Source of the DNA: an uncultured Lachnospiraceae bacterium
GTDB lineage: Bacteria; Bacillota; Clostridia; Lachnospirales; Lachnospiraceae
Length of the DNA: 64,000 nt
Reading direction: 5' to 3'
NCBI GenBank assembly: GCA_900317825.1
Contig: ONIH01000003.1
Coordinates: 23,048-87,047, forward strand
Of this stretch, positions 1 through 64,000 are shown piece by piece. The notes beneath the pieces were generated by a model. It searched no databases, had not been told where the DNA came from, and saw only the letters and a list, made by a program, of their open reading frames with translations. The position numbers were made by a program, and so were the translations under genes. Positions within the stretch are counted from its first letter, which is position 1; the number at the start of each line of letters is the position of its first letter.

Positions 1-2066
1 CGTGTAGAGCGTACAGCCTGCATCAGATTCTCCATAGTCACTTCCGCTCCTTCTGACAGTAGTGCCCCAATTGGCGCTCCGTCCGTCACATCTATCTGAT
101 GCATCAGTCTGTAAAGTCCGATGAACGACTGCTCCTCGTCGTCAGTTATCTTTCCGCTCTGCTGCGCCTTCCATAGGAAATCCGCATAGTCGGATGCGTC
201 CTTGTCAGCCTGGGAACCGCTTGAAGCCATGACCTTCTTTATTTCCTCGGTCTTTTCATACAGCTCGTTCATTGTGAGCTTAAGCGGATTTTCTCCCTTT
301 TTTATCAGTTTCATCACAACACCTGGCTTCAGGTTATCGAAGACCTTCTGCACTTTCTGGTCGGCAGCCTTTACTTCGCTCACATTTTCTTCCGTTATCT
401 CACGGTTGTTATATGCAAGGATCCTGACTGCCCGGCGGTTTTCGTCATTTTTTTCAAGACCGGTCTCATCGAGGATATCGTCGATATTCGAAAAGGCCTT
501 CTTTATCGAGTCGCCGAGATCCGACCTCACCTCTGTGCCGAGCGTCTCATACGCCTCGCCAGCTTTTTTGAGCAGATCTGTCGTGGCTTTTCCCTTTGCC
601 ACTTCGCCCAGATCACTTGAAAAAATGCCGTCAAATGCCTTGTAGGACGAGATCAGGGCTGCCGGAGCCTCTTTTGCGCTCTGAAGCATTTCAGTCGTGT
701 CATCGAAGAGATTCGCCGATGTGATATCATCTGGAAAAAGTGCTTCGCCGAGTGTCTTCTCCTGTGCTTTAAGCTCATCTACCAGATCAGACAGTTCTGT
801 CGTATCTATAGACACTCCGCGCTTTATCAGCCTGTAGTTAGCTTCTGTGGTCATCGCAAGCCTTGTCTCTTCCAGCTGTCTCTGTGCTGTCACCAGTTTC
901 AGTTGGTCTGTCTTTGAGAGTACAGGCACTGGCTTATCATCAGCCATGGCATTTTTCAGATTTTCGATCGTAAGCGGCTGGTCTGCCGATACGACTTTTG
1001 CCAGGTCATCACCTGTCACGCTTTGTATTACATCCTGTGCATCACGGGCTTTATCCATATCTGAAAGGCCTCTGACTGCATAGGCGTCAAGTGGACTCTG
1101 TCCTTCACTTACCGCATCTGTTATGACCTGTGGAAGATCAGCCTGCGTGACAGTCTCTGCTCCGTTCAGCCCGTTAAAAAGCTGTATATTCTCTTCTGTA
1201 AGCGGAACTGCATTTTTTAAAAGGAAAACCGCGTTCTGAACCTGAGTGTCATCTGCTTTGAAGCCCGCTGACTGGATTTTTTCCTGGATCTGCGGAAGCA
1301 TCTGCTGTATATCAGATTCTGTAATGTCTGTCTGCTGTGATATGTCTCCATTTCCGGCAAACTCTGCTTTGACCACGTTATCTACCGTAGGCGCCTGACC
1401 ATTTCGCAGCAGATAGACACTGGTATCCGCGCTTATAGTTTCTGGAAGTTCTGCTGATTTATCTACAGTCTCTTTTACCTGCTGCATCGTATCCTGGTCT
1501 GTCGGCATATCCGCATTCTGGAGTGCCTGTTGGATCTGCGGAACTGCTGAATCACCTGATGACTGCTTTAAGGCGTTGGCTATCCCATTTGCTTCTGCCT
1601 CAGACCCCGAAACGGCCTGGACTGCTGCCTGTGAGACTTTTCCGGTGATCGACATATCCTTGCCGGCCTTCGCCATCTGAATACGTATCTTATCCGCTAT
1701 CGTGACAAAAGTCTTTGAGTCAGTATCTGCCGGATCAAAGCCATTCTCAAGCATTTCTTTATAATCCTGCTTTGACATGGTATGTGCAGCCAGGATCATT
1801 TCATTCTGTGTATTCTTAAGGCCTGCGCCGGACTGGACCTGTTTCTCATAGGCTTCAGCTGCTGTTTTTATCTCTTTTTTATTATAGACGGGGGACTGCT
1901 GGATCCTGTCTCCCTTTTCGACTTTTATCCCCTGGGAAACTGCTTCTGTATCAACTCCCATAAGCTGTGCAGACGGCTGATTTTTCCTGTACTCAGCTAT
2001 CATGTCAGTGGCTTTATTCGTCTTTTTTTCAGCTGTATTTTTTAATAAAAGGTCTTCTACCTGCAT
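1..2066 (-). CDS. Large conserved Lachnospiraceae hypothetical protein (DUF6240-like, probably flagellar-associated); 3' end runs off the window
   Basis: Not in the ORF track because there is no stop in the window. GGAGG RBS then ATG at 2066; manual translation of the 5' part gives MQVEDLLLKNTAEKK...MILAAHTMSKQDYKEMLENGFDPADTDSKTFVTIADKIRIQMAKAG. Family call is from memory. Confidence 0.65.
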   Translation of the reverse strand, partial: MQVEDLLLKNTAEKKTNKATDMIAEYRKNQPSAQLMGVDTEAVSQGIKVEKGDRIQQSPVYNKKEIKTAAEAYEKQVQSGAGLKNTQNEMILAAHTMSKQDYKEMLENGFDPADTDSKTFVTIADKIRIQMAKAGKDMSITGKVSQAAVQAVSGSEAEANGIANALKQSSGDSAVPQIQQALQNADMPTDQDTMQQVKETVDKSAELPETISADTSVYLLRNGQAPTVDNVVKAEFAGNGDISQQTDITESDIQQMLPQIQEKIQSAGFKADDTQVQNAVFLLKNAVPLTEENIQLFNGLNGAETVTQADLPQVITDAVSEGQSPLDAYAVRGLSDMDKARDAQDVIQSVTGDDLAKVVSADQPLTIENLKNAMADDKPVPVLSKTDQLKLVTAQRQLEETRLAMTTEANYRLIKRGVSIDTTELSDLVDELKAQEKTLGEALFPDDITSANLFDDTTEMLQSAKEAPAALISSYKAFDGIFSSDLGEVAKGKATTDLLKKAGEAYETLGTEVRSDLGDSIKKAFSNIDDILDETGLEKNDENRRAVRILAYNNREITEENVSEVKAADQKVQKVFDNLKPGVVMKLIKKGENPLKLTMNELYEKTEEIKKVMASSGSQADKDASDYADFLWKAQQSGKITDDEEQSFIGLYRLMHQIDVTDGAPIGALLSEGAEVTMENLMQAVRST

Positions 2067-2095
2067 ATATCCTCCGGAAATGCTCTCCACTATTT

Positions 2096-2122
2096 ATTTC
2101 GGAAAATACACGGTTTTCTTTA
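2096..2122 (-). promoter_or_regulatory. Putative sigma28 (FliA/SigD) promoter
   Basis: TAAA-N15-TCCGAAAT on the minus strand versus consensus TAAA-N15-GCCGATAT, between the recR terminator and the ORF starting at 2066. Confidence 0.55.
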
Positions 2123-2125
2123 GAC

Positions 2126-2154
2126 AAAAAAAAGAAGCGGCTCTTCGCCACTCC
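2126..2154 (-). terminator. Intrinsic terminator after recR
   Basis: GGAGTGGC-GAAGA-GCCGCTTC hairpin followed by T8 on the minus strand. Confidence 0.75.
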
Positions 2155-2754
2155 TTATATCTCTTTCCGGCCCTCCAGCGCGCGTAGGAGAGTCACTTCG
2201 TCGATGTACTCGAGGTCGCCGCCAACTGGGACACCGCTTGCGATACGGGTCACTTTGATGCCAGTGGGCTTTATCAGACGACTGATATACATGGCTGTCG
2301 TCTCGCCTTCGAGCGAAGAATTGGTCGCTATGATGACTTCCTTCACTTCGTCTCCGGAGAGACGGGTCATCAGCTCTTTAAGCCTGATGTCCTCCGGTCC
2401 TATGCCCTGCATCGGGGAAATGGCTCCGTGGAGCACATGGTAAACACCCTGGTACTCGCCGGTTTTCTCATAGGCTGCCAGATCCCTCGTGTCCTCTACG
2501 ACCATGATGGTGCTGTGATCCCGCTTCGGGTTCGCGCAGATAGGACAGATCTCCTGGTCAGTCAGGGTGCAGCAGACCTTGCAGTAACGGACATTTCTTC
2601 TCGCAGACTTTATCGTATCCGAGAGCTTGTCTACCTGATCCACAGGCATAGAAAGTATATGAAACGCCAGTCTCTGCGCGGTTTTCTCGCCTATTCCCGG
2701 AAGAGAAGACAGACCTGCTATCAGGTCTGATATCTGCTTTGAATAGTAATCCAT
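2155..2754 (-). CDS. recR: Recombination mediator RecR
   Basis: [16 protein letters not shown]4 zinc finger CKVCCTL...CPIC, Toprim [27 protein letters not shown]. Confidence 0.97.
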
Positions 2755-3098
2755 CAGAACGGAAGGCCTCCGCCAAGTCCTCCTGTAAGGCTTCCCATAG
2801 TCTTCTGGGTCTCCTCGTCGACTTTTTTCATAGCTTCATTTGCAGCAGCTACGATCATGTCCTCGAGCATTTCTACATCATCAGGATCTACAGCGTCCGG
2901 ATCGATATGCACCTTCGTGATCTCTCTCGAGCCTGAAACGGTGATCTCGACAGCTCCGCCGCCTGCAGTCGCTGAGAACTCCTTCTCTGCAAGCTCCTTC
3001 TGGCTTTCCTCCATCTGGCGCTGCATTCTCTGCGCCTGCTTCATCAGGTTGTTCATATTTCCAGGCATACCACCTGGGAATCCACCACGTCTTGACAT
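2754..3098 (-). CDS. ybaB: YbaB/EbfC nucleoid-associated protein
   Basis: [12 protein letters not shown]...[12 protein letters not shown]...[10 protein letters not shown]; lies between dnaX and recR. Confidence 0.95.
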
Positions 3099-3108
3099 TT
3101 TAAAACTC

Positions 3109-4665
3109 CTATTCTACATCTATTGGCATATCTGTTCCGATCAACTGCTGCATGTCCTTCTCAGGATCATCCATCTTTTGGAACGTCTGATTTTTCTCGT
3201 TAAACTTAAACTCCAAAGGCACCTGTTTTCCAATGATCTGATTGACCTTTCCTGAAAAATCATCCAGCTCCTTGTTACAGATGTTCAGATCTCTTTTACT
3301 GTCAAAATATACGACCAGCTTATCATTCTCTACGAACGGCTGATGCCTCTGATCACCCCAGCCAGCCTTGAAGCCGCCTGTCATCGACTTTGCGACATCA
3401 TCGAGAACTGCCTTTGCCTCTTTCACATCCTCCGGAACCGCTAACGGAAGCGGCGTGATCTCCACAGGCTCCGCCTGCTGCACCGGTGCTCCTTTTACCT
3501 GGATGTCTCCGGAATCTATTTTTCGCTCGAGCTCGTCTATCCTGTTCACCAGAGCGTCATTATCCGAATCCATCTCCGGATGACAGAGTCTGATCAGTGA
3601 GACTTCGAGAAGCACCCGCTTGTCCTGTGCGTAGCGCATCTGATTTTCCAGGTCACTCAGGATACGGATATATCGTATCAGAGTTTCCGGCGAGACCTTT
3701 GCACTGTCTTCGATCAGCTTCTTTTTATTCTCGGAAGTCATGTCGAAGGTGTCGGCCATTTCCGGAGCGTTTTTGTACAGGAGCATATCACGCAGATACC
3801 AGATCAGATCCGAGACGAACGAATTCAGATCCCGTCCCTCTGTCATAACAGCGTCTACAACTCCGCACACACCCTTTATATCCTGCTCCACGACTGAATT
3901 ATAGATCCGTGAGAGCACTTCTGTATCCACAGCTCCGAGCACGCTCAGGACCTTGTCATAGGTCAGTTCTTCTCCGAGGTAAAAATTGATGCACTGATCC
4001 AGCAGGCTTAGCGCGTCACGCATAGAACCGTCTCCAGCTCTCGCGACATAATTCAGGGCGTCATCTGATGCGCTGACACCTTCTTTTTCCGTAAGTTCTT
4101 TTAGCCTGGCAGCTATGGTCTCTACCGATATCCTGTGGAAATCGTACCTCTGACACCTGGAAAGTATCGTGACAGGGATTTTCTGAAGCTCCGTAGTCGC
4201 CAGTATGAAAATGACATATGATGGCGGTTCCTCAAGTGTCTTCAGAAAGGCATTGAAAGCCCCGGCACTAAGCATATGCACCTCGTCGATGATATAGACC
4301 TTGTACTTGCCTGCTGCCGGCGGATATTCGACATCTTCTATGATGCTGCGGATATTCTCAACGCCGTTGTTTGACGCGGCATCGATCTCCATCACATTCA
4401 TCGAAGTGCCTTCGGCTATGGCTCTGCAGGTATCACACTCGCCGCATGGACTTCCGTCCGGAAGCGGATGCTCGCAGTTGACCGCCCTCGCAAAGATCTT
4501 CGCTACTGTGGTCTTTCCGGTTCCACGTGTCCCTGTAAAAAGATACGCATGTCCTATCCTTCCGGCCGAAATCTCGTTTTTAAGCGTCGTCACTATGTGA
4601 TCCTGGCCCTTTACCTCTGAAAAATTCTGAGGTCTGAACTTTCTGTACAGGGCCATGTAAGCCAT
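3109..4665 (-). CDS. dnaX: DNA polymerase III subunit gamma/tau
   Basis: LYRKFRPQNF, Walker A GTRGTGKTT, EIDAASNNGVE, IIDEVHML, SRC motif; start moved to the ATG at 4665 after a GGAGG RBS. Confidence 0.97.
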   Translation of the reverse strand: MAYMALYRKFRPQNFSEVKGQDHIVTTLKNEISAGRIGHAYLFTGTRGTGKTTVAKIFARAVNCEHPLPDGSPCGECDTCRAIAEGTSMNVMEIDAASNNGVENIRSIIEDVEYPPAAGKYKVYIIDEVHMLSAGAFNAFLKTLEEPPSYVIFILATTELQKIPVTILSRCQRYDFHRISVETIAARLKELTEKEGVSASDDALNYVARAGDGSMRDALSLLDQCINFYLGEELTYDKVLSVLGAVDTEVLSRIYNSVVEQDIKGVCGVVDAVMTEGRDLNSFVSDLIWYLRDMLLYKNAPEMADTFDMTSENKKKLIEDSAKVSPETLIRYIRILSDLENQMRYAQDKRVLLEVSLIRLCHPEMDSDNDALVNRIDELERKIDSGDIQVKGAPVQQAEPVEITPLPLAVPEDVKEAKAVLDDVAKSMTGGFKAGWGDQRHQPFVENDKLVVYFDSKRDLNICNKELDDFSGKVNQIIGKQVPLEFKFNEKNQTFQKMDDPEKDMQQLIGTDMPIDVE

Positions 4666-4741
4666 AATTTCCTCCTTCAAATGAAGTTCTTTTCGTTAAG
4701 TTCGAACTTCACTCCATTCGTTCTCATCTCTGTGCTTTCGG

Positions 4742-5821
4742 TCATTCACCAAAACTAATACCAATTCTCTTCGCTTCTTTTATCATCTTGCAGTCAGGAT
4801 CGACCATTTTGAGCTTTCCTGCTACATCTGCCAACGGCACCAGCTTTGTCTCTCCGTTTATCATCGCAACCATATTGCCATATTTGCCGTCTACGATTGC
4901 CTTTGCAGCTGCGGAACCAAGCCTTGTGCAAAGGATCCTGTCGTAAGGGCATGGGCTTCCACCTCTCTGGGTATGTCCAGGAACAGTGACTCTCGCCTCT
5001 GAGCCGGTCTTCTCTGTGATCATATCAGCTATCTTATATGATACTGAAGGCCACTTCTTTGCTTCCTTGGCCAGCTTCTCTTTTCTCTCCTTCTTCGGAA
5101 GAGCGGCATCAGCCTTTGAAATGGCACCCTCGGCAACAGCCAGGATCGTAAATCCCTTGCCCTGCTGATGTCTCTTCTGGATGGCTTCGATGATCTTATC
5201 ATCTTCATACGGAATCTCCGGCAGAAGGATGATGTCTGCTCCTGAAGCTACACCAGCATAAAGTGTCAGCCAGCCTACCTTATGTCCCATGACTTCGACT
5301 ATGAATACTCGGTTGTGAGAAGCTGCCGTCGTATGTATACAGTCGATAGCCGTCGTAGCTACATTTACAGCTGAATAGAAACCGAAGGTGATATCTGTGC
5401 CATAAATATCGTTATCGATAGTCTTTGGCAGATGGATGACATTCAGACCCTCTTCGCGTAGAAGGTTAGCGGTCTTCTGAGTACCGTTTCCGCCGAGGAT
5501 AACTATGCAGTCGAGTCCGAGCTTTTTGTAGTTCGACTTCATGGCTTCGACCTTGTCCAGACCGTTCTCGTCAGGAACTCTCATCAGCTTGAACGGCTGT
5601 CTCGATGAACCGAGGATCGTTCCACCCCTGGTAAGGATGCCAGAAAAATCAGCTCCGGTCAGTTTTCTGTAGTCTCCGTAGATAAGACCCTTGTAACCAT
5701 TTAAAAAACCGTAGATCTCAAGGTCATCTCCGCAGATCTCTTCAAGTCCCTTAACGACTCCGCGCATTGCCGCATTCAGAGCCTGGCAGTCTCCACCGCT
5801 TGTAAGCAATCCGATCTTCAT
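4742..5821 (-). CDS. pfkA: 6-phosphofructokinase (PfkA family)
   Basis: KIGLLTSGGDCQALN, GGTILGSSR, GGNGT, PKTIDND, EVMGH, GHTQRGG. Confidence 0.93.
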   Translation of the reverse strand: MKIGLLTSGGDCQALNAAMRGVVKGLEEICGDDLEIYGFLNGYKGLIYGDYRKLTGADFSGILTRGGTILGSSRQPFKLMRVPDENGLDKVEAMKSNYKKLGLDCIVILGGNGTQKTANLLREEGLNVIHLPKTIDNDIYGTDITFGFYSAVNVATTAIDCIHTTAASHNRVFIVEVMGHKVGWLTLYAGVASGADIILLPEIPYEDDKIIEAIQKRHQQGKGFTILAVAEGAISKADAALPKKERKEKLAKEAKKWPSVSYKIADMITEKTGSEARVTVPGHTQRGGSPCPYDRILCTRLGSAAAKAIVDGKYGNMVAMINGETKLVPLADVAGKLKMVDPDCKMIKEAKRIGISFGE

Positions 5822-5832
5822 TTCTTCGCCTT

Positions 5833-7020
5833 TCACTTTTTATTTTTGCTGTCCATGAAGGAGACGAATACGTGCTCCCCTCTAAGGACGTCTACAGTTT
5901 CCCATTCCCATTTGTTCTTCAGAGAGACTTTCTTTCTCTCGATCAGAAGCTCCGCTTTTCCGTCGCCTCCAACGAGCATTTTTCTTCTGTCTCCCGAAGT
6001 TGTTTCGACATTTACCTCTCGCATCTGTGATCTGTCACAGATGACTTTCAGTCTGACTCTCGACAGCGGAGTCTCTTCGCTTATCGCGAACATGCACTTC
6101 CTGCCGTTCCGCTTCTCACCTGTCTGACTCCTGGTCAGCATCCACATCTTTGAAAAATTAAACTCGTAGGTCTCGCCATCGAGGTAAATACCGCCTGCAA
6201 GAGCGTTCTGCGTATCTATCGGTCCGACTTTTATCTGCGTACCTTCTCCGAAGGCAAATCCGCTGTTTTTAAGTCGGCCGTTCTTTTTGCTGATCAGGTC
6301 AGAACAGCTGATATATTCCCAGCGCTCGCCGGCATTTTTGCCCCAGACCTTATCAGCATATCCATACGAAGTCTCCGGCTTTACTGTGTATTTCTCGCCG
6401 TTCCACTCTATCATGCCGTCGTACTCGGTCACCAGACCCTCTGTATGCCAGTAGGCATCCATTATCTCAGCATCTCTGAGCGGGCCTGACGTGCTGTATC
6501 CGAGGTTTAAGGCTATCCGCTTATTTATCTTCAAGTCCCAGATCAGCTTTCCAGCTTCCGGATGGTCTATCGGATCTTTCTCGACATCCTCTGCCGTCAC
6601 TTCGATCCGTCCCATCGTTCTGGTCTCAGAAAGGAAGCAGTCTTCGGCACTCACCAGGACATTCATCTCTGTCCCGGTGCTCACCGAATCCCACGGAAAA
6701 TATCTGGTCAGGACAGATCCTTCTTCTCCGCAGACAGCCGCCATTACTGCAAACCACGAAGGCTTCGTTCCGTCTTTGGAGAATACCGGTTCTTCTTCAC
6801 AAAGCTGCGGGTTCTCACCGCCGAAGTCTATGATAAAACTTCTCTCTTTGCCTGTAGTCTCGCTGACTCCGTGAACACAGTGCCGCCAGATGTCGAATCC
6901 CTGCTTGGCGAGTGCCCCGCGAAGCATAAAGGAGTCACGGTCTGTATCATGCTTGTTAAAAGTCAGACCCACGGCATCCAGAGGTTTAGCCAGCATTTTC
7001 TGAAGGTCTGTGATCGCCAT
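5833..7020 (-). CDS. Hypothetical protein, divergent tocopherol-cyclase-like family member
   Basis: 395 aa ORF with RBS; WDLKINKRIALNLGY, YWHTEG and YGYADKVWG resemble the clostridial tocopherol cyclase-like family (from memory). Confidence 0.5.
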   Translation of the reverse strand: MAITDLQKMLAKPLDAVGLTFNKHDTDRDSFMLRGALAKQGFDIWRHCVHGVSETTGKERSFIIDFGGENPQLCEEEPVFSKDGTKPSWFAVMAAVCGEEGSVLTRYFPWDSVSTGTEMNVLVSAEDCFLSETRTMGRIEVTAEDVEKDPIDHPEAGKLIWDLKINKRIALNLGYSTSGPLRDAEIMDAYWHTEGLVTEYDGMIEWNGEKYTVKPETSYGYADKVWGKNAGERWEYISCSDLISKKNGRLKNSGFAFGEGTQIKVGPIDTQNALAGGIYLDGETYEFNFSKMWMLTRSQTGEKRNGRKCMFAISEETPLSRVRLKVICDRSQMREVNVETTSGDRRKMLVGGDGKAELLIERKKVSLKNKWEWETVDVLRGEHVFVSFMDSKNKK

Positions 7021-7045
7021 TTTATCTCCTTTCTGAAAAAAGCTC

Positions 7046-7074
7046 TTGTCAAATCAGTTTTTTTATAGTAAAAT
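7046..7074 (+). promoter_or_regulatory. SigA promoter of tRNA-Ser(CGA)
   Basis: TTGTCA-N17-TAAAAT ending 11 bp before the tRNA. Confidence 0.75.
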
Positions 7075-7085
7075 AGTACCTCGTT

Positions 7086-7175
7086 GGAGACGTATCGAAG
7101 TGGTCATAACGAGGCGCACTCGAAATGCGTTTGTCGCCTAATCGCGGCACAAGGGTTCGAATCCCTTCGTCTCCG
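7086..7175 (+). tRNA. tRNA-Ser (anticodon CGA)
   Basis: GGAGACG acceptor stem, anticodon loop CT-CGA-AA, long variable arm, GGTTCGAATCCC T-arm; CCA not encoded. Confidence 0.95.
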
Positions 7176-7181
7176 CTATTC

Positions 7182-7209
7182 AGGTTCCCGGAAGGGAGCC
7201 TTTTTTATT
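7182..7209. terminator. Terminator between convergent tRNA-Ser and greA
   Basis: GGTTCCC-GGAA-GGGAGCC followed by TTTTTT. Confidence 0.75.
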
Positions 7210-7210
7210 G

Positions 7211-7714
7211 CTAGAAACTCTTTATCTCGTCATCATCGTCAGTCGTAGACTCGTCGATGTCCTTTATCACTACATCATACGAATAGTCGTCGTTTACCTT
7301 TACAGTGACAGTGTCACCGACTTTTTTCCCAAGGATAGCCCTTCCGAGCGGAGACTCTATCGATATCTTATTCTCGAGGGAATTGCCGCGGATGCTTGTC
7401 GTTATCTTATACTTCTCGGTCTCATCGTCCTCCGGAATGTAGAGTGTGACTGTGTTATTCATGCCTACCGTTCCGTCCTCTGACTTATCTGAGATGACTG
7501 TCGCATTCTCGAGCATCCTCTCCAGATAGCGGATCCTGCTCTCATTACGGTTCTTTGCCCGCTTGGCCTCATGGTACTCAAAATTCTCGGAGAGATCGCC
7601 GTGGGCTCTGGTCTCCTGAACCTCAGCTATCAGCTTCGGTCTCTGGTTGAATTTCCTGTCGTCGATCTCTGCCTGTATTTTTTTTACGTCTGACTCTGTA
7701 AGTCTTTCTCCCAT
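7211..7714 (-). CDS. greA: Transcription elongation factor GreA
   Basis: RAHGDLSENFEYHEAK, ISIESPLGRAILGKKVGD. Confidence 0.96.
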   Translation of the reverse strand: MGERLTESDVKKIQAEIDDRKFNQRPKLIAEVQETRAHGDLSENFEYHEAKRAKNRNESRIRYLERMLENATVISDKSEDGTVGMNNTVTLYIPEDDETEKYKITTSIRGNSLENKISIESPLGRAILGKKVGDTVTVKVNDDYSYDVVIKDIDESTTDDDDEIKSF

Positions 7715-7717
7715 TTC

Positions 7718-8167
7718 TTACCTGCTGTACTTTTTCTCTATCGCTGTGATCATGTCTACTCTCTCCTGGTGACGTCCTCCCATCGGCTCGGCGTTCAGAT
7801 AACTGTCTACTATATCCTTTGCGAGCTCCGGCCCTACGATACGGGCCCCTATGCCGATGATATTCGCGTGGTTGTGCTCTCTTATCAGGTGAGCTGTAGT
7901 AGTGTCAGAGCAGACTCCTGCTCTGATACCCGGAACCTTGTTCGCTGCAAGAGTGATGCCTACTCCGGTCCCGCAGATCAGGACTGCCAGGTCACCTTCT
8001 CCTGCGACAAGAGCTTCGGCCACTTTTTCACCGACTTTAGGATAGTCCACCCTGTCTGTAGTGTCTGTTCCAAAGTTCTTCACCTCATAGCCTTCGTCCT
8101 CGAGATGCTTCATGATCTCGAACTTCAGCTCTGTTCCTGCATGATCATTTCCGATTAAGATCTTCAT
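7718..8167 (-). CDS. rpiB: Ribose-5-phosphate isomerase B
   Basis: GNDHAG, DYP, LICGTGVG, ANKVPGIRA, REHNHAN, GGRHQERV. Confidence 0.95.
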   Translation of the reverse strand: MKILIGNDHAGTELKFEIMKHLEDEGYEVKNFGTDTTDRVDYPKVGEKVAEALVAGEGDLAVLICGTGVGITLAANKVPGIRAGVCSDTTTAHLIREHNHANIIGIGARIVGPELAKDIVDSYLNAEPMGGRHQERVDMITAIEKKYSR

Positions 8168-8176
8168 TTATGCTCC

Positions 8177-9244
8177 TTAGATTATCTCATAAACTGTCTT
8201 CGAATGATACTGCTCCCCGGCTTCTATGATCGGCTGCGCGTACTTCGGCACATTTATCGCATTTGGGAAAAACTGTGTCTCAAAAGCCACGCCTCCGCGC
8301 CTCACATACAGTTTACCACTTTTACCATACTCTTTTCCACTGATATAGTTTCCGCTGTAGAACTGGATTCCCGGAAGGTCTGTGATCACATTTATCTGGA
8401 GTGACTTGTCCGGAAGCCTGAACTGAGCAGCCTCATACTCTTTCTTCCCGTCATGGTCAAAAGCGCTTCTGTGCCACTTCTCGTCTTTTGTCAGCTCGTA
8501 GTTATGATCATAGCCGCCAGCCCAGGTCAGCTGGTCATAGTCTGCATTTATCCTCTCGCTTATAGCGTGGAAATCCCTGAAATCCATCGGAGTTCCTTCA
8601 ACAGCCGCATAGGTCCCGTCAGGGATAGACTCCTTGTCTGTCTGTGAAAAGCTGTCAGCGTGGATACATACTTCAGTGTCGAGGATATCCCCGTTTCCTT
8701 CTCCATGGAGATTGAAGTAAGTGTGGTTTGTCGGATTGAAGATAGTCTTCTTATCCGAAACACCCTTATAATCAAGGATCAGATGGCTGTCACTGTCTAC
8801 AGTGTAAGTCACTTCGATGTCCATATTCCCTGGGAAACCAAGGTCTCCATCCGGGCTGTGATAAGCAAAAGTGATATGGTCAGCAGCCTCTTCCTTTGTA
8901 TCCCAGATACGTCTCTGGATAGAAGTAAAAGCGCTGTGCAGGTTATTATGGCCGTTGTCATTTTTCTCGATGTCGTAATTTACGCCATCGATCGTAAAAG
9001 TAGCTCCGCCAATCCTGTTTGCGTTACGGCCGATAGTGCAGCCATAGTTCGGATCATTGTCAAAATACTGCTCGACATCCTTGTATCCAAGCACGATGTC
9101 ACGGTCTTCGCCGCCCTTTATCTGTACGTGGAGCTCCATCAGGTTTGCCCCGAAATTCATGACTTTCGCACGGAGTCTCCCTCCTGAGATCTCGTATGCG
9201 ATGATGTCCTGTCCATCCTTTGTCTTACCGATTACCTTTCCCAT
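8177..9244 (-). CDS. galM: Aldose 1-epimerase (galactose mutarotase)
   Basis: IGRNANRIG, NNLHS, GFPGN, NPTNHTYFNL, GYDHN, GIQFYSGN, FETQ. Confidence 0.93.
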   Translation of the reverse strand: MGKVIGKTKDGQDIIAYEISGGRLRAKVMNFGANLMELHVQIKGGEDRDIVLGYKDVEQYFDNDPNYGCTIGRNANRIGGATFTIDGVNYDIEKNDNGHNNLHSAFTSIQRRIWDTKEEAADHITFAYHSPDGDLGFPGNMDIEVTYTVDSDSHLILDYKGVSDKKTIFNPTNHTYFNLHGEGNGDILDTEVCIHADSFSQTDKESIPDGTYAAVEGTPMDFRDFHAISERINADYDQLTWAGGYDHNYELTKDEKWHRSAFDHDGKKEYEAAQFRLPDKSLQINVITDLPGIQFYSGNYISGKEYGKSGKLYVRRGGVAFETQFFPNAINVPKYAQPIIEAGEQYHSKTVYEII

Positions 9245-9256
9245 TTTATTAACCTC

Positions 9257-10123
9257 CTATTTGTTTATAAGAAATGCGAGTGGATTATCTACATACAGTA
9301 TGTTTAAAAATCCACTGCTTTCTATCTGTGTCATCAGCTTTTCGCCACTCGGCGTGATCGAAAAGCAAGTAACCACATCCATGAATATCCAGATGATCAT
9401 CAGCGCCACGATGATTCCCCAAATACCGCCAAGCGCTCTTGAAAATCCCCCTACCACCGGCAGATCACCGATAAACTGTGCTATCAGCGAGATCACCCTT
9501 GTAATGATAAAAGCTATAAGAAGCGATGTGAGTATCGCAAGTCCTTTTACCATCAGGGCAGCCGTCTGTCCGGCTATGGTCTTTGTGATCGTATCATTTG
9601 CCGATGAGAGCTTTTTTTCATTATCATCCGAGATATTTTCTGCTATCTCCACGGCTGCGTTAGTCGTGGAATCTACCGCCTTAGAAATAAAATCAGTAGC
9701 TTTCTTTGGCAGGTTGATGTCCAGCTTCTCCAGGTAGTCCCTGAGACTGCCGGAGTCTGACAGATCTATCTTCGCTTTTTTCGGAGTGCCTATATCAGTG
9801 GTCTCCTCGTCAGTGCTGTCATCCGTCGTATAGGTGTCCTGGCTGTCCTCATCTTCCTCTCTCTGCTCGTTTATCTGATCTATCGTCTGATTTTCTTTCT
9901 GCACAAGCCCGCTGGTTATATGCTCAGAAACTGAATTATAGAACTTCTGGTAGACTGCGCCATCCATGTATCTCTCTTCTATCAGTGGAGTCGCCACATA
10001 CAGAAATCCAATGATGATGACCCAGGACAGAAGTCCGCTTAAGAGTCCGAAAAGTCCTCTGTAAAAACCTATCGCAAATGCTGCCACAAGCAGTATTAGT
10101 GTTACTATAAGTACGTAATTCAC
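9257..10123 (-). CDS. CvpA (colicin V production)-like membrane protein with a large soluble insertion
   Basis: GFYRGLFG N-terminal TM pair and SRALGGIWG C-terminal TM pair flanking an acidic insert of about 140 aa. Confidence 0.7.
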   Translation of the reverse strand: MNYVLIVTLILLVAAFAIGFYRGLFGLLSGLLSWVIIIGFLYVATPLIEERYMDGAVYQKFYNSVSEHITSGLVQKENQTIDQINEQREEDEDSQDTYTTDDSTDEETTDIGTPKKAKIDLSDSGSLRDYLEKLDINLPKKATDFISKAVDSTTNAAVEIAENISDDNEKKLSSANDTITKTIAGQTAALMVKGLAILTSLLIAFIITRVISLIAQFIGDLPVVGGFSRALGGIWGIIVALMIIWIFMDVVTCFSITPSGEKLMTQIESSGFLNILYVDNPLAFLINK

Positions 10124-10138
10124 TGTTTTTCCTCTTGA

Positions 10139-11263
10139 TCAGCTCAGTTTTATAACCTGACTTGTCTCCTGCTGGATCAGGAAATAATCCCTTGTTTCTC
10201 CTGCTGCTTCAAACGCTATGACCGCATCCGGAAAATCGTAGCTGAACTTCGTTTTTCCCTTCACATCGAAGAGTCTTACCTTCTCCCCGGTCCTGGCTAT
10301 CAGCAGATCATCCCTTATAAACTCACACCTGTCGTATGAAGCATCGAGCTTCTTTGCACAGGTCTGTTTTCCATTTTCATCATACACATCGAGTTCTTTT
10401 CTGTTCCCCTTTGCCCGATGGATGAGTCCGAAATACTCTCCGCTCATTATAACACTTTCCGTGGTAAATTTCGTTTTGAGCTTCGTTTTTTCTTTCACTT
10501 CATTGCCAGATGTATACAGGATAGCACCGCCGTCTGTTATCGCCACCGCAGTCCCATCTGTAAAAAATGCCGTCTGCGGACATACTGTGTCATCGTATTC
10601 AAAGCTGGCTATGATATTATCCTTTTTCTGGTTCCCGGCATCTGTGAAGTCGTAGATATTTATCCTCGTCGCAAGTGACTCAGTCTTTACGACCGAAAGC
10701 GACATGATAAGCCTCGTGCCATTATCTGAAAGAGCTATCGACATCGGATAACCTGTCTGTGACAGATGGACCTGTCCGCCTGCCATGGACGTTCCGTTCT
10801 CGCGGTAGAGATTTATGTATCCGGTGTCCTCTTCTTCTGTGAGCACAGCCGAAGTGCCATCTGACGCTATATCTGCCCGGACTATCGTGTGTGTCGTGGA
10901 AATGACCGAAAGCTCTTTTTTGTCGGACATGACCACGAGAGTGCTGCCATCTTTGTCGTAGATCAGGAGCCTTTTCCCGCTGATCAGCACTTCCGGGGAC
11001 TGCATGTTATACGATTCATTCCAGACTGTATTTCCTTCCTGATCGTAATACTGCGCGCCGTCCCGTGAATATGCCATCAGTCCGCCTGCGAAAGACACGA
11101 AGTTCTGAGCTGAAGCCCCGTCTATCGAGAAACTGTCTTCTACGTCGTAGGTTTCGAAAGACCTGGCATTCTGCCAGACTGCTGCAATTATCACGGCTAC
11201 GATAAGTACCGCAGCCGCGATGATCGTGATCACACTCCTCTTATTAAAAAATGATCTCATCAC
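10139..11263 (-). CDS. Membrane-anchored beta-propeller-like protein (DUF5711-like)
   Basis: N-terminal TM anchor, YSRDGAQYY...WNESYNMQSP, GYPMSIALSDNG; family call from memory. Confidence 0.65.
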   Translation of the reverse strand: MMRSFFNKRSVITIIAAAVLIVAVIIAAVWQNARSFETYDVEDSFSIDGASAQNFVSFAGGLMAYSRDGAQYYDQEGNTVWNESYNMQSPEVLISGKRLLIYDKDGSTLVVMSDKKELSVISTTHTIVRADIASDGTSAVLTEEEDTGYINLYRENGTSMAGGQVHLSQTGYPMSIALSDNGTRLIMSLSVVKTESLATRINIYDFTDAGNQKKDNIIASFEYDDTVCPQTAFFTDGTAVAITDGGAILYTSGNEVKEKTKLKTKFTTESVIMSGEYFGLIHRAKGNRKELDVYDENGKQTCAKKLDASYDRCEFIRDDLLIARTGEKVRLFDVKGKTKFSYDFPDAVIAFEAAGETRDYFLIQQETSQVIKLS

Positions 11264-13179
11264 ACGTCGTAATCAAAACTGAAAAGCGCTACTCCGAATG
11301 ACGGAAGCGGATATCCTATAGAATATGCCTGGCCGTCGCATGCCTGTTTCTCTGGCGTATAGCTCTTCTTTTTTCTCTTTTTCTCCTGTGTTTCTCCGGT
11401 GTATTCCGGCTCATCACTGTCGAGGATCAGCGTATGCTTCTGCGTACTCACGACTCCGACTCTGTAATCAGGGTACTCTACCGGAGTGAAGTTCACGACA
11501 CAGAGGATGTTATTTTTTCCATCCTTGCTCTTCCTGACAAGACTGAAGATGCTCCTGTAACTATCGTTCGCGTTTATCCACTCGAAACCGTTCCAGTTGA
11601 TGTCCTGCTGCCAGAGTGCCGGGTATTTTCTGTATACATGGAGCAATTCCTTCACCCAGTTCTGCATCGCCCTGTGGCGCGGATTCTCCAATTCGTACCA
11701 CGAAAGCTCGCAGGCTTCACTCCACTCGTGAGTCTGCGCGAACTCCTGTCCCATGAAGAGCAGCTTCTTTCCCGGATGGCACATCATAAAGGCGTATCCG
11801 GCTCTCAGGTTCGCGAACTTCTCCGGCTCATCTCCAGGCATTTTTTCGATCATAGACTTCTTCAGATGGACTACTTCATCGTGAGAGAGCACCAGAATGT
11901 ACTTCTCATACTCGTTGTAGCTCATCGCAAAAGTCATGCGGTTATGGTTATCCTTGCGGAAGAAAGGATCCAGCTGCATGTAATCCAGGAAGTCGTGCAT
12001 CCAGCCCATGTTCCACTTGTAGGAAAATCCGAGCCCGTCATTATCCACATCTGTCGTGACTTTAGGCCAGGCTGTGGACTCCTCTGCTATCATCAGGAAT
12101 CCCTTGTACCTGCCTGTCATCAGCGAATTGATATGTTTAAAAAATGCTATTGCCTCGAGATTTTCGTTCCCGCCGTATTTGTTCGGGACCCACTGTCCTG
12201 CTTCCTTACCATAATCGAGGTAAAGCATTGAAGCCACGGCGTCTACACGGAGTCCGTCCACATGGTAGTTCTCGACCCAGTTTATCGCTGAACCGATCAG
12301 GAAGTTCTTGACCTCCGGCTTTCCATAGTCAAAGATCTTCGTGCCCCAGTCAGGATGCTCACCTTTTCTCGGATCCGCATATTCATAGAGCGGCTGTCCG
12401 TCGAAATCCGCAAGCCCGTGCGCGTCCTTTGGGAAGTGTGCCGGAACCCAGTCGAGAATGACTCCGATATTTTTCTTGTGGAAAGCATTCACCAGGTACA
12501 TGAAGTCCTGCGGCGTTCCGTAGCGGGACGTCGGAGCGTAGTAGCCTGTGACCTGATAGCCCCAGGAACCGTCATACGGGTACTCGGAAATCCCCATCAG
12601 CTCCACATGGGTGTAGCCCATCTCCCCGACATAATCTACAAGCCTGTCCGCCAGCTCCCTGTAGGTGTAAAATCCGTCATCGTCCGTTCCCGGATGCCTC
12701 ATCCATGAACCCGGATGAACCTCGTAGATAGAGAGTGGCTTCTCATAGTAAGGAGTGTCGTCAGCTCTTTTCTTAAGCCACGCGCTGTCTGTCCATTTGA
12801 AGCCCTTTGTGCTCCAGAGCCTGCTGGCAGTTCCCGGGCGGACTTCTGCATACTCAGCGAACGGGTCAGCCTTGTACAGCTTCTCGTCATTACCTCCCTG
12901 GATCAGATATTTGTACATCTGTCCTATTTTCACATCCGGAATAAAGCATTCCCAGACTCCGATTCCCTCAGGGCTCACCCTGGTCATCGGATTTGCCTGC
13001 TCGTTCCAGCCGTTGAATTCTCCGATCACATGGACTTCCTTCGCGTGTGGAGCCCATACATCGAAATAGAATCCCCTCTGGCCATTTACCTTCGCAGAAT
13101 GTGCTCCGAGCTTCCTGAAGATGTCGTAATGTGTTCCCTGTCCGAACAGGTACGCGTCTAACTGTGTAAAGTGGCTCAT
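11260..13179 (-). CDS. glgB: 1,4-alpha-glucan branching enzyme
   Basis: WAPHA, YEVHPGSW, SWGYQVTGYYAPTSRYG, DWVPAHF, LRVDAVASM, AEESTAW, SHDEVVH. Confidence 0.97.
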   Translation of the reverse strand: MSHFTQLDAYLFGQGTHYDIFRKLGAHSAKVNGQRGFYFDVWAPHAKEVHVIGEFNGWNEQANPMTRVSPEGIGVWECFIPDVKIGQMYKYLIQGGNDEKLYKADPFAEYAEVRPGTASRLWSTKGFKWTDSAWLKKRADDTPYYEKPLSIYEVHPGSWMRHPGTDDDGFYTYRELADRLVDYVGEMGYTHVELMGISEYPYDGSWGYQVTGYYAPTSRYGTPQDFMYLVNAFHKKNIGVILDWVPAHFPKDAHGLADFDGQPLYEYADPRKGEHPDWGTKIFDYGKPEVKNFLIGSAINWVENYHVDGLRVDAVASMLYLDYGKEAGQWVPNKYGGNENLEAIAFFKHINSLMTGRYKGFLMIAEESTAWPKVTTDVDNDGLGFSYKWNMGWMHDFLDYMQLDPFFRKDNHNRMTFAMSYNEYEKYILVLSHDEVVHLKKSMIEKMPGDEPEKFANLRAGYAFMMCHPGKKLLFMGQEFAQTHEWSEACELSWYELENPRHRAMQNWVKELLHVYRKYPALWQQDINWNGFEWINANDSYRSIFSLVRKSKDGKNNILCVVNFTPVEYPDYRVGVVSTQKHTLILDSDEPEYTGETQEKKRKKKSYTPEKQACDGQAYSIGYPLPSFGVALFSFDYDV

Positions 13180-13207
13180 TTTCCCCGCCTCCTTGTCTGT
13201 ATGTGAA

Positions 13208-15649
13208 TTATTCTATGATATCCTTTTCCTGCAGCATCGGGCGTCCGTCATCGTCTGCCATTCTCGCAGAAAAATGACTGAAAAATCCCTTGCTCCTTTT
13301 CTCATATCGTGAAATTCCTTCATCTATAATAGCCTTTACATCGTGCAGGCTCACCGCTTCACTTCCACCCTGAAGCATTCCGATCCTGTCATACAATGCA
13401 AGGATTCCCATATCATCCATCGAATAACCGCAGTCTAAGACATATACTTTTCCGAAGTTCACTAATTCGTCTAGAGTCATCTCTGGTATAGCCAGATGCT
13501 CTGTGAAGTATTTCCAGAGCTTCGGAGCACCGACTGCGAGCTTCTTCAGCTCTTTTTCACTGTCTTCAAGTATAAATAAAGTGCCGCTCCTGTCATTTTC
13601 TATCATAAGTGACAGTGATACCGCGGTCTTATAGTCCATGCCTCCGGCTTTTTCTATCATGAGGCTTCCGCCCTTTACCTTTGAGATAAGAGCGTTTAAG
13701 TCCTTGGAGTTTATCTTCTCTCCGGTGATCCGTCCGGCACCGGCATTGAGCTTTCCGGTTTCCTTCTGGATGATCTGTACCAGTTTGCTGGCAAGTGCTG
13801 TCTTTCCACAGCCATCAGCACCTGAAATAGTCAGATTTCCGGTCTTTATGGCTCCGTCTGATTCGCACTTTACTTTCAGGCCGTTTATAGCCTGCTTTAT
13901 CTGCGGCTTCATGTCATGTACATCGACAAAATAGCTGAGCACTGCCTTTTCCTCTTCTGTAAAGTCAGCATCTACAGTCTCATCATCCAGTGCCTCGTGC
14001 TCTATCTGCTTTGCCAGACCGCTTACATCTATGTCTATCTCTCTGGTCTTGTCGTCTACCTGCTGCTTTTCCTCAGGCTTTACAGGCTCGAGCGTTCTGG
14101 TCTTCTCTAAATCTTCTTTTTCTTCTGAAGGAGCCTTTTCCTCAGAGGCTTCAGGCTTTTCTTCGTCCGGTTCTGCTGTTTCGGGGGTTTCTTCTTCTAA
14201 AGCAGAAGGCTCTTCTTCCGGTTCTTCCACTGCCTTCGGAGTCTCCTCGACTTCTTCAGCCTTTTCTGTGGACTCAGCCTTAGTCTCTTCCGGCTCTTCA
14301 GTGTCATCGTCTGACATCGTATCTATGTCATGCTGGAGCATGTCATTTACGCCCGCCAGGATCTTCGCCGCGCTCTGTACTGTCTCTGCGTCAGCATTCT
14401 CCAGGACTTTCTGCTTTGGCTTGTCATCATCCGGTTCAGGCTTCTTTAAGTATTCTTCCTTCAGGAGCTCCTCAGGTGCTACTCCTGCTTCAAGCTGCGG
14501 GCTGATATTTACCAGGCGGTCCATGATCTGGTTTGCCTCACGGAGAGCCTGCTCCTTTGCCTGCTCGAGCTTTTTCTTCTTCGCGTCGTTAAGCGCGGCT
14601 TCCATGGCACGCTGCTGCTTGCCCCAGTCGTCTAAGACATCCTGGATAGTCAGCTGTCCCTCTATCTGCTCGTCATCTCCGCCTGAAGGGAGATTTAGAG
14701 CCATCTGCCCATCGTATTCCTCTGCCAGATACTGCTGGTAAGAGTCTTCGATCGGAGTCTTTGACTCTTCTTCAGGCTTTTTCTGATGGATGGCTTTATG
14801 CTTATCGAGTGCAGGTTCCTCTGCTGTCACATAAGGTATGTCACCTACCAGATCCTTTATGGCGTCCATATTTTCAGAGACTTCGCCAGCCTCAGTCGCC
14901 ATCATGATCTCCTCGATATTCTTCCGGATCTCAGCCTGGAGGTTCACTGTGTCGAACTTCTCCGGCTTGTCCTCCACCTGCGGGATAGTGATAGTATCAG
15001 ACAGTTCCTTGTCTTTTTTCACTACTCCAGTGGTGCCCTTTGTGAGTCTTCTGTACTGTTCCTCCTGCTCCGGAGTCAGAGCCTTGTACATCATCTTCAT
15101 CTCGAGAGACTTCTCGACATAAGGACCTTCTCCAAACCATAAGGCAATCTTATCGCAGAGAGCTATGCATTTCTCCTCGTCTCCGTGCTTTCTGTACAGG
15201 CAGGCGAGTTCAAAAGCCCATTTGTCTACGAAGTCCTCGTCACACAGTCCCTCAAGTATGCTGATAAGCTCTGTAATGTCCGCTCCCTGTGCCTTCCTGA
15301 TCGTGTATCTGATCACAAAGCGGAGGCCATCGTGCGGCGCTATATCTACGAATTCTTTATAATAAGTCTCTGCTTCATCCAGCTCTCCCATCTTTACCGA
15401 AATAAGTGCAAGACGATAGATGATCATTCTCGCTATAGGAGACTTCTCATGGGCGATCTCCAGGATCTCTCTTCCCTTCTCTGGCTGCCCGGCCTCCTCG
15501 GCTATCTCGCTGGCACGGAGGAGAACATTTACATTCCGGATCTTCCGGTAGTTGAGAGTATCCAGGACATCTACCGCTTCCTTCAGATCACCCTGACGGA
15601 CCAGCGTCTCCACCTGATCCATCTTTATTTTATACTCTGTTTTCTCCAA
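13208..15649 (-). CDS. TPR / acidic linker / degenerate CbbX-SpoVK-type AAA+ protein
   Basis: N-terminal TPR-like helices, E/D-rich middle, Walker A GADGCGKT, Walker B position reads GGSLMIEKA. Confidence 0.7.
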   Translation of the reverse strand: MEKTEYKIKMDQVETLVRQGDLKEAVDVLDTLNYRKIRNVNVLLRASEIAEEAGQPEKGREILEIAHEKSPIARMIIYRLALISVKMGELDEAETYYKEFVDIAPHDGLRFVIRYTIRKAQGADITELISILEGLCDEDFVDKWAFELACLYRKHGDEEKCIALCDKIALWFGEGPYVEKSLEMKMMYKALTPEQEEQYRRLTKGTTGVVKKDKELSDTITIPQVEDKPEKFDTVNLQAEIRKNIEEIMMATEAGEVSENMDAIKDLVGDIPYVTAEEPALDKHKAIHQKKPEEESKTPIEDSYQQYLAEEYDGQMALNLPSGGDDEQIEGQLTIQDVLDDWGKQQRAMEAALNDAKKKKLEQAKEQALREANQIMDRLVNISPQLEAGVAPEELLKEEYLKKPEPDDDKPKQKVLENADAETVQSAAKILAGVNDMLQHDIDTMSDDDTEEPEETKAESTEKAEEVEETPKAVEEPEEEPSALEEETPETAEPDEEKPEASEEKAPSEEKEDLEKTRTLEPVKPEEKQQVDDKTREIDIDVSGLAKQIEHEALDDETVDADFTEEEKAVLSYFVDVHDMKPQIKQAINGLKVKCESDGAIKTGNLTISGADGCGKTALASKLVQIIQKETGKLNAGAGRITGEKINSKDLNALISKVKGGSLMIEKAGGMDYKTAVSLSLMIENDRSGTLFILEDSEKELKKLAVGAPKLWKYFTEHLAIPEMTLDELVNFGKVYVLDCGYSMDDMGILALYDRIGMLQGGSEAVSLHDVKAIIDEGISRYEKRSKGFFSHFSARMADDDGRPMLQEKDIIE

Positions 15650-15707
15650 TTAACGTACACCTCGAAAAAGCCTTTTTCTCTTCTTCACGAAAAAATCTGC
15701 TCCTACT

Positions 15708-15736
15708 ATAGTACCATAGCAGGGGCTGTTTTTCAA
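15708..15736 (-). promoter_or_regulatory. SigA promoter for the TPR-AAA/glgB gene run
   Basis: TTGAAA-N17-TACTAT with upstream TG on the minus strand. Confidence 0.6.
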
Positions 15737-15742
15737 ACACTA

Positions 15743-17140
15743 TCATTTCTTCGCCTGGCGATTTTTTCTCTTGTCTATGATCTTTCCGATGATACCGCTG
15801 TGGTTTTTCTTCCTGGCTGCTTTTTTCATAACGGGCTGTCCTGTCTCCGGGTCCATGTAGTCGAGCTTTCCGTAATCTATGGCAGCTACAGGCATTTTTC
15901 TCTTGCACAGATAGTGATCCGAAATGCGCTTTATGACCCAGAGAGTCAGTGAGACTGTCGGTACTCCGATGATCATTCCCGGAATGCCGAAGAGTCCGCC
16001 GCCTACCACGATCGCGAAAACGACCCAGAACGGGGAAACTCCGGTCGAGTCTCCGAGTATCTTTGGTCCGAGGAAATTCCCGTCAAACTGCTGCAGGATG
16101 ATGACATAGATCAGGAAATAAATGCCCTGCATCGGGTTGTTGACGAATATCAGGCAGACTGTAGGAACCGCTCCGATGTACGGTCCGAATATCGGGATGA
16201 CGTTCGTGACTCCGATGATGACCGAGCAGACAACCGCATACGGGAAGCGGAGTATGAGCATCGAAAAATAGCAGATAATGCCGATGATGATAGAATCGAT
16301 GATCTTTCCGACAATGAATCCGTAGAACACTTCATCCGCTTTTCTGACTGTCTCAACCACATGATTAGCTGCTTTGATCGGGAAAATAGCGTAGATCAGC
16401 TTCTTCGTCCACGATTTGAACGATTCCTTGTCGATAAGTACATAGATGCAGACAAAAATACCGATGATCAGGTTCACTATGATCTTTCCGGCGCTCATCC
16501 CCCATTTCGTAAGGGTCGAGACTATCTGATTCTGACTCTCGAGATTTAAGTATTTGCGGACGAAATCCACGAGTTCATCAATGGTATTGTCGATATTCTG
16601 GTTATCACGGGCAGAATCCATGGCATCCTTGAACCTGTAGTTCGTCAGCTTATCGGCCCAGTCTATGACTCCGCGCACTTTTTCATGGATGTGGTTTATC
16701 AGCTCGTTCATCGTCGACACGAACTGCGGCACGACGAGCACTAAGAAAAAAATGACCGCTGCCACGAGCACGAGTGTCGCTATGACTGTCGAGAGAACCC
16801 TGATCCATTTGACTGGTTTCCCGTCCGCCGGTTTTTTCCTCGGTTTCCCGGTGTGCTTTGCGTGCAGATCTGCAAAATAGTTAAAGATCTTTGTGAAAAA
16901 AGTCATTATGGGATTTGTCAGGTACGCCATGATCGCGCCGAAAAGTATCGGCTGGAACACCTTTCTGACTGTACCCCATCCTGTAGATATGGCTCCCCAC
17001 CTTTTAAAAATGAAATAGATGATGATCAGTGCGAGTCCGACAAGAAATGCCCTTCTCGCTATGACTTTGTACCGCGCGTTTTCCTCATCCGAGAGGTATT
17101 CGCTTGCGTGTTTCTTTTTTTCTGTATTGCCTTCTGACAT
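15743..17140 (-). CDS. AI-2E family transporter
   Basis: GKIIDSIIIG, NVIPIFGPYIGAVP, LQQFDGNFLGPKILG, GGGLFGIPGMIIGVP; start moved to the ATG at 17140 after GGAGG. Confidence 0.9.
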   Translation of the reverse strand: MSEGNTEKKKHASEYLSDEENARYKVIARRAFLVGLALIIIYFIFKRWGAISTGWGTVRKVFQPILFGAIMAYLTNPIMTFFTKIFNYFADLHAKHTGKPRKKPADGKPVKWIRVLSTVIATLVLVAAVIFFLVLVVPQFVSTMNELINHIHEKVRGVIDWADKLTNYRFKDAMDSARDNQNIDNTIDELVDFVRKYLNLESQNQIVSTLTKWGMSAGKIIVNLIIGIFVCIYVLIDKESFKSWTKKLIYAIFPIKAANHVVETVRKADEVFYGFIVGKIIDSIIIGIICYFSMLILRFPYAVVCSVIIGVTNVIPIFGPYIGAVPTVCLIFVNNPMQGIYFLIYVIILQQFDGNFLGPKILGDSTGVSPFWVVFAIVVGGGLFGIPGMIIGVPTVSLTLWVIKRISDHYLCKRKMPVAAIDYGKLDYMDPETGQPVMKKAARKKNHSGIIGKIIDKRKNRQAKK

Positions 17141-17212
17141 ATCGTAGACCTCCGGTATGCTTATAGTGTAGTACAGAAAATTATCACATATCAATAGCGA
17201 AATTTCAATAGT

Positions 17213-17239
17213 AAAAAATGCCCTGTTACGGGCATTTTC
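17213..17239 (-). terminator. Intrinsic terminator after the hydratase gene
   Basis: AAAATGCCC-GTAACA-GGGCATTTT followed by T run. Confidence 0.75.
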
Positions 17240-17282
17240 AGAATGCTGGCCCGGAGGCCGTTTACATTCCATGATACGTATT

Positions 17283-19577
17283 TCATTTTTTGTTATGTGC
17301 TCTGTAGTAGTTGATCAGGCAGCCGTCTTCGATGATCTCACGCTCATCATCTGTAAGCTCGCCCATAGTCAGGGTGAACGGAACCAGACCGTCGTCTTTT
17401 ATCACATACGCTTCGATCTCAGTGTTCTTGTTCCTGATGTCATCGAAGACATTCGGGATGAACAGGTAATCGCCATTCTTAAATGGCAGATTGCCAGCTG
17501 GGATCGTGAATGGGAGCATGCCCCAGTTTATCAGGTTACTTCTGTAACGTTTGGTGGCGTATTCATTGGCGATGTTTGCCCAGCCACCAAGTACCTTCTG
17601 GCAGCTTGCAGCCTGCTCACGTGCTGAACCGTCTCCCGGTTTTACCGCAAAAATCGTGCTTCCGATTCCGATGTTATGTCTGTTCACGTCTTCGAACTTT
17701 GTGTGAATAGCTTTCATCACATCGTGGATCTCCGGAAGAGCGTCACCAGGGCAGCTGTCGGCTTCTACAGCCTTCTGTGCTTTCTGGACTTCCTTTGCTC
17801 GTCCTACATATGCAGGGTCTTTTCTCGAAAGTGTAAACTCAGCAAGAGCCAGAGGGTTCGATCTGTATGATGAAGTCTCACCTGAAGGGATCAGCTCATC
17901 TGTCGTAGTAACAGGATCATGGATCTCTGAAACGACCTTCAGGATCAGGTTCTCCGGAAGCGGGCTCATAGGTGGCCAATCCTTGATGTTCGGGCCGAAC
18001 TTCACTTCAACTGAAGGATCTGCGACACCGTGGCTATCGAATACACGGTTCTTATATATCTCACTGTCAAAGAAGTACTTCGGCTTTGTGAAATCCACGT
18101 CAATCTCATCTGCACCTGTCAGGAAGCCCTTGTTTGCAGCTGTAGCCGCGATAGAACGGGCATCCATAAGCGCAACTGATGCAATCTGTCCATTCTGGAG
18201 CTTTGAGCCTTCTCTGTTTGGGAAGTTCCTTGTAGAATGGCGGATAGAGAAGCCGTTATTTGCCGGAGTATCTCCTGCGCCGAAGCACGGTCCGCAGAAC
18301 GCAGTCTTTACGATAGCGCCAGTGGCTAAGAGATCTGCTACACAGCCGTTCTTTGCCAGCTGCATGAAGATAGGCGTAGAAGCTGGATAGACGCTCAGTG
18401 TAAAGTCATCTGAACCGATGCTCTTTCCACGGAGGATATCTGTAGCGTCACAGATATTTTCATAGCCGCCGCCTGCGCAGCCAGCGATAATACCCTGATC
18501 TACATAGAGCTTTCCGTCATGTACCTTATCCTTCAGATGGAAGTCTACCTGATCTCCGAGAGAGACTTTTGCCTTCTTCTCGGTATCATCGAGGATATCC
18601 ATCAGATTTTCCTTGAGCTCTGCGATAGTGTAAGTATTCGATGGGTGGAACGGCATAGCGATCATCGGGCGGATCTCTGAAAGGTCGATCTCGACGCATC
18701 CGTCATAGTAAGCTACATCTGCCGGGTGAAGCGGCTTATAGTCTTCTTTTCTGCCGTGGATCTCGTAGAACTCCTCAGTCCTGTCATCACATTCCCAGAT
18801 AGATGAAAGACAGGTAGTCTCAGTCGTCATGACATCGACTCCGATACGGTAATCTACCGAAAGATTAGCGATTCCAGGTCCGACGAACTCCATTACTTTA
18901 TTCTTCACATAGCCGTTCTTGAATACTTTTCCAATGATGGCAAGTGCTATATCCTGAGGTCCGACACCCTTTACAGGCTTGCCCTTCAGGTAAATGGCAA
19001 TGACACCAGGCATATTTATATCGTAAGTCTTTCCGAGAAGCTGTTTTACGAGCTCTGGACCGCCTTCGCCCATGGCCATGGTTCCCAGAGCACCGTATCT
19101 CGTGTGAGAATCGGAGCCTAGGATCATTTTTCCTGTACAGGCGAGCATTTCACGCGCGAACTGGTGGATGACAGCCTGATGAGGCGGTACGTAGATCCCG
19201 CCGTATCTCTTGGCGCATGAAAGGCCAAACATATGGTCGTCTTCATTTATGGTTCCACCGACTGCGCATAGACTGTTATGACAGTTCGTCAGCACATACG
19301 GAATAGGGAATTTCTCAAGGCCTGAAGCACGGGCGGTCTGGATGATCCCGACATAAGTGATGTCATGGCTTGTCAGCTTGTCGAACTTCACCTTCAGTTC
19401 GTGCATATTACCAGAGGTATTATGGCTTTTTAAAATGCCATAAGCCATCGTACCCTCGGCAGCCTTCTCCTTATCTGCTTTTTTTCCGAGAGCAGAGAGC
19501 TTTGCCGAAGCCTCATGGTCGTCGGCTACTATCTGTGTACCGTCTACTAAGTAGACTCCGGTATCGTATAATTTCAT
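17283..19577 (-). CDS. ybhJ: Aconitase-family hydratase (YbhJ-like)
   Basis: [53 protein letters not shown] iron-sulfur ligands; start at 19577 after GGAGG. Confidence 0.85.
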
Positions 19578-19623
19578 TGATGCCTCCATTTCTTTCTCCA
19601 ACTACTATTTGCAGTGAATTGTA

Positions 19624-20391
19624 TCACTTTTTAAAGACTCCGAAAAGTCCTTTTTTCTTTGGTTCCGGTCCGTTCTGGCTTCCGTCCTTCCAGTCAAAGT
19701 ACTCTCGGTCTAAGTCGTCGAGATTTATCTGGCTTTCAATCTTCTCAGAGAGATCATCGGTCTCTATTCCGTCAGCCACCGTGCCCTTTGGTATGTCTCC
19801 TCCCTGGAAAAATGCCGGGTTCACATGAATCTCCGGTTTGACGTTTGCATACGAAGGCTCATCAGCTTCCTCGGTAAATTCACCGGACTCCTGCTCTTTC
19901 TCAAGGCGCTTGTTCTCTTCTTCAATAAGCCTTAAGTATTCCTGCGTATCCTTCAGATCTGACAGCTGGCCTTTGAGCTCGTACTGGTTTTTCTTTATTT
20001 TTTTCTTCTCATCGTCGATCTGCTCCATCATATCCGAGTGGATCTGATCTATCTTCTTCGAAGCGTCGGTTACGATGTCGCTTATCAGATTCAGGGCGTG
20101 GTCCGAATACATCAGCGAACCTGCGTAGATGTCTTCTGCCTTTTTCCTGGCTCTCTCCTCAGTCAGATCTGCCTGCTTCTGCTGGCTTCTCTCGGCCTGC
20201 TGCCTGCTCGACTTCGTCAGCTCACTTTCGTCAAGCATTGCATACAGACAGTCGCCCAGCTCCTTCAGGAGCGACTGGGCTTCGTCTTTGTCTATGATGA
20301 TCTTTGAGTTGCTCCCAGGCTCAGACTCAGCATTCGCAATCAGAATGTGCATCGCCCGGAGAGCATCTTCAGTTCTGTCCTGTGCGCTCAT
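19624..20391 (-). CDS. Coiled-coil hypothetical protein with a C-terminal basic/hydrophobic tail
   Basis: 255 aa ORF in frame with the operon, heptad-rich, ends PKKKGLFGVFKK. Confidence 0.7.
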   Translation of the reverse strand: MSAQDRTEDALRAMHILIANAESEPGSNSKIIIDKDEAQSLLKELGDCLYAMLDESELTKSSRQQAERSQQKQADLTEERARKKAEDIYAGSLMYSDHALNLISDIVTDASKKIDQIHSDMMEQIDDEKKKIKKNQYELKGQLSDLKDTQEYLRLIEEENKRLEKEQESGEFTEEADEPSYANVKPEIHVNPAFFQGGDIPKGTVADGIETDDLSEKIESQINLDDLDREYFDWKDGSQNGPEPKKKGLFGVFKK

Positions 20392-20392
20392 T

Positions 20393-21640
20393 TTAACCTC
20401 TAGTCACTTCCTCTGAAGGGAATGGTGTCAGCACTCTGCCGAGGATCCCGTTCAGATAAGCTATCATAACGCCGTAATTCGTGATAGGAACTCCCTGTGC
20501 AGTCGCCGTATCCAGCCTGTAGCGGATCTCCCTGACCGGAAGCATACAGCCCCCACAGTGGATGATCAGTGAATACGGTGACAGGTCCTCCGGAAAATCT
20601 CCGCCACTCGTAAACTCGAACCTGAAATCCTTTCCGGTCTTTTCCTTAATCCATCTCGGGAGCTTTTCTGTACCGATATCACCACACTGTCTGTGATGTG
20701 TGCATCCCTCGCAGATAAGTATCGTGTCGCCGTCCTTCAGGTTCGCGAGTTCCTTTGCACTCCTGGTCTGAAGCGCCAGGTCACCCTTGTATCTGCTCAT
20801 CAGTATCGAAAAAGATGTCAGTGGCGTGCTTTCCGGCACTATCTTTGCCACTTCGGCAAAGACCTGCGAGTCAGTGATCACGAGCTTCGGCTGTTTTTTA
20901 AGGCTCATAAGGAGCCTCTCCAGCTCCCTGACCTGTGACATGGCGACCATTCCGTTTGCGTCGAGAATGTCCCTTATCACCTGCTGCTGCGGAAGGATCA
21001 GCCTTCCCTTAGGCGCCGAAGCATCTACAGGGATCACGAGAACTACCATATCTCCCGGAGCTATCAGGTCCCTGATCAGGTAACGCTCGTCCTTATGCTC
21101 GTTCGCGAGCTTCGCTATCTCTATCCTTAAAAAATTCGCGCTGACCTTCGGATTCTCGACAGTGCTTAAAAGCATTATCTTCTCCGGCTTTTCACCGAGA
21201 GCCTCAGCTAAGTCCTGTTTCACCTGAATCTTATTCGCGTCGCGCAGAAGGTCGGATTTATTCGCTACGATAAGGTAGGGGATAGTCCGCTTGTTAAACT
21301 CCGCGAGGATCTCTTTTTCGAGAGTGAACTCATAGCTGTCCGCTTCAACAACCAGGATAGCTATATCCGTGCGCCTTAAAACCTTTTTGGTCTGGTCGAC
21401 TCTCTTCTGCCCGAGCTCACCGTAATCGTCGATCCCGGGCGTATCTATAAAAGTCACCGGTCCGATAGGAAGAAGCTCCATCGATTTACTGACCGGATCA
21501 GTAGTAGTTCCCTTTACATCAGATACCACGGCCATCGGCTGTCCTGCCAGAAGATTCAGTATCGATGATTTCCCGGCATTCCGTCTCCCGATAATGCCTA
21601 TCTGCAGTCTCTCTCCAGTCGGAGTGTCATTAAGTCCCAT
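20393..21640 (-). CDS. hydF: [FeFe]-hydrogenase H-cluster maturation GTPase HydF
   Basis: GRRNAGKSS, GTTTDPV, DTPG, ANKSD, CTHH and HCGGC cluster ligands. Confidence 0.93.
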   Translation of the reverse strand: MGLNDTPTGERLQIGIIGRRNAGKSSILNLLAGQPMAVVSDVKGTTTDPVSKSMELLPIGPVTFIDTPGIDDYGELGQKRVDQTKKVLRRTDIAILVVEADSYEFTLEKEILAEFNKRTIPYLIVANKSDLLRDANKIQVKQDLAEALGEKPEKIMLLSTVENPKVSANFLRIEIAKLANEHKDERYLIRDLIAPGDMVVLVIPVDASAPKGRLILPQQQVIRDILDANGMVAMSQVRELERLLMSLKKQPKLVITDSQVFAEVAKIVPESTPLTSFSILMSRYKGDLALQTRSAKELANLKDGDTILICEGCTHHRQCGDIGTEKLPRWIKEKTGKDFRFEFTSGGDFPEDLSPYSLIIHCGGCMLPVREIRYRLDTATAQGVPITNYGVMIAYLNGILGRVLTPFPSEEVTRG

Positions 21641-21714
21641 TTAAAGCCTCCTGATATTTTTTCATACAGTGTCTTTTATTTTATCATAAAAATCCCTATG
21701 AAAAAAGAGACTTG

Positions 21715-21743
21715 TTGACATAGTACTTAGAAAAATGTAAAAT
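21715..21743 (+). promoter_or_regulatory. SigA promoter of SRP RNA
   Basis: Perfect TTGACA-N17-TAAAAT. Confidence 0.9.
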
Positions 21744-21751
21744 AGACGGCA

Positions 21752-22019
21752 GCCGAGCAGCCGGGGGATCAGCGGTCCCCTGTACCGGAATATCCGCTAT
21801 ACGCCGGGGTGATTTCTGTTCGAGGGCTTTCTGAAGCGATAGCTGCCCTGAGTAAGTGGCGTTGATATCCGGGTCCCGCGCAATGGGTGCCTGTGAACCG
21901 TGTCAGGTCAGGAATGAAGCAGCACTAAGCAGGATTTCTCATGTGCCGCGGGGGCGCCTGGGTTGAGTTAACTGCACAGGTAACGTATTGCGACAGGGGT
22001 TCGACAGCAGAAGCCCGGC
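21752..22019 (+). ncRNA. ffs: Large bacterial SRP RNA (scRNA, with Alu domain)
   Basis: Helix 8 TCAGGTCA-GGAA-TGAAGCAGCA, Alu-domain CAGCGGTCCCCTGTACC, ends GCCGAGC/GCCCGGC pair, followed by a T run. Confidence 0.93.
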
Positions 22020-22031
22020 CTTTTTTATTGC

Positions 22032-22064
22032 AAAAAACGGGGCGTGCCTGGTGGCACGCCCTGT
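22032..22064 (-). terminator. Terminator after the GNAT gene (convergent with ffs)
   Basis: GGGCGTGCC-N4-GGCACGCCC hairpin with A6 on the plus strand (U6 on the minus). Confidence 0.8.
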
Positions 22065-22607
22065 TCAGTCGTCTCTTACATACAGATACTCGTCGAGTTT
22101 CTGACCATTCAGTTTCGTGTGGCCTTCGAGTAAGGCCGTCCTCTTAAAGCCCAGTCCAGAAAGCAGATTCTGCGAAGGCCTGTTAGTCGTCAGGACTTCC
22201 GCTCTTATATGCCTGACTCCGTATTCTCTCTCGACTATAGGAATTAGTGCCGAGAGTGACTCCTTTGCGAAGCCCCTTCTCCTGAACTCCAGATCTACCT
22301 TATAACCTACAGTAGTAGCTGCTTTTCCGTCTTTATCCAGTTCTCTGAAGCTCACAGTTCCGATGGTCCGGAACGGATCGTACTTCTGGAACATATAGTA
22401 CCGGATCCTCTTGCCGTCTTTCCGGTATCTGTCCTCTAGATCTAAGACCTTGCGCTGATAGCGGGTCGAAAGTGACTGTCTTCTGACGAGCGGCTCATAC
22501 TTGGCGAAGTCGCTGAAATTCCTGCTGTAAAAAGCTGCTACGATCACCGCTTCAGTCGGCTTTAGGACGCGCAGGATCAGGTGCTCGGTTTCTATCCTGT
22601 TCTGCAT
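22065..22607 (-). CDS. GNAT acetyltransferase, RimJ/RimL family
   Basis: IETEHLILR, VGYKVD..FRRRGFAKE, NRPSQNLLSGLGF. Confidence 0.85.
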   Translation of the reverse strand: MQNRIETEHLILRVLKPTEAVIVAAFYSRNFSDFAKYEPLVRRQSLSTRYQRKVLDLEDRYRKDGKRIRYYMFQKYDPFRTIGTVSFRELDKDGKAATTVGYKVDLEFRRRGFAKESLSALIPIVEREYGVRHIRAEVLTTNRPSQNLLSGLGFKRTALLEGHTKLNGQKLDEYLYVRDD

Positions 22608-23278
22608 CAGTCCATTTTTATCGGAGGCTTGCCGACATCCTCTTCTGCAAGTCTCTTCTCCTCTCGAAGCTGCCTGAAAAATCCCGTGATCATGGCTGCA
22701 CAGTCATCATGGAGCACATCGTAAGTGATGTCGCACTGATGATTGAAACCCGGCTGTTTTAACAGGTTCATGACAGAGCCTGCGCATCCAGCCTTAGCAT
22801 TCTGAGTCCCGATGACTACTCTCGGGATCCTCGCCTGTACTATGGCGCCTGCACACATAGGACACGGTTCGAGCGTCACATAGAGCGTGCAGTCCTCGAG
22901 TCGCCAGTCACCCGTCTTTCTGCAGGCTTCCTTTATCGCGATAAGCTCGGCATGAGAGAGGACACTCTTGTCGTTATTCCGGCGATTGTATCCAGAGGCA
23001 ATGATCCTGCCGTTCCTTACTATGACACAACCTATCGGCACTTCACGGATAGCCGCAGCCCTTCTTCCCTGCTCTATAGCAGCCCGCATGAAGCGCTCAT
23101 CGGCTCTCTTCTGCCGGTCAGTGTCCTTCTGCGCCTGCTTTATCGCAGCCTGGCGTTCTCTCAGAGCCTGCTTTTCATCCTTGGCCTTCTGCTTTTCAGC
23201 ATTTTTGTCTTCTTTTGCCCTTTCGAGCTCGTCCTCGCGCATCTGCGCCTTTTCTCTCATTTTGTCAAAAATACTCAT
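22607..23278 (-). CDS. tadA: tRNA adenosine(34) deaminase TadA with an N-terminal charged extension
   Basis: EVPIGCVIV, HAELIAI, LYVTLEPCPMCAGAI; about 58 extra N-terminal residues. Confidence 0.9.
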   Translation of the reverse strand: MSIFDKMREKAQMREDELERAKEDKNAEKQKAKDEKQALRERQAAIKQAQKDTDRQKRADERFMRAAIEQGRRAAAIREVPIGCVIVRNGRIIASGYNRRNNDKSVLSHAELIAIKEACRKTGDWRLEDCTLYVTLEPCPMCAGAIVQARIPRVVIGTQNAKAGCAGSVMNLLKQPGFNHQCDITYDVLHDDCAAMITGFFRQLREEKRLAEEDVGKPPIKMD

Positions 23279-23547
23279 TGCTTCTCCTTCTCCCGTCCCT
23301 CTATCAGCTTATCTTTCTGTCTGCGGCTGAGCTGCTTTATCAGCGCCTCCCGCGACATAGCGTCGTGCTTTGTATCATGCTTCTCAAAATACACCAGTGT
23401 CACCGGTCTTCTCGACCTCGTGTACTTCGCGCCATTTTTTCCTTCGTTGTGCTCGTGAAGCCTCTTCTTCAGGTTCGTCGTATAACCTGTATACAGGCTG
23501 TCGTCTGAGCACCTGACTATATATGTATAGTAAGCCTTAGTTTCCAT
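23275..23547 (-). CDS. Small GIY-YIG nuclease (YazA/UPF0213-like)
   Basis: YTYIVRCSDDSLYTGYTT..RLHEHN.G.GAKYTR.RRPV. Confidence 0.9.
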   Translation of the reverse strand: METKAYYTYIVRCSDDSLYTGYTTNLKKRLHEHNEGKNGAKYTRSRRPVTLVYFEKHDTKHDAMSREALIKQLSRRQKDKLIEGREKEKQ

Positions 23548-25207
23548 CTTCCATTTCGGTGACCAGAACACCTTCGGAATTATCTGTCCTTCCGTTAGTG
23601 TAAATCGGCAGATGACCGACCATTATGCTGTTTCTGGTCTTCGTCTTTACCTTATATAAAAGGCCATCCGCTTCATGTAAAAAATGCCAGACACTGCCGT
23701 CTTCCTCCGGAATGCCCCAGTAGACTCCCTGTGAGATAGTCACGAACTTTGAACTCGTGCGCGAATACTCGTGGACTATGTGTCCTTTATTTATGATCTG
23801 CTTCAGCTCTTTTGCCAGGGCAAAGACTTCCTGCTCCGTGTAGTTCTCATATATAAGAACAAACTCATCGCCACCGTATCTCGCCGCGAAAATATTGTGG
23901 TCTTTCTGCAGTTTTCTGATGCAATCGGCTATGTACTGGATCACCCGGTCACCGGCCTGATGTCCGTAGTTATCATTATACTCCTTGAAAAAATCGATAT
24001 CGAGTATCTCGACTGCGATTCCGGTATGATTCTTGAGTCCGCGCCTGAAGGCTACGTCTCCGTATCTGTTCAGTCGGAAACGGTTGTACATGCCGGTCAG
24101 CGGATCAGTCTCGCTCTTTTTCTCAAATGATCTGGACTCCGCATAGATCAGGCTGTTCTCCTCAGAAAGCCTGTAGAAGCTCTGGCGCAGCTTTATCATG
24201 CTCTTTATCATCAGGTCATTCTCATGGACCATTATCTGCTCGTTTTCGTAGAACTTTACCGCAGCCTTTTTATAACTGTCCATGTCTCCAATGCAGCTGT
24301 AGAACTGGAGGAGCAGGTCCAGAAGTCTCTGCTCCATATGTTTGATGGCGGTCTTCTCAGCCATTGCATTTATAGGGGCGAGCAGGCTTGAAAAAGTGGT
24401 ATAATCCCCAGTCTCCAGCAGGAGTGACAGGAAATCATACAGATCATCGAAAAAATCCATGATCGCGAGGTTCGGTGAAAAGGCTCCGATGACTTTTCTT
24501 ATGGCATGGTTCTTTTCATCCGGGGCATTTTTTTCACTATAATAACGGGCCAGAAAGCAGTAGACATTTATCTCCTCGTCTTTCGTCAGGTAAGGCGTGC
24601 ACTGAACTTCGATGATGGCTTCATACCTGGAAGCTGTCGTCATATCGTCTTTCTGCATGTAGCTTCTGCCAAGCCCGACAGCCACAGCCGTCAGAGACTG
24701 GCGGAATGAAGGCATTTCCTTATGGTCGAGAATATACCTGTAGGCTATGTCATAGTGCTTTATCGCCTCATCCGGACTTCCGACCGACAGGAATAGAGCG
24801 CCCATATTCATCTGGACTACCCACTCTATATCGGGCAGGCTGTACTGCTTGCAGATGGACTCCGCCCTGTAGTAATAGTCGAGAGCAAAAGGCGCATTTC
24901 CACGGTTTAAAGACATGATACCGAGCATATTATCGGCCATTGCCAGGTAGCCCCACTCCCCGATGTGCTCGAACGGCTCCATGCACTTTAGCATCTCGCG
25001 GTAAAATCCGACTACATCGTTCCGGTGATAGTACAGCTCACCCCTGACAAAGCAGGCGTACCCTATCAGAGCATCGTCGTTCTGCGCAGTCCCGTACTCC
25101 TCGAGCTTGTCGCACAAGGTCACAGTCCTGTCACTATAAGTCTCTTTTTCCCGATTTATCTCTCTGATCAGGGAGGCTATTTCTGTCCTGTATGACGATA
25201 TATCCAA
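23537..25207 (-). CDS. TPR-domain diguanylate cyclase
   Basis: TDPLTGMYNR, DIDFFKEYNDNYGHQAGD, ARYGGDEF. Confidence 0.9.
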   Translation of the reverse strand: MDISSYRTEIASLIREINREKETYSDRTVTLCDKLEEYGTAQNDDALIGYACFVRGELYYHRNDVVGFYREMLKCMEPFEHIGEWGYLAMADNMLGIMSLNRGNAPFALDYYYRAESICKQYSLPDIEWVVQMNMGALFLSVGSPDEAIKHYDIAYRYILDHKEMPSFRQSLTAVAVGLGRSYMQKDDMTTASRYEAIIEVQCTPYLTKDEEINVYCFLARYYSEKNAPDEKNHAIRKVIGAFSPNLAIMDFFDDLYDFLSLLLETGDYTTFSSLLAPINAMAEKTAIKHMEQRLLDLLLQFYSCIGDMDSYKKAAVKFYENEQIMVHENDLMIKSMIKLRQSFYRLSEENSLIYAESRSFEKKSETDPLTGMYNRFRLNRYGDVAFRRGLKNHTGIAVEILDIDFFKEYNDNYGHQAGDRVIQYIADCIRKLQKDHNIFAARYGGDEFVLIYENYTEQEVFALAKELKQIINKGHIVHEYSRTSSKFVTISQGVYWGIPEEDGSVWHFLHEADGLLYKVKTKTRNSIMVGHLPIYTNGRTDNSEGVLVTEMEDGN

Positions 25208-26071
25208 TTATTTTACCTTTAGTACTTCTGTAAGCCTAATAAAATCATCGAGTGTCAGTACTTCTGCGCGCCATGTAGTCGTAATGCAGGAATTCCACAT
25301 CGCGTCTTCCATCTCCTGTTTGGACAGATCAGATATCCCTGCGTTGTATATAGCATTTATCAGTGTCTTGCGCCTCTGGTTAAAGGCTGCTCTGACCGTC
25401 CTGAAAAGCGGTCCCTGGATTTTTTTCTGTTCCTCGGTCAGTTCCTTGCGATGAAGGGTTATGACAGCCGATTCCACCTTCGGTCTCGGCACGAAGCTCT
25501 CAGGCTTCACCGTAAAAAGTATCTCAGGCTCCGTGTAAAATTCGACCGCGAGCGTCAGAGCTCCGTATTCCGAAGTCCCCGGCTTCGCCTGCATTCTCTC
25601 GGCCACTTCCTTCTGCACCATGACAGTTATCGAATCGAAAGGAATGTCCTTCTGAAGGATGCCTAGAATGATCGGAGTCGTGATGTAGTAGGGCAGATTT
25701 GCCACGAACTTCACAGGTCCGGTTATTTTTTCCTCTTCGAAAAGTTTGTCGAAGTCCACATCCAGCACGTCGTCATTTATGATCGTGACATTGTCGTAAG
25801 CAGACAGAGTATCGTGAAGTATAGGTACAAGCCTGTCATCTAATTCAATGCAGATGACCCTGCCTGCTGCTTCAGCCAGGTACTGTGTCAGAGAGCCAAC
25901 GCCAGGGCCTATCTCTATGACAGTATCATACTCAGTGACTTCGGCGCCTTCTACGATATCCTCAAGCACATGCGAGTCGATCAGAAAGTTCTGACCGTAT
26001 TTTTTCTTGAAATGGAAGTCGTACTTATTCAGGACCTCCATCGTCTTATGGTAATTATCAAGCTCCGGCAT
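25208..26071 (-). CDS. rsmA: 16S rRNA dimethyladenosine transferase
   Basis: KKKYGQNFL, EIGPGVGSLT, VANLPYYITTPI, FVPRPKVESAV, FNQRRKTL. Confidence 0.96.
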   Translation of the reverse strand: MPELDNYHKTMEVLNKYDFHFKKKYGQNFLIDSHVLEDIVEGAEVTEYDTVIEIGPGVGSLTQYLAEAAGRVICIELDDRLVPILHDTLSAYDNVTIINDDVLDVDFDKLFEEEKITGPVKFVANLPYYITTPIILGILQKDIPFDSITVMVQKEVAERMQAKPGTSEYGALTLAVEFYTEPEILFTVKPESFVPRPKVESAVITLHRKELTEEQKKIQGPLFRTVRAAFNQRRKTLINAIYNAGISDLSKQEMEDAMWNSCITTTWRAEVLTLDDFIRLTEVLKVK

Positions 26072-26955
26072 TAGTCCCCCTTATGCGGTTTTCTTATCCT
26101 GTAAAAATCGTATCCGTTTTCTTTCGTCGTCTCCATGACCCTGTACTCGGTCTCTTCCTTTATCTGAGCTATGCGCTTTATGATGTAAGGCAGGTAACCC
26201 GAGTCGTTCCTCATGCCACGGAAAGGCTCCGGTGCCATGTAAGGACAGTCAGTCTCCACAAGGATCCTCTCGAGAGGAATTACCTTTACGACTTCCTTGA
26301 GTTTCTTGCCATTTTTAAAAGTGACAACTCCTCCGACTCCGATATAACATCCCAGGTCAATGTATTCGCGAGCCTGTTCAGGAGAGTATGAATAGCTGTG
26401 AATTACCGCTTTCACACTGCCAGCACAGGCTTCCCTCATGATATTCATCGTATCCTCGGCGGCTTCGCGCGAATGCACTATGACCGGCAGGTCCATTTCC
26501 CTGGCGAGCTCCAGCTGAGCCTTAAAAAAATACTTCTGCCAGGCTTTTGCCTTCTCGTCCTTTACCCAGTAGTAGTCCAGGCCTATCTCGCCTATCGACA
26601 CGCACCTGTCATCCTGCGCCATCCGGACGATTTCCTGCATCACAGGATTTTCATGCCAGTCAGCATCAGTCGGGAAGTCAGCAGGATAGAAATTCGTGCA
26701 TTCCCTGCCGTCTACTTCTTCCTTTATCAGCTGCCCCGGAATCCCGAAATCCTTTATCTCTTCAGGGTGGATTCCTACAGCCGCATAGATAAAACCGTGC
26801 GACTTCGCCAGTTCCAGAGCCTGCCTGCTGCTCTCAAGGGTCGAGCCGACATCGACTATCGTCTCTATCAGCCCGCCATGCAGCTTCTGCAGGAGTTCCT
26901 CCCTGTCCTCGTCAAAGGCCGGATCCTCGTAATGCGCGTGCGACTCGAATATCAT
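26071..26955 (-). CDS. tatD: TatD family hydrolase
   Basis: ESHAH, GIHP, IGEIGLDYY, VHSREA, HSYS, ETDCPYMAP. Confidence 0.93.
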   Translation of the reverse strand: MIFESHAHYEDPAFDEDREELLQKLHGGLIETIVDVGSTLESSRQALELAKSHGFIYAAVGIHPEEIKDFGIPGQLIKEEVDGRECTNFYPADFPTDADWHENPVMQEIVRMAQDDRCVSIGEIGLDYYWVKDEKAKAWQKYFFKAQLELAREMDLPVIVHSREAAEDTMNIMREACAGSVKAVIHSYSYSPEQAREYIDLGCYIGVGGVVTFKNGKKLKEVVKVIPLERILVETDCPYMAPEPFRGMRNDSGYLPYIIKRIAQIKEETEYRVMETTKENGYDFYRIRKPHKGD

Positions 26956-29009
26956 GAAATCTCTGCTCCGGACGGCATGTCCTTCTCAGGAGCTATGAGT
27001 GCCAGCTTTCCGTCAGCATCCTCTGCGCAGAGAAGCATTCCCTGTGACTCAACTCCGGCGAGCTTTGCCGGTGCCAGATTCGTAAGGACCATGACCTTCT
27101 TTCCGACCATTTCCTCTGCAGAGTAGTACTTCTTGATACCGGAAACTATCTGGAGAGTTTCCGAGCCTACCTGAACCTGTGAACAGAGCAGCTTCTTCGA
27201 CTTCGGTACTTCCTCGCACTTCAGGATCTTTCCTACACGGAACTGCAGCTTTGAAAAATCATCGTAGGTAATCTGCGGCTTCTTCTCCACATCGATCACA
27301 GCTTCGTCAGAATCCTCCTCTACAGCTCCTGTCTTTTTATCACCTTTGAGGCTTGAAGCGTTGAGCTTTCCGGCCTTTTTCAGGTTCTCATAGGCAATGG
27401 CCTGCTGCTTCTTGAACTCTTCCTTCTGCTTTTTCGTGATCTCCTCGGTCTGCTTTAAGACTTCGTTTACATCCTTTCTCGCAAAGAGCATCTCAGGCTT
27501 ATCGATCACCTTCGTGCCTGAAGGGTAGAGACCTGTCTTATCACAGTCATCAAAGTCGCGGAGCTCAGTGTTGAACTGCTTTGCGATATTCTCAGCCGTG
27601 TCAGGCAGGAACGGATAGAGCAGTGATGCTCCGGTGATGATACCGTCGGCCAGGTTATAGAGTACAGTCGATAGTCTGTCAGACTTCGCCTCGTCCTTTG
27701 CCAGAACCCACGGTTCTGTCTCGTCTATGTATTTATTCAGTCGTTTAAAAATCTTAAAAATCTCTGTCAGCGCATCTGCTGCATGGAGTGTATCCATTTT
27801 TTCGATGCAGATGTCACGGGCACCAGTGACTACCGCCTTCAGGTCATCGTCTACAGGCTCTGCAGCTCCTTTGTCGGCCATTACTCCGTCGAAGTATTTG
27901 TTCGACATAGATAGAGCACGCTGGACGAGGTTCCCAAGAGTATTCGCGAGGTCTGAGTTATAACGCTCGACCATCAGCTCCCAGGTGATCACACCATCGT
28001 TCTCATATGGCATCTCATGGAGACAGAAGTAGCGGACAGCATCAACTCCGAACAGGTCGATCATATCATCGGCGTAGATGACATTTCCTTTGGACTTTGA
28101 CATCTTCTCGCCGCCCTGAAGGAGCCACGGATGTCCGAATACCTGTTTCGGAAGCGGCTCGCCTAAAGCCATCAGGAAGATAGGCCAGTAGATGGTATGG
28201 AAACGGACGATATCCTTTCCGATCAGATGAAGGTCGGCCGGCCAGTACTTCTTATATAAAGGACCGCTCTCTCCATCCGGATCATAACCCAGACCGGTAA
28301 TATAGTTTGAAAGAGCGTCGAGCCATACGTACACTACGTGCTTTGAGTCGAAATCAACCGGAATTCCCCACTTGAATGAACTTCTCGAAACGCATAGGTC
28401 CTGAAGCCCCGGAAGAAGGAAGTTGTTCATCATCTCATTTTTTCTGGAGACAGGCTGAATGAACTCCGGATGCGCATTTATATAGTCGATCAGCTTCGGA
28501 GCGTATTTGCTCATCTTGAAAAAATAAGCCTCTTCGGACATCTGGTGCACTTCGCTACCGCAGACCGGGCACCTGCCGTCATCAGTCAGCTGGGACTCCG
28601 TGTAGAAAGCCTCGCACTCGGTACAGTACATACCGTCATATGAGCCCTTGTAGATGTCGCCCTGATCGTAGAGTTTCTTAAAGATCTTCTGGACGCACTT
28701 CACATGATCCTCGTCAGTCGTTCTGATGAAACGGTCGTATGAAGTATTGCACATATCCCATAAGCGCTTGATCTCAGCAGCTGTCTTATCCACGAACTCC
28801 TTCGGAGAGCAGCCGTCCTCGATGGCGCGGGTCTCTATCTTCTGGCCGTGCTCATCAGATCCGGTCTGAAAATATACGTCGTATCCTTCTTTTCTCTTGA
28901 AACGGGCGATCGCATCCGCAAGTATGATCTCATAGGTATTTCCGATATGAGGCTTTCCCGATGTGTATGCTATCGCTGTAGTGATATAGTATGGTCCTTT
29001 GTTCTTCAA
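26952..29009 (-). CDS. metG: Methionine--tRNA ligase
   Basis: HIGN, KMSKS, knuckle CTEC..CPVC, C-terminal tRNA-binding OB domain. Confidence 0.97.
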   Translation of the reverse strand: MKNKGPYYITTAIAYTSGKPHIGNTYEIILADAIARFKRKEGYDVYFQTGSDEHGQKIETRAIEDGCSPKEFVDKTAAEIKRLWDMCNTSYDRFIRTTDEDHVKCVQKIFKKLYDQGDIYKGSYDGMYCTECEAFYTESQLTDDGRCPVCGSEVHQMSEEAYFFKMSKYAPKLIDYINAHPEFIQPVSRKNEMMNNFLLPGLQDLCVSRSSFKWGIPVDFDSKHVVYVWLDALSNYITGLGYDPDGESGPLYKKYWPADLHLIGKDIVRFHTIYWPIFLMALGEPLPKQVFGHPWLLQGGEKMSKSKGNVIYADDMIDLFGVDAVRYFCLHEMPYENDGVITWELMVERYNSDLANTLGNLVQRALSMSNKYFDGVMADKGAAEPVDDDLKAVVTGARDICIEKMDTLHAADALTEIFKIFKRLNKYIDETEPWVLAKDEAKSDRLSTVLYNLADGIITGASLLYPFLPDTAENIAKQFNTELRDFDDCDKTGLYPSGTKVIDKPEMLFARKDVNEVLKQTEEITKKQKEEFKKQQAIAYENLKKAGKLNASSLKGDKKTGAVEEDSDEAVIDVEKKPQITYDDFSKLQFRVGKILKCEEVPKSKKLLCSQVQVGSETLQIVSGIKKYYSAEEMVGKKVMVLTNLAPAKLAGVESQGMLLCAEDADGKLALIAPEKDMPSGAEIS

Positions 29010-29021
29010 ACTAAAAACTCC

Positions 29022-29510
29022 TTAATCTTCTTTTTTCTCTTCTGTCTCTTCAGGCTCTTCCGATTTTCCTTCGTCAGCGGGCTTATCCTCAGCGTCAGAA
29101 GTCTCCTCGTCGTCTTCCTCATCCTCAAAGGCGTCGTCCTCGTCGACTACTTCTGAATCCACCGTATCAGTGTCCTCAAAGACATTCATATCAGCTCCGC
29201 AGTTCGGACAGAACTTGGCGTTCTTCGGTACGTACTCGCCACAGTCCGGGCATACGACTTCACCCCTGATGTCGGCAAGCTCATCCTTAGTATCAGCTAT
29301 CTCTGTAAAAATCTCCTGGATCCGCCTGTTCTCCGCGGAATCTTCGTCTTTATGCTTCTCGTAATACTTTCTCCCCAGGTTCTCGTATTCCTTTGACAGT
29401 TTGTCGTCCAGACTTCTGAGTCTGATATTCAGCTTTGCGGTTCTGGCAGCATCTTTAGCGGCTTCTCCGAACCCCCTTCCGGCTTCATTTAAAGAATCAA
29501 AAAATCCCAT
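29022..29510 (-). CDS. Zinc-ribbon domain protein with acidic tail
   Basis: CPDCG..VPKNAKFCPNCG; start moved to the ATG at 29510 after GGAGG. Confidence 0.85.
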   Translation of the reverse strand: MGFFDSLNEAGRGFGEAAKDAARTAKLNIRLRSLDDKLSKEYENLGRKYYEKHKDEDSAENRRIQEIFTEIADTKDELADIRGEVVCPDCGEYVPKNAKFCPNCGADMNVFEDTDTVDSEVVDEDDAFEDEEDDEETSDAEDKPADEGKSEEPEETEEKKED

Positions 29511-29730
29511 ATGTATGCCTCCTTTATAAATCACGTCACTTTGCTACCTATTATACATCAACAACCCACTTCTTTTCCACCACAAAATTTGAGCGCTGAG
29601 TAGGGCTAATTCTTCGATATTCTCGAATGTCATGCCTAAGTCTGGAGGATATACTCGAACTGCCGTCATTTTCACATTTTCTTTTAGTATTCTTAAAAAA
29701 ATAAACTTTTTTCAGCAAGAAAGGACTTTT

Positions 29731-30093
29731 ATGTCATCTGATAAATCAACGCTCCACTCGTTCTCGACGAGACTCCAGATCATCCTGAAAGAGCGTCATA
29801 TTAAAAAAACCGATTTCGCAAAGGAAATCGGTATAGCATCCACGACTCTGAGTGGATATCTGTCTGAAAAACACAGTCCGGATCTCGACACCCTGAAACT
29901 GATCTGTGATAAGCTCGACATCAGCACTGACTACCTGCTCGGCAGGACTGAGCGCCGTTTCATGGATGCGACGACTTTCACAAAGCCTGAAAACGATATG
30001 ATCGTCATGTACAAGCAGCTCAGTGAAAACCGTCAGTACGAAGCAATGGGTGAAGTCCGTATGCTTCTAAAAGCTGAGAAATCCGGCAATTAA
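29731..30093 (+). CDS. XRE-family HTH transcriptional regulator
   Basis: FAKEIGIASTTLSGYLSEKHSPDLDTLKLICDKLDISTDYLLGRT; AAAGGA RBS before the ATG at 29731. Confidence 0.88.
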   Translation: MSSDKSTLHSFSTRLQIILKERHIKKTDFAKEIGIASTTLSGYLSEKHSPDLDTLKLICDKLDISTDYLLGRTERRFMDATTFTKPENDMIVMYKQLSENRQYEAMGEVRMLLKAEKSGN

Positions 30094-30094
30094 G

Positions 30095-31057
30095 TTACCT
30101 CATGCAGATATATACGAGGTAAACGACGTACATCAGGATCATCACGATGCCCTCTGGTTTCGTGAGTTTCTTGTCCTTAAAGCAGAAGAGCCATACGACG
30201 AACGAGAATACGATCAGCACTATCGTGTCGATGATATTCTCCGTGCTGATGGTGACCGGAGTGATGACAGCTGCGACACCGAGAATAGCCAGGATGTTAA
30301 ATATATTTGAACCAACGGCGTTACCGACAGCCATATCCAGCTCATTTTTGCGGGCTGCAACGATAGAAGTAGCAAGCTCCGGAAGAGAAGTACCGCAGGC
30401 CACTATCGTAAGACCGATAAGAGTTTCGCTTACACCCATGGCACGGGCTATTTTTTCAGAAGAATCAACGACAAAGTCGCCGCCGAACTTTATGGCGATG
30501 ATGCCGCCTATGATGTAGATAAGCGACTGCCAGAGCGGAAGGATCTTTATATCCTCATCTTCCTGTTTTTCCTCAGCATTTTCGGCCGCTGTTTTTCTGC
30601 TGACCATCGTCCTGTGGACCATCGACCAGATGAAGTATGCGAAAAGTATCAGGAAGATGATACCGCACACTCTGTTCAGTTTTCCAAGAACCAGCCCCAG
30701 GACCACGATCAGGATCGCTGCAAAAATCGAGAATGGCAAGTCAGCAGTGATGACCGACTTCTGTACAGCGAGCACTGAAAAAATCGCCGAGCAGCCGAGC
30801 ACTACCATCAGGTTAAAAATATTTGAACCGACGACATTACTTACTGCGAGCTGGTTGTGTCCGGCGATAGAAGAAGTCACTGAAACTGACAGCTCCGGAA
30901 GTGAAGTACCCATAGCCACGATCGTCATGCCGATCACAAGCCCAGGGATATGGAACTGTCTTGCAACTGATGAGCTTCCATCGACAAAGAAATCCGCTCC
31001 CTTTATCAGGAGCACAAATCCTATCAGTAGTAAAATAACCGTCAAAAACATCTGCAT
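30095..31057 (-). CDS. Calcium/sodium (CaCA, YrbG-like) antiporter
   Basis: Two alpha repeats GTSLPEL...SNVVGSNIFN and GTSLPEL...GNAVGSNIFN. Confidence 0.92.
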   Translation of the reverse strand: MQMFLTVILLLIGFVLLIKGADFFVDGSSSVARQFHIPGLVIGMTIVAMGTSLPELSVSVTSSIAGHNQLAVSNVVGSNIFNLMVVLGCSAIFSVLAVQKSVITADLPFSIFAAILIVVLGLVLGKLNRVCGIIFLILFAYFIWSMVHRTMVSRKTAAENAEEKQEDEDIKILPLWQSLIYIIGGIIAIKFGGDFVVDSSEKIARAMGVSETLIGLTIVACGTSLPELATSIVAARKNELDMAVGNAVGSNIFNILAILGVAAVITPVTISTENIIDTIVLIVFSFVVWLFCFKDKKLTKPEGIVMILMYVVYLVYICMR

Positions 31058-31073
31058 ATAAATTCTTCCTTTC

Positions 31074-31655
31074 TTATTCCAAACCCATCAGATGAGTTAT
31101 CAGAATCCTCGTACCTATCACTATCAGTATCAGACCTCCGACCAGCTGCGCGCGTTTTTCGAACTTCGAGCCGAAGATATTACCTATATAAACGCCTCCG
31201 AACGAGATGACAAAAGTCGTAACTCCGATTATCGAAGCAGCCTCAAGTATATTAAAGTGCGGGGTGAACGAAAAAGTGACTCCGACCGCCAGAGCGTCGA
31301 TGCTTGTCGCAACCGCCATCATCAGCAGTTCCTTGGCGTCGAGTGGAGGGTCCATTTCTTCGATCCTAGGCTTGTCATTCCATTCCTTGACGGCTTCGAT
31401 CGACATTTTTCCACCTATATATAGTAATAGGAAAAATGCGATCCAGTGATCGATGCTCCGGATGTACCTGGCAAAAGTGCTTCCAAGAAGCCAGCCTATC
31501 AGAGGCATCAGCGCCTGAAAACCGCCAAACGCAAAGGCTATCGCCAGACATTGTCGTTTGTTCACTTTTCGCATCGCAAGGCCCTTGCAGACCGCGACCG
31601 CCAGGGCATCCATCGACAGACCGACACCCAGGAGAAAAATCTCCAGCACATTCAT
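31074..31655 (-). CDS. mntP: Manganese efflux pump MntP
   Basis: GLSMDALAVAVCKG, FQALMPLIGW, ATSIDALAVG; start moved to the ATG at 31655 after GGAGG. Confidence 0.92.
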   Translation of the reverse strand: MNVLEIFLLGVGLSMDALAVAVCKGLAMRKVNKRQCLAIAFAFGGFQALMPLIGWLLGSTFARYIRSIDHWIAFFLLLYIGGKMSIEAVKEWNDKPRIEEMDPPLDAKELLMMAVATSIDALAVGVTFSFTPHFNILEAASIIGVTTFVISFGGVYIGNIFGSKFEKRAQLVGGLILIVIGTRILITHLMGLE

Positions 31656-31737
31656 AAGCTGCCTCCATACACACTTCACAAAATAGCCACAAAATATCAA
31701 CACGCAGATATCTTGATTTCTGTGGCTTTCCACCGAG

Positions 31738-31966
31738 TTATCCACTTTATCCACAATCAGAATGTGAACAGAACAGAATTTCTTCTGTAAAAATCACCCG
31801 GAATAAACAGTTATCCACAATACTTTTCCACTTCTCAAATAGGCGTTAAAAAAATAAGACTCCTGCACAAAGCCTGTAAAATCAATGCTTACAGCCTTCA
31901 TGCACGAGTCTCATTCTTTAAAATCTGCCAGGAGCTGCTACAGTTATCCACACGAGCTGTGGATAA
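31738..31966. promoter_or_regulatory. DnaA-box cluster distant from oriC
   Basis: Perfect TTATCCACA at 31747, 31811 and 31944, TGTGGATAA at 31958; one-mismatch boxes at 31738 and 31824. Confidence 0.8.
31848..31910 (-). terminator. Riboswitch expression-platform terminator in the mntP leader
   Basis: Minus strand: GACTCGTGCATGAAGGCTGTAA-loop-TTACAGGCTTTGTGCAGGAGTC then TTATTTTTTT; the 5' arm overlaps the P1 3' strand. Confidence 0.8.
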
Positions 31967-32035
31967 AATACTGTGTTCTTCCGGGATTGTTGACAGATCA
32001 CACCAAAGGGATGCGAATTACTCCCTCACACATAC
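31900..32035 (-). ncRNA. yybP-ykoY (manganese) riboswitch
   Basis: P1 AUGUGUGAG/CUCGUGCAU, L1 GGGAGUA with opposite GAGAC, P1.2 AUUC/GAAU, L3 UGUCAACA closed by UCUG/CGGA, upstream of mntP with an overlapping terminator. Confidence 0.8.
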
Positions 32036-32057
32036 TTTTTCAGTTAAGTTTACGAGT

Positions 32058-32086
32058 AGTATAAAAACTTTTTCCGTTAAAGTCAA
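32058..32086 (-). promoter_or_regulatory. SigA promoter of the mntP leader
   Basis: TTGACT-N17-TATACT on the minus strand, just upstream of the riboswitch. Confidence 0.8.
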
Positions 32087-32173
32087 TACACACGCGTGTA
32101 CTTTGCTCCGTGCAAGGTGACAGAGGCCCGTTTAATGTCACCTTTTAAAGGGGTTTCAAGAAGCATTTTTTTA

Positions 32174-32182
32174 TGATATAAT
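32174..32182 (+). promoter_or_regulatory. Extended -10 promoter of tyrS
   Basis: TGATATAAT about 85 bp before the tyrS ATG; weak -35 (TTTCAA). Confidence 0.6.
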
Positions 32183-32266
32183 GAGCAAATGTTTGCAGAA
32201 CTTTTTATGATAATAAACGGATATATCGTCAAGCTGTAACGCTTAAACTATTTATCTGGAGGTATT

Positions 32267-33484
32267 ATGACATTATATGATGAACTGGTTGCCCGCGGAC
32301 TTATCGCGCAGGTGACAGATGAAAAAGAGATAAAGGACCTGGTAAATAACGGAAAGGCCACTTTTTACATAGGATTTGATCCGACCGCCGATTCACTGCA
32401 TGTAGGACACTTCATGGCGATGATCCTGATGAAGCGTCTCCAGCAGGGCGGAAACAAGCCCATAGCCCTTATGGGTGGCGGAACTGCCATGATCGGTGAC
32501 CCGTCAGGCCGTACAGACATGAGAAAAATGATGACGACCGAGACCATCGATCATAACGTCGAGTGTTTCAAGAAGCAGATGAGCCGCTTCATCGAATTCG
32601 GCGAGGGTAAGGCGCGCATCGTAAATAATGCCGACTGGCTCAGGAACCTGAATTTCCTGGATTTCATGCGTGACATAGGACCGTGCTTCTCTGTAAACGA
32701 TATGCTGCGTGCCAGATGCTATGTGAACAGACTTGAGAAGGGACTCTCGTTCCTCGAGTTTTCATACATGCTGATGCAGAGCTACGACTTCCTCCGCCTG
32801 TACGAAGATTACGGGTGCAACATGGAGTTCGGCGGCGATGACCAGTGGTCGAATATGCTTGGTGGTACTGAGCTTATCAGAAAGAAACTCGGAAAAGATG
32901 CTTACGCTATGACCATCACCCTCCTGTTAAAGCATGACGGCACGAAGATGGGAAAGACCGCCGGCGGCGCTGTATGGCTCGACCCTGACAAGACTTCGCC
33001 TTACGACTTCTACCAGTACTGGAGAAACGTCGACGACCAGGATGTCCTCGGCTTCCTAAGAAAAATGACCTTCCTTCCGCTCGAGCAGATCGATGAGATG
33101 GACAAGTGGGAAGGCGAGCAGCTCAACGAGGCAAAGAAGATCCTCGCTCACGAGCTGACATCAATGGTTCACGGCGAGGACGAGGCAAAGAAGGCTGAGT
33201 CAGCAGCTATTTCCGTATTTACGACCGGCTCCGCTGAGAATATGCCTGAAGCCCAGATCTCAGACAGTGACTTCAAGGATGGCAAGATCGACATCGTAGG
33301 CGTTCTCGTCGCCGCAAAGCTCGCAGGTTCGAGAAACGAAGCCCGCAGGGCAGTAGAGCAGGGCGGTGTTTCTGTCAACGGTGAAAAAGTAACCGATATC
33401 CACACTTCATACGAAACTGCTGATTTTTCAAAGGATTTCGTACTGAAAAAAGGAAAGAAAAAGTTCTGCAAAGTAGTGATGTAA
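32267..33484 (+). CDS. tyrS: Tyrosine--tRNA ligase
   Basis: YIGFDPTADSLHVGH, GGDDQWSN, KMGKT, C-terminal S4 domain. Confidence 0.97.
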   Translation: MTLYDELVARGLIAQVTDEKEIKDLVNNGKATFYIGFDPTADSLHVGHFMAMILMKRLQQGGNKPIALMGGGTAMIGDPSGRTDMRKMMTTETIDHNVECFKKQMSRFIEFGEGKARIVNNADWLRNLNFLDFMRDIGPCFSVNDMLRARCYVNRLEKGLSFLEFSYMLMQSYDFLRLYEDYGCNMEFGGDDQWSNMLGGTELIRKKLGKDAYAMTITLLLKHDGTKMGKTAGGAVWLDPDKTSPYDFYQYWRNVDDQDVLGFLRKMTFLPLEQIDEMDKWEGEQLNEAKKILAHELTSMVHGEDEAKKAESAAISVFTTGSAENMPEAQISDSDFKDGKIDIVGVLVAAKLAGSRNEARRAVEQGGVSVNGEKVTDIHTSYETADFSKDFVLKKGKKKFCKVVM

Positions 33485-34360
33485 ATGCCTGAGATTTCGA
33501 TAGTAACGCCGGTCTACAATGCATACAGATATCTGACAAATACGATAACCTCTGTGAATTCACAGGGGTTCTCTTCGTATGAGTGGCTGATCTGCGACGA
33601 TGGCTCGACAGACGATTCACCTGAGCTTTTGAAACGGGCAGCCGCCAATAACCCGCGTATCCACATTTTCACGCAGGAGAACAGTGGAGTGGCAGTCGCG
33701 CGCAACACCTGCCTTAAGCATGTGAGCGGAAAGTACCTGATGTTCCTTGACTCAGACGATGCGCTTGCCGAAAACGCGCTTCATACCCTCTACGATCAGA
33801 TGGCAGCAAGCGACGCCGATATCTGCATCTACGCCTGGTACATCCACCAGTTTGATGATCTTTTTTCATATATTTTTGAAAAAAGAGAGACAGAAAGCAC
33901 AGCAGAAGACCGCTATCGGATGATACTTACGGATGCCTATCTCTGCGGAGGCGGTTATCCATGGAATAAGATCTGGAAGGTATCTGCTATCGAAAAAAAT
34001 GGGGCAGTCCCTGGCTTTGATGCCGGCATCAGTTACATGGAAGACAAGCTTTGGACTCTCGAACGACTTGATGACATGAAAAAACAGCGGGTCATTTTTT
34101 ACAATGAACCGCTGTATCATTACTATATAAGACCTGATTCGCTGTCGCATTTCAACGGGCTTCAGGACTTCAACCGGAAGTCGGAGAATATCACGCAGGC
34201 TCTTCAGTTCATGCTCGACTACATACGTGAAAATCATCCGTCCGTTTACCAAGATGCCTGCGACATGGTGAAAAAACAGACCGAATGGCTAAAGGCTATG
34301 ATAGCTCAGTTCCTGAAGACTTCTTTTTCACCAGATAGCCCATCAGAAGAGCCATCGTAA
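33485..34360 (+). CDS. Glycosyltransferase family 2
   Basis: ISIVTPVYN, DDGSTDDS, ENSGVAVARN, FLDSDD. Confidence 0.9.
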   Translation: MPEISIVTPVYNAYRYLTNTITSVNSQGFSSYEWLICDDGSTDDSPELLKRAAANNPRIHIFTQENSGVAVARNTCLKHVSGKYLMFLDSDDALAENALHTLYDQMAASDADICIYAWYIHQFDDLFSYIFEKRETESTAEDRYRMILTDAYLCGGGYPWNKIWKVSAIEKNGAVPGFDAGISYMEDKLWTLERLDDMKKQRVIFYNEPLYHYYIRPDSLSHFNGLQDFNRKSENITQALQFMLDYIRENHPSVYQDACDMVKKQTEWLKAMIAQFLKTSFSPDSPSEEPS

Positions 34361-34820
34361 CCCCGATCAGAGTCCCGACTATCACATCGGTCGGGAAATG
34401 CACGAAGAGGTACATCCGTGAGAGCGCTATCAGAATAGCGAGGATTATCGCGGCTGTGCCCCATTTTTTATTGTAGAGAAAAATGCTGACTGCCACAGAA
34501 AATGACGCCGCCGAATGTCCCGATGGGAAAGAGTAGTCCTTCGGGATCCTGACCAACATATGAACCGTCGGATCCAACCAGATGGGGCGGCTTCGTCTGA
34601 CAGTGTTCTTCAGTACCAGAACGATCACTGCCTCCGACGCAAGCGCCAGCGCGCACGTGATTCCGACTCTCTTGTCCTTCACCAAAAAAATAATGGCGAC
34701 CGTCAGAAGTATCCAGAAAATACCGCCGTCTCCGAATTTTGTTATCACCTTTTCTATCTGGTCGAGCACCGGATTGTGCAGGCTCTGGAACCAGTAGAGC
34801 ACATCAAATTCCCACTGCAT
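34296..34820 (-). CDS. PAP2 family phosphatase
   Basis: KNTVRRSRP, SFPSGHS, SRMYLFVHFPTDV. Confidence 0.9.
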   Translation of the reverse strand: MQWEFDVLYWFQSLHNPVLDQIEKVITKFGDGGIFWILLTVAIIFLVKDKRVGITCALALASEAVIVLVLKNTVRRSRPIWLDPTVHMLVRIPKDYSFPSGHSAASFSVAVSIFLYNKKWGTAAIILAILIALSRMYLFVHFPTDVIVGTLIGVTMALLMGYLVKKKSSGTELS

Positions 34821-34832
34821 GTATATATAATA

Positions 34833-35615
34833 TCACAAAGAGTGAACCGCGTCAGCCATTTCTTTTACGAATTTCTTTACTTCAGGGACACATTCCTTGC
34901 CGTACTTTGCGCAGAGCTTGACGATGGCGGAACCTACGATGGCTCCGTCTGATTTTTTTGCCATCTCAGCAGCGGTTTCTGGGTTTGAGATTCCGAAGCC
35001 GACAGCACACGGGATATCCTTTGCCTCTTTTACGAGTTCTACCATGGCGCCAATGTCTGTGGTGATCTTCGTCCTTGTTCCTGTGACTCCGAGTGACGAT
35101 ACACAGTAGACGAACCCATCAGCATCTTTTGCGATCATGCGGATCCTGTCGTGCGAGGTAGGAGCTATCAGAGAGATCAGGTCTATACCGTATTTTTTGC
35201 ATACAGAAGAAAATTCTTCCTTCTCCTCATAAGGCACGTCCGGCAGGATCAGTCCCTGCATTCCGATCTCAGCGGCAGTTTTTATGAACTTTTCGGTGCC
35301 GTAATGGAAAACCACATTCGCATAAGTCATGAATACCATAGGAATCTGGCAGTTCTTGCGGATCTTTCTTACCATGTCAAAAATCTTATCGGTCGTTACT
35401 CCGCCAGAAAGCGCACGGATATTCGCCTCCTGTATGACCGGACCCTCAGCCGTCGGATCTGAAAACGGGATTCCGAGCTCTATCAGGTCTGCTCCGGCAT
35501 CTGCCATTGCATACACGAGCTGTTCCGTGACTTCAAGTGAAGGGTCTCCGCTCGTGATGAATGGAATGAAGGCCTTTCCGTTTTTATTTTTAAATGCGTC
35601 TGCTATCTTAGTCAT
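34833..35615 (-). CDS. trpA: Tryptophan synthase alpha chain
   Basis: [43 protein letters not shown]. Confidence 0.96.
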
Positions 35616-36798
35616 AAATCTTCTCACCTCTGTATCTTGCGATCGCTGCTACGTCCTTGTCTCCACGTCCCGAGAGAGTTATCACGATGATCTGGTCTTT
35701 GCTCATGGTCGGAGCGAGTTTTTTCGCATAAGCTACTGCGTGCGCGCTCTCGATAGCCGGGATGACACCTTCGACCTTCGACAGATACTCGAACGCATCC
35801 ACAGCCTCGTCATCTGTGATCGGCACATACTGGGCTCTGCCGATATCATGCAGATAAGCGTGCTCCGGTCCGACTCCCGGATAATCGAGTCCTGCAGAGA
35901 TCGAGTAAACCGGAGCTATCTGTCCGTACTTGTCCTGGCAGAAGTAGGACTTCATCCCGTGAAAAATTCCTAGAGAGCCTGTATTTACCGTAGCTGCTGT
36001 CTCATTCGTATCGATTCCCCTGCCTGCTGCCTCACAACCGATGAGTTTTACCGATTTATTATCTATGAAGTGGTAAAATGAGCCGATTGCGTTGGAACCT
36101 CCGCCTACACAGGCGATAACTGCATCCGGCAGCCTTCCCTCTTTTTCTAGGATCTGCTGCTTGATCTCACGCGAAATGACAGCCTGAAAATCTCTTACGA
36201 TAGTAGGGAATGGGTGCGGCCCCATGCAGCTTCCGAGCACATAGTGCGTATCCGAGATACGATTCGTCCATTCTCTCATGGTCTCCGAAACCGCATCCTT
36301 CAGAGTTCCGGTTCCGCTAGTGACTGGATGTACCTTTGCACCGAGAAGCTTCATCCTATATACGTTCAGTGCCTGTCTTTCTGTATCGACCTTCCCCATA
36401 AAAATCTCACATTCAAGCCCCATGTAGGCAGCTACTGTCGCTGTAGCAACACCGTGCTGACCTGCTCCGGTTTCCGCTATGACACGGGTCTTTCCCATTT
36501 TTTTAGCGAGAAGACACTGACCCAGAGCGTTGTTTATCTTGTGAGCGCCGGTGTGATTTAAGTCCTCACGCTTCAGATAGATCTTCGCGCCACCGAGATC
36601 TTCAGTCATATTTTTCGCATAGTATAAAAGTGACGGACGATTTGCATAGTTGTTATATAAGTCAGTTAACTCACGATTAAACTCCGGATCGTCCTTGTAA
36701 TGGTTATACGCTTCTTCCAGCTCTATCACAGCGTTCATCAGAGTTTCCGGTATGTACTGACCGCCATGGATTCCGAATCTTCCTTTACTATTGCTCAT
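35608..36798 (-). CDS. trpB: Tryptophan synthase beta chain
   Basis: [54 protein letters not shown]. Confidence 0.98.
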
Positions 36799-36855
36799 TT
36801 TATCCTCCGATTTAACAAATGAATTTGCAATCTCTTATTCCCTATGTCCTAACCC

Positions 36856-37458
36856 CTATCCCCTTACTATAGAAACTACCTCTTTCACCTTCTCCTCGTC
36901 CTTTACTCCATCGGTCTCTACGCCACTTGAGATATCAACTCCCCAGGGGTTGACAGTGTCTATAGCCTGCTGCAGATTATCCACTGTCAGTCCACCGGCC
37001 AGAAACCATGGTTTGTCCGGTCTCTGTTTTATGAGGCTCCAGTCAAAAGTCTCTCCGTCGCCTTTTCCCTGGTCTAAAAGCAAATAATCGGCCGGAGACT
37101 TGCACGCCTCTTCGATATCAGCTTCCGACTTTACTTCGAAGGCTTTGATCACGCCGCAACCCGTCGCATCCTGCACCTGCTTTATGTAGTCAGGTGGCTC
37201 GTTTCCATGGAGCTGTGCTATGTCTATCGTCCCGTCTTTCAGAAGTGAAATGACCTTTTCCATTGGTTGATCTACAAATACACCAACTATAGGTATCTCT
37301 TCTGTCAGGAAAGAACCGAGTTTTGTTGCCTCTTCCGGTGTTATGCTTCGGTGACTTTTTGGAAAATCTATGATAAATCCAGCAAAATCTGGTTTATACC
37401 TGTTTGCCATCATTATATCCTTGGAACGCCTGAGTCCGCAGATCTTTATCTTTGTCAT
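36856..37458 (-). CDS. trpF: Phosphoribosylanthranilate isomerase
   Basis: KIKICGLR, VGVFVD, QLHGNE, LAGGLTVDN, GVDISSGVETDG. Confidence 0.95.
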   Translation of the reverse strand: MTKIKICGLRRSKDIMMANRYKPDFAGFIIDFPKSHRSITPEEATKLGSFLTEEIPIVGVFVDQPMEKVISLLKDGTIDIAQLHGNEPPDYIKQVQDATGCGVIKAFEVKSEADIEEACKSPADYLLLDQGKGDGETFDWSLIKQRPDKPWFLAGGLTVDNLQQAIDTVNPWGVDISSGVETDGVKDEEKVKEVVSIVRG

Positions 37459-38237
37459 CCTCTGAGTTCCTCCAGTTTCGCTTTCTTGTCTTCAGCTCTC
37501 ATCAGAGTCTCTCCTATAAGCACAGCATCTGCTCCTATAGCTTTTAATTCTGCTACATCTTGTGCTGTCTTTATTCCACTCTCTGATACGAAGACTGTAT
37601 CCTCCGGGATCAGGTCTATAAGCCTTTTCGTATTTTCCGTATCCACTGAAAAATCCTTCAGATTCCGGTTATTTACCCCGATGATTTTTGCCCCACAGTC
37701 GACTGCGGTGCGGATTTCTTCTGCATTATGTGCTTCTACAAGCGCATCCATTCCGAGTTCTTCGACTCTTGCCTTGTATCTCTTTATCTCATCTGCAGAA
37801 AGTATCGCGCATATCAGTAGAACTGCCGAAGCTCCGTAGACTCTCGCCTGATCGACCATATACTCGTCGATAGTAAAGTCTTTTCTTAGCACTGGGATGT
37901 TCACAGCTTCGGTAATTTCCTGCAGATACCTGTCACTGCCTAAGAACCAGTGGGGTTCGGTGAGACAGGAGATCGCTGAAGCGCCTGCTGCCTCGTATTC
38001 CTTTGCTATCTGAAGATATGGAAAATCCGGAGCTATGAGACCCTTCGAAGGTGACGCTTTCTTCACCTCACAGATAAAGGAAATCCCCGGCTTTTTCAGT
38101 GCTTCCAGAAATGGCGGAACTTTACTCTCAGCTGCTTTTGCATCGGCAGCTTCATGCATTTTTTCAGGAGAAATCTCTTTTTTCTGAGAAGCTATCCGCT
38201 CACGGGTCTTTGCCGCTATTTCATCAAGAATGTTCAT
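37455..38237 (-). CDS. trpC: Indole-3-glycerol-phosphate synthase
   Basis: EVKKASPSKG, LRKDFTID, LVEAHN, GVNNRNL, VSESGI. Confidence 0.96.
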   Translation of the reverse strand: MNILDEIAAKTRERIASQKKEISPEKMHEAADAKAAESKVPPFLEALKKPGISFICEVKKASPSKGLIAPDFPYLQIAKEYEAAGASAISCLTEPHWFLGSDRYLQEITEAVNIPVLRKDFTIDEYMVDQARVYGASAVLLICAILSADEIKRYKARVEELGMDALVEAHNAEEIRTAVDCGAKIIGVNNRNLKDFSVDTENTKRLIDLIPEDTVFVSESGIKTAQDVAELKAIGADAVLIGETLMRAEDKKAKLEELRG

Positions 38238-38249
38238 CTCATCACCTCA

Positions 38250-38280
38250 TGTGTCAATTTGGACGCGTACAACTGACACA
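38250..38280. repeat. REP-like palindrome, single unit
   Basis: TGTGTCA-N17 (contains GGACGCGT)-TGACACA directly after the trpD stop. Confidence 0.7.
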
Positions 38281-39291
38281 CTATTTATTCGTCTCTTCTA
38301 TAAACTGTTGGAGCTTCTCAGCTGCCTTTCCACTGTCGATAAGTTCCTCGGCCCTCTTCACGCCTTCCTCTATATCCTTTGCCTTTCCAGCGATATAAAT
38401 GGCAGCTCCGGCATTAAGGCAGACAGCCTGACGCTTCGGTCCCTTGTCTTTTCCATTAAGGATGTCTCTGGTAATCTGAGCATTTTCTTCAGGTGTTCCA
38501 CCACCAAGCTCTGACTTGTCGCAGGTCTTATATCCGAAGTCCTCAGGCTTTATCTGATACACGCCCTGTCTGGTACCGTTTATCTCACAGATAGAAGTAG
38601 GAGAGCTCATCGAGATCTCGTCTAAGCTGTCAAGTCCGTAAACCACCATTCCACGCTTTACACCTAAATTGTGTAGAACTGTCGCGAGCGGCTCTACCAG
38701 CGATTCATCGTAAACTCCCATTACCTCATAAGCTGCACCGGCAGGTGAAGTAAGAGGTCCGAGAATATTAAAAATAGTACGGATCCCGAGCTCTTTTCTG
38801 ACCGGTCCGACAAACCTCATTGCCGAATGGTATTTCTGGGCGAAAAGGAAACAGATATTTATTTTCTTCAGGATTTCCAGGTTTCTTGCTGGGTCTATGT
38901 CAATTTTCACTCCTAGAGCTTCGAGGCAGTCGGCTGCGCCAGATTTTGAAGAAGCAGCTCTGTTTCCGTGCTTTGCGACTGGGACATCATCCGCTGCTAT
39001 TATAATAGAAGCAGTGGTAGAGATATTAAATGAGTTTGAACCATCTCCGCCGGTTCCTACGATCTCCAGCACATCCATGTCATTTAAGAGCTTTGTTCCG
39101 GCGGCTCTCATTCCCTCGGCCGATGCTGTGATCTCATCGATTGTCTCACCTTTCATAGACATAGCAGTCAGATAAGCTGCTTCCTGCACCTGACTCGCCT
39201 GTCCGCTCATCAGCTCATCCATTACCTGGCGGGCTTGGTCGTAGGTCAGGTCTTCTTTTTTTACTACTTTCTTAATAGCCTCTGCAATCAT
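38281..39291 (-). CDS. trpD: Anthranilate phosphoribosyltransferase
   Basis: IVGTGGDG...[39 protein letters not shown]. Confidence 0.96.
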
Positions 39292-39308
39292 TTTCTTCTT
39301 CCTTTCTT

Positions 39309-39370
39309 TGTGTCAACGGAGACGCATTCGCTGACACAAATGTGTCAGTGAACGCGTCCCCAGTGACACA
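39309..39370. repeat. REP-like palindrome, doublet
   Basis: TGTGTCA-N16-TGACACA-AA-TGTGTCA-N16-TGACACA, with cores GGAGACGCATTC and GAACGCGTCCCC in inverted orientation. Confidence 0.8.
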
Positions 39371-39373
39371 CTT

Positions 39374-39946
39374 TTATATCTTGAAAAAATTCTCCATTAT
39401 CTGTTTTCCTACTTCTGTCATGACTGATTCCGGATGGAACTGTACTCCGAAGACCGGATACTCAGTATGCTCAACAGCCATTATCTCTTCCCGTTCATCA
39501 TCTGAAACAGCCGTTATCCTAAGGCACGGTGGAAGAGTGTCCTTGTCGGCTTCCAGCGAATGGTATCTGGCTGCTTCAAAAACCTCAGGAAGTCCGTTCA
39601 GTAACTTGCTTTCTCCAGTTCTCCGTATCGGTTTTTTCTTCCCGTGCATCAGCTCTTTGGCGTAAGTTATACGACCTCCAAAAGCCTCAACTATCGCCTG
39701 ATGTCCCAGACAGACACCCATTATCGGGATTTTTCCACTGAAACGCTTTATCAGGTCGATACAGATCCCGGCATCGGAAGGCCGGCCAGGTCCAGGGGAG
39801 AGCAGTAGATGATCGGGATGCAGTTTTTCCACTTCATCCACAGTCATATCGTCATTTCTGATCACTTTTATGTCGGGATTTACCGAACCTGCAAGATGAT
39901 AGAGATTATAAGTAAAACTATCGTAGTTATCCACTAGAAGTACCAT
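39374..39946 (-). CDS. trpG: Anthranilate synthase component II (glutamine amidotransferase)
   Basis: DNYDSFTYNL, SPGPGRP, GVCLGHQ, QFHPES. Confidence 0.95.
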   Translation of the reverse strand: MVLLVDNYDSFTYNLYHLAGSVNPDIKVIRNDDMTVDEVEKLHPDHLLLSPGPGRPSDAGICIDLIKRFSGKIPIMGVCLGHQAIVEAFGGRITYAKELMHGKKKPIRRTGESKLLNGLPEVFEAARYHSLEADKDTLPPCLRITAVSDDEREEIMAVEHTEYPVFGVQFHPESVMTEVGKQIMENFFKI

Positions 39947-41424
39947 CAGATGCCTCCTTCCGCTTTTTCAACTGCGAGAACTACGGCCTTTGCCTTGTTC
40001 TGACATTCCTGGAATTCCTTTTCAGGAACTGAGTCAGCCACGATTCCGGCTCCGGAACGTATCGTTATCTGGTCATTTTTCTTATAAGCCAGCCTTATGG
40101 CGATGCAGACATCCAGGTTCCCGCTGAAATCTATGTAACCGATGGCACCGCCGTAAATTCCACGCTGGTTATGCTCGAGCTCTTCGATTATCTGACAAGC
40201 TCTGAACTTCGGAGCTCCGGAAAGGGTTCCGGCCGGAAGTATGGCATCTATCGCATCTATCGCGTCTTTGTCATCGGCTATCTCACCTTCAACGGTAGAA
40301 CCTATGTGCATTACCTGTGAATACTTCTGGACTTTCAGATAATCGGTGACCTTTACGGTTCCGAGCTTGCTGACTTTTCCAACGTCATTTCTTCCGAGAT
40401 CTACGAGCATATTATGTTCAGACAGCTCTTTTTCATCGGAGAGAAGATCTTTTATCAGTGCCTCGTCTTCGGCGTCATTTTTTCCACGAGGCCTTGTGCC
40501 TGCAAGTGGGAAACTCGATATCTTACCGTCCTGAAGTCTCGCAAGCGTCTCCGGAGAAGCTCCGGTCAGTTCTATATCTCCACTCGAAAAGTAGAACATA
40601 TAAGGACTCGGGTTTGAAGTGCGAAGAACTCTGTAGGTATCGAACAGGTCTCCCTTAGCCCTTGCTATAAGTGGATCGGAGAGTACCACCTGAAAAATGT
40701 CACCTTCGTGGATATAATGCTTTGCCTTATCCACCATCTGTGCGTATTCTTCTTTTGAGAACATCGGCTCGATCTCGGTCTCCAGCTTCAGGGGCCTGAA
40801 ATCATAGGATTTTTCACCTATAAGAGCACTTTTTATCTCGGCAATCCTTTCTTCTGCCTTTTTATAAGAAGCTTCCGGCTCCGATGTATCAACGCCGCTT
40901 ATCAGATATATCTTCTGCTTATAGTGATCAAAGGCTATGACATCGTTAAAGAGCATCAGATCCATGTCTTTGAAGTCACCGTCATCACTTAATTCAAGCT
41001 TTGGCTCTGCGTACCTGATATAATCATAAGAAAAATATCCGACCAGCCCGCCTGTAAAATACGGAAGCTCCTTTAATACAGCACTTTTATATTTTCTGAT
41101 TATTTTTCTCAGCTCTTCACCAGGATGCTTAACTTCAAGCTCTATAGTCTCTTTCGTACCGTCATCCAGAATAGTTTTCTCTATCATATGACCTTTCTGA
41201 CAGGTAATCTCCATCGAAGGCTTGTATCCAAGGAAGGAGTAGCGGCCCCAGGTCTTATCCTGACTCGCGCTCTCAAGCAGATACACATGACTGCTGTATG
41301 CTCTTAATTTTTTCATCGCCATGATCGGGGTCAGAGTGTCGGCATATATCTCTTCGTATACCGGAACTCTTCTGAAACCGCTGTTCATCGCGATTTCTTT
41401 GACTTTCGCTAAATCTGGTCTCAC
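39946..41424 (-). CDS. trpE: Anthranilate synthase component I
   Basis: LLESA, GRYSF, GDIFQVV, NPSPYM, GASPE, LAGTRPRG, EHNMLVDLGRND, GTLSGAPK; GTG start after GAAAGGAG. Confidence 0.95.
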   Translation of the reverse strand: MRPDLAKVKEIAMNSGFRRVPVYEEIYADTLTPIMAMKKLRAYSSHVYLLESASQDKTWGRYSFLGYKPSMEITCQKGHMIEKTILDDGTKETIELEVKHPGEELRKIIRKYKSAVLKELPYFTGGLVGYFSYDYIRYAEPKLELSDDGDFKDMDLMLFNDVIAFDHYKQKIYLISGVDTSEPEASYKKAEERIAEIKSALIGEKSYDFRPLKLETEIEPMFSKEEYAQMVDKAKHYIHEGDIFQVVLSDPLIARAKGDLFDTYRVLRTSNPSPYMFYFSSGDIELTGASPETLARLQDGKISSFPLAGTRPRGKNDAEDEALIKDLLSDEKELSEHNMLVDLGRNDVGKVSKLGTVKVTDYLKVQKYSQVMHIGSTVEGEIADDKDAIDAIDAILPAGTLSGAPKFRACQIIEELEHNQRGIYGGAIGYIDFSGNLDVCIAIRLAYKKNDQITIRSGAGIVADSVPEKEFQECQNKAKAVVLAVEKAEGGI

Positions 41425-41456
41425 CTGATTCTCCTTTCTTATGCTTCGCCTTGTAT

Positions 41457-41762
41457 AGAAAAAACCCGTTCCTGAAGACATCTGTAATGAATGTCTTCAG
41501 GAACGGGTTCTATAATGACCTATAGTCCCGCGGTGCCATCCTGATTCACGGATTCCCATGCGCTTAGCGAAGTACCAACATACTTCCGGCAACTGACGTA
41601 TGCCCTCACGTCACAGGATACTCAGGAATGCGTCCTTTTCACTGTGCCCTCGGCGGTCCATTTGGAAATCTGCTTACGACCCTGCTCTCATCATCCAGGA
41701 TTCTCTGTGCGCGCTCAATAACCTTTATCTCCGCTTCATCGGTTTTTCTTATCTATTGAATT
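41457..41762 (-). promoter_or_regulatory. Trp T-box riboswitch leader with terminator
   Basis: AGAGA and GGATG stem I boxes, specifier loop AAA-UGG-ACC (UGG at 41658-41660), T-box AATCAGGATGGCACCGCG (41529-41546), perfect 19-bp terminator stem (41463-41509) with U run. Confidence 0.92.
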
Positions 41763-41768
41763 GCTCTC

Positions 41769-41797
41769 ATCTTACTACTTGTATTAGAAAAATGCAA
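41769..41797 (-). promoter_or_regulatory. SigA promoter of the trp operon
   Basis: TTGCAT-N17-TAAGAT. Confidence 0.7.
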
Positions 41798-41838
41798 GCA
41801 CTAATTTTTCTGTAAGTTGAATTTATCTCAATACATAC

Positions 41839-41867
41839 TTGACTTTTATTCATTTATGGACTATTGT
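41839..41867 (+). promoter_or_regulatory. SigA promoter of cstA
   Basis: TTGACT-N17-TATTGT. Confidence 0.55.
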
Positions 41868-41920
41868 ACTTTTTGACAGAAAAAATACTTTTTTTAGGAA
41901 AAAGAAAGAAGGTTAAATCA

Positions 41921-43651
41921 ATGAACAGTCTGGTAATCTTACTTATCGCTGCCGTCTGTCTTGTCATAGGGTACGTCTTTTACGGCGGCTACCTGGTAAA
42001 GACATGGGGCATCGACCCGGACAGAAAAACTCCCGCAGTTGAAAAGAACGACGGTGTCGACTATGTGCCGACTTCGAAGTTCACAGTTTTCGCCCACCAG
42101 TTTTCATCTATAGCAGGTGCTGGCCCGGTACAGGGACCTATCCTCGCTTCGATGTTCGGCTGGGTGCCGGTTCTCCTCTGGCTTTTGTTCGGAGGCATTT
42201 TCTTCGGAGCAGTTCAGGACTTCGGTTCTCTGTATGCATCCGTTAAGAACAGCGGTAAGTCGATTACCCTCGTCATTGAAAAATATATCGGAAAGACCGG
42301 AAGAAGAGTCTTCACGATGTTCTGCTGGCTCTTCTGTCTCCTGGTTATCGCAGCTTTCACCTCGATGTGCTCGAGCACTTTTGCACCAGTGATCGCCGAT
42401 GGCACTTCAAAAGCTGCTGCTCAGACGACTCTCTATAACGGAGCTTCAGCCGGTTCTATCTCACTGCTTTTTATAGCAGGTGCCATTGTTTTAGGTCTTT
42501 TCCTTAAAAAGACAAAGCTGAAGAATGAAGCTGTCAAAGCTGTTATCGCTATAGCTTTAGTAGTTGCTATGTACGCTATCGGAATGCATCTTCCTATCTA
42601 TTTAAGCGCCAGCCAGTGGAACTTCGTGATCATGGCTTACATCTTCGTAGCAGCGCTTCTTCCTATGTGGCTTCTGATGGAGCCTCGTGATTACATGACG
42701 ACTTTCTCGATGCTCTTCATGATAATCGGAGCAGTAGTCGGCATCTTCGTAGCTCATCCTTCGATGAAGCTGAATGCATTCAATGGTTTTGCAGTCGTTA
42801 ATTCTACAGGCGCCAAACAGTACCTGTTCCCGACACTTTTCGTAACTATCGCCTGCGGAGCTATCTCAGGTTTCCACAGCCTTGTTTCTTCGGGAACTAC
42901 TTCAAAGACCATCCGCAACGAAAAGGATATGAAGTTCGTAGGCTACGGAGCCATGCTTCTCGAGACTTTAGTCGGCGTTATCTCGCTGATAGTTGTCGGA
43001 GCTGTTGCAAAAGGAGGGCTCGCTCCTGCAAATCAGACACCTTTCGCTATTTTCTCAAGCGGTGTAGCAGGATTCTTCGAACTCCTCGGAATCCCGAATT
43101 CAGTAGCAAACGTATTCATGACGATGTGCGTTTCAGCCCTCGCCCTTACGACTCTCGATTCTGTAGCCCGTCTTGGAAAAATGTTCTTCCAGGAACTGTT
43201 TCGTACTGAAGCTCCTGACTCTGAGAAGTCAGCCACTGAAAAAATACTGACAAACCCTATAGTAGCTACACTTATCACCCTGGTTCTCGGATATATCCTC
43301 TGCCTCGGTGGATATCAGAATATCTGGGCTCTGTTCGGTTCAGCAAACCAGATGCTCGGAGCTGTAGTTCTCTTAGGAATCGCAGTTTTCCTTAAAGCTA
43401 CTAACCGTAAGAACGTAATGCTTTTCCCACCGATGATCATAATGATCGCCGTTACATACACAGCCATCATCCAGAATGTAATTGGCAATGTAAAGGCTTT
43501 CGCATCAGGTCAGGGAACTTTCCTGATCAACGGAATGCAGCTTATAGTAGCGGCGTTCCTGATCATACTCGGTGCTTTCGTCATCGTGATGTGCTTCAAG
43601 TCACTCGCCCGTTTCCGCAGAGAGCGCATTTCAGAAACTGCTGAAGCATAA
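41921..43651 (+). CDS. cstA: Carbon starvation protein A family transporter
   Basis: TPAVEKNDGVDYVP, HQFSSIAGAGP, EPRDY, TIACGAISGFH, GYGAMLLE, LFGSANQ. Confidence 0.92.
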   Translation: MNSLVILLIAAVCLVIGYVFYGGYLVKTWGIDPDRKTPAVEKNDGVDYVPTSKFTVFAHQFSSIAGAGPVQGPILASMFGWVPVLLWLLFGGIFFGAVQDFGSLYASVKNSGKSITLVIEKYIGKTGRRVFTMFCWLFCLLVIAAFTSMCSSTFAPVIADGTSKAAAQTTLYNGASAGSISLLFIAGAIVLGLFLKKTKLKNEAVKAVIAIALVVAMYAIGMHLPIYLSASQWNFVIMAYIFVAALLPMWLLMEPRDYMTTFSMLFMIIGAVVGIFVAHPSMKLNAFNGFAVVNSTGAKQYLFPTLFVTIACGAISGFHSLVSSGTTSKTIRNEKDMKFVGYGAMLLETLVGVISLIVVGAVAKGGLAPANQTPFAIFSSGVAGFFELLGIPNSVANVFMTMCVSALALTTLDSVARLGKMFFQELFRTEAPDSEKSATEKILTNPIVATLITLVLGYILCLGGYQNIWALFGSANQMLGAVVLLGIAVFLKATNRKNVMLFPPMIIMIAVTYTAIIQNVIGNVKAFASGQGTFLINGMQLIVAAFLIILGAFVIVMCFKSLARFRRERISETAEA

Positions 43652-43670
43652 AAAATCTACAATCATTCCA

Positions 43671-43704
43671 GTCGTCCCGGAATTACTCCGGGGCGATTTT
43701 TTTA
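43671..43704 (+). terminator. Terminator after cstA
   Basis: TCGTCCCGGA-ATTAC-TCCGGGGCGA followed by T7. Confidence 0.8.
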
Positions 43705-43767
43705 TGGATTTTATACTGTAAATCTGCTATCATGTGAGTATTGTAATTTAAAGAAAGGGGTCTTTTT

Positions 43768-44625
43768 ATGGACTATAATAATGGTAATGACTGGAATGAC
43801 AACCAGTGGAATAATGAAAACGGCTGGCAGCAGCAGACGCCGCCTCCGTTTCAGAGACAGCCTATTTTTTACAATGGTTTTCTGAACCGCACTGTATTAA
43901 AAAGTGAATCGAGGATCATGTTCAGGCAGAATTACGGAACTGTCCTTGCAGCGACGATCCTGCCTTCTATTATAGCAGCCGGAGTCGTAGCGATTCCTCT
44001 TATCGGCGGTATTCTTTCCTGGCTTTTTGCACCGATCCTCTATATCGGCGGATACTACGTGGTCCTTGGTATCATCAGAAATCATAACTTCCATATTGGC
44101 AATATGTTCGACATCTTCGATAACTTTGGAAATGTCTTCGGTGCTTCGTTCACCACGAACCTGTTTCTCTTCCTGTGGTCTCTCTGCCTCACGATCCCAG
44201 CTGGAATCATACTTGGGATTGCCGGTTTTCAGATAGAGTGGAGCAGTAATTATTCTGGTCCTCTGCCTGTTCCAACTGACAAATGCATGGCTTTTATCCT
44301 TCTAGTCTGCCTGATCTGCTGTATACCGGCTATCTACAAGGCATTCTGCTGGGCTATGGTCCCTTTCCTGCTTGCAGACAATCCTCATTTGACAGGCACT
44401 CAGGCAAGACACCTTTCAGCTGACATGATGAACGGACATAAATGGGAGTACTTCGTTATGATATTCTCATTCATCGGCTGGTTCATCCTCTCAGCCTGCA
44501 CCCTTGGTCTTCTCGGGCTGTTCTACGTAAATCCCTGGGTCATGACTGCTACCTGCGATTACTACGATAACCTCCGCATGCTCTACGAAGCACAGCACCA
44601 GCAGCCAGAAACTGAAACCATATAA
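43768..44625 (+). CDS. DUF975-like membrane protein
   Basis: FLWSLC..IP, YFLLADNP-like FLLADNP, MMNGHKWEYF, LSACTLGLLGLFYVNPW; N/W/Q-rich N-terminus. Confidence 0.8.
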   Translation: MDYNNGNDWNDNQWNNENGWQQQTPPPFQRQPIFYNGFLNRTVLKSESRIMFRQNYGTVLAATILPSIIAAGVVAIPLIGGILSWLFAPILYIGGYYVVLGIIRNHNFHIGNMFDIFDNFGNVFGASFTTNLFLFLWSLCLTIPAGIILGIAGFQIEWSSNYSGPLPVPTDKCMAFILLVCLICCIPAIYKAFCWAMVPFLLADNPHLTGTQARHLSADMMNGHKWEYFVMIFSFIGWFILSACTLGLLGLFYVNPWVMTATCDYYDNLRMLYEAQHQQPETETI

Positions 44626-44700
44626 AATAACGGGCTCGTCATGAGCCCGTTTTATTATTCTTTACAAAAAAAATTCCAGGCCCTAAAGCCTGGGATTTTT
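44626..44700. terminator. Two back-to-back terminators between convergent units
   Basis: ACGGGCTC-GTCAT-GAGCCCGT+TTT (44630-44653) and A-run-AATTCCAGGC-N6-GCCTGGGATT-TTT (44666-44700). Confidence 0.8.
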
Positions 44701-44709
44701 ATATAAGAG

Positions 44710-44780
44710 AGGCGCCACTCGGATTTGAACCGGGGATAGAGGTGTTGCAGACCTTTGCCTTACCACTTGGCTATGGCGCC
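44710..44780 (-). tRNA. tRNA-Cys (anticodon GCA)
   Basis: GGCGCCA acceptor stem, loop CT-GCA-AC, GGTTCAAATCC T-arm, U73 discriminator. Confidence 0.95.
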
Positions 44781-44786
44781 ATAAAA

Positions 44787-44874
44787 CGGAGAAGGAGGGA
44801 TTTGAACCCTCGCGCCGGTTTCCCGACCTATACCCTTAGCAGGGGCACCTCTTCGGCCTCTTGAGTACTTCTCC
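44787..44874 (-). tRNA. tRNA-Ser (anticodon GCT)
   Basis: GGAGAAG acceptor stem, loop CT-GCT-AA, long variable arm, GGTTCAAATCCC. Confidence 0.95.
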
Positions 44875-44942
44875 AAAAGCATTTCTGAAAAATGCCCTTT
44901 ACCAAGGCACGTATCATTTCTCTCTTCTCAACGTGCTTTTCT

Positions 44943-44971
44943 ATTTTACTAAATATTCACTTGTTTGTCAA
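44943..44971 (-). promoter_or_regulatory. SigA promoter of the tRNA-Ser/tRNA-Cys unit
   Basis: TTGACA-N17-TAAAAT. Confidence 0.85.
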
Positions 44972-44980
44972 TGACTTTTT

Positions 44981-45529
44981 TTATCTTTTGTACTGAGCCT
45001 GGGCTGTAGCGTAGAGATTATTTCCATGGTCATCTGCTACGACTATGACTGGGAAATCCTCGACCGTGATGAGCCTTATGGCTTCAGCTCCGAGGTCTTC
45101 GTAGGCGATAACTTCGGATTTTTTGATGCACTGTGAAAGGAGAGCTCCGGCTCCGCCTATTGCTGCAAAGTAAACTGCATGATCACGTACTACAGCGTCA
45201 AGTACTTCCTTTGTTCGTTTACCTTTTCCGACCATGGCCCTTTCACCAAGGTCTAAAAGAGTAGGAGCGTACTTATCCATTCTGCTGGCTGTTGTAGGCC
45301 CAGCTGAGCCAATCGGACGACCCTCTCTGGCAGGAGACGGTCCCATATAGTAGATGATGCAGTCCTTTATATCGATCGGGAGCTTCTCATTTTTTTCGAT
45401 AAGCTCCATAAGGCGCTTGTGTGCCGCGTCTCTCGCCACATACATCTGACCGCTCAGGTACACGAAGTCTCCGGCGTTCAGAGAATCAGCTATTTCTGCC
45501 GTGATCGGCAGCTGTATATGCCTTTCCAT
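44981..45529 (-). CDS. Fe-S hydro-lyase (fumarate hydratase class I / tartrate dehydratase) beta subunit
   Basis: ARDAAHKRL, YYMGPSP, GSAGPTTASRMDKY, GKGKR, DLGAEAI. Confidence 0.9.
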   Translation of the reverse strand: MERHIQLPITAEIADSLNAGDFVYLSGQMYVARDAAHKRLMELIEKNEKLPIDIKDCIIYYMGPSPAREGRPIGSAGPTTASRMDKYAPTLLDLGERAMVGKGKRTKEVLDAVVRDHAVYFAAIGGAGALLSQCIKKSEVIAYEDLGAEAIRLITVEDFPVIVVADDHGNNLYATAQAQYKR

Positions 45530-45530
45530 A

Positions 45531-46376
45531 TCACACCTCCCTGACTATGTGTCTGTTCACGTGGCAGCAGATGTTCACAGCGACTGGCAGACCGGCGATG
45601 TGAGTAGGGTAGGTGTTCACGTTCACGGCAAGAGCTGTGACTGTACCGCCTAGTCCTGCCGGACCGATTCCCAGATCATTTATCTTTGCAAGCATCTCTT
45701 CTTCGAGCTGTGCAGCCCAGTCCACATCTGAGTGTACACCGACTTCACGTGTCAGAGCTTCTTTTGCCATCTCCGCGCATTTTTCAAAGTCACCGCCGAT
45801 TCCGACACCTATGACCATTGGCGGGCAGGCATTTGGGCCAGCGTCATTTACGGCTGTAAGAATGGCTTCCTTGACTCCGTCAAGTCCCTGGGCCGGTTTC
45901 AGCATGAATACACGGCTCATATTCTCACTGCCGAAGCCTTTAGGCGCCACTTTTATGCGGATTTTATCACCCGGAACTATTTTTTCATGGATGATGGCAG
46001 GAGTGTTATCGCCGGTATTTTTGCGGATTATCGGGTCAGATACTACAGACTTCCTTAAGTATCCGTCTGTGTATCCCTGCCTTACTCCCTCGTTTACCGC
46101 ATCCTCGAGGTTTCCACCTGTCAGATGCACATCCTGTCCTATCTCAAGAAAAATGACCGCCATTCCAGTATCCTGACAGATCGGGATCTGGTCATTTTTT
46201 GCTATATCGAGATTTTTCTGAAGCTCGCCTAATATCTGCTTTCCGAGAGGTGATTCTTCCTTCTCATGGGCTTCTCCAAGCACCTGCTTCATATCATCCG
46301 AGAGTTCATAATTTACAGAAATGCACATCTCCCGGATGTTCTTTGTTATCTCACTTACGTCTACTTCTCGTATCAT
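45531..46376 (-). CDS. Fe-S hydro-lyase (fumarate hydratase class I / tartrate dehydratase) alpha subunit
   Basis: [46 protein letters not shown]. Confidence 0.9.
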
Positions 46377-48984
46377 TCGTCCTTCTTATCCTGCTCTGCA
46401 CGATCTAAAAGTCTGTTGATATCGTTCTGTTCAGCCTGTTTGTCTTTATCTGGGTCGGAAACCGGCTCTGAGTCCTGAGTTTCGGCATTTTCTTCAGCTT
46501 CTTCCTTTGCGGCTTCTTCCGCCTCTTCCTCGAGATAATCTCTGCGGACCTTAGCGATCGATGCCACTTTTTCACCAGGCTTTAAGTCGATAAGCTTTAC
46601 ACCTGTGCCATATCTCGACTGGAGAGTAGTCTCGCCAACCTTGATACGGATGATGGTTCCGCTGGTATTTATAATCATGACTTCATCGTCCTGATTTACG
46701 ACCTTGACGCCTACGAGGTTTCCGGTACGCTCGGAGATGCTGTAGCACTTATTTCCCTTGATTCCCCTGTTCTTTAATGGGAATTCTGAGAGAAGAGTGC
46801 ACTTTCCTAGTCCTTTTTCTGAGACGATAAGTGCTGATTCACCCTGGGAATCAAGCTGCATGGCGATTATCTCATCGCCGGCTGACAGGTTCATTCCACG
46901 GACCCCGGTAGCAGTTCGTCCCATCGGTCTTACGTCTGTAGACTTAAACCTGCATGACTGACCGAACTTCGTGAACAGAAGGATCTGATCCTTATCCGTG
47001 ACTTTCTTTACAGTGATAAGTTCATCGCCGTCCTTCAGGTTCACAGCGATAAGGCCGTTTTTGTTAATATTCTCAAAATCGCTGACCTTTGTCTTCTTCA
47101 CTGTTCCGGTTTTTGTGACCATGAAGAGGTACTCATCATCCTCCGGGTTCTCATCACGGAGAGCGATAGTAGAAGTGATCTTTTCATCACCGGCCAGCTG
47201 GATCAGGTTCACGATGGCTGTTCCACGCGCAGTTCTCGATGCTTCAGGAATCTTATAGGCCTTCAGCCTATAGACACGGCCCTTGTTTGTGAAGAACAGA
47301 AGGTTATGATGATTTGTCGTCATCATCAGCTCTGTGATGTAGTCGTCATCCAGGAGTTCTGTTCCCTTGATGCCTTTTCCACCACGGTTCTGAGCCTTGA
47401 AGTTCTCAATGCTCATACGCTTGATGTAGCCTACATTCGTAAATGTAATAACTGTATTGTCATCAGGTATCAGATCCTCGTCATCGAGATCATCATCTCC
47501 GCCGGCTACGATCTTTGTACGTCTGTCATCGCCGTATTTATCCTTGTAAACGACGATTTCTTTCTTTATGACTCCGAGAAGCAGCTTCTCATCTCCGAGA
47601 ATTGCCTGGTATTCCTTGATTTTTTCCTCAAGTCCCTTGTATTCGTCCTCGAGCTTCTGTCTCTCCAGACCTGTCAGAGCACGAAGTCTCATCTCTACGA
47701 TATTCGAAGCCTGGACTTCATCAAGGCCGAACCTGTTCATAAGGCTGGTCTTGGCTGTAGCTACGTCCTTCGAACCTCTGATTATCGAAATGACTTCATC
47801 GATGTAATCGAGTGCTTTTAAAAGTCCTTCGAGGATATGAGCTCTTTCCTGAGCTTTGTTCAGATCATACTTTGTACGTCTGGTGACTACTTCTTCCTGG
47901 AAACTCAGGTAGTTATCGAGCAGTTCCTTTAAGTTCAGGATCTTCGGCTGGTTATCCACGAGTGCGAGCATTATGGCTCCGTAAGTCTCCTGGAGCTGTG
48001 TATGCTTATACAGCTGGTTCAGCATGATCTGTGGATTTACGTCTTTTCTGAGTTCTATAGCTACTCGCATTCCCTCACGGCTGGTCTCATCACGGAGAGC
48101 CGTGATACCGTCGAGCTTTTTGCTCTTTACAAGTTCTGCGATATTCTCGATAAGACGGGCTTTGTTCACATAATACGGAAGCTCTGTGATGACTATTCGA
48201 TTCTTTCCGTTTGCCATCGGCTCTATATCAGTGATTCCACGTACTTTTATTTTTCCACGGCCTGTACGGTAAGTGTCGTTTATTCCCTTATGTCCGATGA
48301 TCTCGGCTCCAGTCGGGAAATCAGGTCCTTTGATTATCGTCATCAGCTCATCGATAGAAGTGTCACGGTCTTCGTTTACTTTGTTATCGATGATCCTTAC
48401 CACTGCGTCGGTCACCTCGCGGAGGTTATGCGGCGGAATATTCGTAGCCATGCCGACTGCGATACCCTGAGCACCGTTTACAAGCAGGTTCGGGTAACGT
48501 GAAGGAAGGACTACAGGCTCTTTCTCAGTCTCATCGTAGTTTGGGATGAAATCCACGGTATCTTTGCCGATATCCTGGATCATCGCTAGCGAGATTTTTG
48601 AAAGACGGGCCTCTGTATAACGCATGGCAGCCGGGCTGTCACCGTCGACTGAACCGAAATTCCCGTGTCCGTCAACGAGCGGATACCTGGTGTTCCAGTC
48701 CTGCGCCAGATTTACCAACGCTCCGTAGATAGAAGAATCTCCGTGCGGATGATATTTACCCATTGTATCACCGACTATACGGGCGCATTTTCTGTGAGGC
48801 TTGTCCGGATAGTTGTTCATCTCGCTCATCGAGTAGAGGATACGTCGCTGGACTGGCTTCAGACCGTCGCGCACATCCGGAAGAGCTCGGGATACGATAA
48901 CACTCATCGAATAGTCGAGATAAGAAGACTCCATGGTCTTCTTTAAGTCTACTTCTCTTATATTGTCAAAAATTTTGTCATCCA

Positions 48985-48985
<1 letters not shown>
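46373..48985 (-). CDS. gyrA: DNA gyrase subunit A
   Basis: [32 protein letters not shown], GyrA-box QNRGGKG, acidic C-terminal tail. Confidence 0.98.
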
Positions 48986-51975
<2,990 letters not shown>

Positions 51976-51979
<4 letters not shown>

Positions 51980-52188
51980 CGAACGATCTTTATCTCCTCA
52001 CCGTTGTAGGATACTGTATCTCCATTATAAAGTTTCCTGCCTCGCCTCAGCTCTTCTTCACCGTTCACCTGGACTTCTCCGTCCAGGATGACTTCCTTGG
52101 CTTCGACTCCGGAACTCACCAGGCCGGCCTTTTTCAAAGCCTGGCCGAGCTTAATAAACTCATCTGTTTCTCTTATCTTTACTTCCAT
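51976..52188 (-). CDS. yaaA: S4-domain RNA-binding protein YaaA
   Basis: FIKLGQALKKAGLVSSGVEAK..I.DG.V.VNGE.E.RRGRKL; lies between dnaN and recF. Confidence 0.93.
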
Positions 52189-52189
52189 T

Positions 52190-53302
52190 TTATCTCTGAT
52201 TCGTAAAATTTACTGGCAGAATAATGTAATTATAAGTCTCATCATCATTCTTGATGAAGACTGGTGACTTCGAATTCATCAGGTAGAGGCTTATCTCATC
52301 ATCATCTATGACCCTTAAAGCATCCATCAGGAATCTCGGGTTGAATCCGATCATCAGGTCTTCACCTTCTTTGAGAACCTGGATATCTTCTTTCATCGAA
52401 CCGACTGCCGAATTACCCATCAGCTCGATCATATCATCAGTGATATTTACGATGACAGGCTTCTTCTCGCCTTCTTTTACGAGAAGGGTAGCACGGTTGA
52501 TACTTTCCATCAGGTCACGGCGATTTACTAGGATCTTCGTGTTGAACTGATCAGTTATCATCTGCTCGTAGTTAAAGTACTCGCCTTCTATGAGTCTGAC
52601 GACCATTGTCGTGTTCTCTATATCCACGATCATCTGGTTTTCTGTGAAAAATATCTGAGCCTCGTCGTTCATCTCACTCGAGAGGTTTTTATTTATCTCG
52701 TTTAAGGACTTTCCTGGGATCACGACTTTATGATCAGGATAAGACTGCTTCAGTTCTATGACTCTGATGGAAATCCTGTGTCCGTCGAGAGCCACCATCT
52801 TCATCTGATTTCCGTGAACTTCCAGATATACTCCAGTCATCATCTTGTTCGCTTCGTTTATAGCAGCTGCGAACGAAGTCTGCTGGATTATGTTCTTCAG
52901 AGAAAGCTGGGAGAGTACGACAGGTTCGTCTATTTTTAATATAGGCAGCTTCGGGAAATCCTGTCCGGACTTTCCGATTATCTTGTACTCGGCTTTTCCG
53001 CATCTGATTACCGTGTGAAACTGGTCATCACTTTCTAAAAATACTGTCTCTGAAGGCAGGTTCCTGACCACATCCGAAAAGAGCTTTGCATCTAACGCCA
53101 CATAACCTTCTTCTTCTATCGCTCCGTCAGAAACTATACTTTCAATACCTAAGTCCATGTTACTGGCGGTAAGCTTCATAACTCCGTTCTCTGTCTTTAA
53201 GAGAATGCATTCAAGTATAGGCATCGTAGTCTTAGATGGTACAGCCTTTGATACTACATTAACACTGTTAAGTAAGGCTGATTGTGAACATGAAATCTTC
53301 AT
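52190..53302 (-). CDS. dnaN: DNA polymerase III beta sliding clamp
   Basis: PILECILL, VALDGHRIS, RLIEGEYFNY, IGFNPRFLMDAL, YIILPV. Confidence 0.97.
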   Translation of the reverse strand: MKISCSQSALLNSVNVVSKAVPSKTTMPILECILLKTENGVMKLTASNMDLGIESIVSDGAIEEEGYVALDAKLFSDVVRNLPSETVFLESDDQFHTVIRCGKAEYKIIGKSGQDFPKLPILKIDEPVVLSQLSLKNIIQQTSFAAAINEANKMMTGVYLEVHGNQMKMVALDGHRISIRVIELKQSYPDHKVVIPGKSLNEINKNLSSEMNDEAQIFFTENQMIVDIENTTMVVRLIEGEYFNYEQMITDQFNTKILVNRRDLMESINRATLLVKEGEKKPVIVNITDDMIELMGNSAVGSMKEDIQVLKEGEDLMIGFNPRFLMDALRVIDDDEISLYLMNSKSPVFIKNDDETYNYIILPVNFTNQR

Positions 53303-53349
53303 TCAGGTTAATAACTCCTTTCGCCAGTCACTGGTGATTCCGCGAAGCG

Positions 53350-53515
53350 GTTTCGTAATAATAACAAATAAATATATAGTATCCGTATTATTATAGACTG
53401 TGGATTAGTGGACAAGTCTGTTTATAGGCTTATTTACTGTATTTCTTATCCTTTTGTTAAAAAATTTTAATGTTAGTCTGCTGTGAAAGTGTCTTTACAG
53501 ACTGTGAATAAAATC
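53350..53515. other. oriC unwinding region (dnaA-dnaN intergenic): DnaA boxes plus AT-rich DUE
   Basis: TGTGAATAA (53503) matches TTWTNCACA, TGTGGATTA (53399) has one mismatch; adjacent TATTATTATAG run and AT-rich tract at 53357-53396. Confidence 0.8.
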
Positions 53516-53518
53516 TCA

Positions 53519-54874
53519 TCAATCCGGTTTTATCTTTTTCATGATGCTGTCTATCTGTTTTTTATACTCATCGTTGCGTTTATACTCATCGGCTACTTTG
53601 TTGGCACCGTGGATAATCGTCGAATGGTCCCGTCCTCCAAGGAGTTTGCCAATCGATTCAAGTGGATTGTTTGTTAATTCCCTGCATAAATACATGGCAA
53701 TCTGTCTCGGTTCGGTGATATTTTTGCTCTTGTTCTTCGATATCATCTGGTCGACTGTAATGCCATAGTATTCAGCGACTACTTCTACTATAAGCTGAGG
53801 GGTTATTTCTCTAGGCTTTTCCGGAGCGATGATATTTGCTAATTCCTGCTCAGCTATCTCAAGAGTGATGTCAGTATGCTCGATATTCGAATAAGCTATC
53901 AGCTTGTTCAGTGCACCCTCTATCTCTCTGATGTTTGTCTTTATATTTGTGGCGATGTAGTTAAGTATCTCGTCGTCTAAATTAATGTGCTCTTCTTCGA
54001 CTTTTTTACGGAGGATGGCCATTCGGGTCTCATAGTCAGGATATCCGATGTCTGCCATAAGTCCCCATTCAAAACGGGAACGGATACGGGCTTCAAGAGT
54101 TTCCATCTCCTTTGGCGGACGATCTGATGTCAGGACTATCTGCTTTCCTGCGGAGTGCAGGGCATTAAAGGTATGGAAGAATTCCTCCTGAGTAGACTCT
54201 TTTCCGATGATGAACTGGATATCATCGATCATAAGCACGTCTACCTTACGGTATTTGTCGCGGAATTTTCCCATAGAAGTAGTGTTATTAGTACTTCTGA
54301 TGGATTCGATGACTTCGTTCAGGAACTCCTCGGAAGTCACATAGAGTACCTTTTTATCCGGGTTATTCTGAAGTATAAAATTCCCGATGGCCTGCATCAG
54401 ATGAGTCTTTCCAAGTCCTGGTCCTCCATATATATATAGGGGATTGTATCCTTCGCCCGGAGTCTCTGCGACTGCAAGAGCTGCTGACTGCGCAAAACGA
54501 TTGTTATTTCCGACTACGAAAGTGTCGAAAGTGTACTTTTCGTTCAGGTTCGATGAGGCATAGTTAGGGCTTGAGGTAACATTCACCCTTTTATCAGGCT
54601 TTTCCTTTTTATCCTTTGCCAGGATAAACTTTATCTCGTATTCTTTTCCAGTGACTTCGGCAATCTTCGTGGCGAGCGGTTTTTCATACTTCTTTGATAT
54701 GTAGTTTATCGCCATCTCGTCTGTCTCATCAGATGCCACTACGGTCACAGTCTGCCCATCTACCGAGTATATCTTCAGTGGGAGCAGCCAGGTATTAAAG
54801 GAGACGTCATTTATCTCGAAGTCCTCCTTAACGCCCTGAAGTATTTCATTCCATTTATCCTGTAACTCATTCAT
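53519..54874 (-). CDS. dnaA: Chromosomal replication initiator DnaA
   Basis: YTFDTFVVG, YNPLYIYGGPGLGKTHL, LMIDDIQF, SRFEWGL, GGRDHSTIIH; start at 54874 after GAGG. Confidence 0.98.
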   Translation of the reverse strand: MNELQDKWNEILQGVKEDFEINDVSFNTWLLPLKIYSVDGQTVTVVASDETDEMAINYISKKYEKPLATKIAEVTGKEYEIKFILAKDKKEKPDKRVNVTSSPNYASSNLNEKYTFDTFVVGNNNRFAQSAALAVAETPGEGYNPLYIYGGPGLGKTHLMQAIGNFILQNNPDKKVLYVTSEEFLNEVIESIRSTNNTTSMGKFRDKYRKVDVLMIDDIQFIIGKESTQEEFFHTFNALHSAGKQIVLTSDRPPKEMETLEARIRSRFEWGLMADIGYPDYETRMAILRKKVEEEHINLDDEILNYIATNIKTNIREIEGALNKLIAYSNIEHTDITLEIAEQELANIIAPEKPREITPQLIVEVVAEYYGITVDQMISKNKSKNITEPRQIAMYLCRELTNNPLESIGKLLGGRDHSTIIHGANKVADEYKRNDEYKKQIDSIMKKIKPD

Positions 54875-55035
54875 TAGCTGTTTCCTCATCGTGTTACTAT
54901 ATTTATATAGGAAGAAACTTTTTTATCTATAAGAAATAAAAAAATATTCCTTTATAATTCAGATTATAAAAAACCAATCTCTATTTTATCTAAAATCGCG
55001 TAAAACTTCAACCTTTTCAGTTATATTTGTGGGAT

Positions 55036-55155
55036 TTATTTACAGAAAAAATGAGTTATCCACATACTCGCGTTCATTTATTTTACAATGTTTGTTGAAG
55101 ATTTGCACCGGAAAAATATCAGTTGTCCACAAATTTGTCCACAGCGTGTGGATAA
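55036..55155. promoter_or_regulatory. DnaA-box cluster upstream of dnaA (oriC, dnaA autoregulation)
   Basis: TTATCCACA 55056, TGTGGATAA 55147, TTGTCCACA 55123 and 55135, TTATTTACA 55036. Confidence 0.85.
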
Positions 55156-55189
55156 CTATATCTTGTAATTGCGTTTTTGTATCTTGTGC

Positions 55190-55217
55190 TTGACAACTTT
55201 TGAATTTTTGCTACAAT
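55190..55217 (+). promoter_or_regulatory. SigA promoter of rpmH
   Basis: TTGACA-N16-TACAAT with extended TG. Confidence 0.75.
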
Positions 55218-55295
55218 TATAGTCGTTGTTTTGTCCGTTTTTGCGTTATTAAATGGATTATTATTTTTAAAGTATATAAAGGAGGTGCTTCTCTT

Positions 55296-55430
55296 ATGAA
55301 GATGACTTTTCAGCCAAAGAAACGTCAGAGAGCGAAGGTTCATGGTTTTCGTTCAAGAATGAGTTCAAAGGGCGGTCGTAAGGTTCTTGCAGCAAGGCGT
55401 GCAAAGGGCAGAAAGAAACTCACCGCTTAA
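55296..55430 (+). CDS. rpmH: 50S ribosomal protein L34
   Basis: [22 protein letters not shown]...[11 protein letters not shown]; AAAGGAGG RBS. Confidence 0.98.
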
Positions 55431-55436
55431 ATTTCA

Positions 55437-55462
55437 GGCCACGCTTTGTGGCCTTTTATTTT
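55437..55462 (+). terminator. Hairpin/attenuator between rpmH and rnpA
   Basis: AGGCCAC-GCTTT-GTGGCCT followed by TTTATTTTT. Confidence 0.6.
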
Positions 55463-55463
55463 T

Positions 55464-55796
55464 ATGAAGTTTACTCACTCACTTAAGAAAAATGCAGATT
55501 TCAGGAAGGTTTACAGAAAGGGCAGATCGAAAGCTGATCGTTTTTTAGTCCTGTATGTGCTACCTAATGATACGGATATAAACAGACTTGGTATTTCTGT
55601 GAGTAAGAAAGTGGGAAACAGCGTAGTAAGGCATCATCTGACCAGACTTGTCAGGGAATCCTACCGTTTGCATGAGGATTCTTATGGGAAGGGATACGAT
55701 TTCGTAGTTGTCTTACGTACTTCTTCTAAGGATGCTGGTTTTCACCAGATAGAGGATTCGCTTCTTACGCTCATGAAGTATCACGGTCTTATATAG
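55464..55796 (+). CDS. rnpA: RNase P protein component
   Basis: [28 protein letters not shown]...RLVRE. Confidence 0.95.
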
Positions 55797-55803
55797 AATT
55801 GCT

Positions 55804-56016
55804 ATGGCAAAGAAATTTTTGATTTTTCTTATTAAATTTTACAGGAAATACATTTCTCCGTGGAAGACGACGAAGTGTCCCTATTATCCGACCTGTTCGA
55901 CTTACGGTCTTCAGGCAGTGGAAAAATACGGCGCCCTGAAGGGTGGAGCTCTCGCTTTCTGGAGAATTCTCAGGTGTAATCCGTTCTCACATGGCGGATA
56001 TGACCCTGTTCCGTGA
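55804..56016 (+). CDS. yidD: Membrane protein insertion efficiency factor YidD
   Basis: [34 protein letters not shown]. Confidence 0.95.
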
Positions 56017-56029
56017 TTGGAGGATTATT

Positions 56030-57295
56030 TTGCCAGCACTTTTTTTAACTGCTTATAATGGTTCCTTTATCGGACCTATAGCTCGTGGCCTTGGCTGGGT
56101 CATGGATAAAATCTATTATTTTATCTATTCTTTACTTGGGATACACGGTGGTGCGATCGCCATAGCTATCATGCTTTTCACGATCATCATCTACATGGCG
56201 CTTCTTCCTCTGACTTACAAGCAGCAGAAGTTCTCGATGCTTCAGAGAAAAATGCAGCCGGAGATGCAGGCTATCCAGAAGAAGTACAAGGGTAAGACAG
56301 ATCAGGCTTCAATGCAGGCCATGCAGGAAGAGACTTCGGCACTGTATGATAAGTACGGAGTTTCTCCTATGGGAAGCTGTATACAGCTTCTTATCCAGAT
56401 GCCTATCCTGTTCGCTCTGTACCGTGTGTTCTATAATATTCCGGCTTACTTAAGCAGTGTTAAGAATATTTTTTCAGGACTTGTAGATGGAATAGTAAAG
56501 ACTGATGGTTTCGAGAAGCTGTTAAAACCGCTCGTACAGACAGCCCACCTGACAAATATAGATTTCACCGCTGGTGGAAGTACAGCTATAAAGAATCATG
56601 TAGTCGATGTACTTTATAAGCTGCCAGATAGTGGATGGACTACTCTGAAGAATGATTTTCCTGATCTGAGCTCTCAGATCCAGACGACACATGATCATCT
56701 GAAGGCTGTAAACTACTTCGGTATTCTCAATGTCTCCGATACTCCGGGCAGTATGATTATGTCCGGTATCCACGGAGCCGGAATCGGTCTTACTATTGCA
56801 GCTTTCATGATTCCAGTTGTGGCCTATGTGACTCAGTTTCTCAATATGAAGCTGACACCGCAGTCATCTGATGCAAATGATTCTATGGCTCGTCAGATGA
56901 GGACGATGAATCTTCTGATGCCTCTGATGACACTGTTTATCTCTTTTACGACTCCTGTAGGTCTGTCTCTCTACTGGATCGCCGGTGCCGTGATCAGATC
57001 TATACAGCAGGTAATTCTGAACAGACACTTTGAAAAAGTAAATCTGGACGATATAATAGAGCAGAACAAAGAAAAAGCTGCCAAGAAAGCTGAGAAGCGC
57101 GGCATCAAGCGTGAGAAGATGATGCAGTACGCAAATATGAGCACCAGAAATATGTCTGCAAAGGCGAACGTTTCTGAGCAGAAGACCGAGCAGCTGAATA
57201 AAGCCAAAGAAGCCTCTTCCAAAGCTAAGAAAGGAAGCATGACTTCAAAAGCTAACCTTGTTAAGGATTTTAACGACAGGAATTCAAAAAAATAG
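56030..57295 (+). CDS. yidC: Membrane protein insertase YidC/Oxa1
   Basis: LLPLTYKQQK, QPEMQAIQKKY, CIQLLIQMPILFALY, GLSLYWIAG; TTG start after GGAGG. Confidence 0.93.
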   Translation: MPALFLTAYNGSFIGPIARGLGWVMDKIYYFIYSLLGIHGGAIAIAIMLFTIIIYMALLPLTYKQQKFSMLQRKMQPEMQAIQKKYKGKTDQASMQAMQEETSALYDKYGVSPMGSCIQLLIQMPILFALYRVFYNIPAYLSSVKNIFSGLVDGIVKTDGFEKLLKPLVQTAHLTNIDFTAGGSTAIKNHVVDVLYKLPDSGWTTLKNDFPDLSSQIQTTHDHLKAVNYFGILNVSDTPGSMIMSGIHGAGIGLTIAAFMIPVVAYVTQFLNMKLTPQSSDANDSMARQMRTMNLLMPLMTLFISFTTPVGLSLYWIAGAVIRSIQQVILNRHFEKVNLDDIIEQNKEKAAKKAEKRGIKREKMMQYANMSTRNMSAKANVSEQKTEQLNKAKEASSKAKKGSMTSKANLVKDFNDRNSKK

Positions 57296-57307
57296 GAGGG
57301 CTTTTAA

Positions 57308-57943
57308 ATGGAAGAATTCAAGGAATTTACCGGTAAGACGGTAGAAGATGCTATAACAGCAGCTTCCGTTGAATTAGGGGTTCCATCAGACGAGATAGAG
57401 TACGATGTCTTAGAGAAGGGTTCGACAGGTGGTCTTTTCGGTATCGGGTCAAAAGACGCCGTAATAAACGCCAGAAAGAAAGAGACTTCCTGCGAGGACG
57501 TCGCCCGTCAGTTCTTAGATGATGTCTTCGAGAAAATGGGTATAGACGTTGATCTGGAAATGCTCTTTAACGACGAAGAAAATACTCTCTCGATAAATAT
57601 GTCAGGTGACCGCATGGGAATGCTTATTGGAAAGCGTGGTCAGACTCTTGATAGTCTTCAGTACCTGACAAACCTCGTGGTGAATAAAGGTTCTGATGAG
57701 TATATCCGTGTAAAAATGGATACAGAGGATTACAGACACAGACGTAAAGAAACTCTTGAGAACCTTGCGAGAAATATGGCTTACAAGGCCAGACGTTCAC
57801 GCAAGTCAGTTTCTTTAGAGCCTATGAATCCTTATGAGAGAAGGATCATCCATTACGCTCTCCAGGACGAGGAAAATATCAGCACACATTCTGAGGGTGA
57901 AGAGCCTTACAGACATATAGTCATAGATTACGTTCGTTCGTAA
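57308..57943 (+). CDS. jag: RNA-binding protein Jag/EloR (KhpB)
   Basis: GKTVEDAI Jag_N, KH LIGKRGQTLDSLQYL, R3H PMNPYERRIIH. Confidence 0.95.
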   Translation: MEEFKEFTGKTVEDAITAASVELGVPSDEIEYDVLEKGSTGGLFGIGSKDAVINARKKETSCEDVARQFLDDVFEKMGIDVDLEMLFNDEENTLSINMSGDRMGMLIGKRGQTLDSLQYLTNLVVNKGSDEYIRVKMDTEDYRHRRKETLENLARNMAYKARRSRKSVSLEPMNPYERRIIHYALQDEENISTHSEGEEPYRHIVIDYVRS

Positions 57944-57964
57944 ATTTTTGTTACTTTTGAGTTT

Positions 57965-57996
57965 AAGCCTGTTTCCGTTCTGGTAACAGGCTTTTG
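57965..57996 (+). terminator. Terminator after jag
   Basis: AAGCCTGTT-loop-AACAGGCTT followed by TTGTTTT. Confidence 0.75.
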
Positions 57997-58009
57997 TTTT
58001 ATGAAGGAT

Positions 58010-58166
58010 TTATCAACTTTATCCACATTTTTTGTTGATAAGTCTGTTCTCTTTTTGTGATGATTAGTGAATCTGATACTATAGCAGCACTTGCGACACC
58101 GCTTTCAGCCTCTGGAATAGGCATCATCAGGGTCAGTGGAGAAGATTCCATTTCACTTGTGGATAA
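58010..58166. promoter_or_regulatory. DnaA boxes at the jag-mnmE junction
   Basis: TTATCCACA 58019, TGTTGATAA 58033, TTATCAACT 58010, TGTGGATAA 58158. Confidence 0.65.
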
Positions 58167-59433
58167 AATCTTCCACGGCCGAAAACCTCTGACTGAATAC
58201 GGTGCTAATACGATAAACTACGGTCATATAGTTGATAAAAATGGCCATGTAGTTGATGAGGTACTGGTTTCTGTATTCAAAGTTCCACATAGTTATACCG
58301 GTGAAGATTCTGTCGAGATAAACTGTCATGGTGGCGTTTACGTTCTGAGAAAAGTGCTTTCTCTTGTTTACGATACGGGTATCCGTCCAGCTGAGCCAGG
58401 TGAATTCTCAAAGAGAGCTTTCTTAAATGGCAGGATGGATCTGTCTGAGGCTGAATCTGTTATGGAACTGATTTCTTCAGGCAGTGAAGCTTCATATAAG
58501 AATTCTATTCGTCAGCTTTCTGGATTTCTATCGAAAAAAGTAAAAAAAATCCGTGCTGAGATCATCCATGAGGCAGCTTTTGTTGAAGCTGCATTAGACG
58601 ATCCTGAGCATTATGATCTGGAAGGGTTTGATGATAAACTGGTTGTTTCTCTTAATATATGGATTAAGGAGATAAAGAACCTGATAGATTCCTATCATCA
58701 GGGAAGTCTGATAAAGGACGGAATAAATACTGTCATATCAGGAAGGCCAAATGTAGGTAAATCATCTCTTCTGAATTTCCTTTCAGGACATGAGAAGGCT
58801 ATAGTCACCGATATTCCTGGGACTACAAGAGATATGATAGAAGACAGGGTAGTGCTTGGAGATATAGTATTAAATCTCGTGGATACTGCCGGTATTCGTA
58901 AGACTTCGGATGCTGTAGAATCTATAGGAGTTGAAAAAGCTATAAAAGCTCAGTCAGACGCAGAACTTAATCTCTATATGGTTGATTCATCCGTTCAACT
59001 ATCTGATGATGATAAGAAATACCTGTCTTCGTTTGATCCATCATCTACCGTTGTTCTACTGAATAAGTCAGATCTTGATTCTGCTGTAGATATAGATGCT
59101 ATTCACCAATTCTTTAATGGCTACGTGGTAGATTTTTCTACTAAGAGTGGTGATGGTTATGATGAACTGAAGACGGCTATTTCAGATCTATTTTTTGATG
59201 GCGGACTGGATAAGGACAGATTTTACATTACTTCTGAACAGAATTATAATTGCCTGAGTGATGCTCTTAAATCTCTGGAGCTGGTACAGTCTTCTATAGC
59301 AAATGGTCTTTCCGAAGATTTTTTCACGTCAGATTTGTATGACGCTTATAGGTCACTCGGGTATATAATCGGTGAAGAAGTGGAAGAGGACCTTGTGAAT
59401 AAGGTATTCTCTGATTTTTGTATGGGTAAGTGA
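58057..59433 (+). CDS. mnmE: tRNA modification GTPase MnmE (TrmE)
   Basis: [51 protein letters not shown]-terminal FCMGK. Confidence 0.97.
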
Positions 59434-59434
59434 T

Positions 59435-61318
59435 ATGGGACAAATAGAAGAAAATTATGATTGTGTAGTCGTTGGTGCCGGTCATGCAGGTTGCGAAGCC
59501 GCACTGGCTTCTGCCAGGATGGGACTTAAGACGATCATTTTTACAGTGAGCATGGATTCTGTGGCTTTCATGCCATGTAATCCTCATATTGGCGGTTCAT
59601 CGAAGGGACATCTGGTCCGTGAGATCGATGCACTCGGCGGTGAAATGGCTAAAAATATCGACAAGACTTTCATCCAGTCGAAGATGCTTAATTCAAGTAA
59701 GGGACCGGCCGTTCATTCTCTCAGATGTCAGGCTGATAAGATGGCCTATTCTATAGAGATGAGAAAAGTGCTTCAGTCGACTCCGAATCTGGTTCTCCGT
59801 CAGGCTGAGGTCTGTGATCTCATGATAGAGAATGGTCAGATAAAGGGTGTAAAGACTATCTCCGGAGCGACTTATTTTTCAAAGGCTGTGGTTCTCTGCA
59901 CTGGAACTTACCTGAATGCCAGATGCCTGTACGGAAGTGTCATAGAATACACTGGTCCGAATGGTCTTAAGGCTGCCACTCACCTGAGTGACTCACTTCG
60001 TGCAAATAATGTCAAACTTCTCCGCTTTAAGACTGGTACACCTGCAAGAATTGACAGACGTTCTATTGATTTTTCAAAGATGACTGAGCAGTTCGGGGAT
60101 CCTGTGATCACGCCTTTTTCGTTTACTTCTGATAAGCGAAAGATACAGAAGCCGCAGGTTTCCTGCTTTCTGACGTATACTAATGAACACACTCATGATA
60201 TCATCCGTGCTCATCTGGATGAAAGCCCGATTTACGCCGGTGTTATCGAAGGTACTGGTCCCAGATATTGCCCGTCACTCGAAGATAAAGTGGTAAAATT
60301 CAGCGATAAGAAAAGACATCAGCTGTTTATAGAGCCTGAAGGACTGATGACTAATGAGATGTATGTAAGCGGTGCTTCATCTTCTATGCCTGAGTCCGTT
60401 CAGTATGAGTTCTACCATTCTATTGCTGGTCTGGAGCATTGTGATATAGTCCGAAATGCTTATGCTATAGAGTATGACTGTCTTGCATCTCATCAGCTTA
60501 AAGCCTCACTTGAGTTCAAGGCTGTTTCGGGTCTTTTCTCAGGTGGTCAGTTCAATGGAAGCAGCGGTTATGAAGAGGCTGCTGCTCAGGGACTTATAGC
60601 TGGAATAAATGCTGCGCGCTTTGTTCAGAAGAAAAATCCTATAGTTCTGTCTCGTTCTGATGGATACATAGGTGTTCTGATAGATGATCTGGTAACTAAA
60701 GAACTTACAGAACCTTACCGAATGATGACATCCAGAGCGGAATATCGCCTCCTTTTACGCCAGGATAACGCAGATATTCGTCTTTCAAAATATGGACATG
60801 ATGCCGGGCTTATATCTGACGACCGATATGAGCAGGTTGAGAATAAGATAGAAGAGACCAGAGAAGAAATCGAACGTGTAGATAGAGTATTTGTCGGTGA
60901 TAATCAGAAGACAAGGGATTTTCTTCAGGCGTATCATTCTGTTCCTGTTAATTCCGGAATCGGACTTTCAGAGCTTATCAGAAGACCTGAATTATCTTAT
61001 GATAAGACTGCTCCTCTCGATGAAGACCGCCCTCATCTGAATGATTCTGTAAGAGAGCAGGTGAACATCCAGATAAAGTATTCAGGTTATATAGAAAGAC
61101 AGGAAAAGCAGGTAAAGCATTTCCAGAGGCTCGAAGATAAGCTGATACCTGAAGAACTTGACTATGATAAAGTTCCTTCTTTAAGAATTGAAGCCAGACA
61201 GAAATTAAAGGCTGCAAGACCTGTTAGTATAGGGCAGGCGTCTCGTATCCTAGGAGTTTCACCGTCGGACGTATCTGTTCTGATGATCTACATAGAGTCA
61301 GGAAAGTATCTACAGTAG
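59435..61318 (+). CDS. mnmG: tRNA uridine-5-carboxymethylaminomethyl modification enzyme MnmG (GidA)
   Basis: [46 protein letters not shown]. Confidence 0.97.
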
Positions 61319-61517
61319 TTTATCAGGGTATGTCTTCAGATAACTCACTAAGTTACGGCGTTGCATCACCATCATCTGTTCAAAGTGGGCCTATGCGCTC
61401 CTTCTTCAACATACCTTTTTGCTTTTATTTGTATGTTTTTACTTCATGCCGGGAACGGTCCAAAGCTTTGAACAGGCGTGGCCATGCATGCCTGATATTA
61501 AGAAAGTTTATAATTTT

Positions 61518-62252
61518 ATGGATGATAATTTTTTAGTAAATAGCTTTAAGCTTCTAGGAGTTGACCTTTCAGATGATCAGGTTAACAAGTTCAACAGGTA
61601 TTATGAGATGCTTGTTGAAAAAAATAAGGTGATGAACCTTACAACTATTACTGACTATAAGGATGTCGTAGTTAAGCATTTCGTTGATTCTCTTTCATGC
61701 GTTATGCTTGCGCCAGAGTTTGACATCACATCTCAGTTAAAAACTGGTGCATCTGTGATTGATGTGGGCACTGGGGCTGGTTTTCCTGGTATTCCTTTAA
61801 AAATAGTCTTCCCTGAGATTAGGCTGACTTTGCTTGATTCACTGAATAAGAGAGTAGAGTTCTTAAAGGATGTCTGTTCTGAGCTTGAGTTTTCAGATGT
61901 GACTTTTATACATGGCCGGGCAGAAGACGCTGCACACGATAAAAAATTTCGTGAGTCTTTTAACTTCTGTGTTTCACGTGCTGTTGCTAATCTTTCTACT
62001 TTATCTGAGTATTGCCTGCCTTTCGTGATGACTCATGGTTATTTTCTCTCATATAAGTCTGAGAAGGCTGATCAGGAAATCGCTGACTCTAAAAAAGCTC
62101 TGGCTGTGCTCGGTGGAAGTATTGCTGTCGAAAAAAAATTCTCACTTCCTGATACTGATATTTCCAGGACTCTTGTCCTTATAAAGAAGGACAAAGGGAC
62201 TCCTAAGACTTATCCTCGTAAAGCCGGAACTCCTTCCAAAAAACCACTGTGA
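61518..62252 (+). CDS. rsmG: 16S rRNA m7G527 methyltransferase RsmG (GidB)
   Basis: NKVMNLT, KHFVDSL, DVGTGAGFPGIPL, SRAVA, YPRKAGTPSKKPL. Confidence 0.96.
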   Translation: MDDNFLVNSFKLLGVDLSDDQVNKFNRYYEMLVEKNKVMNLTTITDYKDVVVKHFVDSLSCVMLAPEFDITSQLKTGASVIDVGTGAGFPGIPLKIVFPEIRLTLLDSLNKRVEFLKDVCSELEFSDVTFIHGRAEDAAHDKKFRESFNFCVSRAVANLSTLSEYCLPFVMTHGYFLSYKSEKADQEIADSKKALAVLGGSIAVEKKFSLPDTDISRTLVLIKKDKGTPKTYPRKAGTPSKKPL

Positions 62253-62262
62253 GGTGATCGTT

Positions 62263-62583
62263 ATGATAGAAGAGTATCTTAATCAAAGACTCGAACTTCT
62301 TTCTTCTGAAAAAAATAAATTGAAGGATCAGCTTCTTTCAATCCGTTCGTCTATTTCGACCGCAAAGCTGCAGTTGGATGACTATGTGTCATCCAATACC
62401 AGACCTTTCGAACCTTTTTATCCTAGGAAAGAGTTCAAGTACGATGATGAGCTTGCTTCTCTGAATAAGTCGGTTACTGATCTGTCAACTCAGTTTGAGC
62501 TGGTGAATAAGTCTTTAAAGACTGTTGAGAGTGAGATTGATACTGTGAATTCATGCTTGGAGGAGTACAAGAACTTGAGGTGA
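62263..62583 (+). CDS. Small coiled-coil hypothetical protein
   Basis: GAGGTG RBS overlapping the rsmG stop, heptad-rich 106 aa. Confidence 0.65.
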   Translation: MIEEYLNQRLELLSSEKNKLKDQLLSIRSSISTAKLQLDDYVSSNTRPFEPFYPRKEFKYDDELASLNKSVTDLSTQFELVNKSLKTVESEIDTVNSCLEEYKNLR

Positions 62584-62599
62584 TGTTTCACGTGAAACA
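62584..62599. other. parS centromere site
   Basis: Perfect palindrome TGTTTCACGTGAAACA. Confidence 0.95.
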
Positions 62600-62658
62600 T
62601 CATTATATGGTGGTTGTAATGGAGACTCATTTATCAACTACTAGAATTGGTGGATAAA

Positions 62659-62674
62659 TGTTTCACGTGAAACA
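62659..62674. other. parS centromere site
   Basis: Perfect palindrome TGTTTCACGTGAAACA. Confidence 0.95.
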
Positions 62675-62719
62675 TTATCTGGGATAGTAGTGACGGCAAA
62701 TGTATTTTGATGGGGCGGT

Positions 62720-62774
62720 GGCGTGGATATGCCGGGGTGGGACGACGGCGTGGATATGCCCGGGGTGGGACGAC
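62720..62774 (+). repeat. GC-rich 27/28-bp tandem repeat, two copies
   Basis: GGCGTGGATATGCC(C)GGGGTGGGACGAC at 62720 and 62747. Confidence 0.9.
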
Positions 62775-62926
62775 GGCGGTTGTCTGCTCAACAGTGATTT
62801 TTCTGTTCCGTCGCACGCGTCTATTAACTGCCCTCTGGCCCAAACGGAGCTTGCGTCGCGGGCCACCCGGGCAGTAACTAGCGTGCTCCGTCACAACGAA
62901 AAATCCCTATTCGCATCCAACTCGCT

Positions 62927-63076
62927 CGTCGCCCCAACCCTGTATAGCCGCCACCAAAAAGCGGCTTCTTTGCAAAGCATGCTGATACGTCGACCCACCC
63001 TTGTATAGCCGCCACCAAAAAGCGGCTTCTTTGCAAAGCATGCTGATTCGTCGCCCCACCCCTGTATAGTCGCCAC
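62927..63076 (+). repeat. 61-bp tandem repeat, about 2.5 copies
   Basis: CGTCGCCCCAACCCTGTATAGCCGCCACCAAAAAGCGGCTTCTTTGCAAAGCATGCTGATA at 62927 and 62988, partial copy at 63049. Confidence 0.92.
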
Positions 63077-63177
63077 AGCAAATTCAAAACGAACAATACA
63101 ACATAATAAATTATACGTAATCAGATGCCAGTCAAGACATACAATAAAGAGATCCATATACATTGCAAGCCAAAGAT

Positions 63178-63358
63178 TATAGAAAACACTTGTTAAATTA
63201 CAAAAAAGTTTAATATAGAAACGCTTATAAAATTATAAACAAAAAAGCTTTAATATAGAAACTCATATCAAATTATAAACAAAAAGGCATTTTATAAAAA
63301 TTCTTGTCAGAATAAAATTCAAAAGACATGTGATATAGAAATTATATCAATGTTAAAC
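63178..63358 (+). repeat. AT-rich degenerate repeats with a period of about 40 bp
   Basis: TATAGAAA at 63178, 63214, 63254 and 63334; units 2 and 3 share AAATTATAAACAAAAA. Confidence 0.75.
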
Positions 63359-63478
63359 CTTATGAAACCGCAATTCATTCCAGATCTGATAAAGGAAGTC
63401 TTCCCATACAGTTGTGAAAAGCATCAATAAACGTAAAAAAATTATGGTTCCCAATTACTATAATTCCACACATTTTTA

Positions 63479-63507
63479 TAGAAAAGTTTCACGTGAAATG
63501 CTATAAT
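63479..63507 (+). promoter_or_regulatory. Putative SigA promoter with a parS-like site in its spacer
   Basis: TAGAAA (63479)-N17-TATAAT (63502) with extended TG; the spacer holds AGTTTCACGTGAAATG (13/16 match to parS). Confidence 0.6.
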
Positions 63508-63774
63508 ATCATAGTTGTTTAACAAAATAAGCGTAGCTATAGTTGATCAACAGAACGAGCTAAGTGCAAAAATCCGGTTTGGGCCACGCAGAACATAAAT
63601 GAATGATCTGTATCAGGTGGATGACTGAAAATGAGACAAGTTTCGCGCACACGCAGCTTATAATTGATTAGCCAGTTTTATGGGAGTCGAACAATATGAA
63701 TTGACGCTGGCCGCGTGGCGGTCTGGTTTATTTATAAATGACACGACTACATTTTTAAAAGAGAGGTAATAATT

Positions 63775-64000
63775 TTGAACAAAGTAATAGCCATTGCCAA
63801 CCAAAAAGGCGGTGTCGGTAAAACCACCACCGCCATTAACCTGTCATCATGTATGGCAGAAACAGGAAAGAAAGTACTGATAATCGATCTTGATCCGCAG
63901 GGAAATACGACAAGTGGACTTGGAATCGATAAGAACAATGTCGAGAGCACAGTCTATGAACTGATGCTTGATGAGTGTTCTATCAAGGAAGCCATAAAGA
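63775..64000 (+). CDS. parA: Chromosome partitioning ATPase ParA/Soj (partial, runs off the window)
   Basis: GAGAGG RBS, TTG start; translation [22 protein letters not shown]...[14 protein letters not shown]. Confidence 0.95.

Follow-up and report, generated by a model that had tools for sequence, protein, structure and literature searches.

The 5' leader of mntP in an uncultured rumen Lachnospiraceae, an organism known only from MAGs, carries a dense cluster of DnaA boxes, part of which lies in the DNA of a predicted manganese aptamer. Comparison of related leaders makes it reasonably probable, in our judgement, that the locus is a selected Bacillus-type non-origin DnaA-box cluster or operator in a riboswitch leader. 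Why place DnaA boxes in the leader of a metal exporter? If DnaA does bind there, a DNA-binding protein and a metabolite-sensing RNA would share a single sequence in a compact, natural setting, and manganese export in gut and rumen Firmicutes would seem to be tied to replication status in a way so far unsuspected. Non-origin DnaA-box clusters are so far known from few model species, and the leader described here embeds one partly in aptamer-arm DNA.

DnaA boxes in the mntP leader and elsewhere in the genome

The window, by which we mean the whole stretch of DNA analysed (64,000 nt), holds mntP and its divergent neighbour tyrS (Table 1), and the 611-bp gap between the two contains all of the leader boxes. 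Every box lies inside the mntP 5' leader because the predicted promoter maps to 32086-32058, with a predicted transcription start near 32051; all are found between this promoter and the mntP ATG (31655). A box scan recovered the four perfect TTATCCACA boxes (31747, 31811 and 31944 on the plus strand, 31958 on the minus strand) and the two weaker ones that a preliminary description had reported within 230 bp of the leader. The weak box at 31824 is kept in the present genome (G000), G013 and G002 only. Besides the inverted pair at 31944/31958, three to six boxes occupy the spacer of ~190 nt that runs from the riboswitch terminator to the ribosome-binding site, and in the invariant 13-mer at 31762-31774 the sequence CTGTTCACA may be read as a DnaA box.

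Table 1. Coordinates of the mntP leader, its boxes and the surrounding features, numbered from the first letter of the window
Feature	Position	Strand	Description
Na/Ca-exchanger gene	30095-31057		begins 16 bp after mntP
mntP	31074..31666	-	ribosome-binding site GGAGG 31666-31662; ATG 31655; Pfam PF02659, E 2e-53
Box-like CACTTCACA	near 31673-31681		conserved island of putative function
Degenerate CCACA/CACAA-type boxes	31676..31734		conserved; CTTTCCACC 31726-31734, ATAGCCACA 31683-31691; extend towards the ribosome-binding site
Small palindrome CTGTGGCTTTCCAC	31720-31733		conserved island of putative function
One-mismatch box TTATCCACT	31738	+
Abutting tandem boxes TTATCCACT+TTATCCACA	31738..31755	+	17/18 columns invariant in five genomes
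Invariant 13-mer, sense GTTCTGTTCACAT	31762..31774		contains weak, oppositely oriented box-like CTGTTCACA
Perfect DnaA box	31811..31819	+	TGTGGATAA on the mntP sense strand; -164 from ATG; invariant in five genomes
Weak box TTTTCCACT	31824..31832	+	1 mismatch to TTWTNCACA, 2 to TTATCCACA
Intrinsic terminator	31848..31918	-	long imperfect hairpin 31918-31855 and U7 31854-31848
Predicted manganese aptamer, yybP-ykoY class	31896..32037	-	three-way junction without P4; own model R1, 78.6 bits
P1.1	32033-32025 with 31908-31900	-	paired strands
L1	32025-32019	-	GGGAGUA
P3.1	31999-31991 with 31930-31923	-	paired strands
Variable P3.2 arm	about 31983-31931	-
Inverted perfect pair TTATCCACA-gctcg-TGTGGATAA	31944..31966		9-bp distal stem of the P3.2 arm
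Predicted mntP promoter	32058..32086	-	TTGACT-17-TATACT, 10/12 matches; conserved in five relatives
tyrS	32267..33484	+	divergent neighbour of mntP
dnaA	53519-54889	-
oriC boxes	55056, 55147		upstream of dnaA; both perfect
jag-trmE cluster	58019..58166		two perfect boxes and one near-perfect

The 64-kb window has 13 matches to TTWTNCACA, a number that none of 100 shuffles attains (3.7 +/- 1.9), and the whole 1.94-Mb assembly of 53 contigs holds 31 perfect boxes where ~17 would be expected. Because the stem makes its second box automatically, we scored the inverted pair at 31944/31958 as one event; with this restriction, a Poisson model puts the chance of three boxes or more in a given 230 bp at ~1e-9 to 8e-9. 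A whole-genome scan found four perfect boxes within ~230 bp at the mntP leader and at C24:16244-16468 only; equally dense clusters, which the preliminary description had named as telling against its reading if common, are thus rare in the genome. The second of these loci (G000:C24:16244-16539), outside the window, is a 394-bp gap with six boxes; the gene downstream encodes an OGG-type DNA glycosylase (PF07934), and an HTH/Uma2-like gene lies next to the cluster. Perfect boxes with matching spacing in G002 and G013 probably belong to the same cluster.

There are six clusters of DnaA boxes in the genome in all, and others, at dnaA-rpmH, dnaA-dnaN, jag-trmE and the gap between murC and the dnaD/dnaB-like gene with dnaI, lie at typical DnaA targets. 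The dnaA-rpmH gap, part of oriC, has two perfect boxes and dnaA-dnaN has three one-mismatch boxes. The leader had been said to have as many perfect boxes as oriC itself: the count of four is right, but two of these (58019 and 58158) belong to the separate jag-trmE cluster, which corresponds in position to B. subtilis DBC[thdF-jag] (PMC3245932). In the gap between murC and dnaD/dnaB-like (PF07261) plus dnaI (G000:C28:12275-12443), the abutting double box TTATCCACTTTATCCACA occurs twice. This module is the same 18-mer as leader positions 31738-31755, and it is kept upstream of dnaD/dnaI in G013, G003, G007 and in another genus, G022 (loci L021, L022, L023 and L017); the boxes of this gap probably reflect DnaA control of the helicase-loader operon. 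We read TTATCCACA as the working DnaA box of the lineage because the same 9-mer marks the expected DnaA targets, and the genome, judged by its box content, has a Bacillus-like small set of DnaA-box clusters. About 6 kb past the end of the window (G000:C16:93180-93211), an inverted perfect pair TTATCCACA-3-TGTGGATAA together with CTATCCACA sits between convergent trmB and a D-Ala-D-Ala carboxypeptidase gene, and G004 has a pair of the same spacing; as this is not a riboswitch, inverted pairs recur outside riboswitches. Perfect TTATCCACA boxes number 79-80 in each of G001, G007 and G008, against 10-20 for a reversed control word, and are far fewer in G000 (31) and G002 (32).

The GC-skew minimum and the gene-strand switch fall together at ~55 kb (53.3-55.9 kb), beside dnaA, and therefore place oriC there, 22-23 kb from the leader boxes; dnaA coordinates and GC skew thus agree with the separation of ~23 kb first proposed. 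The distance from mntP to dnaA is 23 kb in G000, 19.5 kb in G001 and 126 kb in G002; mntP lies near the origin in every genome that has both genes on one contig.

We rejected tyrS as the target of the boxes: its own promoter lies more than 200 bp away, and its adjacency to mntP is not conserved while the boxes stay with mntP. An Rfam search for a T-box upstream of tyrS gave no match. On the tyrS side (32087-32266), an extended -10-like TGATATAAT lies ~90 bp upstream of tyrS, and a plus-strand hairpin with a T-rich tail (32117-32143) is not conserved in relatives. All five clade-A genomes (G000, G013, G002, G004 and G006) share an invariant block, CTTGCACnGnGCAAAGTACA with the palindromic TTGCnnnnnGCAA, immediately before the mntP -35 (32097-32116); it is a candidate operator for some regulator. 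An internal promoter behind the terminator was discarded, the sole candidate being weak, non-conserved and located inside the terminator.

A predicted manganese aptamer lacking P4

The leader had been described as a Mn riboswitch, an assignment that the standard model does not return. RF00080 (Rfam 15) gave no match on 231, 1001 or 64000 nt, even at E values up to 10, and its only genome-wide match, at C19:158905, lies inside a glycoside-hydrolase gene and was dismissed as spurious; it found none at 12 related mntP loci and nothing above cut-off over 61 Lachnospiraceae genomes. RF00080 misses the element because P4 is absent and because the model scores even the E. coli mntP aptamer below 45 bits: this is the gathering threshold, and the validated E. 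coli aptamer itself reaches only 41.6 bits. R1, a covariance model that we built only from Clostridia mntP leaders, recovers the E. coli mntP aptamer with 21.5 bits (E 0.003) where RF00080 places it, and the R1 element has a single occurrence in the genome.

An invariant GGGAGUA ... GUCAACA ... CUGGC ... GAGACU core is common to some 40 mntP leaders of Lachnospiraceae, Oscillospiraceae and other Clostridia. RNAalifold recovered P1.1, P1.2, P2 and P3.1 from 38 sequences, with compensatory changes in 13 of the 23 pairs (for example GAUUUG/CAAAUC, GGCAAG/CUUGCC and GACCAG/CUGGCC), and L1 GGGAGUA, GUCAACA and CUGGC are all invariant in this set, the conserved family L1 core being GGGGAGUAG. The leader cores agree with the RF00080 consensus shown for the E. 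coli control, UUGGGGAGUAGC and GUCAACAUACU...UGGC. The family L3 consensus of yybP-ykoY is ACAUACU (PMC12153347); many relatives keep it, whereas the genus differs from the family in reading ACAAUCY, as it does in not being scored by RF00080. The 3' strands of P3.1 and P1.2 are joined by UUAAA alone, with no P4, in 38 of 38 sequences, and the leader does not form the four-way junction (P1, P2, P3, P4) of RF00080. A three-way junction of another kind, without P2 where the present aptamer is without P4, has been described for the yybP-ykoY element of E. coli alx (PMC12153347).

With a manganese exporter (MntP, PF02659) encoded downstream, we assign the leader RNA to the yybP-ykoY class as a covariation-supported, P4-less manganese aptamer with predicted Mn2+ binding. 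The original riboswitch call thus stands as to class, through covariation and the R1 match to E. coli mntP, but it must accommodate the missing RF00080 match and the absence of P4. The P4-less aptamer occurs upstream of mntP in ~40 of the 80 Clostridia loci examined (L025-L101). A widespread manganese aptamer of Lachnospiraceae and other Clostridia is therefore invisible to the current Rfam model, which matters for riboswitch annotation.

The leader also has an intrinsic terminator, which a simple terminator scan missed and which hairpin finding combined with folding located. The P1.1 3' strand CUCGUGCAU (31908-31900) either pairs with 32033-32025 or joins the 5' arm of the terminator, and the leader layout, as modelled, is the classic manganese-ON antitermination design.

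Conservation of the boxes and of the aptamer arm

Leaders were compared across 11 genomes of the genus and G021. Boxes are present in the mntP leader of 9 of the 11 genomes, though the upstream neighbour differs: tyrS adjoins mntP in six, divergently only in clade A and upstream on the same strand in G012, and the neighbours differ elsewhere, so that the boxes stay with mntP. Clade A, whose DnaA proteins are 90-97% identical, has the arm pair and boxes at -164, -100 and -91 from the ATG. G012 has one perfect box in the arm and two behind the terminator, at -51 (one mismatch) and -30 (perfect); G001, G007 and G008, with DnaA 76% identical, have one perfect box in the arm and one or two before the ribosome-binding site; and G010 and G003 have none in either place, with a short arm and a spacer of only ~30 nt. 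In the clade-A alignment (five genomes), 26 of 27 box columns behind the terminator are invariant versus 91 of 176 other columns (Fisher p = 3e-6). Aligning the leaders of relatives had been proposed as a check, and by this count, as by the re-registered arms described below, the boxes are conserved beyond base-pairing needs.

In the box-free leaders the arm is short and the spacer ~30 nt, so the added leader length of the other genomes seems to serve to accommodate boxes. An aligned TGTGGATAACU occurs even in the most distant lineages, and the box is therefore probably ancestral to the genus and was later lost in G010 and G003, together with arm and spacer. Outside the genus, none of ~70 mntP leaders has boxes, bar L041. 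This leader, from a Eubacterium sp. MAG, has TGTGGATAA and TGTGGAAAA (one perfect, one near-perfect) 20 bp apart just before the ribosome-binding site; we rejected it as an independent gain, as its 3.1-Mb genome holds 56 perfect boxes and one case in ~70 leaders can be put down to chance. Its terminator-mntP spacer (L041:1100-1440) is ~330 nt long and made of short tandem repeats with units like GTACATGCAGAG, and the two DnaA-type boxes follow this repeat spacer. A metagenome scan with the genus-specific L3 16-mer yielded 80 fetched loci, of which one, L175, is a true leader and a near-duplicate of G007.

Is the inverted pair in the P3.2 arm kept as RNA or as DNA? The minimum-free-energy fold agrees with the preliminary description in placing the pair 31944/31958 inside the aptamer, as a 9-bp stem of the variable arm (UUAUCCACA-GCUCG-UGUGGAUAA), which spans about +85 to +107 relative to the predicted start. 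Outside the genus the arm measures 8-30 nt and is box-free in nearly all relatives, and within it 8 of the 9 box-bearing genomes have at least one perfect box in the arm. In G001, G007 and G008 the stem pairs AUCCUGUG with CACAGGAU (or UUCUGUG with CGCAGAA), and a perfect TGTGGATAA spans its 5' strand and loop; these three genomes retain a perfect TGTGGATAACU in the arm though the hairpin register differs, which argues that the DNA box is conserved and not the RNA stem. In G002, G004 and G006 the 5' box is perfect and the 3' copy, TGTTGATAA, puts a C-U mismatch into the stem. G013 alone fits stem selection, a U-A to C-G change giving CTATCCACA/TGTGGATAG. Compensatory changes that destroy the boxes had been named in advance as telling against a DnaA site, and this one relative does have a compensatory change, but its boxes are weakened, not abolished. 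The arm is short and without boxes in G010 and G003, and is therefore dispensable. The pattern is that expected if selection acts on double-stranded DNA; selection for an RNA stem, or for an RNA motif of the sense strand, does not fit it, and from these alignments we regard the P3.2 arm as a site that tolerates insertions and has no function of its own in the RNA. The notion of one sequence serving as RNA arm and DnaA site accordingly survives in that two boxes do lie inside the arm, but its RNA side was overstated, given an arm that is short and box-free elsewhere and that shifts register.

Proposed function of the cluster and comparison with known systems

The cluster shares with the B. subtilis DBC type that it is clustered, rare in the genome, conserved in relatives and origin-proximal, and the earlier proposal of a non-origin DnaA-box cluster of that kind agrees with its statistics, its conservation and its mntP-leader location. 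In the mechanism that we favour, DnaA, probably as a DnaA-ATP oligomer, would occupy the leader DNA and hinder RNA polymerase, the roadblock sites being the arm boxes and an array that reaches to ~20 bp from the ribosome-binding site. This would add a replication-status input on top of the manganese-dependent antitermination of mntP, and the array, being near the origin, would also withdraw some DnaA in the manner of Bacillus DBCs; the stem that the inverted pair forms in the RNA would be a by-product of a palindromic DNA site in a tolerant arm. The cluster thus probably blocks mntP transcription and soaks up some DnaA, which suggests that replication status also acts on mntP. Several points speak against this reading. 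The boxes are dispensable, 2 of the 11 genomes of the genus being without them; the compensatory change in G013 keeps the stem and weakens both arm boxes; and we know of no physiological reason to connect DnaA with manganese export. Nor does the 9-bp spacing of the abutting boxes resemble the 2-3 bp preferred by E. coli DnaA (PMC11317965). The locus offers a clean test system, since stem and boxes can each be destroyed with the other left intact.

Could the boxes act on initiation alone? A pure DnaA sink of datA/DBC function, lodged near the origin in a long untranslated region as a harmless place and leaving mntP unaffected, would explain why the cluster is origin-proximal in G000, G001 and G002 and why its perfect boxes equal those of oriC in number, and B. 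subtilis DBCs restrain initiation largely independent of position (PMC3245932). We nevertheless think it unlikely: G001, G007, G008 and G012 have 2-3 boxes, too few for a sink, yet in the same places (the arm and before the ribosome-binding site), the boxes follow mntP through changes of neighbour, and RNA polymerase would sweep through an array placed in transcribed DNA. Regulation and titration are inseparable here because mntP is origin-proximal wherever this can be measured, but an operator role is favoured by the several genomes that have just two or three boxes, at fixed places. A cryptic or second replication origin at the leader is extremely improbable, and we rejected it on GC skew and gene strand. 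Its perfect boxes do equal or exceed those of either oriC half, but the GC-skew minimum, the strand switch and dnaA adjacency all point to 53.3-55.9 kb, not to 31.8 kb; a skew excursion at 32-34 kb is small and caused by the plus-strand tyrS, no unwinding element or DnaA-trio-like repeat was found by eye, and the region is a transcribed leader.

The repeated UGUGGAUAA might alternatively work in the RNA, as a protein-binding or pairing motif or as a functional arm hairpin, its likeness to a DnaA box being secondary. Every copy behind the terminator does read UGUGGAUAA on the sense strand, the hairpin is present in the predicted fold, and the G013 change preserves the stem. This account is quite improbable in view of the same 9-mer occurring in both orientations at oriC, at jag-trmE and upstream of dnaD/dnaI, of the sense arm copy being degenerate in G002, G004 and G006 where its complement is perfect, of the motif spanning stem and loop in G001, G007 and G008, and of ~30 related aptamers that have a short arm and lack the motif. 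Chance, or a neutral relic such as boxes from a local duplication whose decay is incomplete, would fit the loss of boxes in G010 and G003 and their absence outside the genus, but we hold it to be very improbable: the Poisson estimate given above stands against it, the boxes are invariant where roughly half of the remaining spacer varies, and they persist between lineages whose DnaA proteins are only 76% identical.

A further possibility is that transcription gates the DnaA site, manganese read-through sweeping DnaA off the array while arm-bound DnaA stalls the polymerase midway through the aptamer and alters its co-transcriptional folding. The two arm boxes, upstream of the terminator, would then always be transcribed, and the main array only when manganese stabilises the aptamer. 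Such coupling of manganese to initiation is compatible with the layout, in which the terminator splits the cluster, but it is speculation, and we hold the gated site to be improbable. If it were true, the leader would be a metal-tunable DnaA reservoir near oriC, with riboswitch and initiator regulating each other via one DNA stretch.

Against this range of readings, the preferred one, a DnaA-box cluster or operator in the riboswitch leader, finds its nearest relatives in B. subtilis, whose DBCs are bound by DnaA, control adjacent genes and hold initiation back (PMC3245932). Both are found in Firmicutes, and in both a handful of consensus-box clusters are intergenic and lie mostly near oriC, the neighbours of DBCs being DnaA-regulated genes. 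Unlike those clusters, the present one sits inside a transcribed, riboswitch-controlled leader, partly in the aptamer, and has a metal exporter as its neighbour; its occupancy by DnaA and any effect on initiation are putative. E. coli datA and DARS1/2 likewise cluster DnaA boxes in non-coding DNA, and where they lie with respect to oriC is important. datA depends on IHF and stimulates the hydrolysis of ATP bound to DnaA, and the DARS sites, with a defined three-box core, reactivate DnaA by release of ADP; the sequence criteria for datA and DARS do not transfer to Firmicutes, no resemblance in sequence or architecture was seen, and the likeness of the leader cluster to them is one of analogy only.

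For the roadblock itself there is precedent in E. coli, where DnaA/box complexes block RNA polymerase at asnC-mioC and guaB. As in those cases, the leader boxes are paired, some lie downstream of a promoter, and they could in principle stop RNA polymerase. E. coli DnaA binds box pairs, such as the double boxes at purH, nrdD and polA, which are 2-3 bp apart, unlike the abutting tandem boxes of the leader with their 9-bp period (PMC11317965). As to the gene, the E. coli counterpart is again instructive, since both organisms combine the same gene family and the same riboswitch class with protein and RNA layers of control on one exporter gene. E. coli mntP is controlled by MntR and Fur at its promoter and by a yybP-ykoY riboswitch in its leader. 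The putative protein sites of the present leader differ in being DnaA boxes, placed within and behind the riboswitch and not at the promoter; the E. coli aptamer is described in PMC12153347. We found no paper that combines DnaA boxes with a manganese riboswitch, and both mntP as the target gene and the combination with a riboswitch appear to be new for DnaA-type control.
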